From positions 736,001 through 800,000 of the forward strand of contig CM000431.1 in NCBI GenBank assembly GCA_000165345.1: a stretch of DNA of 64,000 bases. Direction: 5' to 3'. A program made the translations under genes and the position numbers. The notes beneath the pieces were generated by a model. The model was not told the origin of the DNA, did no database searches, and was given only the letters and a program-made list of their open reading frames with translations. Shown here piece after piece: positions 1 through 64,000 of the stretch. Numbering within the stretch: the stretch's first letter is position 1; every line of letters begins with the position of its first letter.

Positions 1-3000
1 AATCCTTTATTTATTTCACTAGAGCTACTACTCGTAGAATATTCATTGTTTGCTTCTGTTCTCAAATAAGCATTCATAGAGTTAGGAAGTTCAATAGTAT
101 TAATACAATTTTTATTATACCAATTTAATACGAACTTTAGTCTTTCATAGTTAAAAGAAGAAATAAATTCAAAAGTGCTTTCAAAAATCTCCTTTCCAAG
201 TTCTGGTGTCACAAATGAAAGAATATTTTGCATTATTAGTTCGAATTTAGGATCAAAATTGTGAAGTATCATTTGTTTCGACCAAAGAAATAGGATATAT
301 TCATCGTTAATATTATAATCCTTTGCATACTGTAAACAAAGAATTAAGTCAAAATCACTTTTATGAATCAGCTTGCAAATAATACTTTTCTTATAACCCT
401 GATTGTTATTTTGAGGATCTTGTTTCTGAAAAAAGAGTGACTGATCAAATTCAATTTTTAGTTGCCTAAAGCTGTTACACCACTTAGATTGTTTGTGAAG
501 ATCTTCCATCTCCTTCCTCATGCTGTAATGGTTGAACAAAATTCCTAAATCCCATCCAATTCTTGCCATCCTCTGTGTCCTATAATAGTTATCAAGGATA
601 TTTGATGGGTTTAAAGATTGTACAAAAACATTCCATGAATCTTTTTTTTCCAGGGAAGAAGATAATGCCATGCAAAGTTGGCCGTCTATAGGATCTCTAC
701 CCTTCAGTACTTTACGGAAAAATTCTGTGTTAATATTCAAGGCTAATTTCACATCAGAAATTAGAAGAGGATGCTTTAAATATATGCTCATTGCTAATGT
801 TAAGCATTCTGATTGATAGAGTTGTTTTGCTAGTACATCAACATTTTCTCTTAATTCTTGAATATATTTCCCAACGTCAATAGGATAGTTTTCGTTAGTT
901 TGAATTGTCCAAAGTGTTGGGTCAGTCCAGAAATTATAAATTAAAAATGGAGATATGTAAATTTTTTTAATTGAAATCTGTTTTGAAAGCTCTTTGAAAA
1001 TTCTTATTTTGGTGTAGAGAAAAGCCATTACAATTTGCTTTGCATCAGTAAAGGGATAAAGAGTACAAATCTCTTTATAATATGATTTGTAAGAGTCCAA
1101 TGGCAAAAAATGTAAATTTTTGAGTGATTTCATGATAATTTTAGAAAAAAGGTGATTATCTAAATGATTGCTAATCAATTTATTATTTGGGTTCTCAATA
1201 TTATCAATCGCATCTGAAGCGTATAAAAGAAAATCGTGTACCCATAAAATATCCGAAGATAGTGCCAGTACAAAGCTGATTAATTTAATGGGGCAATAAG
1301 GAATACAAGTTGCAACTACTTGAAGCAACTTTGAAAATATAAAAATTAACTCCAATCCATCAATACGAGACTCTTTGTCAAATTTTGCTGCATAATTTTT
1401 TTTTTTATCAACTAAATCAACCGTAAGTAAATTCAAAATAATATTTTGCACTTCATCAACTATTGTTATTGCATTTTTTGAAGATGGGGTCTTAAATAAT
1501 TCTTGTGTTAACCTTCGAAAAATACACAATTTTCCACCATCTCTTAAGGAATTCCGTATATTAGTCCTTCTAATATAGCTTTCATCAACTCCAATCAAAC
1601 TTCCCAGCCTTAACAATTTTGTAAAGATACCTTTTTTTTTCTCATCCGATATCTTTTTTTCAAAATATGGTTGTGCAAACTCATCGAAAATTTCGCATAG
1701 CTTTATATAACAAGACTCTTTATATAATTGAAAATAACCATTTCTCCATTCAGAAATAAAACTTTCATCAATTATCTGTTTATTACACAAATCAGCTTCA
1801 ATCTTTCCAAATGGATTTGATAATGTATTTTTGTTTTGAATTGGTTCTAAATACGTCATTTTGTCTTGAATTTCTTTTCCTATTAAACAATTCTGATCGT
1901 GATCCATTTTGTCTATCATTATGTCGCTAGGCCTTATGTAAATCCCAAATTCAAATTGAAGCTGTTGAAGCCTAATAAGAGTATTAAAAGATTCATTTGA
2001 AGTCCAAAAAGTGTTTTGTCTTAATTTCCATTTGTTTTCTTGGATTGTTTTAAATAGTTCTCTTAAAACGACTACTGCAGAATATGTGGCAATTTCGCAT
2101 CTTATTTTTAATCTGTTAGACTTAATACAATTTTTTGAATAACAATCCAAAAACTGCCAAACAAAGCACACAAACTGTTGCGTAATACTATAAATCTTTT
2201 TACAATCTACATTCGAAAATATATCCAATATATCCTCTTCAATTGTTTTGTTATGTATCTCTTTTATTGACTTTTTGGTCATTTTTTCCCATTCAATAAT
2301 GTTTCTTCTCCTGAAAATTAAAAATCTTAGTCTTAAGCAATATGCCTCTGAGATACCCATAAATGTAGTGTTAGTTTCTTGTTTTAAATAGTCTATTAAA
2401 AACATTGCATCGTTGAATGATTCTATTCCAGCATCGACTTGAGAGATCACATGCAGGATCAATCGTCTAGGTGCATTTTTTTCGAACAATATTATTGATG
2501 CCATACTATCTAAATTATATCTAGAAAGTAAATTTTGTGCATCTATTAACGCGATTCTATTTTTAAGTTCAAATGATTTTTTACCATTAACAGAAATGTT
2601 CTTTGCATATGACATCAAAAAATCTATTTCATTTTGAGCGGAATGAGGAAACTTCAGATCTATGTTACGATCTATTGCAAGACATTTATTATTCAATGAT
2701 AAGTACTGCAATAAAGCATGTGCCTTGTACTCATCATTTGTAATTGAATTGATCAAAGAAATGATTCTCGGTTGATAATATTTCTTGCCATCTGTAGAAT
2801 TCAAGTTGCTTTCAAGGGAGTTATAATTTATAGATGAAATTAGTTCTAACAAATATTCCATGATTATTTGATCAGCTTCCAATCCTCTTATTTTGCAAAA
2901 TGGTATAACGTGATGATTAATTTCGTAATTAAGTAATTCAGAAGAAGAAATTCTACTTAAAAGCTTAAAAGCAATATCCCGATTAGATATTTTCTTGTAA

Positions 3001-5057
3001 TAAAGAGAGCTGAAGTTTATTTCTAGTTTATATCTGTTCTTTAAATCATTACATTCCAAAAACGCCCAATAAACTTGATTAATTTTATTTAAAGGAATTT
3101 TATTAATAGAATAGCGTTTATCGCCAGAGCCTGCCCAAAGGATACCATTCGAAACAATTTGTTTTGGAAGTACATGATTGTTTGAATAACTGTACTCATT
3201 TAGAAAAACTGATGATAAAAGGAATAAGCAACGATCAATATCTCCATTGGAAACGTGTTCCAACGTAATAGCTCTATCTGCTATCAAATTTAGTAATTTG
3301 TTTTTGTTAGTTACAAATGGGAATACTTGATTCACTAACCATGATGGAATTTCTTTTTCAATTTTCTCTGGCAAATTTACGGGCAAATTACTCAATGATT
3401 CTAATATAATTTCACTTCTAACTTCCTCATCGCCATCACCAAAGTGAATAAAGTGTCTGTTAAAAAGAAAAAAAAACTCCTCAACCAAGTTAAAAGATAA
3501 TAAGCAGTTACATAATTTTCCCAAGTCACATTTTAAAAATCTCTTTAATAAAATATCCCAATTTGTGTCGATTTCGTTTGGGTTAGAATCATATTCTGAA
3601 CATATTTTAAGTGCAGCTTCAAAATTTTTATAGTTATTTTTATAAATTATATCGAAAGTTATTGACTTTTGAATGATGTAGTTCATCTTCATTATGTGAG
3701 AATTACTCGAGTTTGAATTTTCAAGAGCGGAAATTAGTGAAGAAAGTAAATTTAGTGCATCTTCAACATTATATAAAGGAATTTTGTCTAAATACTCAAA
3801 TACATCATTCCAATCAACTTTTTCTGAATTAGAAATCAACTTTGTGAGTTGGGGAATTACTATATTAAATTTGAAAGCTCTATCGAACTGATTATTTAAT
3901 GTTTTTTCGGAATTTAAAATAATTTGTTCATCTTTTACGTTATAATTTTCAAATCTAGGAATTCTTTTGTCTTTAATTAAATTATAATTTGGTTCTTCTT
4001 CCAAAATATTAATGAGAATATTGCCGGTTTTCTCTTCTAAAGTACAACCTGCATAAAAAATAGTTGTTTCACACAAACCATGTGAGACAAAAGGAATAAA
4101 AGATGTGTTTAAGTCATTATAATTTGCTATGCATATTTCTGAAGAAATTTCGTGGCCTTTAAAAACCACTACACTAGAATCGTATACTATAATGTTTGCC
4201 AAAATATCGTCTAAAAATTTGGTCTGAGAAATATTAATAATATTATCTGGATCTTTGATATTGATTTTATTAGCCCTTAGTGGAATAAGGTTATCACTTG
4301 AAATGGCTATCTCAATTCCATTAAATGGAATTCCATCCTCGATATTCAAAAATATTACATTTACAATATTGCCTTTTACTGCTTTATAAAACGAAATTAG
4401 TTTAAAATCACATTTTCCCAAAGACATGTTTAAGATCTCTCCAATGGACAAAGAGTCTATCATTGTGCATTTAATCGTATTGCTATCAATATAAAATTTT
4501 TGTATAAAACTCGAATTTACAACAAATATCCCATTCTCGCATGGTGTTGCTCCTTTACTTTCGGTTGTTATTATGTTTCCAATTTCAATGGAATAACCTG
4601 AATTGAAGCGATCAATAGAAACAGGGAAAAAACCAGAAGAAAAATTAACTATAGCAATGATTCTTTGACGATCAATTGGTATATTAGAGAAGTTATCTAT
4701 TAGTATAATCTCGGAGTTTTCAATAGTTTTTGTTAAACCATGTTTCGCAGTTTTTACTTCGAGGACTGATTCATTTTCCAATGCAAGTAAATACACTGAA
4801 CTGCTGCTTAATATTATAAATAAATTATTATCTATCCATATACCATTTAATATTAATTCTTCCTCTGAATTGATCTTCCAAGAATAAATTAATTTCGCGT
4901 TCTCGTGATCTTTCGTAATTATAAAGAAAAATACTAAGTTTTCCACAATGATAGATAGCCTTTCATTGAAAATGGTTACCTTTCGAATACTATTTGTGTA
5001 TTTTTGCAAGTTTAGACCAGGTAGACTTCCTAGTTCGATTACTTTTTTTAGATACAT
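1..5057 (-). CDS. Large protein (>1680 aa within window). The N-terminal third looks beta-propeller-like and the rest is a long alpha-helical repeat region. The stop codon lies beyond the window start, so the gene is partial at its 3' end.
   Basis: I reverse-complemented and translated by hand from the ATG at 5057-5055 (minus strand). The reading is MYLKKVIELGSLPGLNLQKYTNSIRKVTIFNERLSIIVENLVFFFIITKDHENAKLIYSWKINSEEELILNGIWIDNN... and it continues protein-like for ~5 kb with no stop I could find, down to position 1. An in-frame TGA lies upstream at 5123-5121. The ORF track lists no complete ORF of >=60 aa on either strand in 1..4947, which is what a single open frame without a stop inside the window would produce. 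Product family cannot be assigned. Confidence 0.55.
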   Translation of the reverse strand, partial: MYLKKVIELGSLPGLNLQKYTNSIRKVTIFNERLSIIVENLVFFFIITKDHENAKLIYSWKINSEEELILNGIWIDNNLFIILSSSSVYLLALENESVLEVKTAKHGLTKTIENSEIILIDNFSNIPIDRQRIIAIVNFSSGFFPVSIDRFNSGYSIEIGNIITTESKGATPCENGIFVVNSSFIQKFYIDSNTIKCTMIDSLSIGEILNMSLGKCDFKLISFYKAVKGNIVNVIFLNIEDGIPFNGIEIAISSDNLIPLRANKINIKDPDNIINISQTKFLDDILANIIVYDSSVVVFKGHEISSEICIANYNDLNTSFIPFVSHGLCETTIFYAGCTLEEKTGNILINILEEEPNYNLIKDKRIPRFENYNVKDEQIILNSEKTLNNQFDRAFKFNIVIPQLTKLISNSEKVDWNDVFEYLDKIPLYNVEDALNLLSSLISALENSNSSNSHIMKMNYIIQKSITFDIIYKNNYKNFEAALKICSEYDSNPNEIDTNWDILLKRFLKCDLGKLCNCLLSFNLVEEFFFLFNRHFIHFGDGDEEVRSEIILESLSNLPVNLPEKIEKEIPSWLVNQVFPFVTNKNKLLNLIADRAITLEHVSNGDIDRCLFLLSSVFLNEYSYSNNHVLPKQIVSNGILWAGSGDKRYSINKIPLNKINQVYWAFLECNDLKNRYKLEINFSSLYYKKISNRDIAFKLLSRISSSELLNYEINHHVIPFCKIRGLEADQIIMEYLLELISSINYNSLESNLNSTDGKKYYQPRIISLINSITNDEYKAHALLQYLSLNNKCLAIDRNIDLKFPHSAQNEIDFLMSYAKNISVNGKKSFELKNRIALIDAQNLLSRYNLDSMASIILFEKNAPRRLILHVISQVDAGIESFNDAMFLIDYLKQETNTTFMGISEAYCLRLRFLIFRRRNIIEWEKMTKKSIKEIHNKTIEEDILDIFSNVDCKKIYSITQQFVCFVWQFLDCYSKNCIKSNRLKIRCEIATYSAVVVLRELFKTIQENKWKLRQNTFWTSNESFNTLIRLQQLQFEFGIYIRPSDIMIDKMDHDQNCLIGKEIQDKMTYLEPIQNKNTLSNPFGKIEADLCNKQIIDESFISEWRNGYFQLYKESCYIKLCEIFDEFAQPYFEKKISDEKKKGIFTKLLRLGSLIGVDESYIRRTNIRNSLRDGGKLCIFRRLTQELFKTPSSKNAITIVDEVQNIILNLLTVDLVDKKKNYAAKFDKESRIDGLELIFIFSKLLQVVATCIPYCPIKLISFVLALSSDILWVHDFLLYASDAIDNIENPNNKLISNHLDNHLFSKIIMKSLKNLHFLPLDSYKSYYKEICTLYPFTDAKQIVMAFLYTKIRIFKELSKQISIKKIYISPFLIYNFWTDPTLWTIQTNENYPIDVGKYIQELRENVDVLAKQLYQSECLTLAMSIYLKHPLLISDVKLALNINTEFFRKVLKGRDPIDGQLCMALSSSLEKKDSWNVFVQSLNPSNILDNYYRTQRMARIGWDLGILFNHYSMRKEMEDLHKQSKWCNSFRQLKIEFDQSLFFQKQDPQNNNQGYKKSIICKLIHKSDFDLILCLQYAKDYNINDEYILFLWSKQMILHNFDPKFELIMQNILSFVTPELGKEIFESTFEFISSFNYERLKFVLNWYNKNCINTIELPNSMNAYLRTEANNEYSTSSSSSEINKG

Positions 5058-5331
5058 CAATATTAGTTTAATTAATTTTAGAAATCCATATGCGGTACAT
5101 GTATTATTGAGGGGAAATATTCAATTATTATCAACAGCAAATATTTTAAAAACTTAAAAATATTAGTATTAAGTTGGAATATTTTAGCTCTAACCTAGGT
5201 TATTTGTTGAATTTGAAATAAATTAAAACCTTTAACGAAAACTTAGTTTATTAGTGTCATTATTTCTGAAAAAAATAAAATGATCAGATTTTATCAAATT
5301 GAGAATAATATAAATTATTTTAAGAAAATGA

Positions 5332-5379
5332 AAATAAATAAATAAATAAATAAATGTATATGTACATTTATTTATTTAT
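5332..5379. repeat. (AAAT)6 microsatellite forming a 17-bp-arm inverted repeat with (ATTT)3 around a 4-bp spacer
   Basis: The left arm ataaataaataaatgta (5342-5358) is the exact reverse complement of the right arm tacatttatttatttat (5363-5379). It sits in the divergent region between the left-edge gene and the AP2 gene. Confidence 0.6.
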
Positions 5380-5511
5380 AGGATTCGGCTAAACTTGATA
5401 GCAAGTAATAAATATTTCAAGTATGTATAATTTCAAGTAATAAATTATTCGCCATGCCTTTTACATGTTAAATCTCTAAATTTGTATTCAAATACAAATT
5501 TAACAGGCGTG

Positions 5512-8500
5512 ATGAGAAATATAGATTTTTTTGAAATTTTTAAAAGATTGGATATTAATTATACAAATAAACAAGTAAATTCATGTTCAAGTATTAATTT
5601 AAAAAAAGACAGTATTCAACAAGAAGTTAATTCAAAAGAAAATCAACCACCTGAAAGTGGTGGATATAAACATCGTGAAAATGATGGAATATATTTAGAC
5701 ATTAACTTCAACTCTAACTCTATTGCACTCCAGCCATGTATCGCAATTAAAGAGAAATCATTCAGATTACCAATATTTGAATTGACGTATGATTTTCAAA
5801 TGCCTAATACTACATACCAAGTTAAACAAAACAGCAGGCTTTATGAAGAAATTTACTCATTAGTATATGCAAATTATTCAAATATCATAATTAATGAGAT
5901 TACTCCTTCGAGAAAAATAAAAATTTCTGAAACAAAACCTATTTTTGAAATCTCTGAAAAAGAAGGGAATCAATATTCTATATTTTGGGATGATGAAGAT
6001 ATCAAATCCAACTCATCAATTTTACTTGGTGAGTTTACTGGATTGCTGTATAATGACGAAAAAAAATACTATAACAAGTATTCTTTCAAATTGCCCAATG
6101 TTTCAAATGAAGAGTTAAGTGTTATTTTGGATGCGTCTCATTACTGTAATGAATTTGCTTTTCTAAAACATTGTAGGCTCCCCTTTCCATTCGATGATCA
6201 AAGAATAAGACCAAACACTCAGTTACAGTGGTTATTTATTGATAAATGGCCACATCTTGTTGTATTAACTATTCCTGGAATCGAAATTAAACAAGGCGAT
6301 GAACTTGTTGTCGATTTTGGGAACAATTATCATATGTATTACGTAAATAGTTTGAAAACAATATTTAAAAACATCATCAAAATTAAAGCGGAGAATACGC
6401 AAATTTTCCAAATTTGCACTGTATGTAGACTTGAACTAGAGAAAAGCATTATTGAATGTAAAAAGTGTATAATTTGCCGTGAATACATACATGATAAGTG
6501 TGGTTATTATTATAAAAACAGTGGAAACTCGGTTTGTTGTACTACTTGTTTAAAAAAATCTTTTAATATTATCTTTGGCATTAATAAAAAATTTGATTAT
6601 CCCTTCAGCGGAACAAATAATTCGAGTAAGGATTCAATTATTAGTATACTAAAAATTTATGATGGGGATGCATGCGAAGAATGTTTATCATTGTTTCGTA
6701 AAAAAGACTTGGAATTAGAAAGATGTAAGTCTGCATTCTTTTGTAAACTACTCCATGAATTTTATCAGGTAGATAAACACCCTGATAATATTGACTCTTT
6801 TTATGCAGAATATAATTCCAAAAACGAGACAGAACCAAAGTCAAGCATTAATATGGACATTAAAGCCCTTGAAAATATTTATTATATTTTTGAAAGACTA
6901 GTGAAATACTTAAAGGATTTTTATGATGAAAACAGTGTTTGCGAAAGATTAAAATTTGAATCATATTTTTCCCAAGATAATTATGTTGGTTATTCAAACC
7001 GTCAATCAAAATGTTTATTTCCAGATTCGTTAATCTACGAAACATGGGGAAAGTCGAAATGGAAAGATTTTATTTTTTGGGATCAGGCAAAAAATTCTTG
7101 GGTCGGATTACTAAGACCAAATGGGATATTTTCAAGATTCGATTGCTGTAATAAATATCCAACTATAATTGAAAGTTTTTATGAAACAGAAAAGTGGGTA
7201 GAACAGAGAATAAGCGAAACTACAATTCCAAAGAATTTGATTTCTGCAATATTGAATAATTCTGATAAAGGTTCCAATTGTAATGAAAAAGACTATTCTA
7301 AAAGTCAAGAAGATATTGTTTCACATACTTATTACCACTCGCCGTATTTACCTACTGATCTAGCATCACACCCAGACTTCAAAATATTCAGCAATGAAAA
7401 TGGAAACAAGTATCAAGGTAATTTACCTCCAGTCAACGAAACTAATAATCTATTTTCAATGAATGATAATCAGTTATTGAATGGAAAACTCAAGAACGCA
7501 AATGCTACTCATAGTGTTGAATCAGAATTGTTCTCATTTTCAAATTCGCCTGAATTTTTATTAAATGATATTAGACCACGTGTTTCTACCACAGGTTATA
7601 TTCAATGCTGTTCGCCAGTCAACAGAAAACGTAGAATAAGGTCAACTCTCCCCTTAACTTCGAATGCTGCAAAATGCCCAACTGAATGGAGAGTAAGAGG
7701 GATCACGTGGCATGCAGAAAGAAAAGCATTTATTGTACCATATAGAAGAGATAAAGATGGTGGGCTTACTTCAACAACTTTTGGTGCAATGAAGTATGGA
7801 AGCCCTTTGACTGCATTTTTAAAAGCTTTAGAATTTAGGGAAAATTATTTAAAGGAGCAGGCGACAAAGTTACCAGAAGAAATAAAGCAGCCAAGTGTTA
7901 TTTGTGATCAAGCATTATTAATTAGAAATTTACCAAATATAATTTGGGATTCGAACAAACTTGTATGGAGAGCTCTTGCAGATGAGGAACTCCTATGCAA
8001 TAATAACTTAACACATAAATTAACTTTTTATACACAAGATATTGAAATAAACGCAATGCCTTATGGAGCAAGAATTGCATATGAAATAGCCGAAGTTTGC
8101 TATATTCGTAGAAAAGCATTACTTCTTAACTCAAAGGTAAATACTATAAAAAATTCATCTGTAAGCCGTATAAGAAATAAGAGTAATTCATTAGAGGGTC
8201 ATGGAGACGAGTACCAATTGATATTAGAGGATCAAAACCATTTATTATTACCTAAAAATTCACAAATGGATATTTCAAACTCGCAAAGCTCTTGTTTCAA
8301 ACAAATCAGGTTGAAAATTATTTTTCCAAATGGAGAGGAAGTTATTAGAAGTGACTTGATTGCATGGCATTTTAGGAGTAATTCATGGATAATTACCAAT
8401 ATGATTGATGGAAGTACATCTAATCAAACGAAAAATATTAGTTTCCTCAATTATTCAGATTCCAATATAAAACAGAAATCTCTTATTCAATCATTAATTT

Positions 8501-9144
8501 ACGCAATTGAATGTTGTACATCTATACCTCCAAAGTGTCAAGTATACGTTCATGCAGAGGAAGCTGAGTCAATAATTGATTCTGAAGATCTTGCGGAATT
8601 GTTGAAACCTTTCCCAACAGGGATATCGTGGTATTGCAAAAAAAGAAGGTTTTATACATCAAATGGGCTTGATAGTAATGGAAGAGGACAACACTTTAGT
8701 ATTGCATTATACGGTTCACTTATTTCTGCATTTAATGCCGCAATTGACTATAGAAATATTTTTTTGAAAAATAGGAGAAAGGCTATTTTGCCAAAAGTTG
8801 AATGGATTCTATGCTTTCCTGTTAATCAATGTTCAACTAATACAGGTTCAAATGAAAGAATAAGCGATTCAGATATTATTAATAATCGAGATATAGTAAA
8901 GGAATTGGATAGTTGCAACATTTATCATTTATCCGATAATTATATGGGGAGTTGTAACGATAGAAATATTGATCGAATAAATAGTCAAATATCATCATTA
9001 AATACATGTATTTCAGGAGATTCATATCATTCTGGAAGTGATTGGCTTCAACATCCAACAACAGTTTCATTGTTGGACGATCAGATAATTGAGCCACAAA
9101 ATGATTTGGATAACAGAATAATGAATATTGAATTAATAGAATAA
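5512..9144 (+). CDS. Multi-domain putative chromatin/transcription regulator carrying a SET-like region, a PHD finger and at least two AP2 DNA-binding domains (ApiAP2-type).
   Basis: The track start at 5482 is a TTG codon. The first in-frame ATG is 5512 (MRNIDFFEIF...). Domain motifs are listed as separate features below. The ORF is uninterrupted for 1210 codons. Confidence 0.7.
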   Translation: MRNIDFFEIFKRLDINYTNKQVNSCSSINLKKDSIQQEVNSKENQPPESGGYKHRENDGIYLDINFNSNSIALQPCIAIKEKSFRLPIFELTYDFQMPNTTYQVKQNSRLYEEIYSLVYANYSNIIINEITPSRKIKISETKPIFEISEKEGNQYSIFWDDEDIKSNSSILLGEFTGLLYNDEKKYYNKYSFKLPNVSNEELSVILDASHYCNEFAFLKHCRLPFPFDDQRIRPNTQLQWLFIDKWPHLVVLTIPGIEIKQGDELVVDFGNNYHMYYVNSLKTIFKNIIKIKAENTQIFQICTVCRLELEKSIIECKKCIICREYIHDKCGYYYKNSGNSVCCTTCLKKSFNIIFGINKKFDYPFSGTNNSSKDSIISILKIYDGDACEECLSLFRKKDLELERCKSAFFCKLLHEFYQVDKHPDNIDSFYAEYNSKNETEPKSSINMDIKALENIYYIFERLVKYLKDFYDENSVCERLKFESYFSQDNYVGYSNRQSKCLFPDSLIYETWGKSKWKDFIFWDQAKNSWVGLLRPNGIFSRFDCCNKYPTIIESFYETEKWVEQRISETTIPKNLISAILNNSDKGSNCNEKDYSKSQEDIVSHTYYHSPYLPTDLASHPDFKIFSNENGNKYQGNLPPVNETNNLFSMNDNQLLNGKLKNANATHSVESELFSFSNSPEFLLNDIRPRVSTTGYIQCCSPVNRKRRIRSTLPLTSNAAKCPTEWRVRGITWHAERKAFIVPYRRDKDGGLTSTTFGAMKYGSPLTAFLKALEFRENYLKEQATKLPEEIKQPSVICDQALLIRNLPNIIWDSNKLVWRALADEELLCNNNLTHKLTFYTQDIEINAMPYGARIAYEIAEVCYIRRKALLLNSKVNTIKNSSVSRIRNKSNSLEGHGDEYQLILEDQNHLLLPKNSQMDISNSQSSCFKQIRLKIIFPNGEEVIRSDLIAWHFRSNSWIITNMIDGSTSNQTKNISFLNYSDSNIKQKSLIQSLIYAIECCTSIPPKCQVYVHAEEAESIIDSEDLAELLKPFPTGISWYCKKRRFYTSNGLDSNGRGQHFSIALYGSLISAFNAAIDYRNIFLKNRRKAILPKVEWILCFPVNQCSTNTGSNERISDSDIINNRDIVKELDSCNIYHLSDNYMGSCNDRNIDRINSQISSLNTCISGDSYHSGSDWLQHPTTVSLLDDQIIEPQNDLDNRIMNIELIE
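5940..6345 (+). other. SET-like domain (weak call)
   Basis: ILLGEFTGLLYNDE resembles the SET-N motif GEFIxEYxGE. ASHYCNEF resembles the NHSCxPN motif. IKQGDELVVDFG resembles the GEELTxDYG motif. The spacing between NHSC and ELxxD is about 50 aa. No post-SET cysteine cluster was seen. Confidence 0.35.
6415..6549 (+). other. PHD-type zinc finger (C4HC3)
   Basis: CTVC-x13-CIIC-REYI-H-DK-C-x12-C-TT-C. The spacing fits the PHD pattern C-x2-C-x(9-21)-C-x2-C-x4-H-x2-C-x(12-46)-C-x2-C. Confidence 0.6.
7672..7853 (+). other. AP2 DNA-binding domain 1
   Basis: RVRGITWHAERKAFIVPYRRDKDGGLTSTTFGAMKYGSPLTAFLKALEFR matches the AP2 pattern G(V/I)xW...A......G......F...YG...A...A...R. Confidence 0.65.
8620..8766 (+). 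other. AP2 DNA-binding domain 2
   Basis: GISWYCKKRRFYTSNGLDSNGRGQHFSIALYGSLISAFNAAIDYR shows the same AP2 residue pattern. Two weaker AP2-like stretches lie further upstream in the protein: IFWDQAKNSWVGLLRPNGIFSRF... and IAWHFRSNSWIITNMIDGS... Confidence 0.6.
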
Positions 9145-9199
9145 AAAAAAATTGCCGCTACAAAATTATTGTTAATTAGGCTGCAGTAATATTTACTAA

Positions 9200-12100
9200 A
9201 TGAACAGAAACTCGATAATATCTCAATGCAACGTTGATCCCACTGTTTTCTTCTATTATTCAGGTAATAACTTCCACAAAAAATTGGGATTATATTTTAT
9301 TGATGATTTTACCTACGAAAATATTAATAAAATTTTTGAACACACAAATGAGTCAAAACTAACTTTTACTCCAGCTATTGGTGAAATATCAGACCCAATT
9401 TTTTCCGGAGAAACATCTATTGAATATTCATCCGAATTTTTCCCAAGATTTTCCTGGAGCAAAAACGATACTTTTGGTGCATTTACAACTGGTATTTCTC
9501 GCGAAATAAAAATATTGTATTTGAACAAGGGGCAACTCCAAATTTCAGAAGAGATTCATACTCCTGATTACTTTTGTTCTTGTCTTGAACTAAATAATTA
9601 TGTAAATTTTCATTTATTGGCTTCTTCCAATATTAAATATTTCAATTCTCAAAATTTCGCTCAAGGAATTATTTCTATAATCGATTCCAACACTAAACAA
9701 AACATTGTAAATTATCATAAAGGTTCTAGCTTCGAAAGACTTAATAATATTTCCGGATATCCTAATAATGTTAAGTGGATAAACTCCAACTGCTTGGTTT
9801 CTGGCTGGAAGCTTTGTAATTATTCAAGCCAATTGCATTTTTACGACATACGAGCTAAAGATGCAATTTTTGCTACCAATATTATGACCAATTGTAATGA
9901 ACTCCTAGCAGTTAGCCAAACTGGAGGTAATTATTTACTTTCCAGTAACTTAAATAACATTATTTGTATATTTGATATAAGGTTTATGAAAAATGAACCA
10001 AGACAAAATATTATTCAAACATTAAACTGCATTTATTTTAATGATAATGAGATCAACGATATACAGTGGTTTCCAAATGGAGAACTCAATATTTCAATTT
10101 ATACTAATGATGGGATCTTTATTGCAGAGTTAAATAAAGAAATAAACTCACATATATCTTTTGAAGCATACAAGTCAGATAATCGTTTTGAAAATATCTA
10201 TTGGAATGAAAATTTAATCAAGCATTACAAGCCATTAAGTCTTAAAGAAGATTTCAGCGATACATTTTGTTGGGTTAATTATTTTGGAGGAAGTAACAAT
10301 AAACATTCATTAGTATACACAACTTCTGAGTCTGCATATCTTTTATCAAATTTAGAAATTAAAATTAATTCTTTTCCTACCTTTCGAATTTCTCCACTGG
10401 ATTCTCATTCAATAGATACGAAACATAAGCCTCAAAAAATTAATTACAGGGTTTCAAATTCTCCAAAATTGTTTGGTTACTCATGGATTCCATATAGGAT
10501 AATAAAATACTATAAAAATGATAAGAAAATTGAAGAGTACAACTGCATAGAGTTATTGAGAAGACTTGAGAACATAAATTCAACAGAAGCTAGAAATTTG
10601 GTCATTAATCAAAATGATCAGAAAAAGTTAATTGATATTGGAATTTTCCCATTAGCATTAAATAACTTAACTAATATTATAAAAATTATTAAATCTGCTT
10701 CTCATGCATTTAATTACTTATCAACTTTACCTAATCGAATTATTCATTGGAAAGATATTTTGAGGCAATTTAACAAGCAAGGCCTATTTAGTGGTGAAAA
10801 CGTGTCTGTTTTAGATAAATTAATGTTACCAGGAATCAGAGACTTAGTTTATATTTTTAAGTTGGAAGCAGGGAATAGTGATATATCTACCCAGCTGAGA
10901 TTTATTAATGTCAAGTATGAAGATTTAGAAAATAAGTCTTCTAAATGCTTGAATATGAGAGAAAATTTTCATCACATTGAAATATTTTGTTCTCCTTTTA
11001 GAGAGAAGTTAATAAATCTTTTTGGAGTATCCTCATTTATTATTGAAACGCCTATCTTTATAGACAATAATGACCCAATTCAATTAGAATCATTTTTAAT
11101 CACATTTTTTTGGAACTGCATTACACTTCAATACCAGAATTTTATTTCTCACGGTGATAAGCTATCAAATATTCTTGATAATTTTATTGATAATGAAAAT
11201 AAGCTACTCAAATCCTCTTTTTTAAAAAATATTAAGTTGTTTTTTAATTCTGCTGGGATTTTTATTTCGAATTTATATTCTTCAGAAGAACTAAATAAAA
11301 TTTCTTTAAGCAGAAAAGATATTCAGTTCTACTACTATTCAATTATTTCAACAAGCGAACATTTACTAGATGAAGATTATTACTTGCCTATTTGGAACAG
11401 CAACATTCATTTTGAATCTAGTCTTCAACTTTCAATAAGATTTATTGTTGCATTTTCCAAATTTATTAATATCCATGATCAAAACAAGCAATTTTCTTCA
11501 TATTTATTGGATGAACTATTAATTCCTTCCATGAGAATAAACTCTTATATTTATATTCCTGCTAATTTGTTACTTTTGATTGGAATTTATTATTTACCTT
11601 TGGAGGAAATTTGTAACTTGATAGAAATAATTATAAGAAAAATGGCTCAAAATGGTTTTTTAGATGGAATATCAATTTTAGGGTTTAATACATTTACTGA
11701 TGAAACATTTTTGTTAAGAAGTTTTCCTGATAACTACAACTCTGAACAATTTGAAACCTTTCTCGGGAATTTCAATTTGAACGAAAATCTTGATTCGATA
11801 TTTTTAGAGCCAGAAAATAATATAAATAAAAATTTTGGTTATAATTTGAGCTCTCAAGTATTTCTTAATTTAATTTTTCGCAAATATTTATCTCTTTCAT
11901 TTGGAGATATTCAAACAGTTGCATTAATTGGATCGTGTATTCCTAATCTCTCTGGTGGTCTCAAAAAAAATATGGAATTATTAAAGATTTGCATTGATGA
12001 ATACAAAGATTTATTGAAGAATAACTCTTTAATATATTATCTAATTTATAGCTCAAACATAATCGGCCTTTTAAAAAATGGATCTAAATCCGCAAAATTT

Positions 12101-12796
12101 ACTTATAATAATGTATCGGGCATACTTTATGAGCTTAATATCCTAAGATCGAGTTACTATAAAATGATTCATATTGACCAGGATCAATTAAAGCCACTAT
12201 TACCAACTGGGAATATATTATTTTGCTATTATTGCGAGCAGCCATTATGCCAAGCATATTTCGAGCAGAGTTGCTTTTTTGAAAAAAGCAATTCGAACAT
12301 GGATTGTAATTCAATAATTTCTCAATCATTCAATACAGACCTTTCTGAAGTTCAATTAGACAAAAAAGAAATAGTTTTTAAGAATATTTATAATAGAGAC
12401 TATCAGGTAGGATATTCGTTACGTTGGACAAGCAGTAATAAATCAAGTATAAATAGTTTAATTCAACCTGAAGCTATTCAAAGTTTGGAGTTATCATCTA
12501 TGATCTTAAACTGCCCTAATAAATATTGTAACAAACCTCTACCAAGATGCGTAATTTGTTTGACAGAAATGTCTATCAATGTGATTAGTAATTCAATCAA
12601 TGATGACGCTGCGCAAAAGGACTGTACTCAACAATGTAATTATAATAAATTGAGTAAATGGTATACTTGGTGTTTGCATTGCCACCATGGCGGATGTTTT
12701 AAACATATCAGTGAATGGTTTGAGTGTTTTGATGAATGCCCTGTACCGGAGTGCAATTGTTGGTGTAATTCAGTAGATCGTTGGCACAAATTATAA
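9200..12796 (+). CDS. WD40 beta-propeller, alpha-solenoid and C-terminal RING protein. The RING is of the SEA/GATOR2 type (WDR24/WDR59/MIOS-like). A HOPS/CORVET subunit such as Vps8, Vps11 or Vps18 is the alternative.
   Basis: The ATG at 9200 is confirmed. The N-terminal region carries WD-like strands (HFYDIRA, ICIFDIRF, IQWFPNGEL). The C-terminus reads CVIC...WCLHCHHGGCFKHISEWFECFDECPVPECNCWC. This resembles, as recalled from memory, the C-x2-C...C-x2-C-G-H-G-G-H...W...CP..C.C C-terminal fingers of WDR24/WDR59/MIOS. Total length is 1198 aa. Confidence 0.5.
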   Translation: MNRNSIISQCNVDPTVFFYYSGNNFHKKLGLYFIDDFTYENINKIFEHTNESKLTFTPAIGEISDPIFSGETSIEYSSEFFPRFSWSKNDTFGAFTTGISREIKILYLNKGQLQISEEIHTPDYFCSCLELNNYVNFHLLASSNIKYFNSQNFAQGIISIIDSNTKQNIVNYHKGSSFERLNNISGYPNNVKWINSNCLVSGWKLCNYSSQLHFYDIRAKDAIFATNIMTNCNELLAVSQTGGNYLLSSNLNNIICIFDIRFMKNEPRQNIIQTLNCIYFNDNEINDIQWFPNGELNISIYTNDGIFIAELNKEINSHISFEAYKSDNRFENIYWNENLIKHYKPLSLKEDFSDTFCWVNYFGGSNNKHSLVYTTSESAYLLSNLEIKINSFPTFRISPLDSHSIDTKHKPQKINYRVSNSPKLFGYSWIPYRIIKYYKNDKKIEEYNCIELLRRLENINSTEARNLVINQNDQKKLIDIGIFPLALNNLTNIIKIIKSASHAFNYLSTLPNRIIHWKDILRQFNKQGLFSGENVSVLDKLMLPGIRDLVYIFKLEAGNSDISTQLRFINVKYEDLENKSSKCLNMRENFHHIEIFCSPFREKLINLFGVSSFIIETPIFIDNNDPIQLESFLITFFWNCITLQYQNFISHGDKLSNILDNFIDNENKLLKSSFLKNIKLFFNSAGIFISNLYSSEELNKISLSRKDIQFYYYSIISTSEHLLDEDYYLPIWNSNIHFESSLQLSIRFIVAFSKFINIHDQNKQFSSYLLDELLIPSMRINSYIYIPANLLLLIGIYYLPLEEICNLIEIIIRKMAQNGFLDGISILGFNTFTDETFLLRSFPDNYNSEQFETFLGNFNLNENLDSIFLEPENNINKNFGYNLSSQVFLNLIFRKYLSLSFGDIQTVALIGSCIPNLSGGLKKNMELLKICIDEYKDLLKNNSLIYYLIYSSNIIGLLKNGSKSAKFTYNNVSGILYELNILRSSYYKMIHIDQDQLKPLLPTGNILFCYYCEQPLCQAYFEQSCFFEKSNSNMDCNSIISQSFNTDLSEVQLDKKEIVFKNIYNRDYQVGYSLRWTSSNKSSINSLIQPEAIQSLELSSMILNCPNKYCNKPLPRCVICLTEMSINVISNSINDDAAQKDCTQQCNYNKLSKWYTWCLHCHHGGCFKHISEWFECFDECPVPECNCWCNSVDRWHKL
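12548..12766 (+). other. C-terminal RING-like zinc finger of the 9200..12796 protein
   Basis: The Cys/His cluster is listed in the parent feature. Confidence 0.55.
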
Positions 12797-12867
12797 TTGG
12801 TAAAATTTTCTACTTTAATATTCACTATAGGTATCTATTAATTTTCTGTCTATTATTTTTTCAATAG

Positions 12868-15800
12868 TCAATGATTAGTATCTGCTTCGTTTATTTTAAC
12901 ATTGACATTATCATCTTGCTCTACGTTGCCAAGCGATTCATTGCTTGACTGCTCCATCTCCATAATTGAGTCAGCAATCCTTGATTCATATCTCAATGAG
13001 ATTAACCATATTATTCCGATTACAATGCTAATTGCAAAACCTATAAACGTGGCAAAATTTAAAATAACGATAAGAGTGTCTTTGGTTCTACCGACCATCC
13101 CACAAAACGTAACGATCCCATTTGTAAAGTCAACTGAAACTTGTCCACAATTATGAGCTTCTGTCTTTATACTATTTAAAATCATTGCACTCCCAAACAT
13201 TTTCCTTATTCTATCGTTTAGAACCAAATTTAGTCTCTCGACCTCATTAGCTGCAAAGTTAGTTGGGTTAATTAAATAATCGTAACTAATACTGGCAATG
13301 TACTCTTGGAATTCAACGTATTTGCATGTATTATTATAGTATTTAATATAAAGGCTGTTATTTCCAAAATTGGGAATTTCCTTTATTCCTTCAATATCTA
13401 TCCAAGAAAATGGATAACAAAAAAAATTGTGATTATACAATTCCATTGATTTCTTTACCCATACTAGCGTATGTTTAAAGCTCGAAATTGGATAGTCCTT
13501 AAAATGTTTATTATCTTTATGATATTTTTCTATGGCTAGCTGATCAATGTCTGTGTCTGCTGAAATGATTAGATTCTCTTCTGAATTTGTATTATCCTCT
13601 GTAATAGAAGATGTTGGCTCAAATATATTTTCTAAGCTAGATAATTTTGAAGTAGGATTCTCCTCAGTTTTCTCTTGTTTTCCGTTAATAGTATCTGAAG
13701 TATCTACCAAGTATTTTATTTTAAATGGGTATATTATTGATTCAAGAACTTCCAAGCCAGGAACCTTAATTGGCAATGACTGAGAAATCATTAAAGTTGA
13801 AACATTAGAATTAGGACTGCTACATAGAGCAGTGTATGTAGTGTAGCCGAATATAGAACTTTTCATTAGCCAATTTTCTTCTTTGTAGCTCTGAGTTATT
13901 AAAACTAATACAGGCACGTCTTGTTCATCTGGTGTAGATTTCTCCACATCTGGAAAGTACATTAAAGAATATTTTATGTAGTCTGTTATATTCATGTAAT
14001 TAAAACATTGTTCTGCTATTGCTTGGCTGGTGGAAATAATATTGATATATTCTGGAACAATTTTTGACATATCATTGACAAAAGAGCCTGGTAGCAATTG
14101 AACTAATAAATAGGATAGACTGCTTTCTATTGGAGCATCGTCCAACAAACCAACTATTTCCTGATTACCGAACCTTTCAGCAAGTAAAATATCATTTGAG
14201 TTACTTTTTAGTAGTTCATTATTATAATTCAAAAACAAATTGGAAATAAAGTCATTTTTATTCATTGCTCTGCTTTTTGTACTCAAATCTCCCAAGTATA
14301 ATTCACTTTTTAAACTCTCGTTACTAAACAAGTGATTCTGATTCAACAAAAATCGAGGGCTTTTATTTGAATAGTTGAAAAATATGTCTTTAATATTTTC
14401 GCTATCTTTGGACTCATCACTCTGAAGTTTATTAAATAAATCTAAATATATATGATTTTTTATTCCATGATATTCTAAAACCCTTATCCTATCAGTTATA
14501 AAATCTTTTTCATTAAGATATCTTTTGTTATCACTTTTAATCTTAATATACGATGCAAGTGGATACATACATATACTCATAATCATTCCTAATTCGGGAC
14601 TTACAGTTGAAATCCAATTCATCCCTATTGGACTAAACAAATCACTAACTATCCAACCACAATAGTCTTTCCCTACTGTTCCTGAAACCGTTAGAGTATA
14701 TGAAACAAATGAAACAAATGTAGACAATCCCATAAATATGAATGCGACAGCAACCAATGCTGACCTACTTTGGAAAAATCCAATGTGACTTCTTCCAGAT
14801 AAGAATAGTTTTATGTGAAGAATTGAAAAAATAATTGAAATTACTCCAATTATTGTAGATGAAACGCATAGCACTGTAATTATTACAAACACAATGTTGC
14901 TTGCAGTCCTAGATACATTTAAAAATAATAAAATGTATGAAATAAATTTTTTGAAAATTTCAAAGTATTCATTAACACTAAATGACATTGATGAAGTATC
15001 CACTGATTTTATAATGTCAGTTATTTTATTTAAAACCGGAATCATAGAGTTAAATAAAGTTTCATTCACTGGCATAAATGAATTTACAGCATTTAATACA
15101 GAGTTCTTAAGTAATTCTTTGGCCGGAATATACCAATCAATTCCATTAGGATTAATTACTGATGAATTGGTAAAAACATTTGCTAATTCATTTAGTCTTA
15201 TACTTAGAGCAGTTGGAAACCCTGCACTTCTAATGTAATTAATTGTGTCTTTAAAAAATTCAATTAATGTTTCAACTGAACCCAATTCCTGAAATAAACC
15301 GTAAAGTGGTAGTGATCCAATGAATGGAACTGTTGTATTTGTTTTCAAGAATGATTTTGCAATACTGAACGAACCTGAAGTTGTGTTAATATTTATATTG
15401 CCATTTGAAAATGCATCCGCTCCAATTGCAAACCAACAAACTGATGTTAAAAAAGAATCAGAAAAGGCAAAAAAGTTTACAATAATCACAATAGAAAGAG
15501 TAATATAAATAACACATAGTCCACATAATAGGGTACTCAATATATATATACTCAGTTTTACTTTCCATAATCCGTTTGATGTTTCTTCAAATGAAACAAC
15601 TCTGTCGTTCATTACTCTGCACAAAACAAACCCAAGAGATACGGCAATAAAGGTAAAGATTGAAATACCAAAAATTATACAACTGGCAATTTCTCTCCAA
15701 ATCAATGCATCTAAATAGCTGGATATCAGCGGTTTAAGATTTATGTGAGTTTTATTGGAATCTGCAATGATTGCATTTTCAAAAATTATTCCTGCTAAGA

Positions 15801-16080
15801 CACTATAATCTGAATGCCACGATTTGAACGATTCCCACATTTCCTTTTTATAAGCGAGATCACTTTCTTGAAGTTTGTCGTACCTCCCACAGTTTTCAGA
15901 GACAAATTCTTCCAGAGTAGATACCCTGGAATAATTAATAACTTGCTGTGCCTTTTCAAGGCTAGATAAAATATATGGAGTGCTAACTGACCATGGTATA
16001 TCTGTTAAGGAGGCCTCAACTTTACCAAAAAGGTATATACATATACAAAAGATGGATGTTATGCAATATTTAACAGACAT
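12868..16080 (-). CDS. Large multi-pass membrane protein with an N-terminal signal peptide. Family not assigned.
   Basis: ATG at 16080-16078. The N-terminus MSVKYCITSIFCICIYLFGKVEAS looks like a signal peptide. At least 8 hydrophobic segments are present, for example IASCIIFGISIFTFIAVSLGFVLC, VIITVLCVSSTIIGVISIIFSIL and IGFAISIVIGIIWLISL. A hydrophilic region of ~450 aa sits between the TM clusters. Confidence 0.6.
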   Translation of the reverse strand: MSVKYCITSIFCICIYLFGKVEASLTDIPWSVSTPYILSSLEKAQQVINYSRVSTLEEFVSENCGRYDKLQESDLAYKKEMWESFKSWHSDYSVLAGIIFENAIIADSNKTHINLKPLISSYLDALIWREIASCIIFGISIFTFIAVSLGFVLCRVMNDRVVSFEETSNGLWKVKLSIYILSTLLCGLCVIYITLSIVIIVNFFAFSDSFLTSVCWFAIGADAFSNGNININTTSGSFSIAKSFLKTNTTVPFIGSLPLYGLFQELGSVETLIEFFKDTINYIRSAGFPTALSIRLNELANVFTNSSVINPNGIDWYIPAKELLKNSVLNAVNSFMPVNETLFNSMIPVLNKITDIIKSVDTSSMSFSVNEYFEIFKKFISYILLFLNVSRTASNIVFVIITVLCVSSTIIGVISIIFSILHIKLFLSGRSHIGFFQSRSALVAVAFIFMGLSTFVSFVSYTLTVSGTVGKDYCGWIVSDLFSPIGMNWISTVSPELGMIMSICMYPLASYIKIKSDNKRYLNEKDFITDRIRVLEYHGIKNHIYLDLFNKLQSDESKDSENIKDIFFNYSNKSPRFLLNQNHLFSNESLKSELYLGDLSTKSRAMNKNDFISNLFLNYNNELLKSNSNDILLAERFGNQEIVGLLDDAPIESSLSYLLVQLLPGSFVNDMSKIVPEYINIISTSQAIAEQCFNYMNITDYIKYSLMYFPDVEKSTPDEQDVPVLVLITQSYKEENWLMKSSIFGYTTYTALCSSPNSNVSTLMISQSLPIKVPGLEVLESIIYPFKIKYLVDTSDTINGKQEKTEENPTSKLSSLENIFEPTSSITEDNTNSEENLIISADTDIDQLAIEKYHKDNKHFKDYPISSFKHTLVWVKKSMELYNHNFFCYPFSWIDIEGIKEIPNFGNNSLYIKYYNNTCKYVEFQEYIASISYDYLINPTNFAANEVERLNLVLNDRIRKMFGSAMILNSIKTEAHNCGQVSVDFTNGIVTFCGMVGRTKDTLIVILNFATFIGFAISIVIGIIWLISLRYESRIADSIMEMEQSSNESLGNVEQDDNVNVKINEADTNH

Positions 16081-16137
16081 TTTGCTCCATTTTTCAAAGT
16101 TAAATAGGCTTCATGTAATTCAGAGTCGAAATTCACA

Positions 16138-16146
16138 TTTTGGCGC
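16138..16146. promoter_or_regulatory. TTTTGGCGC motif (E2F-like) 58-66 bp upstream of the membrane-protein gene start
   Basis: This is a GC-rich octamer inside an otherwise AT-rich 118-bp spacer. Confidence 0.35.
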
Positions 16147-16198
16147 TAGTACATTCGAAAACTTTTAATTAAATAGAAGTAATAAAAATAATTGTTTA

Positions 16199-17830
16199 TT
16201 AAATATTTTTTTCTTGTAAGATTTTACAAATTCTAAGTAATTCCCTACATGAACTAACTACATTGCACTTAACTTGCTCGATATCTTTAATATCCTTTGC
16301 ACTGTTGTACAAATTCTTAGTGATTTCTAATAAGCTTTCATTAAGTTTAGGCGCATTTGAATTTAATTCAGGCTCTGAATTTAAGTTACACCTTATTTGA
16401 GAATAATGTATGTCTCTATGTTCAAAAAAATGGCTTCTTTGATTGGATAATAGGACCTTTTTGTAGTTTTTATCATCAAAAGCTGAGCCACTTAATAATT
16501 TAGGCGAATTTAAGCACTCGTTTTCAGCAGAAACAGTGTAGCATAGTGATTTTGCGTTCGATAATATTTCAAGTGGACTAATAGATAAGTTTGATTGATT
16601 AACTATTAATTTCAACGTATGGTTAAAGTCAGAGTTTACTATTGCACTTCTTCTTGCAAGTAGTATTGAAATAGCAATAAAATTTACTATTGGTAAAGAT
16701 GATTCAACTGCTTCACAGACCTCTTTATTTATATTTTTTCTCCCTTTTGCAGAACCATCCATTAAAATTTCGCTATTAGAGAATTTCCCATTTTGAAGGG
16801 CATCACAAAAGATGCCTTCCCAAATTATAATTGAATTATTCAAATCGGAAAATTCTCTAGAAAATAAAAGTCTAATCCATCTTAAAAAAATAAGTTGGGG
16901 TTCAATTTCATGCTCTCTATATAGATGAATAAACAGCTCATAATCTACCTTTTCTAAAATGCCATAAATATTTATACATCTATGTACTATCGGAGGTTTA
17001 TTCGAATCATCGTTTTTCATTGAATTATTATCATTTGAATTACACTCATTGTATGTGGATTTAAACATATATTTTAAACCAAAAACATTCATAACAGAAT
17101 TAAACATAATATAAGTATCTGCTTCTATTGAATCGCTCCTAAAAATGTGTTCTAAACTGAAATTATCTCCATTGTATTCATTCTTTGACTCTAGACCATT
17201 AGAATAAACTCTATTATCAACAATTTTCTGACTGTGATTTATCAAAAATAAAATTGCAGCAATTTCATTCATTCCCTGCTTGTATCCCAGATCAGGGTTC
17301 TCGCGTGTCCATGTGAACAATATTCTTTGCAAAAGTTGTCTCGTATTTGAGTCAGAAAAAAGTTGTCGTTCAGAATAGGTTCTTGTGACGTCTTTCCAAA
17401 TTTCATCTAATAATTCACCATTTTTGTGTTGTTCATTCCACGGGTTATTAGCAATCTGAGATAGAGGATGAAACTTTAAAGGGTCCATTGAAGTAACTTT
17501 ACTAATATCTAATTTATTTTTGTTAAAAGAGCGAGAATAATTGCTTCTCTCCATTTCTAGTAATTCGTGAATTTTTTTATAGCAATCATGAATTGAAAGC
17601 GAAAAAAAATCAACAGGGATAATTCTGAGTAGAATCATCCACTTAAGACGTGGGATATCCAATATATTTTCATTTTTTCCTTGTACATATTTTACATTAC
17701 AAACATTTTCGGTATATTTAATAAAGTTTTGTTTTGGATTACCTTTCAAATATTCAAAAAAATCTATAAAGCTTGAATCTTCGATTTTTGAATAGTACTC
17801 GTCATTCTCAAAAACTTCAAAATCTGTCAT
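16199..17830 (-). CDS. TBC-domain Rab GTPase-activating protein
   Basis: QLLQRILFTWTRENPDLGYKQGMNEIAAILFLI contains the TBC Gln-finger motif YxQGMxEI. The ATG is confirmed. Confidence 0.75.
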   Translation of the reverse strand: MTDFEVFENDEYYSKIEDSSFIDFFEYLKGNPKQNFIKYTENVCNVKYVQGKNENILDIPRLKWMILLRIIPVDFFSLSIHDCYKKIHELLEMERSNYSRSFNKNKLDISKVTSMDPLKFHPLSQIANNPWNEQHKNGELLDEIWKDVTRTYSERQLFSDSNTRQLLQRILFTWTRENPDLGYKQGMNEIAAILFLINHSQKIVDNRVYSNGLESKNEYNGDNFSLEHIFRSDSIEADTYIMFNSVMNVFGLKYMFKSTYNECNSNDNNSMKNDDSNKPPIVHRCINIYGILEKVDYELFIHLYREHEIEPQLIFLRWIRLLFSREFSDLNNSIIIWEGIFCDALQNGKFSNSEILMDGSAKGRKNINKEVCEAVESSLPIVNFIAISILLARRSAIVNSDFNHTLKLIVNQSNLSISPLEILSNAKSLCYTVSAENECLNSPKLLSGSAFDDKNYKKVLLSNQRSHFFEHRDIHYSQIRCNLNSEPELNSNAPKLNESLLEITKNLYNSAKDIKDIEQVKCNVVSSCRELLRICKILQEKNI

Positions 17831-17862
17831 TGTAAAATTTCACAATAATACAAATCGCAAAA

Positions 17863-20800
17863 TTACTTAGTCAAATTCCCCGCAAAATCTTTCGCATTAT
17901 AATTGGAGAAATTTATTTTTTTTTCATGGATATTTGATAGTAGGAAATCAAGGCGTTTTTCAAAAAAACTTATATAAAAACTGCTGTTTTCAAATATATC
18001 TTCTCTATTATTAATCTCCCTATATTTGGAAATTATAATCAATTTTCTAATTGATATCACAAAAGTTAAAATGCTTACTTCATCAATTAAAACGCTCCCA
18101 AAAAGTTCGATACTTATTAGTTGGGTCGGACACTCCTTTATACAATCATAAACTCTTTTAAACAGATTAATTTGACTCTTTATTTGCGTCCCCCATTGTT
18201 CAAAATGGAGCTCAATTTTCGATATTTCATCTGAATTTAGTGTTTTTTGGCTTATAGCTTTAAAATATTTGAAAATCTGACAAGTTGCTACCTGGGAAAT
18301 ATTCAAATATTCGTTACAAATATTATCAATCTCCCTTGGGAAAAATACGGAGTTATTTTGAGTTTCCATACTCCGTAAACTTTCAGATATTACGTCCAAG
18401 ATTATTATCGAAAATAAACATGAATTCTGGTCATTAAGCAAGACAATTTGTTTAATTTGATTTTCGTATTCGTTATAGCAATTTAAGCCACTGCCGTGAG
18501 AATCTTCATTTTGATGTAAGAAGTTACTACAGAAATATTTGATAATATGGATAAACGAATTAAAAGTAAGAATTGCTTTATTTTCGATGGACGCAGCTTC
18601 GTCAGTTATTAAATAAATTAAACAAACCATTAAGTTGTACCAATAATTGTGGTTAAAACACAACAAAAAAAGAATTGTTCCTTCATGAATATCATTAATG
18701 CCAATTTTTGTACAGAATAAGTTTCTAATTCTATCATTTTTTTCAACTTTTATTTCCAAAAATAATTCAGTTTCCAGAGATTCAAAAATAGTTCTTATTA
18801 TTTTGCAGATCAAACATTTTTTTTCAAGTGTTAACTGTGTTCCATTACATATGTTGTTACAAACCATCTTTAAGATTTTATCAAATACTATCTTTTCAAG
18901 TTCGTATACTATAAAATACGGAATACTATCATGTCTTGCTATATTTTTGTAAAACCTAATAAAAAAAATAGAAAATTCCAAAATCGCAATTTGATCTTCG
19001 AAAAAGAATCTTCCAATTTTGCTGTTTATTAAATCTATATCAGTTTTTTCCTCAGAGTTTTCATCTTCACCTTCGCTAGTCTTATATTTAGAAAGCTCTT
19101 GGTGATAAATCAGGTCAAAAACAGACTCTATTATTGAATCAGATTGTTCGTTTTCTAAAAAAACAAAAGACAACTTATAATTATAACCAATAAAAGATAA
19201 GCACCCTGTCAATACTTTAACTAAGTCTGTTAATATTGATAATTTTCTAATTTTCGTCTTCTCATTTATGTATTGCTCTTTATTGTTTGCTGAAATTAAA
19301 TGTTTTATGGACTTTAAATTGTTATCAATTAAGTTAAAAAGTTTCTGAACGAAGGTATCCTTCTTTTCTGATATAGATAGAATGTCAATAATTGACGAGT
19401 AGAATTCAAGTAAAATTTTCGGATGAATGATTTTATCAAAGGCTGGAGATAAACAAATTAATGAGTTTAATTCTCCAGAATCAATATATTTAAAAACATT
19501 ATTAACAATTATTTTTATCAAGTATATATGCTCTGATAGATTTTCATTAAAATAGTTCTTTGGATGACTTATTGATAAATATAGATTATTGTTTAGATTA
19601 GAGAAATCTATATAAAGTGTTTTAGATTTTGAACTGATGTTTTTCCAATAATAAATTAGATTTTCCAAACAATTCGATTTTTCATTTATAGGAAATTCAA
19701 GTTCAAATAACAAACTCATTAGTTCTAACGCCGTTATTCTTAATAGTGGATGCTTAAATGTTGTAAAGCTATCTCTAATAAAAACCAACAAATTTTCGTA
19801 AATTGAATTGTCTATAGATTTGAAAGAATTCCAACAAGATTGATTTTTAAATTTTTTCATCAGAACAATTCCCAAATTTAGAATTCCATGAATTAAGTTA
19901 TATTTATTCTCTGAATTGTTAATCGAAAATTTGATAGATTGAAAAATTAAATTTAGTAAAGAATTGGCTTTAGAAGCTTGATTATTCGAGTTATTGATAA
20001 AAATTTCAAGCAGGATTCCATCTAAATTTGCATTAGAAATTTCATTTAGTGGATGTAAACTCAAATTAGGGATATTTAATGTTAAAAAAATAATCTCTCC
20101 CAATAACTTTGAAGAATACATTCTAACGAAATATGAACTTGAATAAATTGATTTAATAATGCAAATAGCAAGCTCGTATGAGCAATCTGCCCATGAAATA
20201 GATATTTCAGTAAGTAGTAACAGAACCATTCCTTGAAATTGCGTATGAGTAGAATTTAGCAAAATATCAATAATGCATGGCTCAAAAATACCTGAAATTC
20301 TTTTAATCGATTTTAGTGAAAAACGGGTAGAAGTATTGATTTCAGATATCAAAGAATTAACACAATTATAATCAAATTGTTTATTTAATACGATTGATAA
20401 AACATCTTTGAGCACTTTATTAAATAAAATGGGTAAGTCGTCTGACCCCGGTGTGGTTTTAAAATCATTATTAAGAATTTCGCATCGATTGTTCGTCTTG
20501 CTAATATATTCAATATTACTTTCTATTCCGTTTGCTTTGAAACTAAACCTTTTCAAAAGTGCAGACATTAAATTCAATGAAGAATTGCATAAAGCAAACC
20601 CGTTTTCGTCTTTAACTTTCAAATCGTATATTTTAATATTATTGAATGCTGAAAATAAAGAACCACATAGTAAACTCAGATCAAAAATTTCGCAAAGAGT
20701 ATTTGTTCCAGAACTGCTTTTTGATTTAGAAATTAATTTTGCGAGGATATGATTAGAGTGAATACTGCATCTATAACGCTGGAATAAAATATAATCAGAA

Positions 20801-23800
20801 TCATAATCTTGCTTATTAATAATCCCATTAAATAAATTAATATTTAGGCTAGCTATTATTAATAATTTAATTGTATATTTAACGAGTTTATGTAATTTAA
20901 AGTCCTTGATTATAATCGATACTAAAATATTTATTATATTACAAAGATTATTTGATTTTCTTTTTGGAGGAGGAATATATAATTTTTCAAGATTGTTATT
21001 TAAATTGCCATGAAGTAAAAATAGCTTATTAGTATCATAAAATGAATTTGTTGTGATGAATTCATTGTTAACATATCCAGATTTTGTATAACCGTCGAAA
21101 AACTGAAAAAAAATATTGTCAATTTGTTCATAATCTAAAATACAGTTTTCAACTTCTCGATGATTAAATTTATCATTATTGCAATCTGAGCTGAGCTCAT
21201 CAAATGACAATAAAGAATAAAGAATGTGTAAAAGCAAATTTTTTGGTAGGTTATCTGTTTGTTTGTTCAAGGAGCTTTTATAATATGTTAAATCTTGAAT
21301 TTTTGCCTTATTTAAAATTGAATGTGAGCTCATTAAAATAAAATCATTGAAAGTTTTAGCAGCTTCATTATTTATCAATATATGAATTCTTGTAATTGGC
21401 AGCTTAAAACCTTTATTTTTTGATTGCTTTTCATGAGAACTCTCAAATAATTTTGTACTATATGAGTTTATTATTGCGTAAAATATTTCTAATAGGTTTT
21501 CGGAACTTCCTGGATGGTCGCACTTCAAAATAAAATTGATATAAATTATACATAGCTTATAGGAAAAATAATAGCATTTTTTAGAGTTAAATGCGATATT
21601 AAGACGATTCAAAAATGAATTCAAGTATAAATTTGATGTGATAAAATCATTAGGAATTGAATTTAGTTGATTATGAGATTCCTCAAAAATTGAATCAATG
21701 GTAATTTTTGCCAAAATGATTTTAATAAAATTACAGACTTCTTCGATAATTCTAGAAAAGTTTTGATTTAAGTTTTGGTTATAAAATCGTTCTGAAGGAT
21801 CTAATTCTTGAATTAACTCATCATGAAATTTATTTGAATAGTTAGAAATAAACTCAGAGTCGGATAAAATAAATAATAATAACGTAAATAAATAAAGAAT
21901 CTTCAATAAGTTCCAACACAAACGTTTAAAATTATTTTCAGAGTTAAATATAAATTCTGAAATAAAAGACATGTTGAGTAAGTTTATGATGCTTTGTAGT
22001 GGAATATTGTTATTCCCAAATATCAATACGTTAATATCAAAATTATTAGAACAGAAATTCTGAATTCTTGTAATTAACTCAAAAAATATTACTTCACTTA
22101 AAAAAAAGTAAATATTGTTAATTATATCCAACATTTCAAAGTTTTTCAAGTTGAATAAAGTTTTTAATAATATGATTATGCTTTCTCTCTGGCTTTCTAA
22201 ATCAATGGATAATTTTTTCATATAGTAATATAGTAAAATATTGGACACATAGTATTCTCTAGGCCGAATTATTTTAGATAATTTTTTCAGTATTGAAAAT
22301 GCACGATTAAAAGAAGGTAAATTATGTGGTTGAATAGTGTTAAAATGAAATTGATCAAAAATCTTACAAAATTTTTTATTATTGATTAGTAGGTTATTGA
22401 CTAAATTCTTGCATTCGTTTGACGATGAAAATAATTGAGATTGAATATTTGGCATTACTGACTCAACGATACATCTCTTGAGAATGATACTGCAGTCAAA
22501 TAGATCTCCATTTAAATCTTCAAAAGAGAAAGTTTCTAAAAACAGAAGAAATATAGGCAAATATAAGTCAACCTTATCACTAGAAATCTGAAGTCCAATA
22601 GAAGTTCTTAGGAAATTGAATATTTTATGTAACCATGAATAGTATACATCTCTAATTTTAAGTGGAAAAGTCTTATTCAATAATATTTTATTACTTAAAA
22701 TAAAAAATTGACCAAATATTGAAATAATACGAGACAAAACCCCCGAGCAGATATTTAATGGCTTAATATTGCAAATAATGATGTATAAGCATTCCATTTC
22801 ATTTAACAGGCAATTTCTTTCTGATAAATTTTTCATTTCTGAAGGTTTTATTGATAGAGATAGTAACTCTAATATTCTCGACAGAGAAATTGAATTATTA
22901 GAAGTTAGAGTTTTAATAAAATAATCACCGTGAATTTTGGAATATGGTTTTTTTTTGGAGTCAAAAATAACTACCAAACTAAAGTTATTAGTTAAATAAT
23001 CTCCACCTTCAAATTCATTTTCCCAAAACAAACATTCACTTCTTTTCAACTCAATTAGTGTTTGTATTTGAATAAAGTTTAATTCCGTAATAAATGAATT
23101 ATCTAATCTCAAAATTTCTTCAAAAAAACGATCAAATATTAAGGGTAATTTTTCATAATAATATTTTCTATCTGCTTTTTTTAATATTTGAAGTATTCTA
23201 GTAAATATGTCAGACTTTCCTTCTGGAGTTATTATTTCTTTTTTTTCAAAATTATTATGATCTCTTTTAATAATTTGAATCGACGTAAATAAAATAAAAT
23301 CTAAAAAAAAGTTTTCTTCTAATCCATTGTTAATTTCTTCTTTTAAAAAAACCCTTTTTCCGAGATTAAACCAAGCCAAAATTAAATTTTGTGATGAAGA
23401 AGATATATTATGTATTGAAAGTGAGTATACTAAATAGTATATAAGCTGGATTTCAACAAAACTATGATCTAATTGAGTAAGGTCAAGCTGATCTATGCTT
23501 AAGTTAATAAATCTGTTTAATTTACAAAATTGATTTTTGAATTTATGATTTTTTGAATGATTTAATATTCCGTTGAAAAGTATATTTAATGATAAAAATT
23601 TATTTTTATTATTATTGAAACTATTGTTTAATATTAAGTTCATAAACCAATTTAATGGACCTGAGCTTATTTCTTCAATGATATCTTGTTCAAAAATTGA
23701 ATCTAGAACTAATAGATAGTCAACAAATTCCTCCAAAATTTGGTTAGCCAATTTGGAATGGTAATTAATCGGTTGGTCTAAAAATGAAAAGATGATATCT

Positions 23801-25128
23801 GAAATAGGTGTTAAATAAAAGCAAAGGGCTGATAAATTAATCGAAGTTTTGTCTATACTTGAAATTTCATATTTAAATCTTGAAATCCAAATTACAAGAG
23901 ATTGCAATCCATACGCTGAGTCTTCATCTGACTTGTAATCAGTTATTAAGCACGCCAATGAGTGAAATGATACTTCAAAGATTTCATGATTATTAATAGG
24001 ATTTTTAAATTGAACAGCATCATGTATCATTGAGCAACAAAGAACTAATCCTCGGTAAAATGCCACTTGACAAACATTCGAAAATTTGCATTTTTGAACA
24101 TGCTCTTTAACATTTTTCGCAATTTTATTCATGCTTTTTATATATAAGTCATTTTTATCATCATACGTAACTTGTTCACTAATATACAATAATGACAAAA
24201 ATAGTCCAATTGATGTTATTAAATCTTTGTTAAATTTGTCAAGACTATTTGAGCACAAAATTCTGTAAAAAATAGAATTAATCACCTTTTTCGTAATTTT
24301 CCCATCCTTGTGTTCGCCTAAAACAGTATTAAAAAGAATTTTAGTATATTTTATTAAACTACTAAATGAATTGCTGCAGCATATCACAATACTAGAAATA
24401 CGGTTTAATATAGATATAATGGATAATAATATTTGCTGATCAATTTCAAAATAATGATCTATAGTATTTTCCATATTATTACTGTTTAGAAAAGATGTTA
24501 TTTTGTAAGCAAAATCTGGGGTTTGAAGTAAATAAATTAATATTTTTTTTAATACCAAATCTAAATTATATATTCCTTCAAATAATATTGGTAATACATT
24601 GTTAGAACGTAAAGTTTCTTTGTTATTAAGTCCTGCAGACGAAACTAACATTTCAAATAAGTCGTTGAGGATAAATTGAACAGAATAAATATATTTTTCA
24701 ATTAACAATTGATTTTCTCCCTTAAGTAAGTTAGAATTATTAGTATAAAAATCTGTATTAATATCTTCAATCATATTTTCCACAACAAAATTGACCAAGT
24801 TATTAAAACTATCAAGGACAAATTGGGTGTATTCTGAAATATTTGGTTGAATTATCTTCGATTTCTGCATAAAGCTTCGTAGGTAATTCAATAATTTTCT
24901 CTTTAGGTTTCTGTTATTTTCTACGAAAGCAATTAGTAGTAGTATTAGGCAACAGGACCTACTTATGCTAGAAACGTCTGTTGAACATATCTTCCCTTCT
25001 GCATTTCCATATTCGAAATCAATTTCTAGACCTAATCCAATTTCACGAATGATTTGAGCAACATCTTTCTTCACATAAGGGTATCTATAAAAATATCTAT
25101 TTGATAATTTGATCAATAAATTATTCAT
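17863..25128 (-). CDS. Very large (about 2420 aa) hypothetical protein, probably an alpha-helical (HEAT/ARM-like) scaffold
   Basis: The ORF is uninterrupted. The track start at 25146 is GTG and the first in-frame ATG is 25128 (MNNLLIKLSNRYFYRY...). No catalytic or nucleotide-binding motif is recognisable. A leucine/isoleucine-rich helical repeat character runs throughout. Confidence 0.6.
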   Translation of the reverse strand: MNNLLIKLSNRYFYRYPYVKKDVAQIIREIGLGLEIDFEYGNAEGKICSTDVSSISRSCCLILLLIAFVENNRNLKRKLLNYLRSFMQKSKIIQPNISEYTQFVLDSFNNLVNFVVENMIEDINTDFYTNNSNLLKGENQLLIEKYIYSVQFILNDLFEMLVSSAGLNNKETLRSNNVLPILFEGIYNLDLVLKKILIYLLQTPDFAYKITSFLNSNNMENTIDHYFEIDQQILLSIISILNRISSIVICCSNSFSSLIKYTKILFNTVLGEHKDGKITKKVINSIFYRILCSNSLDKFNKDLITSIGLFLSLLYISEQVTYDDKNDLYIKSMNKIAKNVKEHVQKCKFSNVCQVAFYRGLVLCCSMIHDAVQFKNPINNHEIFEVSFHSLACLITDYKSDEDSAYGLQSLVIWISRFKYEISSIDKTSINLSALCFYLTPISDIIFSFLDQPINYHSKLANQILEEFVDYLLVLDSIFEQDIIEEISSGPLNWFMNLILNNSFNNNKNKFLSLNILFNGILNHSKNHKFKNQFCKLNRFINLSIDQLDLTQLDHSFVEIQLIYYLVYSLSIHNISSSSQNLILAWFNLGKRVFLKEEINNGLEENFFLDFILFTSIQIIKRDHNNFEKKEIITPEGKSDIFTRILQILKKADRKYYYEKLPLIFDRFFEEILRLDNSFITELNFIQIQTLIELKRSECLFWENEFEGGDYLTNNFSLVVIFDSKKKPYSKIHGDYFIKTLTSNNSISLSRILELLSLSIKPSEMKNLSERNCLLNEMECLYIIICNIKPLNICSGVLSRIISIFGQFFILSNKILLNKTFPLKIRDVYYSWLHKIFNFLRTSIGLQISSDKVDLYLPIFLLFLETFSFEDLNGDLFDCSIILKRCIVESVMPNIQSQLFSSSNECKNLVNNLLINNKKFCKIFDQFHFNTIQPHNLPSFNRAFSILKKLSKIIRPREYYVSNILLYYYMKKLSIDLESQRESIIILLKTLFNLKNFEMLDIINNIYFFLSEVIFFELITRIQNFCSNNFDINVLIFGNNNIPLQSIINLLNMSFISEFIFNSENNFKRLCWNLLKILYLFTLLLFILSDSEFISNYSNKFHDELIQELDPSERFYNQNLNQNFSRIIEEVCNFIKIILAKITIDSIFEESHNQLNSIPNDFITSNLYLNSFLNRLNIAFNSKKCYYFSYKLCIIYINFILKCDHPGSSENLLEIFYAIINSYSTKLFESSHEKQSKNKGFKLPITRIHILINNEAAKTFNDFILMSSHSILNKAKIQDLTYYKSSLNKQTDNLPKNLLLHILYSLLSFDELSSDCNNDKFNHREVENCILDYEQIDNIFFQFFDGYTKSGYVNNEFITTNSFYDTNKLFLLHGNLNNNLEKLYIPPPKRKSNNLCNIINILVSIIIKDFKLHKLVKYTIKLLIIASLNINLFNGIINKQDYDSDYILFQRYRCSIHSNHILAKLISKSKSSSGTNTLCEIFDLSLLCGSLFSAFNNIKIYDLKVKDENGFALCNSSLNLMSALLKRFSFKANGIESNIEYISKTNNRCEILNNDFKTTPGSDDLPILFNKVLKDVLSIVLNKQFDYNCVNSLISEINTSTRFSLKSIKRISGIFEPCIIDILLNSTHTQFQGMVLLLLTEISISWADCSYELAICIIKSIYSSSYFVRMYSSKLLGEIIFLTLNIPNLSLHPLNEISNANLDGILLEIFINNSNNQASKANSLLNLIFQSIKFSINNSENKYNLIHGILNLGIVLMKKFKNQSCWNSFKSIDNSIYENLLVFIRDSFTTFKHPLLRITALELMSLLFELEFPINEKSNCLENLIYYWKNISSKSKTLYIDFSNLNNNLYLSISHPKNYFNENLSEHIYLIKIIVNNVFKYIDSGELNSLICLSPAFDKIIHPKILLEFYSSIIDILSISEKKDTFVQKLFNLIDNNLKSIKHLISANNKEQYINEKTKIRKLSILTDLVKVLTGCLSFIGYNYKLSFVFLENEQSDSIIESVFDLIYHQELSKYKTSEGEDENSEEKTDIDLINSKIGRFFFEDQIAILEFSIFFIRFYKNIARHDSIPYFIVYELEKIVFDKILKMVCNNICNGTQLTLEKKCLICKIIRTIFESLETELFLEIKVEKNDRIRNLFCTKIGINDIHEGTILFLLCFNHNYWYNLMVCLIYLITDEAASIENKAILTFNSFIHIIKYFCSNFLHQNEDSHGSGLNCYNEYENQIKQIVLLNDQNSCLFSIIILDVISESLRSMETQNNSVFFPREIDNICNEYLNISQVATCQIFKYFKAISQKTLNSDEISKIELHFEQWGTQIKSQINLFKRVYDCIKECPTQLISIELFGSVLIDEVSILTFVISIRKLIIISKYREINNREDIFENSSFYISFFEKRLDFLLSNIHEKKINFSNYNAKDFAGNLTK
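17876..17887 (-). promoter_or_regulatory. TTTTGCGGGGAA (minus strand), an E2F-like element 45-57 bp upstream of the TBC gene ATG and inside the last codons of the upstream giant gene
   Basis: Read directly. The spacer between the two genes is only 32 bp. Confidence 0.35.
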
Positions 25129-25773
25129 AAAAAGATAATTTAGCACTGAAAAAAAATACTTAAACTGAAAGCTAATTGTATTAATATTAATAGATTTTTA
25201 GAGCAAATAGATTAGACTAGGAATTTTGGATTACCTGCTATTAAAGAACGATATTCATCAACCAATCCAATAAGATGGAATTTCAGACTGGGGCGACAAG
25301 GAAGTCGTCATGAATCAACGCAAATTGTCAATCATCATACACTCCAATACTTACTGAAAATGCGAAGACCAAGGCTAATTGAAATTCAATACCTTAGTAG
25401 AATAATAATTTGAGCTCAGTTATTAGTTGTTTCTTCAAAAATACAATATTTCAGAAACACGGAAACCAAATACATCATTGCATTTAAAAATCGCATTTAA
25501 GTGATAAACTCCATCCGTAATAGAGGTAAAATCGATCCCTAAGCCATGGTAAACTTACGAATAAATTATAATCTTCACATTTCATTTAGGACACGGTAGT
25601 ATATAAAATTAATCTAGCTTAGCAATAATTTGATAGTTTGATAAGAGCCTCAGGACAATACATTATGCCGTCTAATTAAACTCGGCGCCCATGTCATTTT
25701 CGCCTTGAAAGAGATTCGAATGATTTGAAGCCAATTCCTTTTTTCGCAAACAACTTTTTATTAGACTGCTATT

Positions 25774-26847
25774 CTAATTTATGGGTTTATTTTGTATTGA
25801 AAATGATTCAGCAGAAAAAATACCGTCTTCTGTAACAATTGCGTTTATGAACTTGGGGGGGATTACGTCGTAGCAAGGGATAAATGTAGCTATTTGCGGT
25901 TTAGGTAAACTTTCCGAGTTTTCTGGAACATATTGGAGGTTATCAGATATGCCTTGTTCAACGACTTCGTTGAAAACTGTTGAATACTCAAAGTAATTCT
26001 TTTCGCATAGTTTATATGATTCTGAAACGATCATTACAGGAATGTGGTGTATATTTGCAAGCATTGCAACAAGTGATGATCCAGAACGATTCATTACATA
26101 TCCATTAGAAAATATTGCACAAGAACCAATAATTACTTTGGTTGCGTACCTCAAATGGTAGGCCAAACAATTAAGTAATGTATAGGTTATTTTTATCCCC
26201 TTTAGAGATAGTTTTTTAGCAATGTCTTGACTACTGGAATCAAGGTTGTTCTTTGAATCAACGACAATTAGTTGAAAGTTCTTGTTCATTTCTGCAGCCT
26301 TAAATAATGATTTGATTACAGAGCTAGAATTGGAATATGTAACTATTACATCGCCGTCAGTAATATATTTGTTTGAAACTAAATATGAAATTCTTTCACA
26401 TGCGTTCACAATTCTTTGATAAATATAAGTTTTTATACTAGAAATTAGTTGGTTTATTATTTCATTTGGTGGGAGAGATGGATTAATTTTGCATATTTGT
26501 TTTTTTAGCCATTTAATCACGTTCCCCATCGCAATGTTATGTTGTCTCTGCGATGTTATATATGAGATATGCACGTCTAAAACCATCTTTAAATGCTTTT
26601 CAATACTTTTGTATGGAGGACAGTAATAATCCTCAAGCATTTGCCCAATGGCAATTAGCAGGCATTTACTCCTCATATTTGTACCAACAATTTTCCTGTC
26701 TTTCATTCTCATTCCCAATCTCAAAATAGCAGGATGGATTTTAGACTGATCCAGTATCGAAATAAAAGAGTGTGAAATGGAATTCCTACCGAAGTATGGG
26801 CATATAGGACAATTAAATATGTTTTGTACAACATTTTTTTTCTCCAT
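25774..26847 (-). CDS. Translation initiation factor eIF2B subunit (alpha/beta/delta family fold)
   Basis: The C-terminal half has the eIF2B-family architecture. The stretch KVIIGSCAIFSNGYVMNRSGSSLVAMLANIHHIPVMIVSESYK aligns to the motif VGA(D/E)xVxxNGGxxNKIGTxxxAxxAKxxxxPFYVxAExxKF. Length is 357 aa. Confidence 0.65.
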   Translation of the reverse strand: MEKKNVVQNIFNCPICPYFGRNSISHSFISILDQSKIHPAILRLGMRMKDRKIVGTNMRSKCLLIAIGQMLEDYYCPPYKSIEKHLKMVLDVHISYITSQRQHNIAMGNVIKWLKKQICKINPSLPPNEIINQLISSIKTYIYQRIVNACERISYLVSNKYITDGDVIVTYSNSSSVIKSLFKAAEMNKNFQLIVVDSKNNLDSSSQDIAKKLSLKGIKITYTLLNCLAYHLRYATKVIIGSCAIFSNGYVMNRSGSSLVAMLANIHHIPVMIVSESYKLCEKNYFEYSTVFNEVVEQGISDNLQYVPENSESLPKPQIATFIPCYDVIPPKFINAIVTEDGIFSAESFSIQNKPIN

Positions 26848-26880
26848 TATATTAAAAACCTAGTAAATACTAAAAAAAAA

Positions 26881-26891
26881 TTGCGCCCAAA
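26881..26891 (-). promoter_or_regulatory. TTTGGGCGCAA (minus strand), 35-45 bp upstream of the eIF2B-subunit gene ATG
   Basis: Read directly. Confidence 0.3.
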
Positions 26892-27046
26892 TAAATCGTA
26901 CTTAACTTTTATTAACAGAGCTGACATATATTTCGATTTATAGGCCAGCATTTACTGTTGGATATAGTTTTAGCAACAAAATCAAATAAAATTACCCTCC
27001 AATAAATTTACTCAATCCTTTTAGATTTGAGTGGATTTCAAAATAT

Positions 27047-28747
27047 TTATATATTGCTTTCTGTTTTTCCATAGGCAATTCTTTTTAAATTGTCAGTAGT
27101 ACTCTTGACACGTTGACCCACGCCGATCACCGTGTTTTCCATATTCAAGTTTGCGTCATTACCTGATTCTGAGTCACTGGGGTATGATATAAATGGATAT
27201 GTTCTTTTTTGTAATGCTGGCGTTGTAAGACATAATTCTTGCGAACGATGAAGGAGAAGCCCTTCAGATCCAACGTCGTAATCATTTGAGGGAATAATAG
27301 TCCCTGATTGTGCAGGTTGAGAGTTTGACATTCTATTTTGTTTATGGACTATTGACAGCCTTTTAACCATATCGATTGTACCTAAAATATCAAAACTGTT
27401 GGAAGGGGTAATTGAAGTAGAAGATGACGTGCTCATAAGAGAATCAACCATGTATGCATTTATTCTATCTTTTCCCCTCAGTGTATTTGTAGCATACTTT
27501 GACCTTAGCATTTGTAGATGCTTTTTTGGGACGTTGATGCCTAAATGGTGAATAAACGGAAAGTCTCGAATTAAAATCTCTGGATGAAAATCTGCAATTT
27601 CTTCGTATACCTTATTCTGTAACAGTCTCTTTGTTGGCTCAAAGTTGTCGAAAGACCAATCAATAGAATCAGTAGTGTTGGAATCCAATGAGATTAATTC
27701 TGGTTCAATAGAGTTATTTGATTTAAACTGAATGTTATGAGCACTAGATGATTTTGGAGAGTCGTACCCTGAGTTAATATTAATTCCATTGAAATATGGA
27801 TGCGATAGAGCCTCTTCAGCTGTTATTCGCTTTTTTGGATTAAAGCTTAGCATTTTTTCAATAAGGTCAATAGCTTCAGGGCAATTAAATCCAGGGAATA
27901 AAGTTGAAATATGCCTACCCTTATAGTTTGGAAGCGTGTCTAAGTACTTTCTCGCATTCTCGGTACTCCCCTTGTAAGGAAGCCAGGAATCTAAGTCATC
28001 TCTGCTTGGGGTACCCAAACAAGAAATAATAGCTTTAAGTTGATCTAGATGGTCATGACCAGCAAACAAAGCACTCCTTTTAATTAATTCAGCAAAAATA
28101 CAGCCTGCACTCCATATATCCACAGCTTTATCGTATCTATTTACACACAAAATTATTTCGGGTGCCCTGTACCATCTCGTAACTACATAATCTGTTAATT
28201 CGTCCTTGCTTTTATCAATATCACAGACATTTCCTCTTGCTAAGCCAAAATCACAAATCTTTAAATCACATGATAAGTTTACAAGGATATTTGATGGCTT
28301 CAGATCACGGTGTATAATATTTACCTTATGTAGGTAAGATAATCCTCTCAAAATTTGATACATAAAATATTGTATATGCTCATTTGTCAGTGTCTGTTTA
28401 CTATATATCACACGGTGCAAATCTGTCTCCATTAACTGAGTAACAATATATATATCTTCAAAATTCGGAGAGTCTGGAGGAAGAAGATCAATAATACCCA
28501 AAATGTTTTCGTGTTGAAGCTGCCTTAAAAGCTTAATTTCTCTTAGAATTCTCTTTGCATCTATTAAGTCCTGAAATGCATCAAATATCTTCTTTACTGC
28601 AATATAAGATCCTCGAGATTTATCGTAAAATGAAACTACACATCCATAGGCACCACTTCCAACTTTTTTAATAAACTTGTAATGCTCGGGAACTGTGTAC
28701 GTGCTTCCATCTTCTACATTTACAGTAATATTTTTTGTGATTTTCAT
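27047..28747 (-). CDS. Mitogen-activated protein kinase (ERK-like, TDY activation motif)
   Basis: The track start is TTG and the first in-frame ATG is 28747. Motifs seen: GSGAYGCV, HRDLKPSNILVN, DFGLAR, TDYVVTRWYRAPEI. A C-terminal low-complexity tail follows. Confidence 0.85.
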   Translation of the reverse strand: MKITKNITVNVEDGSTYTVPEHYKFIKKVGSGAYGCVVSFYDKSRGSYIAVKKIFDAFQDLIDAKRILREIKLLRQLQHENILGIIDLLPPDSPNFEDIYIVTQLMETDLHRVIYSKQTLTNEHIQYFMYQILRGLSYLHKVNIIHRDLKPSNILVNLSCDLKICDFGLARGNVCDIDKSKDELTDYVVTRWYRAPEIILCVNRYDKAVDIWSAGCIFAELIKRSALFAGHDHLDQLKAIISCLGTPSRDDLDSWLPYKGSTENARKYLDTLPNYKGRHISTLFPGFNCPEAIDLIEKMLSFNPKKRITAEEALSHPYFNGININSGYDSPKSSSAHNIQFKSNNSIEPELISLDSNTTDSIDWSFDNFEPTKRLLQNKVYEEIADFHPEILIRDFPFIHHLGINVPKKHLQMLRSKYATNTLRGKDRINAYMVDSLMSTSSSTSITPSNSFDILGTIDMVKRLSIVHKQNRMSNSQPAQSGTIIPSNDYDVGSEGLLLHRSQELCLTTPALQKRTYPFISYPSDSESGNDANLNMENTVIGVGQRVKSTTDNLKRIAYGKTESNI

Positions 28748-28829
28748 TATTTCATAGATTATCAAAATAATCTACATTACGAATTTATAATCTTACGGCC
28801 TTTTAGTGGTACATTTCAATATTAATAAT

Positions 28830-28850
28830 CCCACATGTTAAACATGTGGG
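28830..28850. promoter_or_regulatory. Perfect 21-bp palindrome CCCACATGTT-A-AACATGTGGG in the divergent MAPK/PKA intergenic region
   Basis: Read directly from the sequence: 10-bp arms that are exact reverse complements around a single central A. It lies ~85-100 bp upstream of the MAPK ATG at 28747. Confidence 0.5.
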
Positions 28851-29098
28851 CATTTTACCGCCTTAGCTACGGCACGACGTTCTTTGAGTGGAAATTATGA
28901 AGTTACAAAAAATTTACAACCAAATATTCATTGAAAAATTTATTAAAGGAGTTGAAAGTGTGTCGCCAATTACAAGTTAATAAAATGAATTTGAATGGTA
29001 AAAATTTAATTGATACATATTTTTAGCGAATAAGCAATAGTATATAGAGCTTCTAGATTTAATTTTTTTGTATTGCAATTACAAATTTGAATAATCAT

Positions 29099-29127
29099 GG
29101 CGCCCTAAGCGCCTATGTTCATGCATG
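29099..29127. promoter_or_regulatory. GC-rich element GGCGCCCTAAGCGCC (inverted GGCGC arms) followed by the palindromic CATGCATG
   Basis: Read directly. It lies ~200 bp upstream of the PKA ATG, in a stretch that is GC-richer than its surroundings. Confidence 0.45.
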
Positions 29128-29321
29128 ACAGAAAAATCAGCGAGTGTAGACGGAGTGTGCAAAGCGAATTAATGTCTTAGTCTATAGTGTTGTATCTAAA
29201 GCCGTGCTCTCGCTCATATTTTTATAGCTATACACATACTTCGGTCCCAGACAATAATTATATTATATTTTTTGCTTAGTACCGTAGGGGACTTAATTTG
29301 GTATTATTCAAATTATTACGA

Positions 29322-30500
29322 ATGGATGGAATTTGGAAAAGACTTGTTTCTGGAGGGAAGAATCACTCTTCAAAAGAGGGCGGCAATAGTCAGAAAAATG
29401 CAGTTGCTGCTAACAATCGGACATGTGAAAATGGCCGAAGTTTAGATTTTAATACCAATAATAAGTCCCACAATAATCCAAATAATGACACCCGTTATCC
29501 TGCTACTTCAAACATGAACAAGCATGACACGGATATATCAGGGAATAACCAGAAAAAATATAGCATCGACGATTTTCAGCTTATTAGAACATTAGGAACA
29601 GGCTCGTTCGGAAGAGTTTTCTTATCTAAGCACAAGGAAGATAATAGCATTTATGCAATAAAAAGACTTAAAAAGAGTGTGGTTATTCGGCAAAAGCAGG
29701 TGGACCATATTACAAATGAAAAAGCGATTCTTTCAAGAATTAAACATCCATTTTTAGTTAGAATGTTTGGAACATTTAAAGATGACCGATATTTATACAT
29801 TATGATGGAATTTGTTATAGGGGGAGAGTTTTTCACATACCTAAGAAGGTGTAGGCACTTTGACAATGAAACTTCGAGGTTTTATGCTGCGCAAGTCGTG
29901 TTAATGTTTGAATATTTGCACGGAAAAAACATTATATATAGAGATCTTAAACCAGAAAATATTCTAATTGACAAAGATGGGTATTTGAAGCTAACTGATT
30001 TTGGATTTGCAAAGGCAATCGAATATAGGACGTTTACACTTTGTGGGACGCCTGAATATATCGCTCCAGAAGTTCTTTTAAACAAGGGCCATGGAAAGCC
30101 GGTTGATTGGTGGACGCTGGGCATATTGATATATGAAATGGTTGTAGGCTTTCCCCCTTTTTATGATGATGAACCTATGGGTATCTATCAAAAAATTCTA
30201 GCGGGTAAGATTTTTTTCCCTAAGTATTTTGACAAAAATTGTAAAAGTTTGGTAAAAAGACTACTTACTCCGGATTTAACAAAAAGATATGGTAACCTCA
30301 AAGGTGGTGTTAGTGATATAAAACTACACAAGTGGTTTTATAATTATGACTTTAATTCTTTGATATCAAGGAAAGTTGACCCCCCGTATATTCCTAAGGT
30401 CAACTCGTATGATGATTCATCGAATTTTGAAGAATATCCAGATAGCCATGAACAACCTACTACTGTTACAGGTAATGCTGATCCATTCGTTGACTGGTAG
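29322..30500 (+). CDS. cAMP-dependent protein kinase catalytic subunit-like (AGC kinase)
   Basis: The track start at 29298 is TTG and the ATG is at 29322. Motifs seen: GTGSFGRV, AIKRLKK, YRDLKPENILID, DFGFAK, GTPEYIAPE. There is an N-terminal extension of ~100 aa before the glycine loop. Confidence 0.8.
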   Translation: MDGIWKRLVSGGKNHSSKEGGNSQKNAVAANNRTCENGRSLDFNTNNKSHNNPNNDTRYPATSNMNKHDTDISGNNQKKYSIDDFQLIRTLGTGSFGRVFLSKHKEDNSIYAIKRLKKSVVIRQKQVDHITNEKAILSRIKHPFLVRMFGTFKDDRYLYIMMEFVIGGEFFTYLRRCRHFDNETSRFYAAQVVLMFEYLHGKNIIYRDLKPENILIDKDGYLKLTDFGFAKAIEYRTFTLCGTPEYIAPEVLLNKGHGKPVDWWTLGILIYEMVVGFPPFYDDEPMGIYQKILAGKIFFPKYFDKNCKSLVKRLLTPDLTKRYGNLKGGVSDIKLHKWFYNYDFNSLISRKVDPPYIPKVNSYDDSSNFEEYPDSHEQPTTVTGNADPFVDW

Positions 30501-30668
30501 TTTAACATATACATAGCTTAATCCTGCCCAAATAGTTATGTCTTTCTAGTTATTTCTTTCAATTGCAGCACACTTGACTTAGAAGATATTGTAAATGACT
30601 GTGTTGTAATATTCCATTAGTATTTAAATGATATTTTATTTTTTACAGTGTTTATAATGCGTAAATAA

Positions 30669-31628
30669 TCAATTATCAACAAAGCAGTTTCCCTGACTAT
30701 ATTTTAGGCTAACGTGATCGCTATACTCGCACGGAGTACAGGAAGAAAATATGCTATTTGTAAGCAGGTTTCCTTTATTGGGGTAAGCTTTATTATCTTT
30801 TAAGTTATGCTCAAAACATTCTTCAATACAGAAGCACTCTCTTTCAGAATTTTCTGGAAAGAAATCTTTAAATTCATTACTTTGATTCTCACTATGCTTT
30901 ATGAAATAATTCTCATCAATTATTTCTCGAGAAAGCGTGTTGTCAACAATTTTATGGAATGAATTGGACTCAATGTTATCGTATCTTTCTTCAAACTCTA
31001 TCTCTTGATGACTATTCCCTAAACAGTTACAAGTCAGTTTATTTGGTTCATTAAAAATAGGTGATTCAACAGTTTTTTCAACATACCTCCTTGGTCCATA
31101 AGAACTTGAAGAAGGCAATACGGAACGTCTATTAGAAGGATATTCAGCCTGAATAGTGCAGAAAGAAGCAGATGAGCCCGAACAAATAGGTGTAATACAA
31201 TTCCCTGCTAACGTTGGGTGTCTTAAATTTCCTTTAACTGAGCCATCAGCATTTATTGAACCTTGTAAATTTGGGCTTACTCCTATGTTGCTGCTTGCAC
31301 TGTAAAATTGATTATATTGGGGTTTTTGATTATTTGCGTTGTACGAGTATGCATTGTTATTATTATACTTTCTTTTGCTATATTTAGCTTTTTTCATTCT
31401 TCTTTTTTGTGATATACATCTTCCAGTAAGGAAAAAAGCTCTGCATGGATAAATACAGCACTTAAGACACGGAACCAAACATCCATACACAGGGTTTATA
31501 TCCTTAAATTCATCCCCATCTACTCCTTCAAATTCAAGTTGATCTTTTTTCACATTCTCCTTCCTGCACCCTCTAGGACTAATATTTTGACAAAACCTAC
31601 GTTCCTCTTCTTCACGTCTGATTGACAT
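30669..31628 (-). CDS. Cys-rich hypothetical protein (319 aa)
   Basis: ATG confirmed. A cysteine cluster GCLVPCLKCCIYPCRAFFLTGRC is present. A basic stretch and a poly-N stretch are also present. No family is recognised. Confidence 0.5.
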   Translation of the reverse strand: MSIRREEEERRFCQNISPRGCRKENVKKDQLEFEGVDGDEFKDINPVYGCLVPCLKCCIYPCRAFFLTGRCISQKRRMKKAKYSKRKYNNNNAYSYNANNQKPQYNQFYSASSNIGVSPNLQGSINADGSVKGNLRHPTLAGNCITPICSGSSASFCTIQAEYPSNRRSVLPSSSSYGPRRYVEKTVESPIFNEPNKLTCNCLGNSHQEIEFEERYDNIESNSFHKIVDNTLSREIIDENYFIKHSENQSNEFKDFFPENSERECFCIEECFEHNLKDNKAYPNKGNLLTNSIFSSCTPCEYSDHVSLKYSQGNCFVDN

Positions 31629-31861
31629 ATTTTTTCAAGTAGACAAAAATAAAAGAATAAAATTCAATTAAGCTAAGAGATAATTAAACTTTTGTAGAGG
31701 TCTACCTAGTCCCATTTTTCTAAAATTGTTTTGTAGAATTATTATAACAAAGTTTCCAAAGTGCCCGGACCTCTGGTTTGAATAAGCTGGAGTAATGATG
31801 GATGCAAATATAATATATTTGTCTATAATTGGAACATTTAAAGAATTAAATATTTGACTAT

Positions 31862-34800
31862 TTATTCGTCTTCGTCGTCATCTTCAATATCATCATCATC
31901 ACCCTCACCGCTATTAGAGTTTAGCCCAATTTCTTGGTTTATTAGGCCGGGAATCATCCACTGCTTGCTGTTTTCAATTTCAATTGCACGTTTTAATGCA
32001 ATACTTTTTTCTATTTCAAACATTTGTTTGCTCTCCTCATTAGTGAATTCCTTAATTTGAATAAGGAAATCATGTACAAGTCTTTGAAAGTCAGAGATGG
32101 TTTTGCTATGAACACTATTGAAAAGTTCAAGTACAAAGACTTCAACTTGCTCTTTTTGGACGGTAATGAACGATTTGATGAGTAAGTCTGCAATATACTC
32201 CATAACTCCTACTTTTGAAATTTTACATGTGGTTCCTTGGCAAGAATCGCATATTAATGAAGAGTTAGAAGCTATATTTGTTTGCTTATTGCCTTGATTT
32301 CCTTCAAATAGAGAGAATTCTGAGATTTTAATCAGCTCATAAAGTACCATTGTTTGGTACTGAAAACCCGATGTATGTAATGTATCTGTCAATACACAAA
32401 ATATCTCCCTAATTATTGACAAGTAGAATGCATGGCAAAATTGAAAAAGTGTATTGCTTTGAGCGCATGAACTCTGAATACCGTTATTCTTCGAGCTATT
32501 ATGATTAATCAAATTAATTAAAAAGTTGTACAATACAATTAATCCTTTTTCCGCCATATTTGGTTGTTCATGTCTAATAGCCCAAATAATACTCTCAATA
32601 TAAAGCGTTAATATATTTCCTGGCAAGTTGAATAATTGCAAGAAGCAAAATTCATTACAATCAGCCAGGAAAGAATAAAAAAACTCTCTATGGTCTGGGT
32701 ATGCATGAAAATTGTCCTTAATCATGGATAAAGTGGATTCGAAGAGATGGTAAATGATAGCATTAAACAAATCATTATTCGCTTTAACAATATCATTTAA
32801 ACGCACGATAATTGTACTCGATAAAATAAGTACTTGAGATTCCTTAATCTCAGAAATGCATGCATGGTAATCTTCTAAAACTGGAATAATAATTGGATGT
32901 ATAATATATTGCAGCATTTCTGTCCCTGTGATATTGTGATACAAAATCGATTGTATATCTGTTATATATCCAGAAAGATTCTTGTTTTCGCTTAACTTGA
33001 GTTTTTTTCTAGGTGCGATAAAAGAAATAAAAGAGTTAATTAATTTAATTATTTCTTTTTTGGAAATTCTTAATTGCTTAATATGAGCATGGGAAATAAT
33101 TACAATCCCTTTTCGCTGAACTTCTCCAGCTATGAAATTAGAATATAATTTATAAAGCTCAACTAAGAACGAACTTCTTTCAATAAGTACACGGGCAAAT
33201 CCAACTCCACAGCTAGATGCAATTGTTTCCATAATGCGTACAATAATAATCAATTTTTGTGAACATTCCATCGAACACAATTCATTTATTATACCTTGGT
33301 TATCAGGATTAGATCTCAATTCAACCAATCTGGAGATAATGTCCTTCCAATATAAACTATCAAAAATGAGTAGTAATTCAGTTACGTACAGATACTGCTC
33401 ATCAACATCCTTTAGAGAAGAGATAGTTAATGAGATTCCCTGTATTAGAATAAGTATTTGTTTGTCATCAAGATGCTGTTTTAGCTCGTGAGAATAACCT
33501 ATCATATACTTTAAAAACTTAATTTCTTGTGAACCGCCGTCAATAATTTCTGGCAGCATTTGATTACTTGAACTTCTATTATTTCCATCAATAAAATTAT
33601 TCGAACTCATTGATTTTTTACATTTAGTTGCAATTTTCAAAAATGCTTCACATGCCATATCTTTTACCCCAGGAAATGTTTCATGCATAAACTCAAACAG
33701 CTTGTTGATTACAGTTTGAAGAAATTTCCAATGGTCTCTGAGAAACCTTGGATACTGCCCTACTACATACATAACACAACTAGCAACGGCTGCTTTATTG
33801 GCCTTACCTCTTTTTCTTTCGCAAAGCATCAACAAAGATTTAATGACTTCTATTATTAGTCTCCTTTCAATGTTTTTGCTCAAACTTCCGCTAATACTAC
33901 CAACAGCCCAGCACAATCTATTAAGTTTTATAGGATTCCATTGATTGCCAGAAGAAGAATTACAAGTACAAATAATTCCACAATTAATGCAAACAACATC
34001 GAATTCTTCTTGAAGTAATTGCAAAATGATCTTTTCCATATAATTTTGGCCTAGGTTACTTAAATAAATTAATATCTCACGCAAGGACTTATATAAAGAT
34101 ATTTCATCTGTATCTGGAATATTTTCTCTGGTCACTTCGCCTGTTTCTGGATCAATAGCAATGTAAACTTCTTGTGGTTTTGCCATCCTACATATTACCA
34201 TTTTTCTGACATCACATAATAATGACTGATAGTGGACTAATCTAGAACTGTATTCTTCAGGATTGTTAAATGGGTTCTCTTGTCTGTGAGGATCAGAATT
34301 ATCAATATTTCCAAAAGTATCGTTTTTCAATAGAAACAAGGGCGATGATTTTGCTTGAGAGTTCATCATTGAGCTGTCATTTGACTTCTTCTTTGAATTA
34401 TCTAAAACATCATAGACCAGCTGTTGAGTGAAATGAAGCCAAAAGTCGACGCAAACTTTAAAAATCTCATCATTTTGAATGTAACTAATATTTACCATAC
34501 GTTCTAGAGCAAAATCCATTCCTTGTATGGTCTCTGGATACTTTTCACAAATCGATAGTCTATGAGTTTTAATGAAACTAGAAAGCAAGAGTGCGATATA
34601 GTTAAAGTATCTCTCATAGTACAATCTTGTGCTTGTGGAAACATTTGGCATACTATCATACTGCGCATATTCATTCGGGACCTCTTTAATGCGATTGACA
34701 ATTGAAAGCCATATTTGAACCATTTGATCTTCTATCTGTTTGTTCAAACCTCCATTGCTATCTTTTGTATTTTCATCAAATTTCAGAGGAGAAATTTCAG

Positions 34801-35662
34801 TTAAGCATTTAATTGACTCGAGTCTAAAGGAGGGATTTCCCCAAAAGTGGTCCAAAAGGAACTGAAGAAGGTTGTAAATAATATTGTTATTACCATTTGA
34901 AGCTATTGAATGAGGTAGCTGAGGCCTCAAATCGCATTCTAATATATAATTTAGCGGAATCCATTTTAAATAATGGCACAGGCACTGGAGTGACGAAACA
35001 ACTAAGTTAACCTTAATATTTTGTGGGTTTTCTAAATAAGAAGTTAATACAAACAATATTAGCGACAAAATTTGAGGGAATTGTTGATTTAATATGTCCA
35101 TCAATTTTTCAACTTTCTTTGAAACCATTTGATCCTCACCAAAATCGAATACTTCCTCGCTTAAAAGTCTCAATAATTTCATTGTATTTTCACAAATATA
35201 TTGATTTGTTTTGGCTGCATTGCATATTTCCGTAATAAAATTTTCCCAATTATCAGGCCACTCTTGTTTAACAATCATAATCAAAGTTTCATTAGTTTTG
35301 TTTAAAAAATGTTTATTTTCATTGAGAATTTTTTCGTCTTGGCAAAGCTCAATACATAATTCAGTAATGTACTGCTTTATGCCAGTCTTTTGGTCAAACG
35401 GCAAAATCTTCCATTGAAATTGAATGCATTTCTCTAAAATACTAAGTGCAAAAAATTTAGTATTATAGTCACTACTTAGCTGCAAAATATTGCCAACTAT
35501 TCTCCAAGAATCGGTTTTTTGCTTTAGTTCGCTTAAAATCTTATCTGCAATTATTCTGTCACCTGGGCGTAATCCATACATAACACCTACTAGTTCATCT
35601 AGCATCTCAACCTTCTGAAGATCATAAGGCTGAGATAAATCCAATAACAGGGAGATATCCAT
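31862..35662 (-). CDS. XPO1: Exportin-1 (CRM1)
   Basis: [55 protein letters not shown] and [11 protein letters not shown] match conserved CRM1 blocks from memory (human [62 protein letters not shown]). The ATG is confirmed. The C-terminus is acidic. Confidence 0.9.
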   Translation of the reverse strand: [1266 protein letters not shown]

Positions 35663-35979
35663 TATTGCTAGTTATGTTTCGTACTCGATGTTGTTAGTAC
35701 CTTATAGATTAACTTCATTAATGCGTCTTGGCAAACTAAAAAGTTGTCCTGAATTTCAATTTTAGGTAGTTCAATGTAATTTGTACACTAATGATTACCT
35801 TAAAATACGTACAATACGACCTATACAATTTTAATTTGCTTGTCTAATAAAAAAGTGAGTACTTTTTAAGAGCCAAAAACTTGTATACCGCCAAATTTAT
35901 ACTTAATGAAAGCAAGTCCATTTGATGATCGCATTTTAACCAATTAATTTAGATTTAAAGATATGTAGCGAAACAGAAT

Positions 35980-37449
35980 ATGAATCTTAGTGAAATGGAA
36001 AATATACATATTTTTTCGGGTGATATACCGGCAATTGTTTGTACGTACTTCAATAAAATCTATTTAAATAATAATTATATGTGCGACGTTAAATCTAATG
36101 AATCTAATAAAAGCCAGCAAAGTAGTATCAAACCAGGATCAATTGCCATTTTTGACTCAAGCTACAGTCGAAATAATCTTTTTAAGTTTGAAGATGAGCT
36201 TTGTAATTATTTGGGCATTGAAAATTTAATTCAAAACAATACTTTGTATTGCGCAAATGATAAAAATCAAACTTCTGTTGCAAATAAAGGGAATTTGATT
36301 GAACAACCACCTTGGAATGGGGAAATCAATGTATTTGAACAAAGAAATAATGATAGAATTTATTTAAATAAATTGAATAGCCTATTGTTTTTAAAAAGGT
36401 TAATAGGAGAGAAAAATGTTCACAATGCAGCGATTAATAGGAAAAAGTGCTCAGACTCAAGTTTCATGCCAGGATTATTAAAAAATTCCTATGGATTAAG
36501 TGGTATAAATTTAGATCTTGAAAGAGATGAAGTATTGGAGATTGTTCGTCATAAACTCGAAAACTCTGATCAAAATAGAATTATTCACTTGTCTACTGAA
36601 GTAGACTCTATATTTAGTAATATTTCAAACGAAATACTAGAGTTTTTAGACGAAGAAGCACCTCATGCATATAAGCCATCGCTTTCACTATTAATGAATG
36701 AGGATTCAATTACAAAAACTAATAATTTTAATCTTATTAAAATATCGAATTTTGCAAACACAAGATTCCTATTGGATCAAAGTAACTTTTGCAACGATAT
36801 TTGGTTGATGGACTTAAAATACATTGAAAGTTTGGGAAATGGAAATTTGAATAGCAATTTTAACCCTTTGGCTGCATTAGCATTTGCTGTATATCAAACT
36901 AGTATTACAGCAGGCGATATTAACAGTATATATGCGAATCCACTTAGTATATTAGGAAGAGCTGTAAACCATCCATTCAGAAATATTGCGATTTTTGATC
37001 AAAGTAAAGCCAGTAATATCAGAGATAATACTAGTTTTTTTGTGGATGAAAATTTTGAGTCTCTTTGTTCGAAATATTTTTTGGACATTTGCCAGAGCGA
37101 ATATTTTGGTTTGGAATTACTTGATAAATCAGAAGTTATTTCCATTATAAATGAAAATTCTTGCATTCTTGGAAAAGGAGCTGAACAAATAATTGATTAT
37201 TTGAACAAAAACACCCACAAAGTTATTCCTAATTACAGTAATTCGACTACAAACAATATGTTTCCAATTAGTATACTTCACACCATTTATAGCATAAAAA
37301 ATTGCAAGCTTATTAATAGCTTGTTTAAGAGTATATTAGGATGTAAAAGTGATTCTAAATTCCTAAATATGACGAGAGATTATTACAACTTGGAGTTAGT
37401 TGAAATCAATGAAATTTTTGAATCTGTATCGACTTTGTTAGACACCTGA
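35980..37449 (+). CDS. Hypothetical protein (489 aa)
   Basis: Uninterrupted ORF with ATG confirmed. No motif recognised. Its 3' end overlaps the convergent SMU1-like gene by 67 bp. Confidence 0.5.
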   Translation: MNLSEMENIHIFSGDIPAIVCTYFNKIYLNNNYMCDVKSNESNKSQQSSIKPGSIAIFDSSYSRNNLFKFEDELCNYLGIENLIQNNTLYCANDKNQTSVANKGNLIEQPPWNGEINVFEQRNNDRIYLNKLNSLLFLKRLIGEKNVHNAAINRKKCSDSSFMPGLLKNSYGLSGINLDLERDEVLEIVRHKLENSDQNRIIHLSTEVDSIFSNISNEILEFLDEEAPHAYKPSLSLLMNEDSITKTNNFNLIKISNFANTRFLLDQSNFCNDIWLMDLKYIESLGNGNLNSNFNPLAALAFAVYQTSITAGDINSIYANPLSILGRAVNHPFRNIAIFDQSKASNIRDNTSFFVDENFESLCSKYFLDICQSEYFGLELLDKSEVISIINENSCILGKGAEQIIDYLNKNTHKVIPNYSNSTTNNMFPISILHTIYSIKNCKLINSLFKSILGCKSDSKFLNMTRDYYNLELVEINEIFESVSTLLDT

Positions 37450-39170
37450 TTGCTGTAATATAATTTAATTAATTTATTTTTAGCAGTAATAACAATATTT
37501 CCACTGATTTGGTCCATAAGAATTTGCTCATTTTCACATGGATTTTCAATATTTATCTCTTCGTATTTAATGTTCTGATTTATAATATCGTAAATTGCTA
37601 TTTTAGAATTCTTCAGCAAACAAATAATAATGCTCATTTTTGAGTTAAATGTAGAAAAAAGCAAACTTTTCATTACATTTTCCCCAATTGGTAGGCTTGT
37701 TGTTTCTCCATTAGAAATATCAACCAAATACATCCCTGATTTTGATCTGATAAAGAACGAATCAAATGTTTGAATGTTTTTTTTTAACTTTCTATCTTTT
37801 TGGATTGAAAATAAAAGATCATAGTTATTAACCAGTGTTAATTCTAATATTTGCGAGGAACATATATCATACGTTGCTATACAGCTGCTAGACTTAATAT
37901 CCCAAATATTAATACTACCATTACTTAGTGCACTTATTACCATTGTTTCTGAATTATTATAGGAAACTTTGTTTACAAAGAATTCACTTTTTTTTGGAAA
38001 GTACTTGATTGTACGCACCGATTTTAAACCATGAATTTTTATGATACCTTCAATTGATGAGGAAAGTATACAGGTTGCATCTTTGTTAAATACAAAATCA
38101 GTTATATAACTTTCATATGCATTAACACAAAAAATAAAATTCGAGTTTGAATAGTCCCAAACCTTTATATCTGCTTTCTCGCTCGTACTAGCAATTATGA
38201 TACGATCAGAGTTATGATCATTTTCAAATTTATTTCCAAAACTAACTTGATTTTTAATGCAAGTTGCAGATAAACCCAATACTTTAACTTCCTCTTCGCA
38301 ATGTGAGTATATATTTTTCGAATTTACGTTTTTATTTGTAAAACCGTACAGATTAGCATTTCCAATAATAATATACCCTTTTGAAGTTGCAAATATATGT
38401 TCTCCAGAGGGAGTGAATGTAATGCAGCACAGATCTCCAAATTGTTCTGTATTAATGATAGTAGAAGAGCTTTTAAACAGTTTGAATTCTTTCGTCTCAT
38501 TAAATTGCAGTTGTTTTCGGCCGCATGTAAAATTATTTTCATTATGATCAAACCCTAAGTTCTCACATGCTTCCTCATTGTCTAATTCTAAGGTACTTTT
38601 ATATTTCAAGGAATCCCCTATAACTTCTAATAACAACGATTTTCTAACTTCTATGAAATTCTCTGTAATTAATTTAGACAATCTTTCTCTAGATTTTTCT
38701 TTACTTTCTCCTTCTAAATAGCTATTTTTGACAAATGTTAAAATTGAGGAATAGTTTAATTCAACTGAATTATTCTTTACATTTGAAATTATATTTTTTG
38801 ATTTTTCAATTATCTCGAGCAGAGTGTTATATTTTTCATCAAATTGGTTATGCAAAAATAGTGATTTGTTATTTTCTATCAAATATTGAGCAACAAATGG
38901 TTCTTTTAACTCTAACAATTCCAGAGCAATGTGCTCAAAGAGAATTATTTGTAAATTTGCTGGAATTTTGATATATTTTAATACTTCAATTAGCTCATTC
39001 CAATGCCCTTTAGAAATTATTGTTCTTATTTCATCAACACTTTCAATCCAATTTAGGCTAACACCACTTTCATATGATAGAGTAGAATAGCTTTCTAACA
39101 AGCCACTTTCCAACAAAAATTGGAGGATTAACTTGAGCACATTTACGTTTGAAAAGTTAACGTGATCCAT
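37383..39170 (-). CDS. SMU1: WD40-repeat protein with N-terminal LisH/CTLH domain (SMU1-like)
   Basis: The N-terminus VNVLKLILQFLLESGLLESYSTLSYESGVSLNW...KGHWNELIEVLKYIKIP...HIALELLELKE parallels human SMU1 [32 protein letters not shown]...SGHWDTVLQAIQSLKLP...QVVLELIELRE. The C-terminal half has WD repeats (IKVWDYSN, INIWDIKS). Confidence 0.7.
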   Translation of the reverse strand: MDHVNFSNVNVLKLILQFLLESGLLESYSTLSYESGVSLNWIESVDEIRTIISKGHWNELIEVLKYIKIPANLQIILFEHIALELLELKEPFVAQYLIENNKSLFLHNQFDEKYNTLLEIIEKSKNIISNVKNNSVELNYSSILTFVKNSYLEGESKEKSRERLSKLITENFIEVRKSLLLEVIGDSLKYKSTLELDNEEACENLGFDHNENNFTCGRKQLQFNETKEFKLFKSSSTIINTEQFGDLCCITFTPSGEHIFATSKGYIIIGNANLYGFTNKNVNSKNIYSHCEEEVKVLGLSATCIKNQVSFGNKFENDHNSDRIIIASTSEKADIKVWDYSNSNFIFCVNAYESYITDFVFNKDATCILSSSIEGIIKIHGLKSVRTIKYFPKKSEFFVNKVSYNNSETMVISALSNGSINIWDIKSSSCIATYDICSSQILELTLVNNYDLLFSIQKDRKLKKNIQTFDSFFIRSKSGMYLVDISNGETTSLPIGENVMKSLLFSTFNSKMSIIICLLKNSKIAIYDIINQNIKYEEINIENPCENEQILMDQISGNIVITAKNKLIKLYYSNQVSNKVDTDSKISLISTNSKL

Positions 39171-40126
39171 AAAATAATAATTTTAACAATTTTTAGGCGC
39201 AAATAAAAACGCTAGTTAAAAATTCTAACAAAATTAGAAGTATTGCAAAAAAAAGTTTAGAGCATCAAAAATAAATATTACGAAATTTCTTGAATATAGT
39301 GCTTGAAAAATGATCCCAATGAACTTTCAAATAATTGATTATCTATTAAAGACCCGTAATTATATTCGGGGGATTTTATAACATTTTCTAGATAAATGGT
39401 AGAGTATAGTTGCCTGAAATGATATTAATTAAAATTTACTTAATATTTTAAATGATTAATTACCTCAGCAGCTCATTTCCGTAGTGAATTGATGGATGCA
39501 CCATCAAAATAAACTAAATTTTTAATTAAAATAATCACTAAATAGTTTTAACTAACCTTGTGCCCTGAAAGAGTTTCAAAACAATACAGCTTGTATAGTT
39601 CCGTGGTATAGGAAATAAATCTAAAGTGTTTAATAATAAACATTTTCTTTGCAAATTTTTGAGATAAATTTACCCGTCCTTATCATTGGTAATGTTTGGA
39701 ATAAGCCTTTTACAAAAAGACTTCATTGAGAATAAAAGTCCATTAAGTAGACGAATATGCCTATAGTATTTCTTTGAACTGTGCCTTTTTGGAACACCTT
39801 GTGTTTCGCAAAATTCATCTTTATGTGAAGATTTGGAAAGAAAGTTCCTGCGATTTTTGTATTTAGTATTAAAAATATGTGAAACTAAAGCTTAACTAAC
39901 CTCCAGTAATTTGATGCTTCTGCTTCAGCAATATTTACATGAAATACACATGTTTGTCTATGGAATATCGTCAAGCTATATATTAATAATTCAACGGATT
40001 CTTTTGCACGCATTAAGCCAATTTTTTCTTCTTTTTAAAGTTAGTGGAAACGGCGGTAACATGATTCCGTAAAGTGTGCATATTCTTTAAGTTGAATGAA
40101 ATAATTAGTAAAATTGTTGAATATTA

Positions 40127-43100
40127 ATGAATAACGAGATTAGTATTGATGGAGATTCAATTTCTCCAAGTAGAAGACCTTCAATGGCAACAAATAATTC
40201 CGCCAATTTAATTCCTGAAAGTAGTATCAAGATTCTACGCAATATTTCAGAACAATTAAATAAACTGACTTTTGTTAGTGGGATTGTAGTTCCTAAAAAA
40301 CAATATTTTTCAGAAGAGTTATTTAATAAAACTAGCTTATACTCAGATAATTGTATTAAAAATATTTTTAAGGAAGATTTAGTTGAAAGCCAATTTAATA
40401 AGTTGGAAATGATTAAAACTAGTTTTAATATTATTAAAAACGAATGGGATGATATACTATATAGAAATACAATCAATAAAAAAAATTTAGAGCAACTTGA
40501 ATCCAGAAAGGTTGAATTTATTGGAAATACATCTTGCTTTCAGTCTATATGCGACACTTCAATATCACAGCTTGGAAACCTAGAGTCTCAGGCAAGAATA
40601 ATTGAGGAATATATATTTCCTTATCAACAGTATACAATCATCTACTATAAACTACAAAATGATAAATTCTCAAACAATTTAAAGGAGATTTCTAGTTGCT
40701 TTGAAATAATTGATAATTCAATTATTTTCTTCAAAAACCATATGGAATTGAAACGTACAGATTATTATATTGAAGGCTATAAAAAATTAAGAGTTAGGCT
40801 CTGCTGCATAATAAAAAATATCATGAAAAATATATTAAAGGACTGCCAAGTGAAAAACAGCGTAGATGAAAACCATAATATTACAGAAATATCTTCACAG
40901 CCGTTAGATTACAATGGAGAAAATAAAGGTGGGTATAATATTTCCCTATATTTTACTCAGTTAAGAGCTAAAGGGAAACTTTTTAACGAATATATAAAAT
41001 TATTAATGCAAAGATATAAAGAAACTTTACAAAATGAAACTTACAGATCTGCAATTGAAGAAATGGAAAGATACTATATTGACTTAAGAATTTCGGACGA
41101 ATGTTGTGGGGTCAGGTCATTTATTAAGTTTGGCTCGAAAAAGCTTTATTCAGGCAAAAACTCCCAAAACTGTTTGGCATTAAATATTAAAAGTTTTACC
41201 AGACTGGTTTTGAATTACTGTAAATATGAATGGGCAACATATAAATCGTTTTTCTGCTGTCAAGAAACTCTAAATGGAAAGAATGAAAACAAGATTTATG
41301 AAATTCAGAGGTTAAGCAGGGAACTTGGGAATAAAATTAATGCTTCTAAAAAGAACATCGAATTTAATAACTATTTCAGCTCACTGATTGAAAGGTTCGG
41401 AAATGAATATTATAACGCACTAATATTACAAATTAAAGCTCAAAGAGATCCAGAATTGTTAAGAGAATCAATTCAATACTTGTCACAAGATATAGTTAAT
41501 ATCTCTAACGACCTATACCAGTCCGTTTCCTTTCCGGATATCTATTTGTCTTCTCTTCTTCATTACATAATAAAACTTCAAAGCTCAATACTTGAACAAC
41601 TCATGTATTGTACTGAGGCCTTTATAAAAGAAAAAATTCAAGATTATGAATTAAAAGTTGAGGAGTTAAATTATCCTGAAATATTGCAATTATTTAGTGC
41701 AGATAAAAGGTTAATAAGAAGCCTTCAGCCTCTAGAAGATTCTGCTTCTAATATATCAACTAACCGAGGTCATTTATCTAAAGCTTCATCCCATAATAAT
41801 TTAATGGAAGGAGAAGATTTTGAAGTTACAAATAAAACTTTACGTCCTGAGAACAACAAGCATCATTATGAAAGTGAACTATTGACGAATGTTTCATTCC
41901 CACCTAACAAAATAAGTCTGCAGACTAATAGTGATGCAGAAGATTTTTTATTCGAAGATGAGTACTTTGATATTTTTCAGGAGGAATCTGAGAAAAGCAT
42001 CAATGATAGAAATACTGCGCCTTCGAATGAAAGTTGCCAGAAACAAAATGGTAGAGCAATAAACGTTAGTATTGGATGCTACCCTGTTGTGAAGAATACG
42101 TTGTTAGCTTTATCATTTATTGATAATTTAGTTCCTAATTCCAGCTATTTATTTTTGAATAAATTGATTATTCAAAAGTGCTGTGATAAATTGGTTTCTG
42201 CGAAAGAATTTATATGTAATGAATTCTACTTAAATGATAAAATCTCAAGGATGTATCATGGAAATTTATTTATTGTTAGAAATTTACTTTATTTAAAATA
42301 TGAGCTTATAAATTTAAGTAAGCAAAACAACTGTAAAGGTTTTGATGTATTTGAAAGAAATCTATGCGAGTTAGAAAGTAATGAAAAAAATTTATCCAAT
42401 ACAAAAATAACAGAATCAAATCTTTTAATAAAAGATTCTAACCTTTTGTGCTTTAAGGCGACACTAGATTCAATTGTTAATATAGTTGATGTTCTAATAA
42501 ATTCAAATTTAGAAGAAATGATCAACAATATTTGTTCGAATATCTCTCTCCCATTAACGAAAATCGTGCTGCAAGTTCATCCTGAAATTCAGTCAAGTGA
42601 TATTAAAGAACTACAATGTACAAATCATAAGTACATCCGAGAATCTACTGAATTGTTTTGGAAAAATTTAAAGTTTCATACAAGTAATTATATTTTAAAG
42701 TATCTGAACCTTTACCTTTCAATTGCAGGCAAAGAAGAAATGGAAACATTATTTTACTCTATAATTACAGAAATTGGTTATGAAGGTGACTCAAAAGTAG
42801 ATATTGATTGTAAACTGTCAAATGAATCATGCAACGGTGAGCCAACCAATTTTAGGAATTCAGGAAATTTAAATTCGATGGGATACGAATATGATAAAGC
42901 GCATTTAAACTCGGTTGTTTCTTCTATTTTACCCAGCCCAATGTCAATATTTCTATCTGTTAAGGAAGTTTTAATTGGCGTGATTTTCGAGTTTGACCAT
43001 GTATTGAATAAGAGATTAGGCATTGAAAAAAGTGTTATAGAAGAAGAATTGGATTGGAAACTCCAAAACATTATAAAATTCCTAAACTCAGTAGAAAATA

Positions 43101-43132
43101 AACTCGATGCTTACGAAAATACTAATTCTTGA
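40127..43132 (+). CDS. Hypothetical 1001-aa protein with N-terminal coiled coil. A CATCHR-family tethering subunit (COG/exocyst/GARP type) is possible but unsupported.
   Basis: ATG confirmed. The ORF is uninterrupted. No diagnostic motif found. Confidence 0.45.
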   Translation: MNNEISIDGDSISPSRRPSMATNNSANLIPESSIKILRNISEQLNKLTFVSGIVVPKKQYFSEELFNKTSLYSDNCIKNIFKEDLVESQFNKLEMIKTSFNIIKNEWDDILYRNTINKKNLEQLESRKVEFIGNTSCFQSICDTSISQLGNLESQARIIEEYIFPYQQYTIIYYKLQNDKFSNNLKEISSCFEIIDNSIIFFKNHMELKRTDYYIEGYKKLRVRLCCIIKNIMKNILKDCQVKNSVDENHNITEISSQPLDYNGENKGGYNISLYFTQLRAKGKLFNEYIKLLMQRYKETLQNETYRSAIEEMERYYIDLRISDECCGVRSFIKFGSKKLYSGKNSQNCLALNIKSFTRLVLNYCKYEWATYKSFFCCQETLNGKNENKIYEIQRLSRELGNKINASKKNIEFNNYFSSLIERFGNEYYNALILQIKAQRDPELLRESIQYLSQDIVNISNDLYQSVSFPDIYLSSLLHYIIKLQSSILEQLMYCTEAFIKEKIQDYELKVEELNYPEILQLFSADKRLIRSLQPLEDSASNISTNRGHLSKASSHNNLMEGEDFEVTNKTLRPENNKHHYESELLTNVSFPPNKISLQTNSDAEDFLFEDEYFDIFQEESEKSINDRNTAPSNESCQKQNGRAINVSIGCYPVVKNTLLALSFIDNLVPNSSYLFLNKLIIQKCCDKLVSAKEFICNEFYLNDKISRMYHGNLFIVRNLLYLKYELINLSKQNNCKGFDVFERNLCELESNEKNLSNTKITESNLLIKDSNLLCFKATLDSIVNIVDVLINSNLEEMINNICSNISLPLTKIVLQVHPEIQSSDIKELQCTNHKYIRESTELFWKNLKFHTSNYILKYLNLYLSIAGKEEMETLFYSIITEIGYEGDSKVDIDCKLSNESCNGEPTNFRNSGNLNSMGYEYDKAHLNSVVSSILPSPMSIFLSVKEVLIGVIFEFDHVLNKRLGIEKSVIEEELDWKLQNIIKFLNSVENKLDAYENTNS

Positions 43133-45037
43133 TTATTCATTTATAAAAGATTCTGTATATTTTTTTTGTCGTTTAATCGAGAAATCCTCAGCTAATTCTT
43201 GTATTTTCTTTAATAGTAAAGCTTCGCTATTTAATGTTTCATTGTACTCTAACTTAATTTCTTTTAACTTGTTTAGTGAATCTGCCATAATAATAAATAT
43301 TTTTGATTCAAGTTCCTTAAATAACTCTATAATGCACATTGATTCACCTACTTTGCTTATTTCCAGGGAGTTAATTTCATCATTAGATTGCGTCGAAACA
43401 AAGCTAGCTCTGTTTAATTGCTTATCCGAGTAATTTATTTCACTTTGCTGAAATAGTGAATTGTTCTCTTTTTCTGAAAAGGAGTTATTTTCAATAATAG
43501 TTTCGTTAACTTTTTTACTTGATATTTGACTTGAAAATTCACTTAAGGAATTAATTACATCATATATATTATTATTTATGTGATGAATCAAGTTCAGACC
43601 ATAGTTATTCTCATCTTGAAAAATTTTCTTCTCTTCAACAGTAACTAGTCCGGAAATTATAGTTTGTGAAGAAGATTCAATCTGCGATTTTTTTTTAGAT
43701 TTAACCTTCTGATCAAAAGAGTTGATCCCGATATTACAGTTGCAAGTACATGACAGATCATTTTCTTCATTATCATTTAGTAATTGATTAGATATTTTAA
43801 CCTTGATGTTTTTTGCTCTGTTAGCATATTTCAACGTGTTATGAGATTCTTCAAATGCTTTGGATGATGGGGAAATATTTGCAATCATTACAACAAAGCA
43901 TTTTTCACCTTCTAAACTATTCTTTAATATATGAGTCAATTTTGAGTCTCTATATTTAACATGGTATCTATTATCATTATTCTGGTTAAGAATGGACTGC
44001 CCATCAATGCTCGAACTTGATAAAGCCAAAGAATTAATACAGTTAGCTAGAGCTAGTAGTGAACGATTAATATGCGCACCTTCAGTTAATCTAATTCCCC
44101 TGTTTTGCGTTGCGCTTGCTCTTTCAGAGCCAGCTAGATCAATAAACGAAATCTTGCACCAAAGTTGAGGATTTGTTGAGTTGTTTATTGAGGGCTTGTA
44201 CAGTTTTTCACTAGGAAAATGATCATTTCTATAGTTATTGCTTCTAATGAATTTATGTGGATTGTTATTTGCAGATATATTAAATAACTTTTTTCTTTCT
44301 AAAAATATAGATAGTTGGAAAATTGCATGGCTTCTTGAAGACACATTATTTGCGACAGTTTGTTCAATCTTTCGGTATTTATTTCCGAAATTTAAAGCTT
44401 GAATTCCCTCCTTACTGTTTTCAATTAGTAGTTGAGTCAGGTTGCTAATTTGTATATTTGATTGATCTTCAAGTATTTCACAAGAATATTGACAATTTGA
44501 AGAGTTATTGGATGGATTCAGCAAATCTCTAATTGTTTCATTGTAAATTTCCATGTATGATGCAGTTACAAAGAAATTTGAGTTAGGCTTTAATTCATTT
44601 GAGCTATTATTTTCACTACTGCTCATATCGGAGTTATTATCTTTAACAAACCTTTCATCGCTGAAAAGATATTCAAATGTTTCATTGATCCCTCTAATTA
44701 CTATCCCAGGATTTTTCTCGTTTCCAATAATGGTATATGTTTTACCAGTACCAGTTGCACCATAAACAAATACAGTTAAATTAATTCCATTTGATATTGC
44801 ATTTTTAAGAAAATTACATGTTGATATATTGTAAACAGTCTCCTGATCAGCATTAGGTGGGAATATATGATCAAATGTGTACTCATAATATCTAGTTTGT
44901 TGTGAAAGCAAGTATGTGTTTTTTTTTCCAGGTTTAGATATTATAACCTTTCTCTGGCCCCTTATATCTACAATATCTTCATCATCGCTCCCATCAGCAT
45001 TAGGTCGTACCCTAAGAACAACTCGAACTCTTTCCAT
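43133..45037 (-). CDS. Kinesin-like motor protein (N-terminal motor domain)
   Basis: P-loop FVYGATGTGKTYT, switch I SSRSHAIFQL and switch II DLAGSE are all present. The motor occupies aa 1-~330 and is followed by a low-complexity, coiled region. The ATG is confirmed. Confidence 0.85.
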   Translation of the reverse strand: MERVRVVLRVRPNADGSDDEDIVDIRGQRKVIISKPGKKNTYLLSQQTRYYEYTFDHIFPPNADQETVYNISTCNFLKNAISNGINLTVFVYGATGTGKTYTIIGNEKNPGIVIRGINETFEYLFSDERFVKDNNSDMSSSENNSSNELKPNSNFFVTASYMEIYNETIRDLLNPSNNSSNCQYSCEILEDQSNIQISNLTQLLIENSKEGIQALNFGNKYRKIEQTVANNVSSRSHAIFQLSIFLERKKLFNISANNNPHKFIRSNNYRNDHFPSEKLYKPSINNSTNPQLWCKISFIDLAGSERASATQNRGIRLTEGAHINRSLLALANCINSLALSSSSIDGQSILNQNNDNRYHVKYRDSKLTHILKNSLEGEKCFVVMIANISPSSKAFEESHNTLKYANRAKNIKVKISNQLLNDNEENDLSCTCNCNIGINSFDQKVKSKKKSQIESSSQTIISGLVTVEEKKIFQDENNYGLNLIHHINNNIYDVINSLSEFSSQISSKKVNETIIENNSFSEKENNSLFQQSEINYSDKQLNRASFVSTQSNDEINSLEISKVGESMCIIELFKELESKIFIIMADSLNKLKEIKLEYNETLNSEALLLKKIQELAEDFSIKRQKKYTESFINE

Positions 45038-45082
45038 AATGTACTGGTTCCATAAATTATTTTAAAAATTTTTTTTCAATAA

Positions 45083-45109
45083 CGGCACGTCACCTCCCCA
45101 CATGCGGGC
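45083..45109. promoter_or_regulatory. GC-rich island CGGCACGTCACCTCCCCACATGCGGGC, 45-70 bp upstream of the kinesin ATG. A GCATGC core follows at 45137-45142.
   Basis: Read directly. It stands out against ~75% AT flanks. Confidence 0.35.
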
Positions 45110-45369
45110 TTTAAAACCAGTTATTCTATACATATTGCATGCCAAGCTTGCTACATGTATTACATGAAATGTATATATTTCGTTACAAAATTCGCAATTT
45201 TAGTAGATCAATATATTAGCAAAATATAAACTTCTCAATTTTTAAATCAGCTCGAAAAAGCATTCTATTAAAGACAAATATTTGGAGAAAGGCCTAGTTA
45301 CATAGGTAATATTAAAGCTAGAAAATCTATATTCAATAACTTAGAAATTATTTTTGCAAAATATTGCCT

Positions 45370-47205
45370 CTAAGATCGATTTGAAAGAGTATCCGATCCG
45401 TTAGATTCTAACCTGCTTCTAATAGTTCTTGTATAACCAGATATTTCGGATAGTTCAATTTTTAATGATCTCTTATCATTTCCATATGTAAAATGCAAGA
45501 GAGAATATAATAATAAGGAAATACACCAAGGAAAAACTGTAAGGAATACAAGTGCATTCGCAAGCGCATTTGCATTAATAAGTCTTGAATCTGCGTTCAT
45601 TTGACTTACATTTTCTGCAGTAGTTTTATAACCAAACACATTTTCTGATAAAATCCCTACAACAGGAGCCCCAAATGTTGCGGCTGAAATACCTTCAAAT
45701 AAAACGGCTATGGAGAATACAGTTGCTCTATGAGATGCTCTAACAACATCAGAAAGAATTGGCCTGCTTGCAGCAGCGCCTGCAATTGCAAAGAATCCCA
45801 TTAGAAAAGATAAAACCATAAAGTAATAGAATGATGAAGATTCTTTTGGTATTACTAAGAATAGAATACACATTATTGGAATTCTTATTGCCATGGAAAT
45901 TTGACCAACAAGGGGCCTTCCATGGTCAGCAGAGATGCGATTTAAGCAATCTCCTAGCAACCCCCCCATTGGGCCACCAATCATAGATCCTGCAAGCATA
46001 GTTGCAACGACTAGAGCAGCTTGAAAATTTGAAAGGTCGCAGTATTGTAAATACATTGTCATAAATGTTAGTGAACTCCAAGGTATTGTTCCGCTAATCC
46101 CTTCTAAAATCATTAATATAACGCTTTTTACTATCAGACTTTGAGTGATTACGTTTTTCATAAATTGAAGTGTAGATACGTTTTCATCAATTATATCCGA
46201 AATTTCCTCATTTTCATCATGTAAAAATATTCTATTAGTGTTAAATGTATTCAGAAGACTATCTCTTTGTCCTTCTTCTCGCGACATTGTACCAATAACA
46301 GATTGAGTATCAGAATCTGCCCCTCCAGTATCCGGGCGTGCAACAACGGAAATACTAAATTCACTTTGTTCTTGTTGCTCTAATGGTTCTTGTTCGCTCT
46401 CACTATTTGGATCTGATCGAATAGATCTAAAGCGGTGTAGGTGTAGATGAGGGATTTCATCCATAAGAAATACTATTATTCCTCCTAGTATCGCGCTTAG
46501 AACTCCTACTAAAAGGAATGCAAATCTCCATCCTTGAAATCCAACAATAAGTTTCTGTGAAATCGAAGTAGTCAGAACCGCCCCAAAAACTCTTCCAACG
46601 CAACTTGAAAGTTGTATCATTCCAAATCCTAGTCCTCTATTTTTTGAATTGAGCGTATCTGCTAAAACGCTCTGTGCTAGTGGGCCAACACTACCCAAAA
46701 ATGCTCCATTAACAGCTCTAGTAATTAGCACCTCCCAATAAGAACTACTAAATGCAAGCAATATCGTAACAAACCCCCAGACAGTTACACCGGTTGCCAA
46801 AATGTACTTCCTTGAATATCTATCTGCAAGTAAACCCCATATTGGACAACTCAAGGCAAGGCACAATATCTGACACAGGATAATATTGCCAAGGTCTTTT
46901 GGACTCAATTTTAAATCTACTTCAAGCGCTCTAAGGGATGCTGGAAGTAGTTGTTCATCGCATCCATCTAAAGACGCAGCCAAACAAACAATAGCAATAC
47001 TCCTTAAAGCAATACTATGTAGTCTTTGTAATTCAGATGCCTCATAGAGTTCAACAGATGATCCTGAATTATTTGATAAAGTTGAACAACTACTATTGAA
47101 ATGTTTTAACTTTTTTTTTGAATTATTGTCATAAACTTTTTGATCAATAATTGGCCCTTGATTAAAGGGAATTGATTTTTCTTGAGCATTTTTTTGTTTA
47201 TCCAT
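45370..47205 (-). CDS. Major facilitator superfamily transporter
   Basis: Two groups of about 6 TM helices each flank a central hydrophilic loop (SDPNSESEQEPLEQQEQSEF). An MFS-like GxLaDrxgrk-type motif LLADRYSRK follows TM2. Confidence 0.7.
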   Translation of the reverse strand: MDKQKNAQEKSIPFNQGPIIDQKVYDNNSKKKLKHFNSSCSTLSNNSGSSVELYEASELQRLHSIALRSIAIVCLAASLDGCDEQLLPASLRALEVDLKLSPKDLGNIILCQILCLALSCPIWGLLADRYSRKYILATGVTVWGFVTILLAFSSSYWEVLITRAVNGAFLGSVGPLAQSVLADTLNSKNRGLGFGMIQLSSCVGRVFGAVLTTSISQKLIVGFQGWRFAFLLVGVLSAILGGIIVFLMDEIPHLHLHRFRSIRSDPNSESEQEPLEQQEQSEFSISVVARPDTGGADSDTQSVIGTMSREEGQRDSLLNTFNTNRIFLHDENEEISDIIDENVSTLQFMKNVITQSLIVKSVILMILEGISGTIPWSSLTFMTMYLQYCDLSNFQAALVVATMLAGSMIGGPMGGLLGDCLNRISADHGRPLVGQISMAIRIPIMCILFLVIPKESSSFYYFMVLSFLMGFFAIAGAAASRPILSDVVRASHRATVFSIAVLFEGISAATFGAPVVGILSENVFGYKTTAENVSQMNADSRLINANALANALVFLTVFPWCISLLLYSLLHFTYGNDKRSLKIELSEISGYTRTIRSRLESNGSDTLSNRS

Positions 47206-47301
47206 ATTCTAAACAAAAGAAATCATAATATTTAGCATTAATTTTTATCTTATTTACGCAATAACGATATCGCAAGCATGCTAAATTTTTGCATTTCTGC
47301 G

Positions 47302-47326
47302 TACAGTTGTCTTTTATGCAACTGTA
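47302..47326. other. Inverted repeat TACAGTTG-(9 nt)-CAACTGTA, a hairpin-capable element between the TFIIH p44 stop codon and the MFS gene start
   Basis: The 8-bp arms are exact reverse complements. GGCGGTTGCCG follows at 47337-47347 and a GCATGC core lies at 47276-47281. Confidence 0.4.
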
Positions 47327-47404
47327 TGTTTTTTAGGCGGTTGCCGTAACAATAATATGAGTAAAATAATATTTAATTTATAAAAAAAAAACTATATAAT
47401 AGAA

Positions 47405-48676
47405 CTATGAAATTCTCAATGAACAGCAAATTGGGCATTGATGTAGAGTATTAAATATAAATTTACAGCATTCATTGCAGAATTGAGTGCTGCAATTTGT
47501 ACATAAATATTTGTTAATTATATTCGATCTTGACCCAGAGTTCAAATATACATTATTAGAGAACTGGCTCTCACATAATTCGCACTTTGTTTTTATAGAA
47601 CTGGACTCAATCTTTGAATATTCCCCATTTTTAATAGGAGTAATATCTGGGTGCTGAAATAAATATGCGAATGATTTTGCAAGGTGATTTGGGGAAATAA
47701 GATATATCAAGCAAACCGGACATTTTGTCGGTAAGTAACAAACAATTGATTTACACTTCGGGCAAGAATACCCACGATGAGTTAAGGACCTGTGACATGA
47801 GCAACCGAAAGGATGCGTTTGATTGCTTACATATTCAGGAAATCCCATTGTAACCAAGTTAATGTTCAATGGGGTGCTCGCAATGTTATTTGGAGGCGGC
47901 TTGATGAAATTTTCAAGGGTCAACTTAAGTAAGTGGTCATTATTCATTGCGCATAAACAAACACCCCCTGTCATCTTTGTAATTGTCTTAATTATATATA
48001 ATTCTGGGATGAAGAGTATTGCATTAATTATGATATTATTAGAAGAAAAACCTTCTACCCATTCGTTGAATAAAAAAGAATTATCTACACTTCTCATGCT
48101 TCCTAGAAAAAAAATAATTTCTTTTGTACCATACGGAGGGATTGAAACTAGTAGATACTTAGCCTTCTCAAGCCCATTTTGAATAGACATGCTTCCCTTA
48201 CATCCCTTTTTCAAATAATTCAAAATACTCGTCATAATTTCAAGAAAATTAGAATTGTAGCTTATTATTACTTCGCCAATGCCGTCGTAAATAGAAATAA
48301 CCGAGATTTGAGTTAGAGGATTATCTTCTAATAGCTGTTTAATGAAAATTTCATTGCATTTAACCATGCACTGTAGTCTGTCAGGCTTGTAATCAAGCTC
48401 CAGCATATTAGAAGTCATATCTAAAATAATTACAATATTTCTGAGTAGACCACGCCTAATATTTGTATTTGGGCCACGCTTCAACAACTCAATATTATAG
48501 CTTTCGTCTGCATTATTCGAATCAAAGCGAGTCTCATCATCAATTACAACAAGCCCACTCTCTGTTTCAACCAATCTCTCCCAATTTTTTATAAGGCCTT
48601 GTTCCCATGAATATACAACTTCTTGCTCATCCAGTGAGTTATTTGAAGTATCTGCCAATTTCTCTGCAAAATCCAT
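47405..48676 (-). CDS. SSL1: General transcription factor TFIIH subunit p44/Ssl1 (N-terminal vWA domain and C-terminal zinc fingers)
   Basis: The track start is TTG and the ATG is at 48676. The vWA block reads IVIILDMTSNM...RLQCMVKCNEIFIKQLLEDNPLTQISVISI. The C-terminus TMGFPEYV...YSCPKCKSIVCYLPTKCPVCLIYLISPNHLAKSF...CELCES...LCTNCSTQFCNECCKFIFNTLHQCPIC parallels human p44 RMGFPQH...[34 protein letters not shown]...[26 protein letters not shown]. Confidence 0.85.
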   Translation of the reverse strand: MDFAEKLADTSNNSLDEQEVVYSWEQGLIKNWERLVETESGLVVIDDETRFDSNNADESYNIELLKRGPNTNIRRGLLRNIVIILDMTSNMLELDYKPDRLQCMVKCNEIFIKQLLEDNPLTQISVISIYDGIGEVIISYNSNFLEIMTSILNYLKKGCKGSMSIQNGLEKAKYLLVSIPPYGTKEIIFFLGSMRSVDNSFLFNEWVEGFSSNNIIINAILFIPELYIIKTITKMTGGVCLCAMNNDHLLKLTLENFIKPPPNNIASTPLNINLVTMGFPEYVSNQTHPFGCSCHRSLTHRGYSCPKCKSIVCYLPTKCPVCLIYLISPNHLAKSFAYLFQHPDITPIKNGEYSKIESSSIKTKCELCESQFSNNVYLNSGSRSNIINKYLCTNCSTQFCNECCKFIFNTLHQCPICCSLRIS

Positions 48677-48930
48677 TGATTTCAAGAGAAAACCTATTTA
48701 TATCCCAAACTATACAAAGGATACTTCAAATTTAGTTCATTACCTGATTATGAAATAATAACAATCTCAAGATCAAATCGTTTATTATTTAATGGTTACT
48801 TATTATCCCGTTCTTTATTCGATTCGAAAAAAAAAAGCGCTTAGCATTTTTTAAACATAATTAGCGAGTACTTAATAAAGAACTAAATTATTTTGAATGA
48901 AATAAAATATTTCAATAAATATCTAAATTA

Positions 48931-49938
48931 CTATTCTCCATTTAATCTTATATCTGCGAGGTTGTGATTAACATCTCTGTGATGCGATTCATCTCTTCTC
49001 ATTGCTAAAAATAAATCTCTAATTGTTGCATCCTCTGGTAAGCCATAGTAGACGGAGGCAAATTTCGGGGCTTTTCTCTCAAATCCTGGAAGAAGACCCT
49101 TATCTATTTCCTCAATCAGATGAGTGTATGTGCTTACAGCTTCTTCTTCTAAGTATCCAACAAATCTGTGTGAATATTTTGGAGAAATTATATAAAATAC
49201 CGTGTAAAAGATTAAGAAGGCAAACTGAGTCCCAATTACACTGACCCTTGTTAATATTGATGGCTTATTTATCAGCTGCAGTGATATTAGTAGATGCATC
49301 CTTTCATTTTCAGCCTCTTCAAGTAGAGTATGTATCCATCCATTATCTCTTTTCATTTTTCGGAGTGAAGAAAAATGTCTAAGCATTGCACCAACCATAC
49401 CTGGGACGCCGGCTACTGTTTCCAAAAAAATTATTCTTCTGCACCATTGATATTCATTATGTCCTTTTTTGTACCTAGTTAATAAATCGAAACTTTTTCT
49501 TAATGCAATCACAAGATAGTAAGACATTTTGTCTTTAAACCCATTTGGGCATAAATGAGTTTTTTGTACATTATTAACTTCTTCTAAGTCCCAAATGGGA
49601 GAATTAAATCCGTACTCCTTTCCTTCTAATATGGAAGCCGCATGGTTTGATTTCTTCATAAAGTGGCTTCCTACTTTTTCTTCATTTTCAGCGTCGAATT
49701 TATTAATCTGATCACTTTTGCATTCCAAAGTCCTTTTTTTGGAAAAATCCCCTTGATTATTACTTGACCTATCTTTTTCTAAAGTAATATAAAGCTTTGA
49801 AGTGATTTTCTGGCCTTTATTTGAATGGACTATAGAGCACAAATTGTTCAGATTTACTTTTGAAGAGAGTAGCCAAAGATGCCTTCCATAAAAGTATCTC
49901 AATTTATTTGTATTCGATAGGTTTCTTACATAATACAT
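48931..49938 (-). CDS. AOX: Alternative oxidase (diiron carboxylate ubiquinol oxidase)
   Basis: All four iron-binding motifs are present: LETVAGVPG, ENERMHLL, LEEEAVSTY and RRDESHHRDVNH. The track start is TTG and the first in-frame ATG is 49938. The N-terminus is basic and hydroxylated, as in an organelle presequence. Confidence 0.9.
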   Translation of the reverse strand: MYYVRNLSNTNKLRYFYGRHLWLLSSKVNLNNLCSIVHSNKGQKITSKLYITLEKDRSSNNQGDFSKKRTLECKSDQINKFDAENEEKVGSHFMKKSNHAASILEGKEYGFNSPIWDLEEVNNVQKTHLCPNGFKDKMSYYLVIALRKSFDLLTRYKKGHNEYQWCRRIIFLETVAGVPGMVGAMLRHFSSLRKMKRDNGWIHTLLEEAENERMHLLISLQLINKPSILTRVSVIGTQFAFLIFYTVFYIISPKYSHRFVGYLEEEAVSTYTHLIEEIDKGLLPGFERKAPKFASVYYGLPEDATIRDLFLAMRRDESHHRDVNHNLADIRLNGE

Positions 49939-50205
49939 ATTAATATTATTTAAAAAAAAAATACGATTGTAAATAAGATTCCGCTGTAACAATTTAATAA
50001 TTCAAATACAGTTAGCTCGCGATATTCTGTTGGAAAGTGAATATAGTGGAATCCTCTGCATACTATTAGCAATTTTTAAATGTGAGCACGAGCGGGTAAT
50101 ACATGCATCTGGAAAAAAAAAGTTCATTTTGGATTAGAAAAATCTAAAAATTAATTATAACGATTTAAAAAAAAAACAATTTCTAATAAATCCAGATGTT
50201 ATTAA

Positions 50206-51627
50206 TTATTTACTTTTGTTTGCATGAATGAATTTTTTAAGTTTATTAGACTTTTTCTGAATTATTTTTAGATGGTCTTGAATTGACCTATTTTCAATAA
50301 TGTAAGGATCTCCGCTATTCATTATAAAAGAGTATAGAATCTCATATTCCGTGCATTTCATAATCAGTGAATAGATTACTTGGTCAATTATTCTTATGAA
50401 TTCTTCTGAATTGATCAACTCTTTGATTCTATGTAATTTATCTAAAGTTTTACACTCCAAGACTTTGTTCGTATGAAAAGAAGAATAGCTGCAAGCATTA
50501 AATATTAGGAGAATTACCGGAATAATTATCTTTTCTACAGAATACTTTAAATATGTTAATGTAATTTCGACTCCCTTCGAATAAATAAAAATCATACACC
50601 ATTTTTCTGATATTTTTATTAGCCTAATTAATGAAATAATAATTGGGAATGCAATACTGTTTGTACAATTCCTCAAATCGTTTTGTTTTAATACATCAAG
50701 AAGTAATCCGATAATTCCCATATAAACTAATTGTTTGCATTCTTTTTCACTGCCTTGAGTAATAATTATTCTACATAAAATTTTAATTGTTTGTAACCTT
50801 ATTGGTACGCATTCATCATACATTAAGACGAATATTGAAGGACATAATTCCAATGGCTGGATAAAATCTAATGCTAGACAATCTTGGCTATCTGCCTCTA
50901 CCATTTTAATAATAGTTGAAATATATTTAATACCCCATATTCTCATTGAAATATCGTCAGAAAATATTAACTCAGATATTTCATTTTTTAATTTAACCCA
51001 CGTGTATGAAGCTGCAGTTGGAGAAAATCGAATTAATCCTATTATTGTACGTAATAGTGCATTCTTCAATCTATGGGTTATACAATTATCATTTTGTTTC
51101 TTAAAAATTTGGATTAACAATTCCAATAATCCAATCTTAATTGCAACTCTGCAAAACATTGGTTGTTCTTTTTCGATGAAATGAAATAATATTAATGATA
51201 ACAATTGTTCAACCTCGCTTGTGTTACTTTCGTGATTTTCATTTAGAGTGATTTCAAAAATATTAATTATTGAATATAAAAATGATTGATTTGACAAAGT
51301 CTAATTAATGAAGTTTTCAAATTTATAGGTGATTAATTTAACTTACTTGAATAGTTTCATTCGGGAAGATTCTAGCATATGTTGCAAGTATATGTAAAAT
51401 AGATATTCTGATTTTCATCTAAAAAAATTTGAATTAATTTCATTACTTGCTTTAATTCAACTTACATTAAGCTTTATTTCATCTTTATTATTTGGAGCTC
51501 TGTAAGTTGGAGAGTGCTTTATTAATAATTCAACAGCATCTGGGCAAACTACCTGTGGAGATACAAGCTTCTCGAAAAACCCACATCTTGCAAAATGAGA
51601 AATTTTTCTAATAAAAGATAAATTCAT
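50206..51627 (-). CDS. Three-exon gene encoding a helical-repeat (ARM/HEAT-like) hypothetical protein. Exons are 51627..51466, 51418..51347 and 51300..50206 on the minus strand.
   Basis: The track ORF 50206..51297 starts at TTG, and its first in-frame ATG is 46 codons further in. Immediately upstream on the minus strand lies an AG acceptor (cattaattAG, at 51302-51301) preceded by a GTAAGT donor (51346-51341). The 72-nt exon ATGAAAATCAGAATATCTATTTTACATATACTTGCAACATATGCTAGAATCTTCCCGAATGAAACTATTCAA follows. A second intron follows, running GTAAGT (51465-51460) ... tttttttAG (51420-51419). A 162-nt first exon then begins with the ATG at 51627 and translates MNLSFIRKISHFARCGFFEKLVSPQVVCPDAVELLIKHSPTYRAPNNKDEIKLN. 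All junctions are phase 0. An in-frame TGA sits upstream of the first ATG. Confidence 0.6.
51301..51346 (-). other. Intron 2 (46 nt, GTAAGT...TAG)
   Basis: Read on the minus strand: gtaagttaaattaatcacctataaatttgaaaacttcattaattag. Confidence 0.55.
51419..51465 (-). other. Intron 1 (47 nt, GTAAGT...TTTTTTTAG)
   Basis: Read on the minus strand: gtaagttgaattaaagcaagtaatgaaattaattcaaatttttttag. Confidence 0.55.
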
Positions 51628-51917
51628 CGATATTATTCATCAAAATAAGCTTTTTATTTTGAAGAGACTTAATAATTCTACTCATGTTAATATTTGAAAT
51701 TGCAAAACAAGTTTATCTAATGTAAATAAGTGTGGAAAAACAAAAATTTAGGTAAAGATCAATACCAAAATATTAATAAAAGATTATTCCTATATAATAT
51801 GTTTTTAAATAAAATTTTTAACTTTTAAATTTGTGTGTGTTACATTGTGTGAACAGGAAATAAAGTTTCACATGTTCCCTTACGTTTGCCTTAATAGAAA
51901 TGGTTTAAAATATCACC

Positions 51918-54275
51918 ATGAGGGAATCTATTAACTCAGTTCACAGCGAACTATTTCCTAAAACTAAATTGGGTGCTGAATTTTTACCTCTAAATAAAAA
52001 AGAAAATATTCCAGGAAAAAAAGTTGAGAGTATAAAAAAAGATAACTCTGAAAAAAAAATCAGCGATACTAAAGAAAATGAAGAAATAAATGAAAAAATG
52101 ACTAAAGAAAAAAAGCCTAGCAAAAAACAAGTTCAATATTCTTCATCTGATTCTTCCTCAAATCCATCACCTAGAATTAAGAAAAATTCAAGCGAAATAG
52201 CATCCGACGAATCGGCTTCTATCTATACAGATTCTTCGAATAAAATTGGAAAAAAAATAAATGCAAAGCAATTTTCCAGAAATAAACATGAAATAAAGAA
52301 TGAAGTACACAACATCGGAAAAAAAGTTTCAGAAAGCAAAAAGCTTAAAGTTTCGGAAAATGTCCCTGATGACTTAAGAGCGCAATTTGAATTAGCAGTC
52401 AATAAAGTAAGGGCTTATATAGAAAAAGAATACATAGATCGTATGTGTGAAATCGATAGCGAAAATGCGATTAAATTACAAAGAGAATTAAATAAAATTT
52501 TGCAATCAGAAAGAGATGCATTGGAAAGAGAAAAGTTTAATTTTGAAAAAAGGTTAAGGGAAGAAATGGAAAGAGAAATGCATGCAACTATCGAAATTGC
52601 CGCCGTTGAAAATAAGAAGAAAGCTGATGTTTCACTTGCAGAAATAAGAAAGGATATTGAATCACACTATATTGCAAGGCAAAAAGAGGTTGAGCAAGAG
52701 CTATCAAAGAAGAAAGAATTACTAGAGGAAGAATATTTACGTAAGAGTTCAGAGCTTTCAGATATTATTTCAAAAAGAAAAGCAGAATTAGAAGAGGAGT
52801 ATAATGGCAAGAAAAGTGAATACTTAGAAGGGATTTCAAGAAGAAAGAAGGAGTTGGAAGAAGATTTTGAAGAAAGAAAAAAGTCATTAGAATCCACATT
52901 TAATGAAAGAGCTAGTGCATTAGAGTCCATATATAATGAAAGAATGAATGCATTAGAAAACCAATATGAAGAAAATTTGAAAATAAAACTAGAGGCTGAA
53001 GTAGCCAAAAGCCAAGCAAAACAACAAACTAGCATTATTGAGAAAGAAAAGGAGTTTATTCAAGGAAAGATTTTAGTAGAGTCATTAAAAGAACAATTAG
53101 AAAAAATGACAATTCAAAAGAATGAATTAGAAAATATGAGTTCTAGTACAATCAGTAATATGAAAAATTATATGAAAGAGTTGCAAGATTCTAGTGAGAT
53201 ACAAAAGTCTCAGATAGGAACATTAGAAAAAACAGTTAAAGCTCTATATGTTAAAGAACAAGAGACTATGGAACTTGTTAATCAAGCAAATGAAAAAATT
53301 TCAAATATGATGGATTTGAAAGAAGCAAAAAAGATTGCATATAATTCACTATTAAAAGGTATGGCAGTACAATTACTTGATGAGACTCTGAGAGTGCACT
53401 ATAAACAAAATTATTTGAAAAAAGGATTTGAAATTTTGAAAAAACAAATAAGTAGACCAAAGATTGTTTCAACAAACGAAGATGGGAAAGGATTAAAGGG
53501 AAATGATTTAACTTTATTCTTATTAAGAAAAGAACAGCTTTCACTTTTTGCAGAAAATGAAAACTTAATGAGCCAAGTAGAGGATTTAAGAGTCAAACAT
53601 TTAGAAGAACTTAAAAAGACACAAGAGTCTTTTATGATGTATAAAAAAGATTTAGAGAGAGACTCAAATACAGAGACAAATGTTGCATTGTATGAAACAT
53701 CTATGCTACACTTTGCATATATAATCAATACAAAAATTAGGTTACAAATGGTTGATGCATTCTGGAGAATACAAACACGACCCAGCAAAAGAAATCTTGT
53801 TGAAACAGAGGAGGTAAAGAGGGAAGGTTTAACAAAACCTATGGATCTCAATAGTAGGGACAAGCTATTTGGAAATTTTTTGAGTTCATTATACAGAATT
53901 TCTAGAATAAAGTTGATTTCATTTACTTGGAGAAAAATAGTTCTAAATGCAAAGCTCTCATCGTTCAAAACATTACCTACTGTACCTTTCAAAGATATGA
54001 ATAATAATAGAGGTTTAAATATCGACTCTTTCCATTTAAGGGACTTTATTAACAGTATGGGGAAGGATGGTGTAATGAACTTCGCGCATCAGCCCAACTA
54101 TTATAATAAACTACCATCTGTTATAAATGTACAAAATAAGGCAGTATTCGTCCCTCTAAGAAGAGATAATCCAATAACATATGGAACCTACTTCCAATAT
54201 AATAAGGAAATATTATCCGAAAGCTGCGTTACAGGCAAACCTATGGGTAGTTACGCAAACACTGATTTTAATTAG
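51918..54275 (+). CDS. Coiled-coil protein with a Lys/Ser-rich N-terminus and a central block of 11-residue repeats
   Basis: ATG confirmed. E/K/L-rich heptad and hendecad character runs across aa 150-560. No catalytic motif found. Confidence 0.6.
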   Translation: MRESINSVHSELFPKTKLGAEFLPLNKKENIPGKKVESIKKDNSEKKISDTKENEEINEKMTKEKKPSKKQVQYSSSDSSSNPSPRIKKNSSEIASDESASIYTDSSNKIGKKINAKQFSRNKHEIKNEVHNIGKKVSESKKLKVSENVPDDLRAQFELAVNKVRAYIEKEYIDRMCEIDSENAIKLQRELNKILQSERDALEREKFNFEKRLREEMEREMHATIEIAAVENKKKADVSLAEIRKDIESHYIARQKEVEQELSKKKELLEEEYLRKSSELSDIISKRKAELEEEYNGKKSEYLEGISRRKKELEEDFEERKKSLESTFNERASALESIYNERMNALENQYEENLKIKLEAEVAKSQAKQQTSIIEKEKEFIQGKILVESLKEQLEKMTIQKNELENMSSSTISNMKNYMKELQDSSEIQKSQIGTLEKTVKALYVKEQETMELVNQANEKISNMMDLKEAKKIAYNSLLKGMAVQLLDETLRVHYKQNYLKKGFEILKKQISRPKIVSTNEDGKGLKGNDLTLFLLRKEQLSLFAENENLMSQVEDLRVKHLEELKKTQESFMMYKKDLERDSNTETNVALYETSMLHFAYIINTKIRLQMVDAFWRIQTRPSKRNLVETEEVKREGLTKPMDLNSRDKLFGNFLSSLYRISRIKLISFTWRKIVLNAKLSSFKTLPTVPFKDMNNNRGLNIDSFHLRDFINSMGKDGVMNFAHQPNYYNKLPSVINVQNKAVFVPLRRDNPITYGTYFQYNKEILSESCVTGKPMGSYANTDFN
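52705..52980 (+). repeat. In-frame tandem 11-codon repeats (about 8 units) encoding hendecad coiled-coil repeats
   Basis: The units are KKELLEEEYLR, KSSELSDIIS, KRKAELEEEYNG, KKSEYLEGISR, RKKELEEDFEE, RKKSLESTFNE, RASALESIYNE and RMNALENQYEE. Confidence 0.55.
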
Positions 54276-54378
54276 AAACATAAATAAGTTATAAATTATT
54301 TAAATAGATTTTTAAAGATAAGTATATAAATTCATTTGAATATTATAGTTATTTCTTATTAATAACTTAGTAATAATA

Positions 54379-55035
54379 TTAGTTTGAAGAACAACCATTT
54401 GAAAAGCAATTTCCTCCTCCTCTTCTATCTGATCTAAACAATTGAAACCCTCCAGTTTTACCATTATTTTCTGTGCTCATACTGTTAGAGTCCAGCTTTT
54501 TGGTGTTTGGAAGCTTTCTTGCAATCTCCTCAAATAGTTCTTGGACATTATATCCAGTTTTTGCTGATGTTTCGAAGCTCAGTATTCCTTTTTCCTTAGC
54601 GTAGTTACGTGCTGTTTCAGAGTCCACAGTTCGACTACTTTCTAAGTCATACTTATTCCCAACTAAAGCAACAACAATATCATTGTTATTTATATTCTGT
54701 AGTTCTGATATCCATGACTTAGCCCCTTGAAACGTTTCTACATTTGTAATGTCGTAAACCACAATTGCTGCCGCAGCTCCTCTATAATACATGGGTGCAA
54801 GACTTCTGTATCTTTCTTGCCCTGCTGTATCCCAAATTTCGAACTTAACAGTATAATCATCATCAACATTTACCGATTGAGTCATAAAGGCAGCACCGAT
54901 TGTTGGTTCCTGATACTCATGGAATTCATCCTTTGAGAACCTAACTACTAAACATGATTTTCCAACTGAAGCATCCCCCAACAAGACCAATTTCAGATGC
55001 AATGTTTTTGGAGTTTTTATTGCTGTCTGAGACAT
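54379..55035 (-). CDS. RAB5: Rab5-family small GTPase
   Basis: G1 GDASVGKS, the RabF motif [40 protein letters not shown], the NKxD-like GNKYDL and ETSAK are all present. The C-terminus [11 protein letters not shown] carries cysteines. ATG confirmed. Confidence 0.8.
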
Positions 55036-55533
55036 TATTTAAATTTATATTAATGATCTGTCTTATTTCTCAACTGTGCATGACAAGAGTAGTAAAATAG
55101 TTTTTATATATAGACGAAAGCTACACTAAATTAAAGTGTAATCTTGAAGCTTTTTTAATTAACAAGATGATTCGCCGTCTTATGTTATTTTCCCATACAA
55201 ATGATCATAAATAAATTTTTAATTAATTAGGCATAATATCCTCACACCCCGCAACAAAGTTGAATGTCTATTACATTATCTAAATAAGAGAGAATTGATT
55301 TCACTTAAACGAGAAAAAGAGGACAATGAAAAAATATATTACTTTATCTTTGAAATTGTTTAGGATCTACCTATCATAATTGCAGTAATAAAAATCTATT
55401 TTTAATTTTCCTTTTCATTTTGAATTTTAGCGAGTAAAAAAATTAGCCAATAAAAAAATTTGAATTTATTAAATCTGTGGGCTAACTTGTCTTTGCAAGA
55501 AATTAGAAATCTAAAAAAATGTTAATAAACAAT

Positions 55534-56469
55534 TTAATTCACTTTATTTGAACTTACCCAATTGTACGATCTAGGAATAAAACCTGGAATGTAGTTGGAA
55601 TATGATTTCATAAAACCATTGATTTGAGAATTAGCAACTCTAAATGCATATTGAACAAAAGGATCAATAGGATATTTCAATCTTATCAAACTCCAGTATA
55701 TGGAAATATAAACTATACTGATTCTTCTTGTAAGCACTGCAAAGAAAATATAAATTCCCACTACAAATACTTCAAAATATGCTTTTCTTTGATACAATTT
55801 GTTTTTGTTTTTGTTAGCGAGGTCGAAAATATTAATTATTTGAATATTGTTTACAATAGGTTGGTATTTTGATACAATGAATAATGAAGTAATTGCAGGA
55901 ATGAAAAATATCATAGGAAATGAATAGATTAGACCAAAATATGCAACAACCGAAATTAGTGAGTGGAATGATTCTTCAATAAGGATCTTTTGCCAAAAGT
56001 CAATGGAAAGCAATTTAATAGGTTTAATTGAAATATCATATAAGTGTGATCCAAGACCCAGAATGTAAAATAAAGAGCTTATTCGTACAAGTAAATACGT
56101 AAATTTAGATCCACGAATGATTGGAAGGAAATTCAAAATTGGAATTATTGATGAAATCAAAAGTGAAATAGAAAGTGATAATATCATCCATTGTTTGTAT
56201 CCTGTGGAAAGTAATAGTTTTGATTCATTACTTTTGGCTTGGGAATTAAAGCTCGAGAATTTACTCTCTTCTTGATATTTATTATAGTTATGTTCTTTAA
56301 GTTGTATCTCAAGATTAGGGTTCACATTCTTTTTAAACCATTTCCTTTTAAAAGTGGTTAGTTGAGATGCAGATGGCGTCGGGTAAAGATTATTATAATA
56401 TTGCTGCCATAATGTGCTCTTTGACCAATCATATTCCAAAAACTCCTTCTGTGCTTCTTCAGGAGTCAT
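55534..56469 (-). CDS. Multi-pass membrane protein (311 aa), family not assigned
   Basis: ATG confirmed. A hydrophilic N-terminus of about 85 aa is followed by 5-6 hydrophobic helices (LSISLLISSIIPILNFLPII, ISSLFYILGLGSHLY, LISVVAYFGLIYSFPMIFFIPAITSLFIV, VFVVGIYIFFAVL). Confidence 0.5.
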   Translation of the reverse strand: MTPEEAQKEFLEYDWSKSTLWQQYYNNLYPTPSASQLTTFKRKWFKKNVNPNLEIQLKEHNYNKYQEESKFSSFNSQAKSNESKLLLSTGYKQWMILSLSISLLISSIIPILNFLPIIRGSKFTYLLVRISSLFYILGLGSHLYDISIKPIKLLSIDFWQKILIEESFHSLISVVAYFGLIYSFPMIFFIPAITSLFIVSKYQPIVNNIQIINIFDLANKNKNKLYQRKAYFEVFVVGIYIFFAVLTRRISIVYISIYWSLIRLKYPIDPFVQYAFRVANSQINGFMKSYSNYIPGFIPRSYNWVSSNKVN

Positions 56470-56560
56470 ATTTTAACTTTAGTGTAGAATGATATAGAGA
56501 TTTAATTAATTAATCAGACTAATTAGTGATGAATAATTTCATTAATTAATTGGCAATTTA

Positions 56561-56590
56561 AAAAAAAAAAAAGCTCACTGATCAAAAAAA
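56561..56590. repeat. Poly(A) tracts (A13 and A9) in the promoter region of the 55534..56469 gene
   Basis: Read directly as aaaaaaaaaaaaagctcactgatcaaaaaaaaa. Confidence 0.5.
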
Positions 56591-56699
56591 AACCGCTTAC
56601 AAATTTTTATCGTGTCTAATTAACTGCAAAAGAGAAATATCGTGCTTATTCGTGGAAAATTAATAATTTGGATTAAATAATACTATTATTATAGTATGT

Positions 56700-57833
56700 T
56701 TAAACGAGCTTCTCCATTTCCATTCTAACTTCATGGAAGCAAGAAACAATTGCAGCCAGTTGTATGCTTTCGCTAGCCCCCCTTGAAAGCCTGTACTCGA
56801 TATCTGCAAGGCGCCTCATAAGTAACGGAACAACTTCATCAGGCCAATTTGCTTCCATTGACTTGCTGTAAAGACCATTTACGAAATCTTGGGTAGAATA
56901 TCCGTTCTCATTCTGGGAATTTTGAAGTGCACTAAAGCCACTTGAAAAACTCTCTCTTGAGAGAATTCCAAATATATAATCCAATTCACTCTTTGTGGGT
57001 ATCCCAAGAATTCTGTGAATCATTTCTTCATTAATATATGTGATAAGTCCTTCAATAGATGCCCCATTTAGTTCTCCAGAATCTTTATGTTTTTCAATGT
57101 TTCCGTAATTACTCATGCTGCACGACTGCAATACATTTAAAACTTTCCTCATGTCTCCCCTTGAAGACTTTATGAGCGACTCTTGACCTTCTCGAGTTAT
57201 AAAAATCCTCTCTGACAGAGCAATTTCTGATATTCGATTCCTAATATCCTCAATAGGAAGTGGGGAAAATCTAAACCGTGTGCATCTACTTTGCAATGCA
57301 GGAGTTATTTTATTAACATAGTTGCAAATGATGCAAAATCTAACGTGTTCGGAATAACGCTCCATTATTCTTCTTAGTGCCATTTGAGCTGTGCTTGTCA
57401 TCATATCTGCCTCATCTAGAATAATTAACTTAATATTCTCACACAAGCTTTTATTACAGTCTAAATTTCTTGTGCTTACATCAGACATTTCTATATCTTC
57501 AATATTTGAATTTGTTCCACCTGAGTGATTTAATGTCGTTGATGCACTTTCTGAAAAACTTTTGATTGCATCCCTTACAACATTTATGCCACGGTCGTCT
57601 GATGCGTTGAGTTCCAACACCATCTGATACTTTCTATCTTTGTAAATACATTTGCTAATTGCATGTATAGTTGAAGTCTTTCCAGTTCCAGGAGGTCCAT
57701 GGAATAAAAGATGTGGAAGCTGGCCAGAACTAATAAATTTTTCGATAGTGTTAATTATATCTTTGTGCGACAGCAAGTCCTGTAGTCCTGAAGGCCTATA
57801 CTTTTCAACCCACGGTAATTGAGCTTCCTCCAT
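56700..57833 (-). CDS. Replication factor C small subunit (RFC2-5 family, AAA+ clamp loader)
   Basis: The N-terminal LPWVEKYRP box is present. Walker A reads GPPGTGKTST and Walker B reads LDEADMMT. A low-complexity insertion separates Walker A and Walker B. The sensor 2 region of the C-terminal lid is present. Confidence 0.85.
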   Translation of the reverse strand: MEEAQLPWVEKYRPSGLQDLLSHKDIINTIEKFISSGQLPHLLFHGPPGTGKTSTIHAISKCIYKDRKYQMVLELNASDDRGINVVRDAIKSFSESASTTLNHSGGTNSNIEDIEMSDVSTRNLDCNKSLCENIKLIILDEADMMTSTAQMALRRIMERYSEHVRFCIICNYVNKITPALQSRCTRFRFSPLPIEDIRNRISEIALSERIFITREGQESLIKSSRGDMRKVLNVLQSCSMSNYGNIEKHKDSGELNGASIEGLITYINEEMIHRILGIPTKSELDYIFGILSRESFSSGFSALQNSQNENGYSTQDFVNGLYSKSMEANWPDEVVPLLMRRLADIEYRLSRGASESIQLAAIVSCFHEVRMEMEKLV

Positions 57834-58176
57834 TTTGAAAGTGAACCTCAGTTATTGCAATAGAAATTCGAAGAATAGAGACAATTTTTATCTATTTAAT
57901 AGTAATTTGTTTTCAAACAAGGGCAACTTTATATTCCTACTGACAAATAATAAAGTTAGTACCGCTCATAAAATTTAACGAGGGAAATAATCATATTTTT
58001 AACTACAAAATTCGTTTGTAGCTTAAAAAAATATAATAGATTAAAGGAAATGTATGAAATAAATTAGTAAATTCAAGTTTTAAGTTCATAGGCAAATTTT
58101 TTTTTATTTAGGTGTTACTTTGCATTTATTTTATTGTTAAGCATATGCAATATAGTTCATAAAATAATTTGGAAGT

Positions 58177-58183
58177 GGCGCGC
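58177..58183. promoter_or_regulatory. GGCGCGC core followed by a TG-rich run (catgtgtgttaatgtgtgtaatag) in the divergent RFC/kinase intergenic region
   Basis: Read directly. Confidence 0.3.
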
Positions 58184-58659
58184 ATGTGTGTTAATGTGTG
58201 TAATAGTCAGTCTACAACTTTAAGACATGTGATTAATTGAAAAAGAGGAGGTGTGATAATATTAATAAAGTGTAGGTCTATTTTAAGAACCTTTCATGGA
58301 TCTTCCTAACTTATAATCGTAAAGTAATTAGTGGATTGTATTAATTGGGGCAAATTAAGTTAATTCAGGTAATGAGTAGGAAGGGGAATAAGGTCGGAAA
58401 GGAATAAGGAAAGATATTTATTAATTTGGAAGGCATTTGATTCAATACAATTACTTATATTGCAAGCTTTATTTGGCTATAAATTTACAGAAGATCAAAG
58501 ATTCCTTTAAGATTAGTTACTAGTCCAACCAGATTTTTAGTAATAGTTAAAGACATATTTCAATTATTGATTATATATCAAAATAATATAGCTATTATCG
58601 ATCAATTATTGCGTTATAACGCGCATATAGTACTGAATACAAGATCTGCTTACAGAATA

Positions 58660-60687
58660 ATGCATGAAGAACTAAGAATTAGAAACGGCTCTTTAAATGA
58701 ACAAAGGGTAGCGAATATAAATAAAAAAGGGAATTCTGTGTTTTTCACACAGGAGTGCAGTTGTAATAATAGCGAAAATTGTTTTGCTCTGGCTTCTCCT
58801 CATGCGTCTTTTACTTCTATGGCATCATTTGCCCTGTCATCCTCTACTTCAAATTCAATTCAACCTATTGGAAATACTTCTCCTCACAAATGCGAGCAGA
58901 GATGTAATGCTGGAAATGAACATTTGAAAAAACATTGTTGCATTCCATCAACTTCTTTATCATCAACTTCAGTTTCTCTTGGTGAAACTTCTAAGTTAGC
59001 AATTAGTTCCGGAACGAGTAATGGCAAATATAGCATAATAAATAAGCAGATAAACTGCAATATCAGTACAATAATTAATAATAATTTGACAGGTAAACCC
59101 GAAAAAAATGCGCAGAATACGACTCTAAAAGTGGAAAATGGGAGGTATACAAGTAATACTGTTTCAAATTCAAATAAGTCCCATACTAATGGTGTTTGTT
59201 ATTCAAATATTAATGCATTTTCACAAGAAGAAAACGATAAACTCGTAATGCAACAAAGCAGAGATATAGACATAAGTAATGTAAATACCCTGAACCATCC
59301 TAAAGTTACAACTTATGAATGCGAAAATACTTATTCCAGATGTTCTTCAGGTATGTTAAATGGAAATGAGAAAGATATCGTTAATTCATCAAATACAAAC
59401 CCAAATCCTACAACAAATTCATTCTCTGCAATCTCAAAAATCTCAAAGCCTTCAATTTTAGGAAGCAAAGGCCAAATGGTCTCAAAAAATTACTCATTAG
59501 TATACAAACGTTTATATGATTGTCTCGGCCCAGTGATGTTTCCCATAGCTCCATTAAAGGGAATTAAACATCCAAGAGGTGAATTAAAGCTATGGCCAAC
59601 TAGTTACGATAGAGTAATTTCACAGAATTCATCAAAGAGGAAAGTTCACAGATCTTTATGGATTCCTCCAAAAAGCTATGAACACGCATATGTAAATGAT
59701 TTAAATGGCACAGAGACCATTTCTGCATATCCGATGGCATTGAAGTTTGTTGAGGATGGAAATGCGCGCGATGGAAGAAGCATTAAGAGAGAAATAGAGT
59801 GCCACTTATATATATATCAGAGGCTATCACAGCTTCAACAAGATCAGGGCTACGACAACTTGGAGGATGCATGGCCATGCGCAGAGTTAATCGGATATTA
59901 TTTAGATAAGAAGAACCCTGGAAATTCTGTATTAGTAACTAGAAAGCTTTCAGGGCCAGATTTTTTTGACATCATAAGATCTGAACACTCGTCTTCTGCC
60001 AATTCAGTGTATAGCAAGTGCCAAGCTCTTTACGAATATAATAAACTTCAGTGGTGCACACTAGCATTAACAAGAATTGCGCAATATTCAGCACTTGGTA
60101 TTAGGCATAACGATATTAAACCTGACAATATAGTATTGGATTTTTATTACAATAGCACAAATAACGAAAGGCATTTAGACGTTAAAATTATTGATTTAGG
60201 CACTGCCTCCATGCATAGCGCTAAGGATTTCACAGGAGGTACCTCATGGTATGAGAGCCCTGAGCAGAAAATGCTAGAGTACTATACAAAAAAAAGTAGA
60301 GATTTGAAATCAGCAAAGACAGTTGAAATTGGACTTTCTTCTGATTCATGGGGTGCAGGAATTTCAATAGCAGAAGTTTTAATGGGCAGAAGAGTTGTGG
60401 ATAGTATGAAAAGCCCATATGGCCCAGGCCCATTGGAATTTAAAGGAAAAGATGGGTGGCTAATAGAACCTCAAGAGTGGATTGAGTTTGCCAAAATGGC
60501 ATTGGGATTTGATAATTCAAACTGTCCATACAAATATAAAATATGTGAAGAGGCTGCAAAATATGTATTCAATATGCTTGTACAAGTTAATTCAAATAAA
60601 AGAGCTAATATTAAAGATGTAATACAAAAAATGGACTACTTTACTCAAAAGGCATACCAGGCTGTTAAGCAAAAACATCAAACGTGA
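58660..60687 (+). CDS. Divergent protein-kinase-like protein (non-RD, DLG instead of DFG, no canonical glycine loop) with a low-complexity N-terminal half
   Basis: The track start at 58567 is TTG and the first in-frame ATG is 58660. The C-terminal domain carries AYPMALKF (beta3 Lys), REIECHLY (alphaC Glu), HNDIKPDNIVLD (catalytic loop), KIIDLGTAS and SWYESPEQ (APE-like). Confidence 0.65.
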   Translation: MHEELRIRNGSLNEQRVANINKKGNSVFFTQECSCNNSENCFALASPHASFTSMASFALSSSTSNSIQPIGNTSPHKCEQRCNAGNEHLKKHCCIPSTSLSSTSVSLGETSKLAISSGTSNGKYSIINKQINCNISTIINNNLTGKPEKNAQNTTLKVENGRYTSNTVSNSNKSHTNGVCYSNINAFSQEENDKLVMQQSRDIDISNVNTLNHPKVTTYECENTYSRCSSGMLNGNEKDIVNSSNTNPNPTTNSFSAISKISKPSILGSKGQMVSKNYSLVYKRLYDCLGPVMFPIAPLKGIKHPRGELKLWPTSYDRVISQNSSKRKVHRSLWIPPKSYEHAYVNDLNGTETISAYPMALKFVEDGNARDGRSIKREIECHLYIYQRLSQLQQDQGYDNLEDAWPCAELIGYYLDKKNPGNSVLVTRKLSGPDFFDIIRSEHSSSANSVYSKCQALYEYNKLQWCTLALTRIAQYSALGIRHNDIKPDNIVLDFYYNSTNNERHLDVKIIDLGTASMHSAKDFTGGTSWYESPEQKMLEYYTKKSRDLKSAKTVEIGLSSDSWGAGISIAEVLMGRRVVDSMKSPYGPGPLEFKGKDGWLIEPQEWIEFAKMALGFDNSNCPYKYKICEEAAKYVFNMLVQVNSNKRANIKDVIQKMDYFTQKAYQAVKQKHQT

Positions 60688-61009
60688 TAGATAGTCACAG
60701 TTATATATACTTACCTACAAATTATATGAGCAGATAGCAAAGATGAAATCCAAAAAAATTAATGTATTTTAGGAAAAAAAAAATTTGGACAATTTTTTTA
60801 CTTAACAAATTAAAAAGTGGCCAAATTAATACAGCTTTTAGCAATCATTTTCTGCTAAGCATATTTCCACGATTAACAGGTTTTGTTTTTAATTAGATTA
60901 ATCAGATTTTATCTTAAATGGATGTTTTTGACTTTAACATAATGAATATATATGATTGTAAAAGTAATGTTTAGACACCAAAATGTAGTTATAGGTATAT
61001 TTTAACATT

Positions 61010-62977
61010 TTATGATTCCTGTATCGTTTGTAGCATTGGCCAAATAAATGCCTCCAACTGGTTTGCATACTTCGTATAAATTGTATTTTTTGCATTGTAA
61101 AATCTGCAGTTATCAAACATTCTTTTAAGCTCGCTGCTAAACTCAGATAATGTCTTATATTCTTTATTTTTAGCTTTACGCTTCATAGTTTGGATATCAG
61201 TAGGTTCTTTAATAATCTCATAGTAGTCTGATGCTTCCCCTATGCTAACTGGTTTTCTAAACGGCCATGCATTTTCATGCCTTGATAGGGTATCAAGTAA
61301 CTGCCAAATTTGATCGTTCATAGAGAGGTCAACCTTAGATTGCTCGACAGGATCAATTATCTTTTCTACCCAACCAACCTCTAAAACACCAGGTATATCA
61401 CTGGGCTTTATTTTTTTTGTGTTTATGTTTAAATCATTCTCTGGTTTGGTATCTATAATTGGAGTAAAATCTTCAGCACAAGGGTCATTTTGGAAATTTT
61501 TAGCTGGATCACCATCATTCATTGGTTCAGATATAGTTGATTCAATATTTTTTTGATCACTAGTTAACTCAATATTTAAATCTTTCTTGACCATACTTTC
61601 GTCTCCATTTTCCCATAAATTGATACCTGGATAGACCTTTAAAGGTCTAATAGTATTAATAGCCCTTAACAATGCAGATTTTTGCTCATGGAAAAGATCG
61701 GATAATCTCAAATAATTAATCTCTGGATTAATATAACACTCCATTAAAGTACCACCGTCATAATCTTTAATATATCCAAACCATCTTTCTTTTGGCATAC
61801 TAACCTCTTTTCTGAAACCTTGTTTTCTGAAATAACCCGTGGCAAAGTTATCTGCATATGTTAAAAAGTATTCTATTTTGCTTTTCTTGACATGCTGCTT
61901 TAAATGGTTCATTAATCTTGTACCATAACCTTTAACCTGCTCAGTACTAGTTACAGCTAAAAACGCAATTTCAGCAAATCTTTGCTCGAAGTACGGGCGA
62001 AAACATACTCCACCGATTACTTTTCCTTTCTTCAGCAAACAGAAAGAATAATGGTTTCTGTCAAAAATCAGTCTAACTATATATTCTCTTGGCATTTTCG
62101 GTAATTGCCTTGCGAAAACATTTTTTAATGCAATAAGTTTAACAAGATGTTCTGGCTCTCTATCATTGGTAATACATTCAAATGAAATAATACCCAGAGC
62201 TTCTTCCTTTGCACTACCACTATCTCTATGAAGAAAGCCCAATCCAGTTTCAGACAATAGACTGGACTGTAGAGTTTCATCATCAGAAATATACCTAAGA
62301 TGGTCCCATGCTTGCCTTTTCAAATGATCAATAGATTCTTTGGAAGCGATGCCACATGCTACGCACAATTTAATAGCAAACTTCATGCAAATAGCCTTAC
62401 TTAAGTTGCTTTTTAACGCAAATTTAGTAAATATTCCCGAAGTTTCAATATCATTAAGAATTACTCCAATATTTGTAAGCAATAAGGACTTTAAAAATGA
62501 AAGTTTAAACATTTCACAGACTTTTCTACCTGCAGGGGAATCTCTCTTGAGAAACAGCTTCCAAGAATTGTAGTTATTTTCATAATTTTCATCAGGCAAA
62601 TAGTTCATAACAAAGCTCTTTACACTTGCTCTTTCATCTTTTTTAATAGTTGGAAATGGACCCCGTTCGCGAGCTTCAATACTGAGCCATTGCTGAATAT
62701 TAATAATAGAAAGTACTGCTGAAAATATCTCCTCTAAAGTTACCTTAAAAATTCGGATTAATTCATTATTTAAATCTCCTTGTTCGTTGGATAACTTCAG
62801 GAATTCAACAAAACCAAAGTTGTTACATAATTTTAATAATTTTGGATCGGAGTAATCTCTATATATTCCTTCCAAGTAGTCCTTGTTAATATTTTCTACG
62901 ACTAAGGGCGAAAATTCTTCGAAGATAATTGTGCGGATCCCCCTATCAATGCTGGCATTTGCCTCTTCAATAAACAT
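61010..62977 (-). CDS. GCN5: GCN5-type histone acetyltransferase with C-terminal bromodomain and an N-terminal extension of ~300 aa
   Basis: The HAT core reads IVRLIFDRNHYSFCLLKKGKVIGGVCFRPYFEQRFAEIAFLAVTSTEQVKGYGTRLMNHLKQHVK...FRKEVSMPKERWFGYIKDYDGGTLMECYI. The bromodomain reads WPFRKPVS...YYEIIKEPTDIQTMKRK...FSSELKRMFDNCRFYNAKNTIYTKYANQLE. The ATG is confirmed. Confidence 0.9.
   Translation of the reverse strand: MFIEEANASIDRGIRTIIFEEFSPLVVENINKDYLEGIYRDYSDPKLLKLCNNFGFVEFLKLSNEQGDLNNELIRIFKVTLEEIFSAVLSIINIQQWLSIEARERGPFPTIKKDERASVKSFVMNYLPDENYENNYNSWKLFLKRDSPAGRKVCEMFKLSFLKSLLLTNIGVILNDIETSGIFTKFALKSNLSKAICMKFAIKLCVACGIASKESIDHLKRQAWDHLRYISDDETLQSSLLSETGLGFLHRDSGSAKEEALGIISFECITNDREPEHLVKLIALKNVFARQLPKMPREYIVRLIFDRNHYSFCLLKKGKVIGGVCFRPYFEQRFAEIAFLAVTSTEQVKGYGTRLMNHLKQHVKKSKIEYFLTYADNFATGYFRKQGFRKEVSMPKERWFGYIKDYDGGTLMECYINPEINYLRLSDLFHEQKSALLRAINTIRPLKVYPGINLWENGDESMVKKDLNIELTSDQKNIESTISEPMNDGDPAKNFQNDPCAEDFTPIIDTKPENDLNINTKKIKPSDIPGVLEVGWVEKIIDPVEQSKVDLSMNDQIWQLLDTLSRHENAWPFRKPVSIGEASDYYEIIKEPTDIQTMKRKAKNKEYKTLSEFSSELKRMFDNCRFYNAKNTIYTKYANQLEAFIWPMLQTIQES
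61040..61310 (-). other. Bromodomain of the GCN5 gene
   Basis: See parent feature. The conserved YN (NCRFYNAKNT) is present. Confidence 0.75.
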
Positions 62978-63470
62978 TAAATAGCAAATTCGAACTGCCT
63001 AAAAATATCTACGATAAGATGAGTTGTTTTTTCTCTGCCAAGTTAAGAATTGATTTTTATAAACGATATAGAAAAAATATTCTGAAAATTGCGTAAAAAA
63101 AACCCGCCATTAGTTCGGTCAAAGGCAACAAACAAACACAACGAGATAATGGTGAAGATTTGACTAGAAATTAAGCGAAGTCTGCAATATCATTCCTCAT
63201 ATTATGTCTAATTTATGATCGCTCTCATTTAACTATAAGCATCTCAGAAATAATAACTGAATTCAATTATATTATAAGGTAAATTAACGTAGCTTTTAGA
63301 TATTATGTATCAATTAAATTGTCAAGTAAGATTCCCCAAATCCTCATGAGGTTTTCAATTCTCGGAGACCACCATTTTGAGAGTTAGAATAAACTCCAAC
63401 ATTAATTTATTAAATTGACATGTTTGTGTCTACTTTGATTTTTTCTAACTTTGGTGTATTTATTACTTTC

Positions 63471-64000
63471 CTAGTTGATAAGATACTCAACAGAAATAAC
63501 TTTTGATTTGTTACCAACAAGGTCGCTATCTGATATAATAGTCTTATCCCCATTCAAAGCTTCTACCTTAATAATGTCCTTGTTAATATCAATGACTTCT
63601 TGAGAACCAATTTTTTCGCGTGTTTGATTTGATGAAATAGGGGCAGATGGATGCGAGATACCCACCAGTTCATTCTCAGGTGATGAAATATTATCTTCTT
63701 GGTTAACTTGCTCAGCGTTAATTGGCTTAATACCTAATGTATGAACAATCCTTAATTCATCGTCAATACCAAGTAATTCTTGGATAATTAATGGATGCAA
63801 AGTTGAAGAACCAATTCTAAATGTATTTGGTGATGAAACATATTCATTGCCAAGAACATCTTCAACTTGCTTGATAAATTCCCTAGCAATATCCAACGAA
63901 CTAACACCTCCTTGAAGTTTTATACCTACTTTGCGCTTCTGTAAATATCGCAACCTATTTGGAAGGATTAGAGTTCCTTTAACAAAGCTCTCATCATAAT
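63471..64000 (-). CDS. C-terminal part of a protein whose N-terminus lies beyond the window end. Possibly an aldolase-type TIM barrel (DeoC-like) followed by a low-complexity tail.
   Basis: The track 'M' at 63953 is TTG. Hand translation of the minus strand stays open to position 64000 (..YDESFVKGTLILPNRLRYLQKRKVGIKLQGGVSSLDIAREFI...FRIGSS...). GIKLQGGVSSLDIA and FRIGSS resemble the DeoC motifs GVKASGGVRTLEDA and TRIGTSS. Confidence 0.3.
   Translation of the reverse strand, partial: YDESFVKGTLILPNRLRYLQKRKVGIKLQGGVSSLDIAREFIKQVEDVLGNEYVSSPNTFRIGSSTLHPLIIQELLGIDDELRIVHTLGIKPINAEQVNQEDNISSPENELVGISHPSAPISSNQTREKIGSQEVIDINKDIIKVEALNGDKTIISDSDLVGNKSKVISVEYLIN

Follow-up and report, generated by a model that had tools for sequence, protein, structure and literature searches.

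The chromosome 3 gene cgd3_3130 of Cryptosporidium parvum (locus tags CPCDC_3g3130 and CPHLJ_3g3130) raises a question of structure: does its protein begin within the long open reading frame (ORF), or do short exons upstream of that frame, separated by introns, supply the N-terminus? The gene lies at 50206–51627 on the minus strand of the window, the whole 64,000-nt stretch of DNA analysed here (30% GC), and 3,422 nt around it are 100% identical to chromosome 3 (CP029782.1) of the C. parvum IOWA 43IA8 assembly GCA_031892065.1, with one base different in the HLJ isolate. The reading that we consider best supported, at a probability of about 0.9, is a nuclear three-exon gene encoding 442 aa, with two short GT-AG spliceosomal introns near its 5′ end.

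Read on the minus strand, the gene opens with exon 1 (51466..51627, −; 162 nt, 54 codons, MNLSFIRKISHFARCGFFEKLVSPQVVCPDAVELLIKHSPTYRAPNNKDEIKLN), whose ATG at 51627 is the first after in-frame stops (TGA TAA, five to six codons upstream). Intron 1 (51419..51465, −; 47 nt, phase 0, 19% GC, full sequence GTAAGTTGAATTAAAGCAAGTAATGAAATTAATTCAAATTTTTTTAG) separates it from exon 2 (51347..51418, −; 72 nt, 24 codons, MKIRISILHILATYARIFPNETIQ), which is followed by intron 2 (51301..51346, −; 46 nt, phase 0, 20% GC, full sequence GTAAGTTAAATTAATCACCTATAAATTTGAAAACTTCATTAATTAG) and by exon 3 (50206..51300, −), with 364 codons and a TAA stop, encoding the predicted armadillo-like helical-repeat body. 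Exon 3 contains the TTG at 51297 at which the ORF track starts the gene, as well as the first ATG in frame with it, 46 codons further on at 51159, which served as the start of an old 317-aa model. Intron 1 runs GTAAGT...TTTTTTTAG, with a clear T7 tract ahead of the AG; intron 2 runs GTAAGT...TTAATTAG, with about 50% pyrimidines in its last 18 nt and no marked tract. Reading through either intron leads into a stop after two codons, a TGA in the exon-1 frame for intron 1 and a TAA in the exon-2 frame for intron 2, while splicing both out produces an uninterrupted 442-aa ORF with no stops and with all junctions in phase 0. The first junction falls between LN and MK, and the second lies in the peptide IFPNETIQTLSNQSF...; tryptic peptides of exon 1 include LVSPQVVCPDAVELLIK and HSPTYR.

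This anatomy agrees to the base with what a sequence-only reading of the window had proposed, in the positions and lengths of both introns and both upstream exons, the GTAAGT and AG ends, the phase of every junction and the choice of the first ATG after an in-frame stop. That reading had also argued that the 46 codons from the TTG up to the internal ATG (51159) thereby gain a proper N-terminus; these codons are conserved in ten species. Its product length of 441 aa needs correcting to 442 aa, and the pyrimidine-rich tract that it saw in both introns is clear in intron 1 but weak in intron 2, whose final 18 bases include pyrimidines at only about half of the positions.

Around 10.8% of C. parvum genes carry introns, with a mean length of 99 bp and a GC content of 22% (PMC4637869). 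The two introns of cgd3_3130 resemble Cryptosporidium U2-type GT-AG introns in their GTAAGT donors, AG acceptors, short length and GC content (19–20% versus 22%); at 46–47 nt they are shorter than the reported 99-bp mean (PMC4637869) and otherwise unremarkable. Donor, AG acceptor, restoration of the frame, and a position and phase that are conserved while the length drifts all fit the U2-type class, the pyrimidine tract being clear in intron 1 (T7) and weak in intron 2. A check for branch points returned TTAAT-like and CTNAT-like strings near the intron 3′ ends, which at ~20% GC are indistinguishable from chance.

Part of the public record already contains this gene model. The exact 442-aa product is deposited at NCBI as WKS77062.1 (CPCDC_3g3130, IOWA 43IA8) and KAL5369667.1 (CPHLJ_3g3130, HLJ); the sequence-only translation is identical to both residue for residue, and both genes occupy a 1,422-nt range that is base-identical to 50206–51627 of the window, so that neither in product nor in span do they differ from the three-exon model. 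Because the HLJ annotation was transferred from that of 43IA8 (PMC12092579), the two entries are not independent. Deposited proteins of C. hominis (CHM_3g3130, 442 aa), C. meleagridis UKMEL1 (POM84286.1, 442 aa) and C. canis (445 aa) share this architecture; in C. meleagridis and C. canis, adding our intron lengths to the length of the coding sequence gives exactly the deposited gene range. The protein cluster included no sequence from Logan or another transcript-derived source that spans the junctions.

We reconstructed the locus in ten Cryptosporidium genomes, namely C. parvum, C. meleagridis, C. canis, C. ubiquitum, C. felis, C. ryanae, C. bovis, chipmunk genotype I, a Logan-assembly species and GCA_001865355.1, which we take to be C. 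andersoni. Searches by tblastn with the C. parvum exon-1 peptide found ATG-initial matches in all eight other intestinal species (E 1e-13 to 3e-28), and those with the exon-2 peptide likewise gave matches in 8/8 (E 1e-5 to 7e-12); the matches to both exons sit upstream of the annotated starts, in relative frames that vary between species. In all ten, C. andersoni included, exon 1 comprises 50–55 codons and starts with an ATG preceded by an in-frame stop, and exon 2 comprises exactly 24 codons ending in TIQ, TIR, TII or TVQ. Intron 1 ranges from 47 to 123 nt and intron 2 from 41 to 66 nt, and all 20 introns are GT..AG, in phase 0 and located at the same codon boundaries, with GTAAGT, GTGAGT, GTGCGT or GTATGT as donors. 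The intron lengths cover every class modulo 3, read-through meets stops in every species, and the spliced ORFs (439–449 aa) are free of internal stops. A scan of 1.84 billion representative proteins added the exon-1 ORFs of further species, called prokaryote-style as stand-alone proteins of 36–74 aa, each of which runs into V-S, the translation of GTAAGT.

Substitution patterns point the same way. Relative to C. parvum, dN/dS is 0.12–0.67 for exon 1, 0.08–0.27 for exon 2 and 0.07–0.13 for exon 3, where the exon-1 value of 0.67 comes from the closest pair, C. parvum and C. meleagridis, with 15 differences, and is weak on its own. Amino-acid identity to the distant species is similar for exon 1 (48–59%) and exon 3 (51–67%), and that of exon 2 is 54–96% across the ten species; differences in the exons are biased to third codon positions, and the indels in exon 1 are multiples of three. 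Judged by these sequences, exons 1 and 2 are under purifying selection at the protein level, and the loci are conserved in the way expected of coding exons with non-coding introns between them, indicating that the two introns are real and conserved across the genus.

Many deposited models nevertheless omit these exons. Those of C. ubiquitum, C. felis, C. bovis, chipmunk genotype I and C. andersoni (313–354 aa) lack exons 1 and 2, both of which are present in the DNA of the species concerned. The sequence-only reading had held that orthologues starting at the internal ATG would speak against it, and models of 313–323 aa from C. parvum Iowa II, C. hominis UdeA01, chipmunk genotype I, C. felis and C. 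bovis do literally start at this Met; since the corresponding genomes do contain the upstream exons, these starts are best regarded as annotation truncations. Its further claim, that ORF-based annotation misses the gene model, holds for the 2004 Iowa II annotation (317 aa) and for prokaryote-style calls (363 aa), but not for the newer eukaryotic annotations. In C. ryanae, a 367-aa model (MKILSNQ...) starts inside the 3′ end of intron 2 (…TTTATGAAG|ATT…; locus L004, 2999–3009).

The alternatives that survive best make use of an ATG at 51418, which in C. parvum and C. meleagridis is exactly the first codon of exon 2. A 388-aa protein starting there has been deposited for C. parvum IOWA-ATCC (QOY42668.1, CPATCC_001332, ‘Armadillo-type fold protein’) and C. 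meleagridis (cmbei_3003130); QOY42668.1 has intron 2 and exon 3 in common with the three-exon model but begins with exon 2, so that the 54 codons of exon 1 are missing from it. Of the ten loci that we reconstructed, only those of these two species have the ATG, the other eight carrying AGG, AAA, AGA or AAG (K or R) in its place, and the deposited C. hominis protein (CHM_3g3130) also has M at this position. It is conceivable, though we consider it improbable, that a K/R codon changed to ATG in the lineage of C. parvum, C. hominis and C. meleagridis, allowing two isoforms: 442 aa would be made from the fully spliced mRNA, and 388 aa either from transcripts retaining intron 1, in which the exon-1 ORF stops at the intronic TGA, or from transcripts starting inside intron 1. 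If true, this would explain why the IOWA-ATCC model starts at exon 2, and the choice of N-terminus would be switched, in this lineage, by whether intron 1 is retained.

Slightly less probable still, in our view, is that 388 aa is the whole product, with only intron 2 interrupting the coding sequence, translation starting at 51418, and exon 1 serving as 5′ UTR or as an upstream ORF, or not being transcribed with the gene at all. The model comes from a manually curated, RNA-seq-guided annotation (PMC8744675), and it is the sole one-intron, ATG-initiated path in the real sequence. Against it stand the eight of ten species that lack its start codon, the protein-level conservation of exon 1 as far as C. 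andersoni, complete with ATG, adjoining donor and a dN/dS below 1, and the phase-0 connection from exon 1 to exon 2 in every species. Introns in the IOWA-ATCC annotation are reported to be 100% supported by RNA-seq (PMC8744675), and intron 2 is required by its 388-aa protein, which lends indirect RNA support to intron 2. Since QOY42668.1 omits exon 1, its curators may have lacked RNA-seq junction support for intron 1, and this omission is the main remaining doubt about intron 1 in C. parvum, where the case for its splicing comes from conservation.

Models that skip exon 2 are very unlikely to describe the main product. Two such models are in GenBank, one of 398 aa from C. tyzzeri (CTYZ_00003036) and one of 371 aa from C. 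hominis 30976 (PPS93821.1); they call for a single 165-nt intron that leads from exon 1 straight to exon 3 and an extra, in-frame intron of 60 nt that removes SNTSEVEQLLSLILFHFIEKE from within exon 3. Skipping preserves the frame, exon 2 being 72 nt long and both introns in phase 0, and for this reason it could occur occasionally as an alternative event. Yet exon 2 is kept at 24 codons in 10/10 species, with 54–96% identity and a dN/dS of 0.08–0.27, and the 60-nt segment is conserved coding sequence throughout the genus (consensus TSExEQLLSLIxFHFIExEQPM), so that its removal costs 20 residues; the same family of models also includes an obviously wrong 702-aa fusion with the neighbouring alternative oxidase. 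These fusions, C. hominis OLQ17138.1 and PPA65149.1, span 48931–51627 (−) of the window and pulled two unrelated families into one 90%-identity protein cluster.

The view that there are no introns at all, with a single exon from the ATG at 51159 and the upstream ORFs and GTAAGT hexamers arising by chance in AT-rich DNA, is in line with the 313–323-aa models of several species and with a lack of GTAAGT enrichment in the window, but the comparative data effectively refute it, because protein-level conservation in 10/10 species extends over both upstream exons and the 46 codons from TTG to ATG, intron positions and splice dinucleotides are kept in 20/20, and shuffled sequence does not reproduce the arrangement. 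The 317-aa Iowa II protein of 2004 (XP_626867.1/EAK89021.1), which takes this form, has the same C-terminal 317 residues and lacks 125 N-terminal ones. For the shuffles, we permuted the 617 nt upstream of exon 3 (5,000 dinucleotide shuffles) with the acceptor AG held fixed; an ATG-initiated path with two introns appeared in 0/5,000 and one with a single intron in 4/5,000. GTAAGT occurs 20 times in the window against 22.7 expected, and its enrichment was dropped as evidence for introns. The hexamer alone is uninformative, and the two-intron arrangement is informative.

Taken together, the ATG of exon 2 is unconserved while exon 1 is conserved, skipping would delete conserved stretches and the 317-aa model ignores 125 conserved residues, which leaves the 442-aa, three-exon model the best supported; the 388-aa IOWA-ATCC and 317-aa Iowa II models are, on this comparison, probably truncated at the N-terminus. 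Under the three-exon model, a pre-mRNA would presumably be transcribed from the 290-nt intergenic region (51628..51917) common to cgd3_3130 and a divergently transcribed gene of 785 aa (51918–54275, +), which is present at all orthologous loci; the promoter and 5′ UTR of cgd3_3130 are presumed to lie within this region. The spliceosome would then excise the 47-nt and 46-nt introns, a step that we infer for C. parvum RNA, especially for intron 1, and translation from the ATG at 51627 would yield a genus-restricted, all-helical, armadillo-like repeat protein of 442 aa.

We also scanned the rest of the window for introns. A loose search that joined open frames through possible donors and acceptors returned many chance matches and did not discriminate, and a strict GTAAGT donor adjoining a long ORF, within the same scan, recovered intron 2 of cgd3_3130 only. 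The 46-codon ATG-less N-terminus of the cgd3_3130 ORF is the longest among the non-ATG ORFs of the window. The assertion that every other gene here is single-exon was not established; the loose scan raised a few candidates. Two GTAAGT hexamers at 25349 and 25553 (−), upstream of a GTG-initiated ORF of 2,427 aa, were rejected as introns because the translated region contains nothing resembling coherent exons and an ATG is available at codon 7 of the ORF. A 49-nt candidate at 47257–47209 (−), GTAAAT...TCTTTTGTTTAG, stops one codon short of the ATG of an MFS sugar transporter, and its removal would connect a 25-codon open frame in phase 0 with the transporter ORF (45370–47205); it may be due to chance or be a 5′-UTR intron, as the MFS orthologues of 608–615 aa fit a single exon.

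Three further genes are of note in this respect. A 160-aa ORF at 63471–63953 (−), with no ATG and no Pfam hit, may belong, as a downstream exon, to a gene that begins past the edge of the window, which, if so, would contradict the single-exon assertion. In the protein-kinase ORF at 58567–60687 (+), 31 codons precede the first ATG and the Pfam match covers kinase profile positions 116–259 only, so that a single ORF may describe its 5′ end incompletely. The Ras/Rab-like GTPase at 54379–55035 (−) is a single ORF of 218 aa, with counterparts of 215–219 aa in C. canis, C. ryanae and C. andersoni, and the C. meleagridis UKMEL1 annotation has a 518-aa product at this locus. That product probably joins an upstream 311-aa ORF (55534–56469, −), which has no Pfam hit, to the GTPase through a GTAAGT at 55557–55552 (−) located just ahead of the stop of the 311-aa ORF.

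The ORF immediately downstream of cgd3_3130 encodes an alternative oxidase (48931–49992, −; Pfam AOX E=1.5e-88). Comparing the oxidase loci (48931–49938, −, of the window, L002 4349–5322, L003 4412–4945, and the downstream gaps of L004 and L005), we observed an intact gene downstream in C. parvum, C. meleagridis, chipmunk genotype I, C. canis and the Logan species. In C. ubiquitum there are four frame-shifted pieces and in C. felis a relic with 27% identity, and in C. ryanae and C. bovis the gap of ~760 nt that precedes Ssl1 contains no oxidase gene. It looks as if the alternative oxidase has been lost repeatedly within Cryptosporidium.

The best matches of the spliced cgd3_3130 product are confined to Cryptosporidium, and no homologue outside the genus was found among 1.84 billion representative proteins. 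Pfam searches gave no Arm or HEAT domain reaching threshold, the best hit being RTP1_C1 at E=0.095, below the cutoff, and a profile search of PDB sequences matched the ZYG11B armadillo domain (E=0.003) and SPAG6 weakly. An AlphaFold2 model from a nine-sequence alignment is all-helical with a mean pLDDT of 69, exceeding 85 only in residues ~300–440; over residues 1–120 it is 50–63, which made the model unusable as a test of whether exons 1 and 2 complete a repeat. Foldseek returned designed armadillo-repeat proteins, importin-alpha and SPAG6 with a probability of 1.00 and E~1e-6, at TM-scores of 0.27–0.40 and an rmsd of 12–17 Å. In being an all-helical repeat, the model resembles armadillo-repeat proteins such as importin-alpha, SPAG6/PF16 and ZYG11B, but differs from them in having no Pfam Arm or HEAT match and in TM-scores of only 0.27–0.40. 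The model suggests an armadillo-like product, which is in keeping with the depositors’ name ‘Armadillo-type fold protein’ and adds nothing to it, and a role as a protein-binding scaffold is the most that could be inferred from it. A literature search for cgd3_3130 returned no papers, its sole mention being a row in a dN/dS table in the Isaza 2015 supplement.

The 442-aa, three-exon model is already public and brings no new mechanism or biology; the value of the analysis lies in choosing between conflicting annotations (317, 388, 442 and 371/398 aa, and the 702-aa fusion). It also flags as truncated the orthologue models of at least six species (C. ubiquitum, C. felis, C. bovis, C. ryanae, chipmunk genotype I and C. 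andersoni), and the correct N-terminus is relevant to tagging, knockout or expression of the cgd3_3130 protein. More broadly, the locus illustrates a general weakness in the annotation of short 5′ exons in compact apicomplexan genomes.
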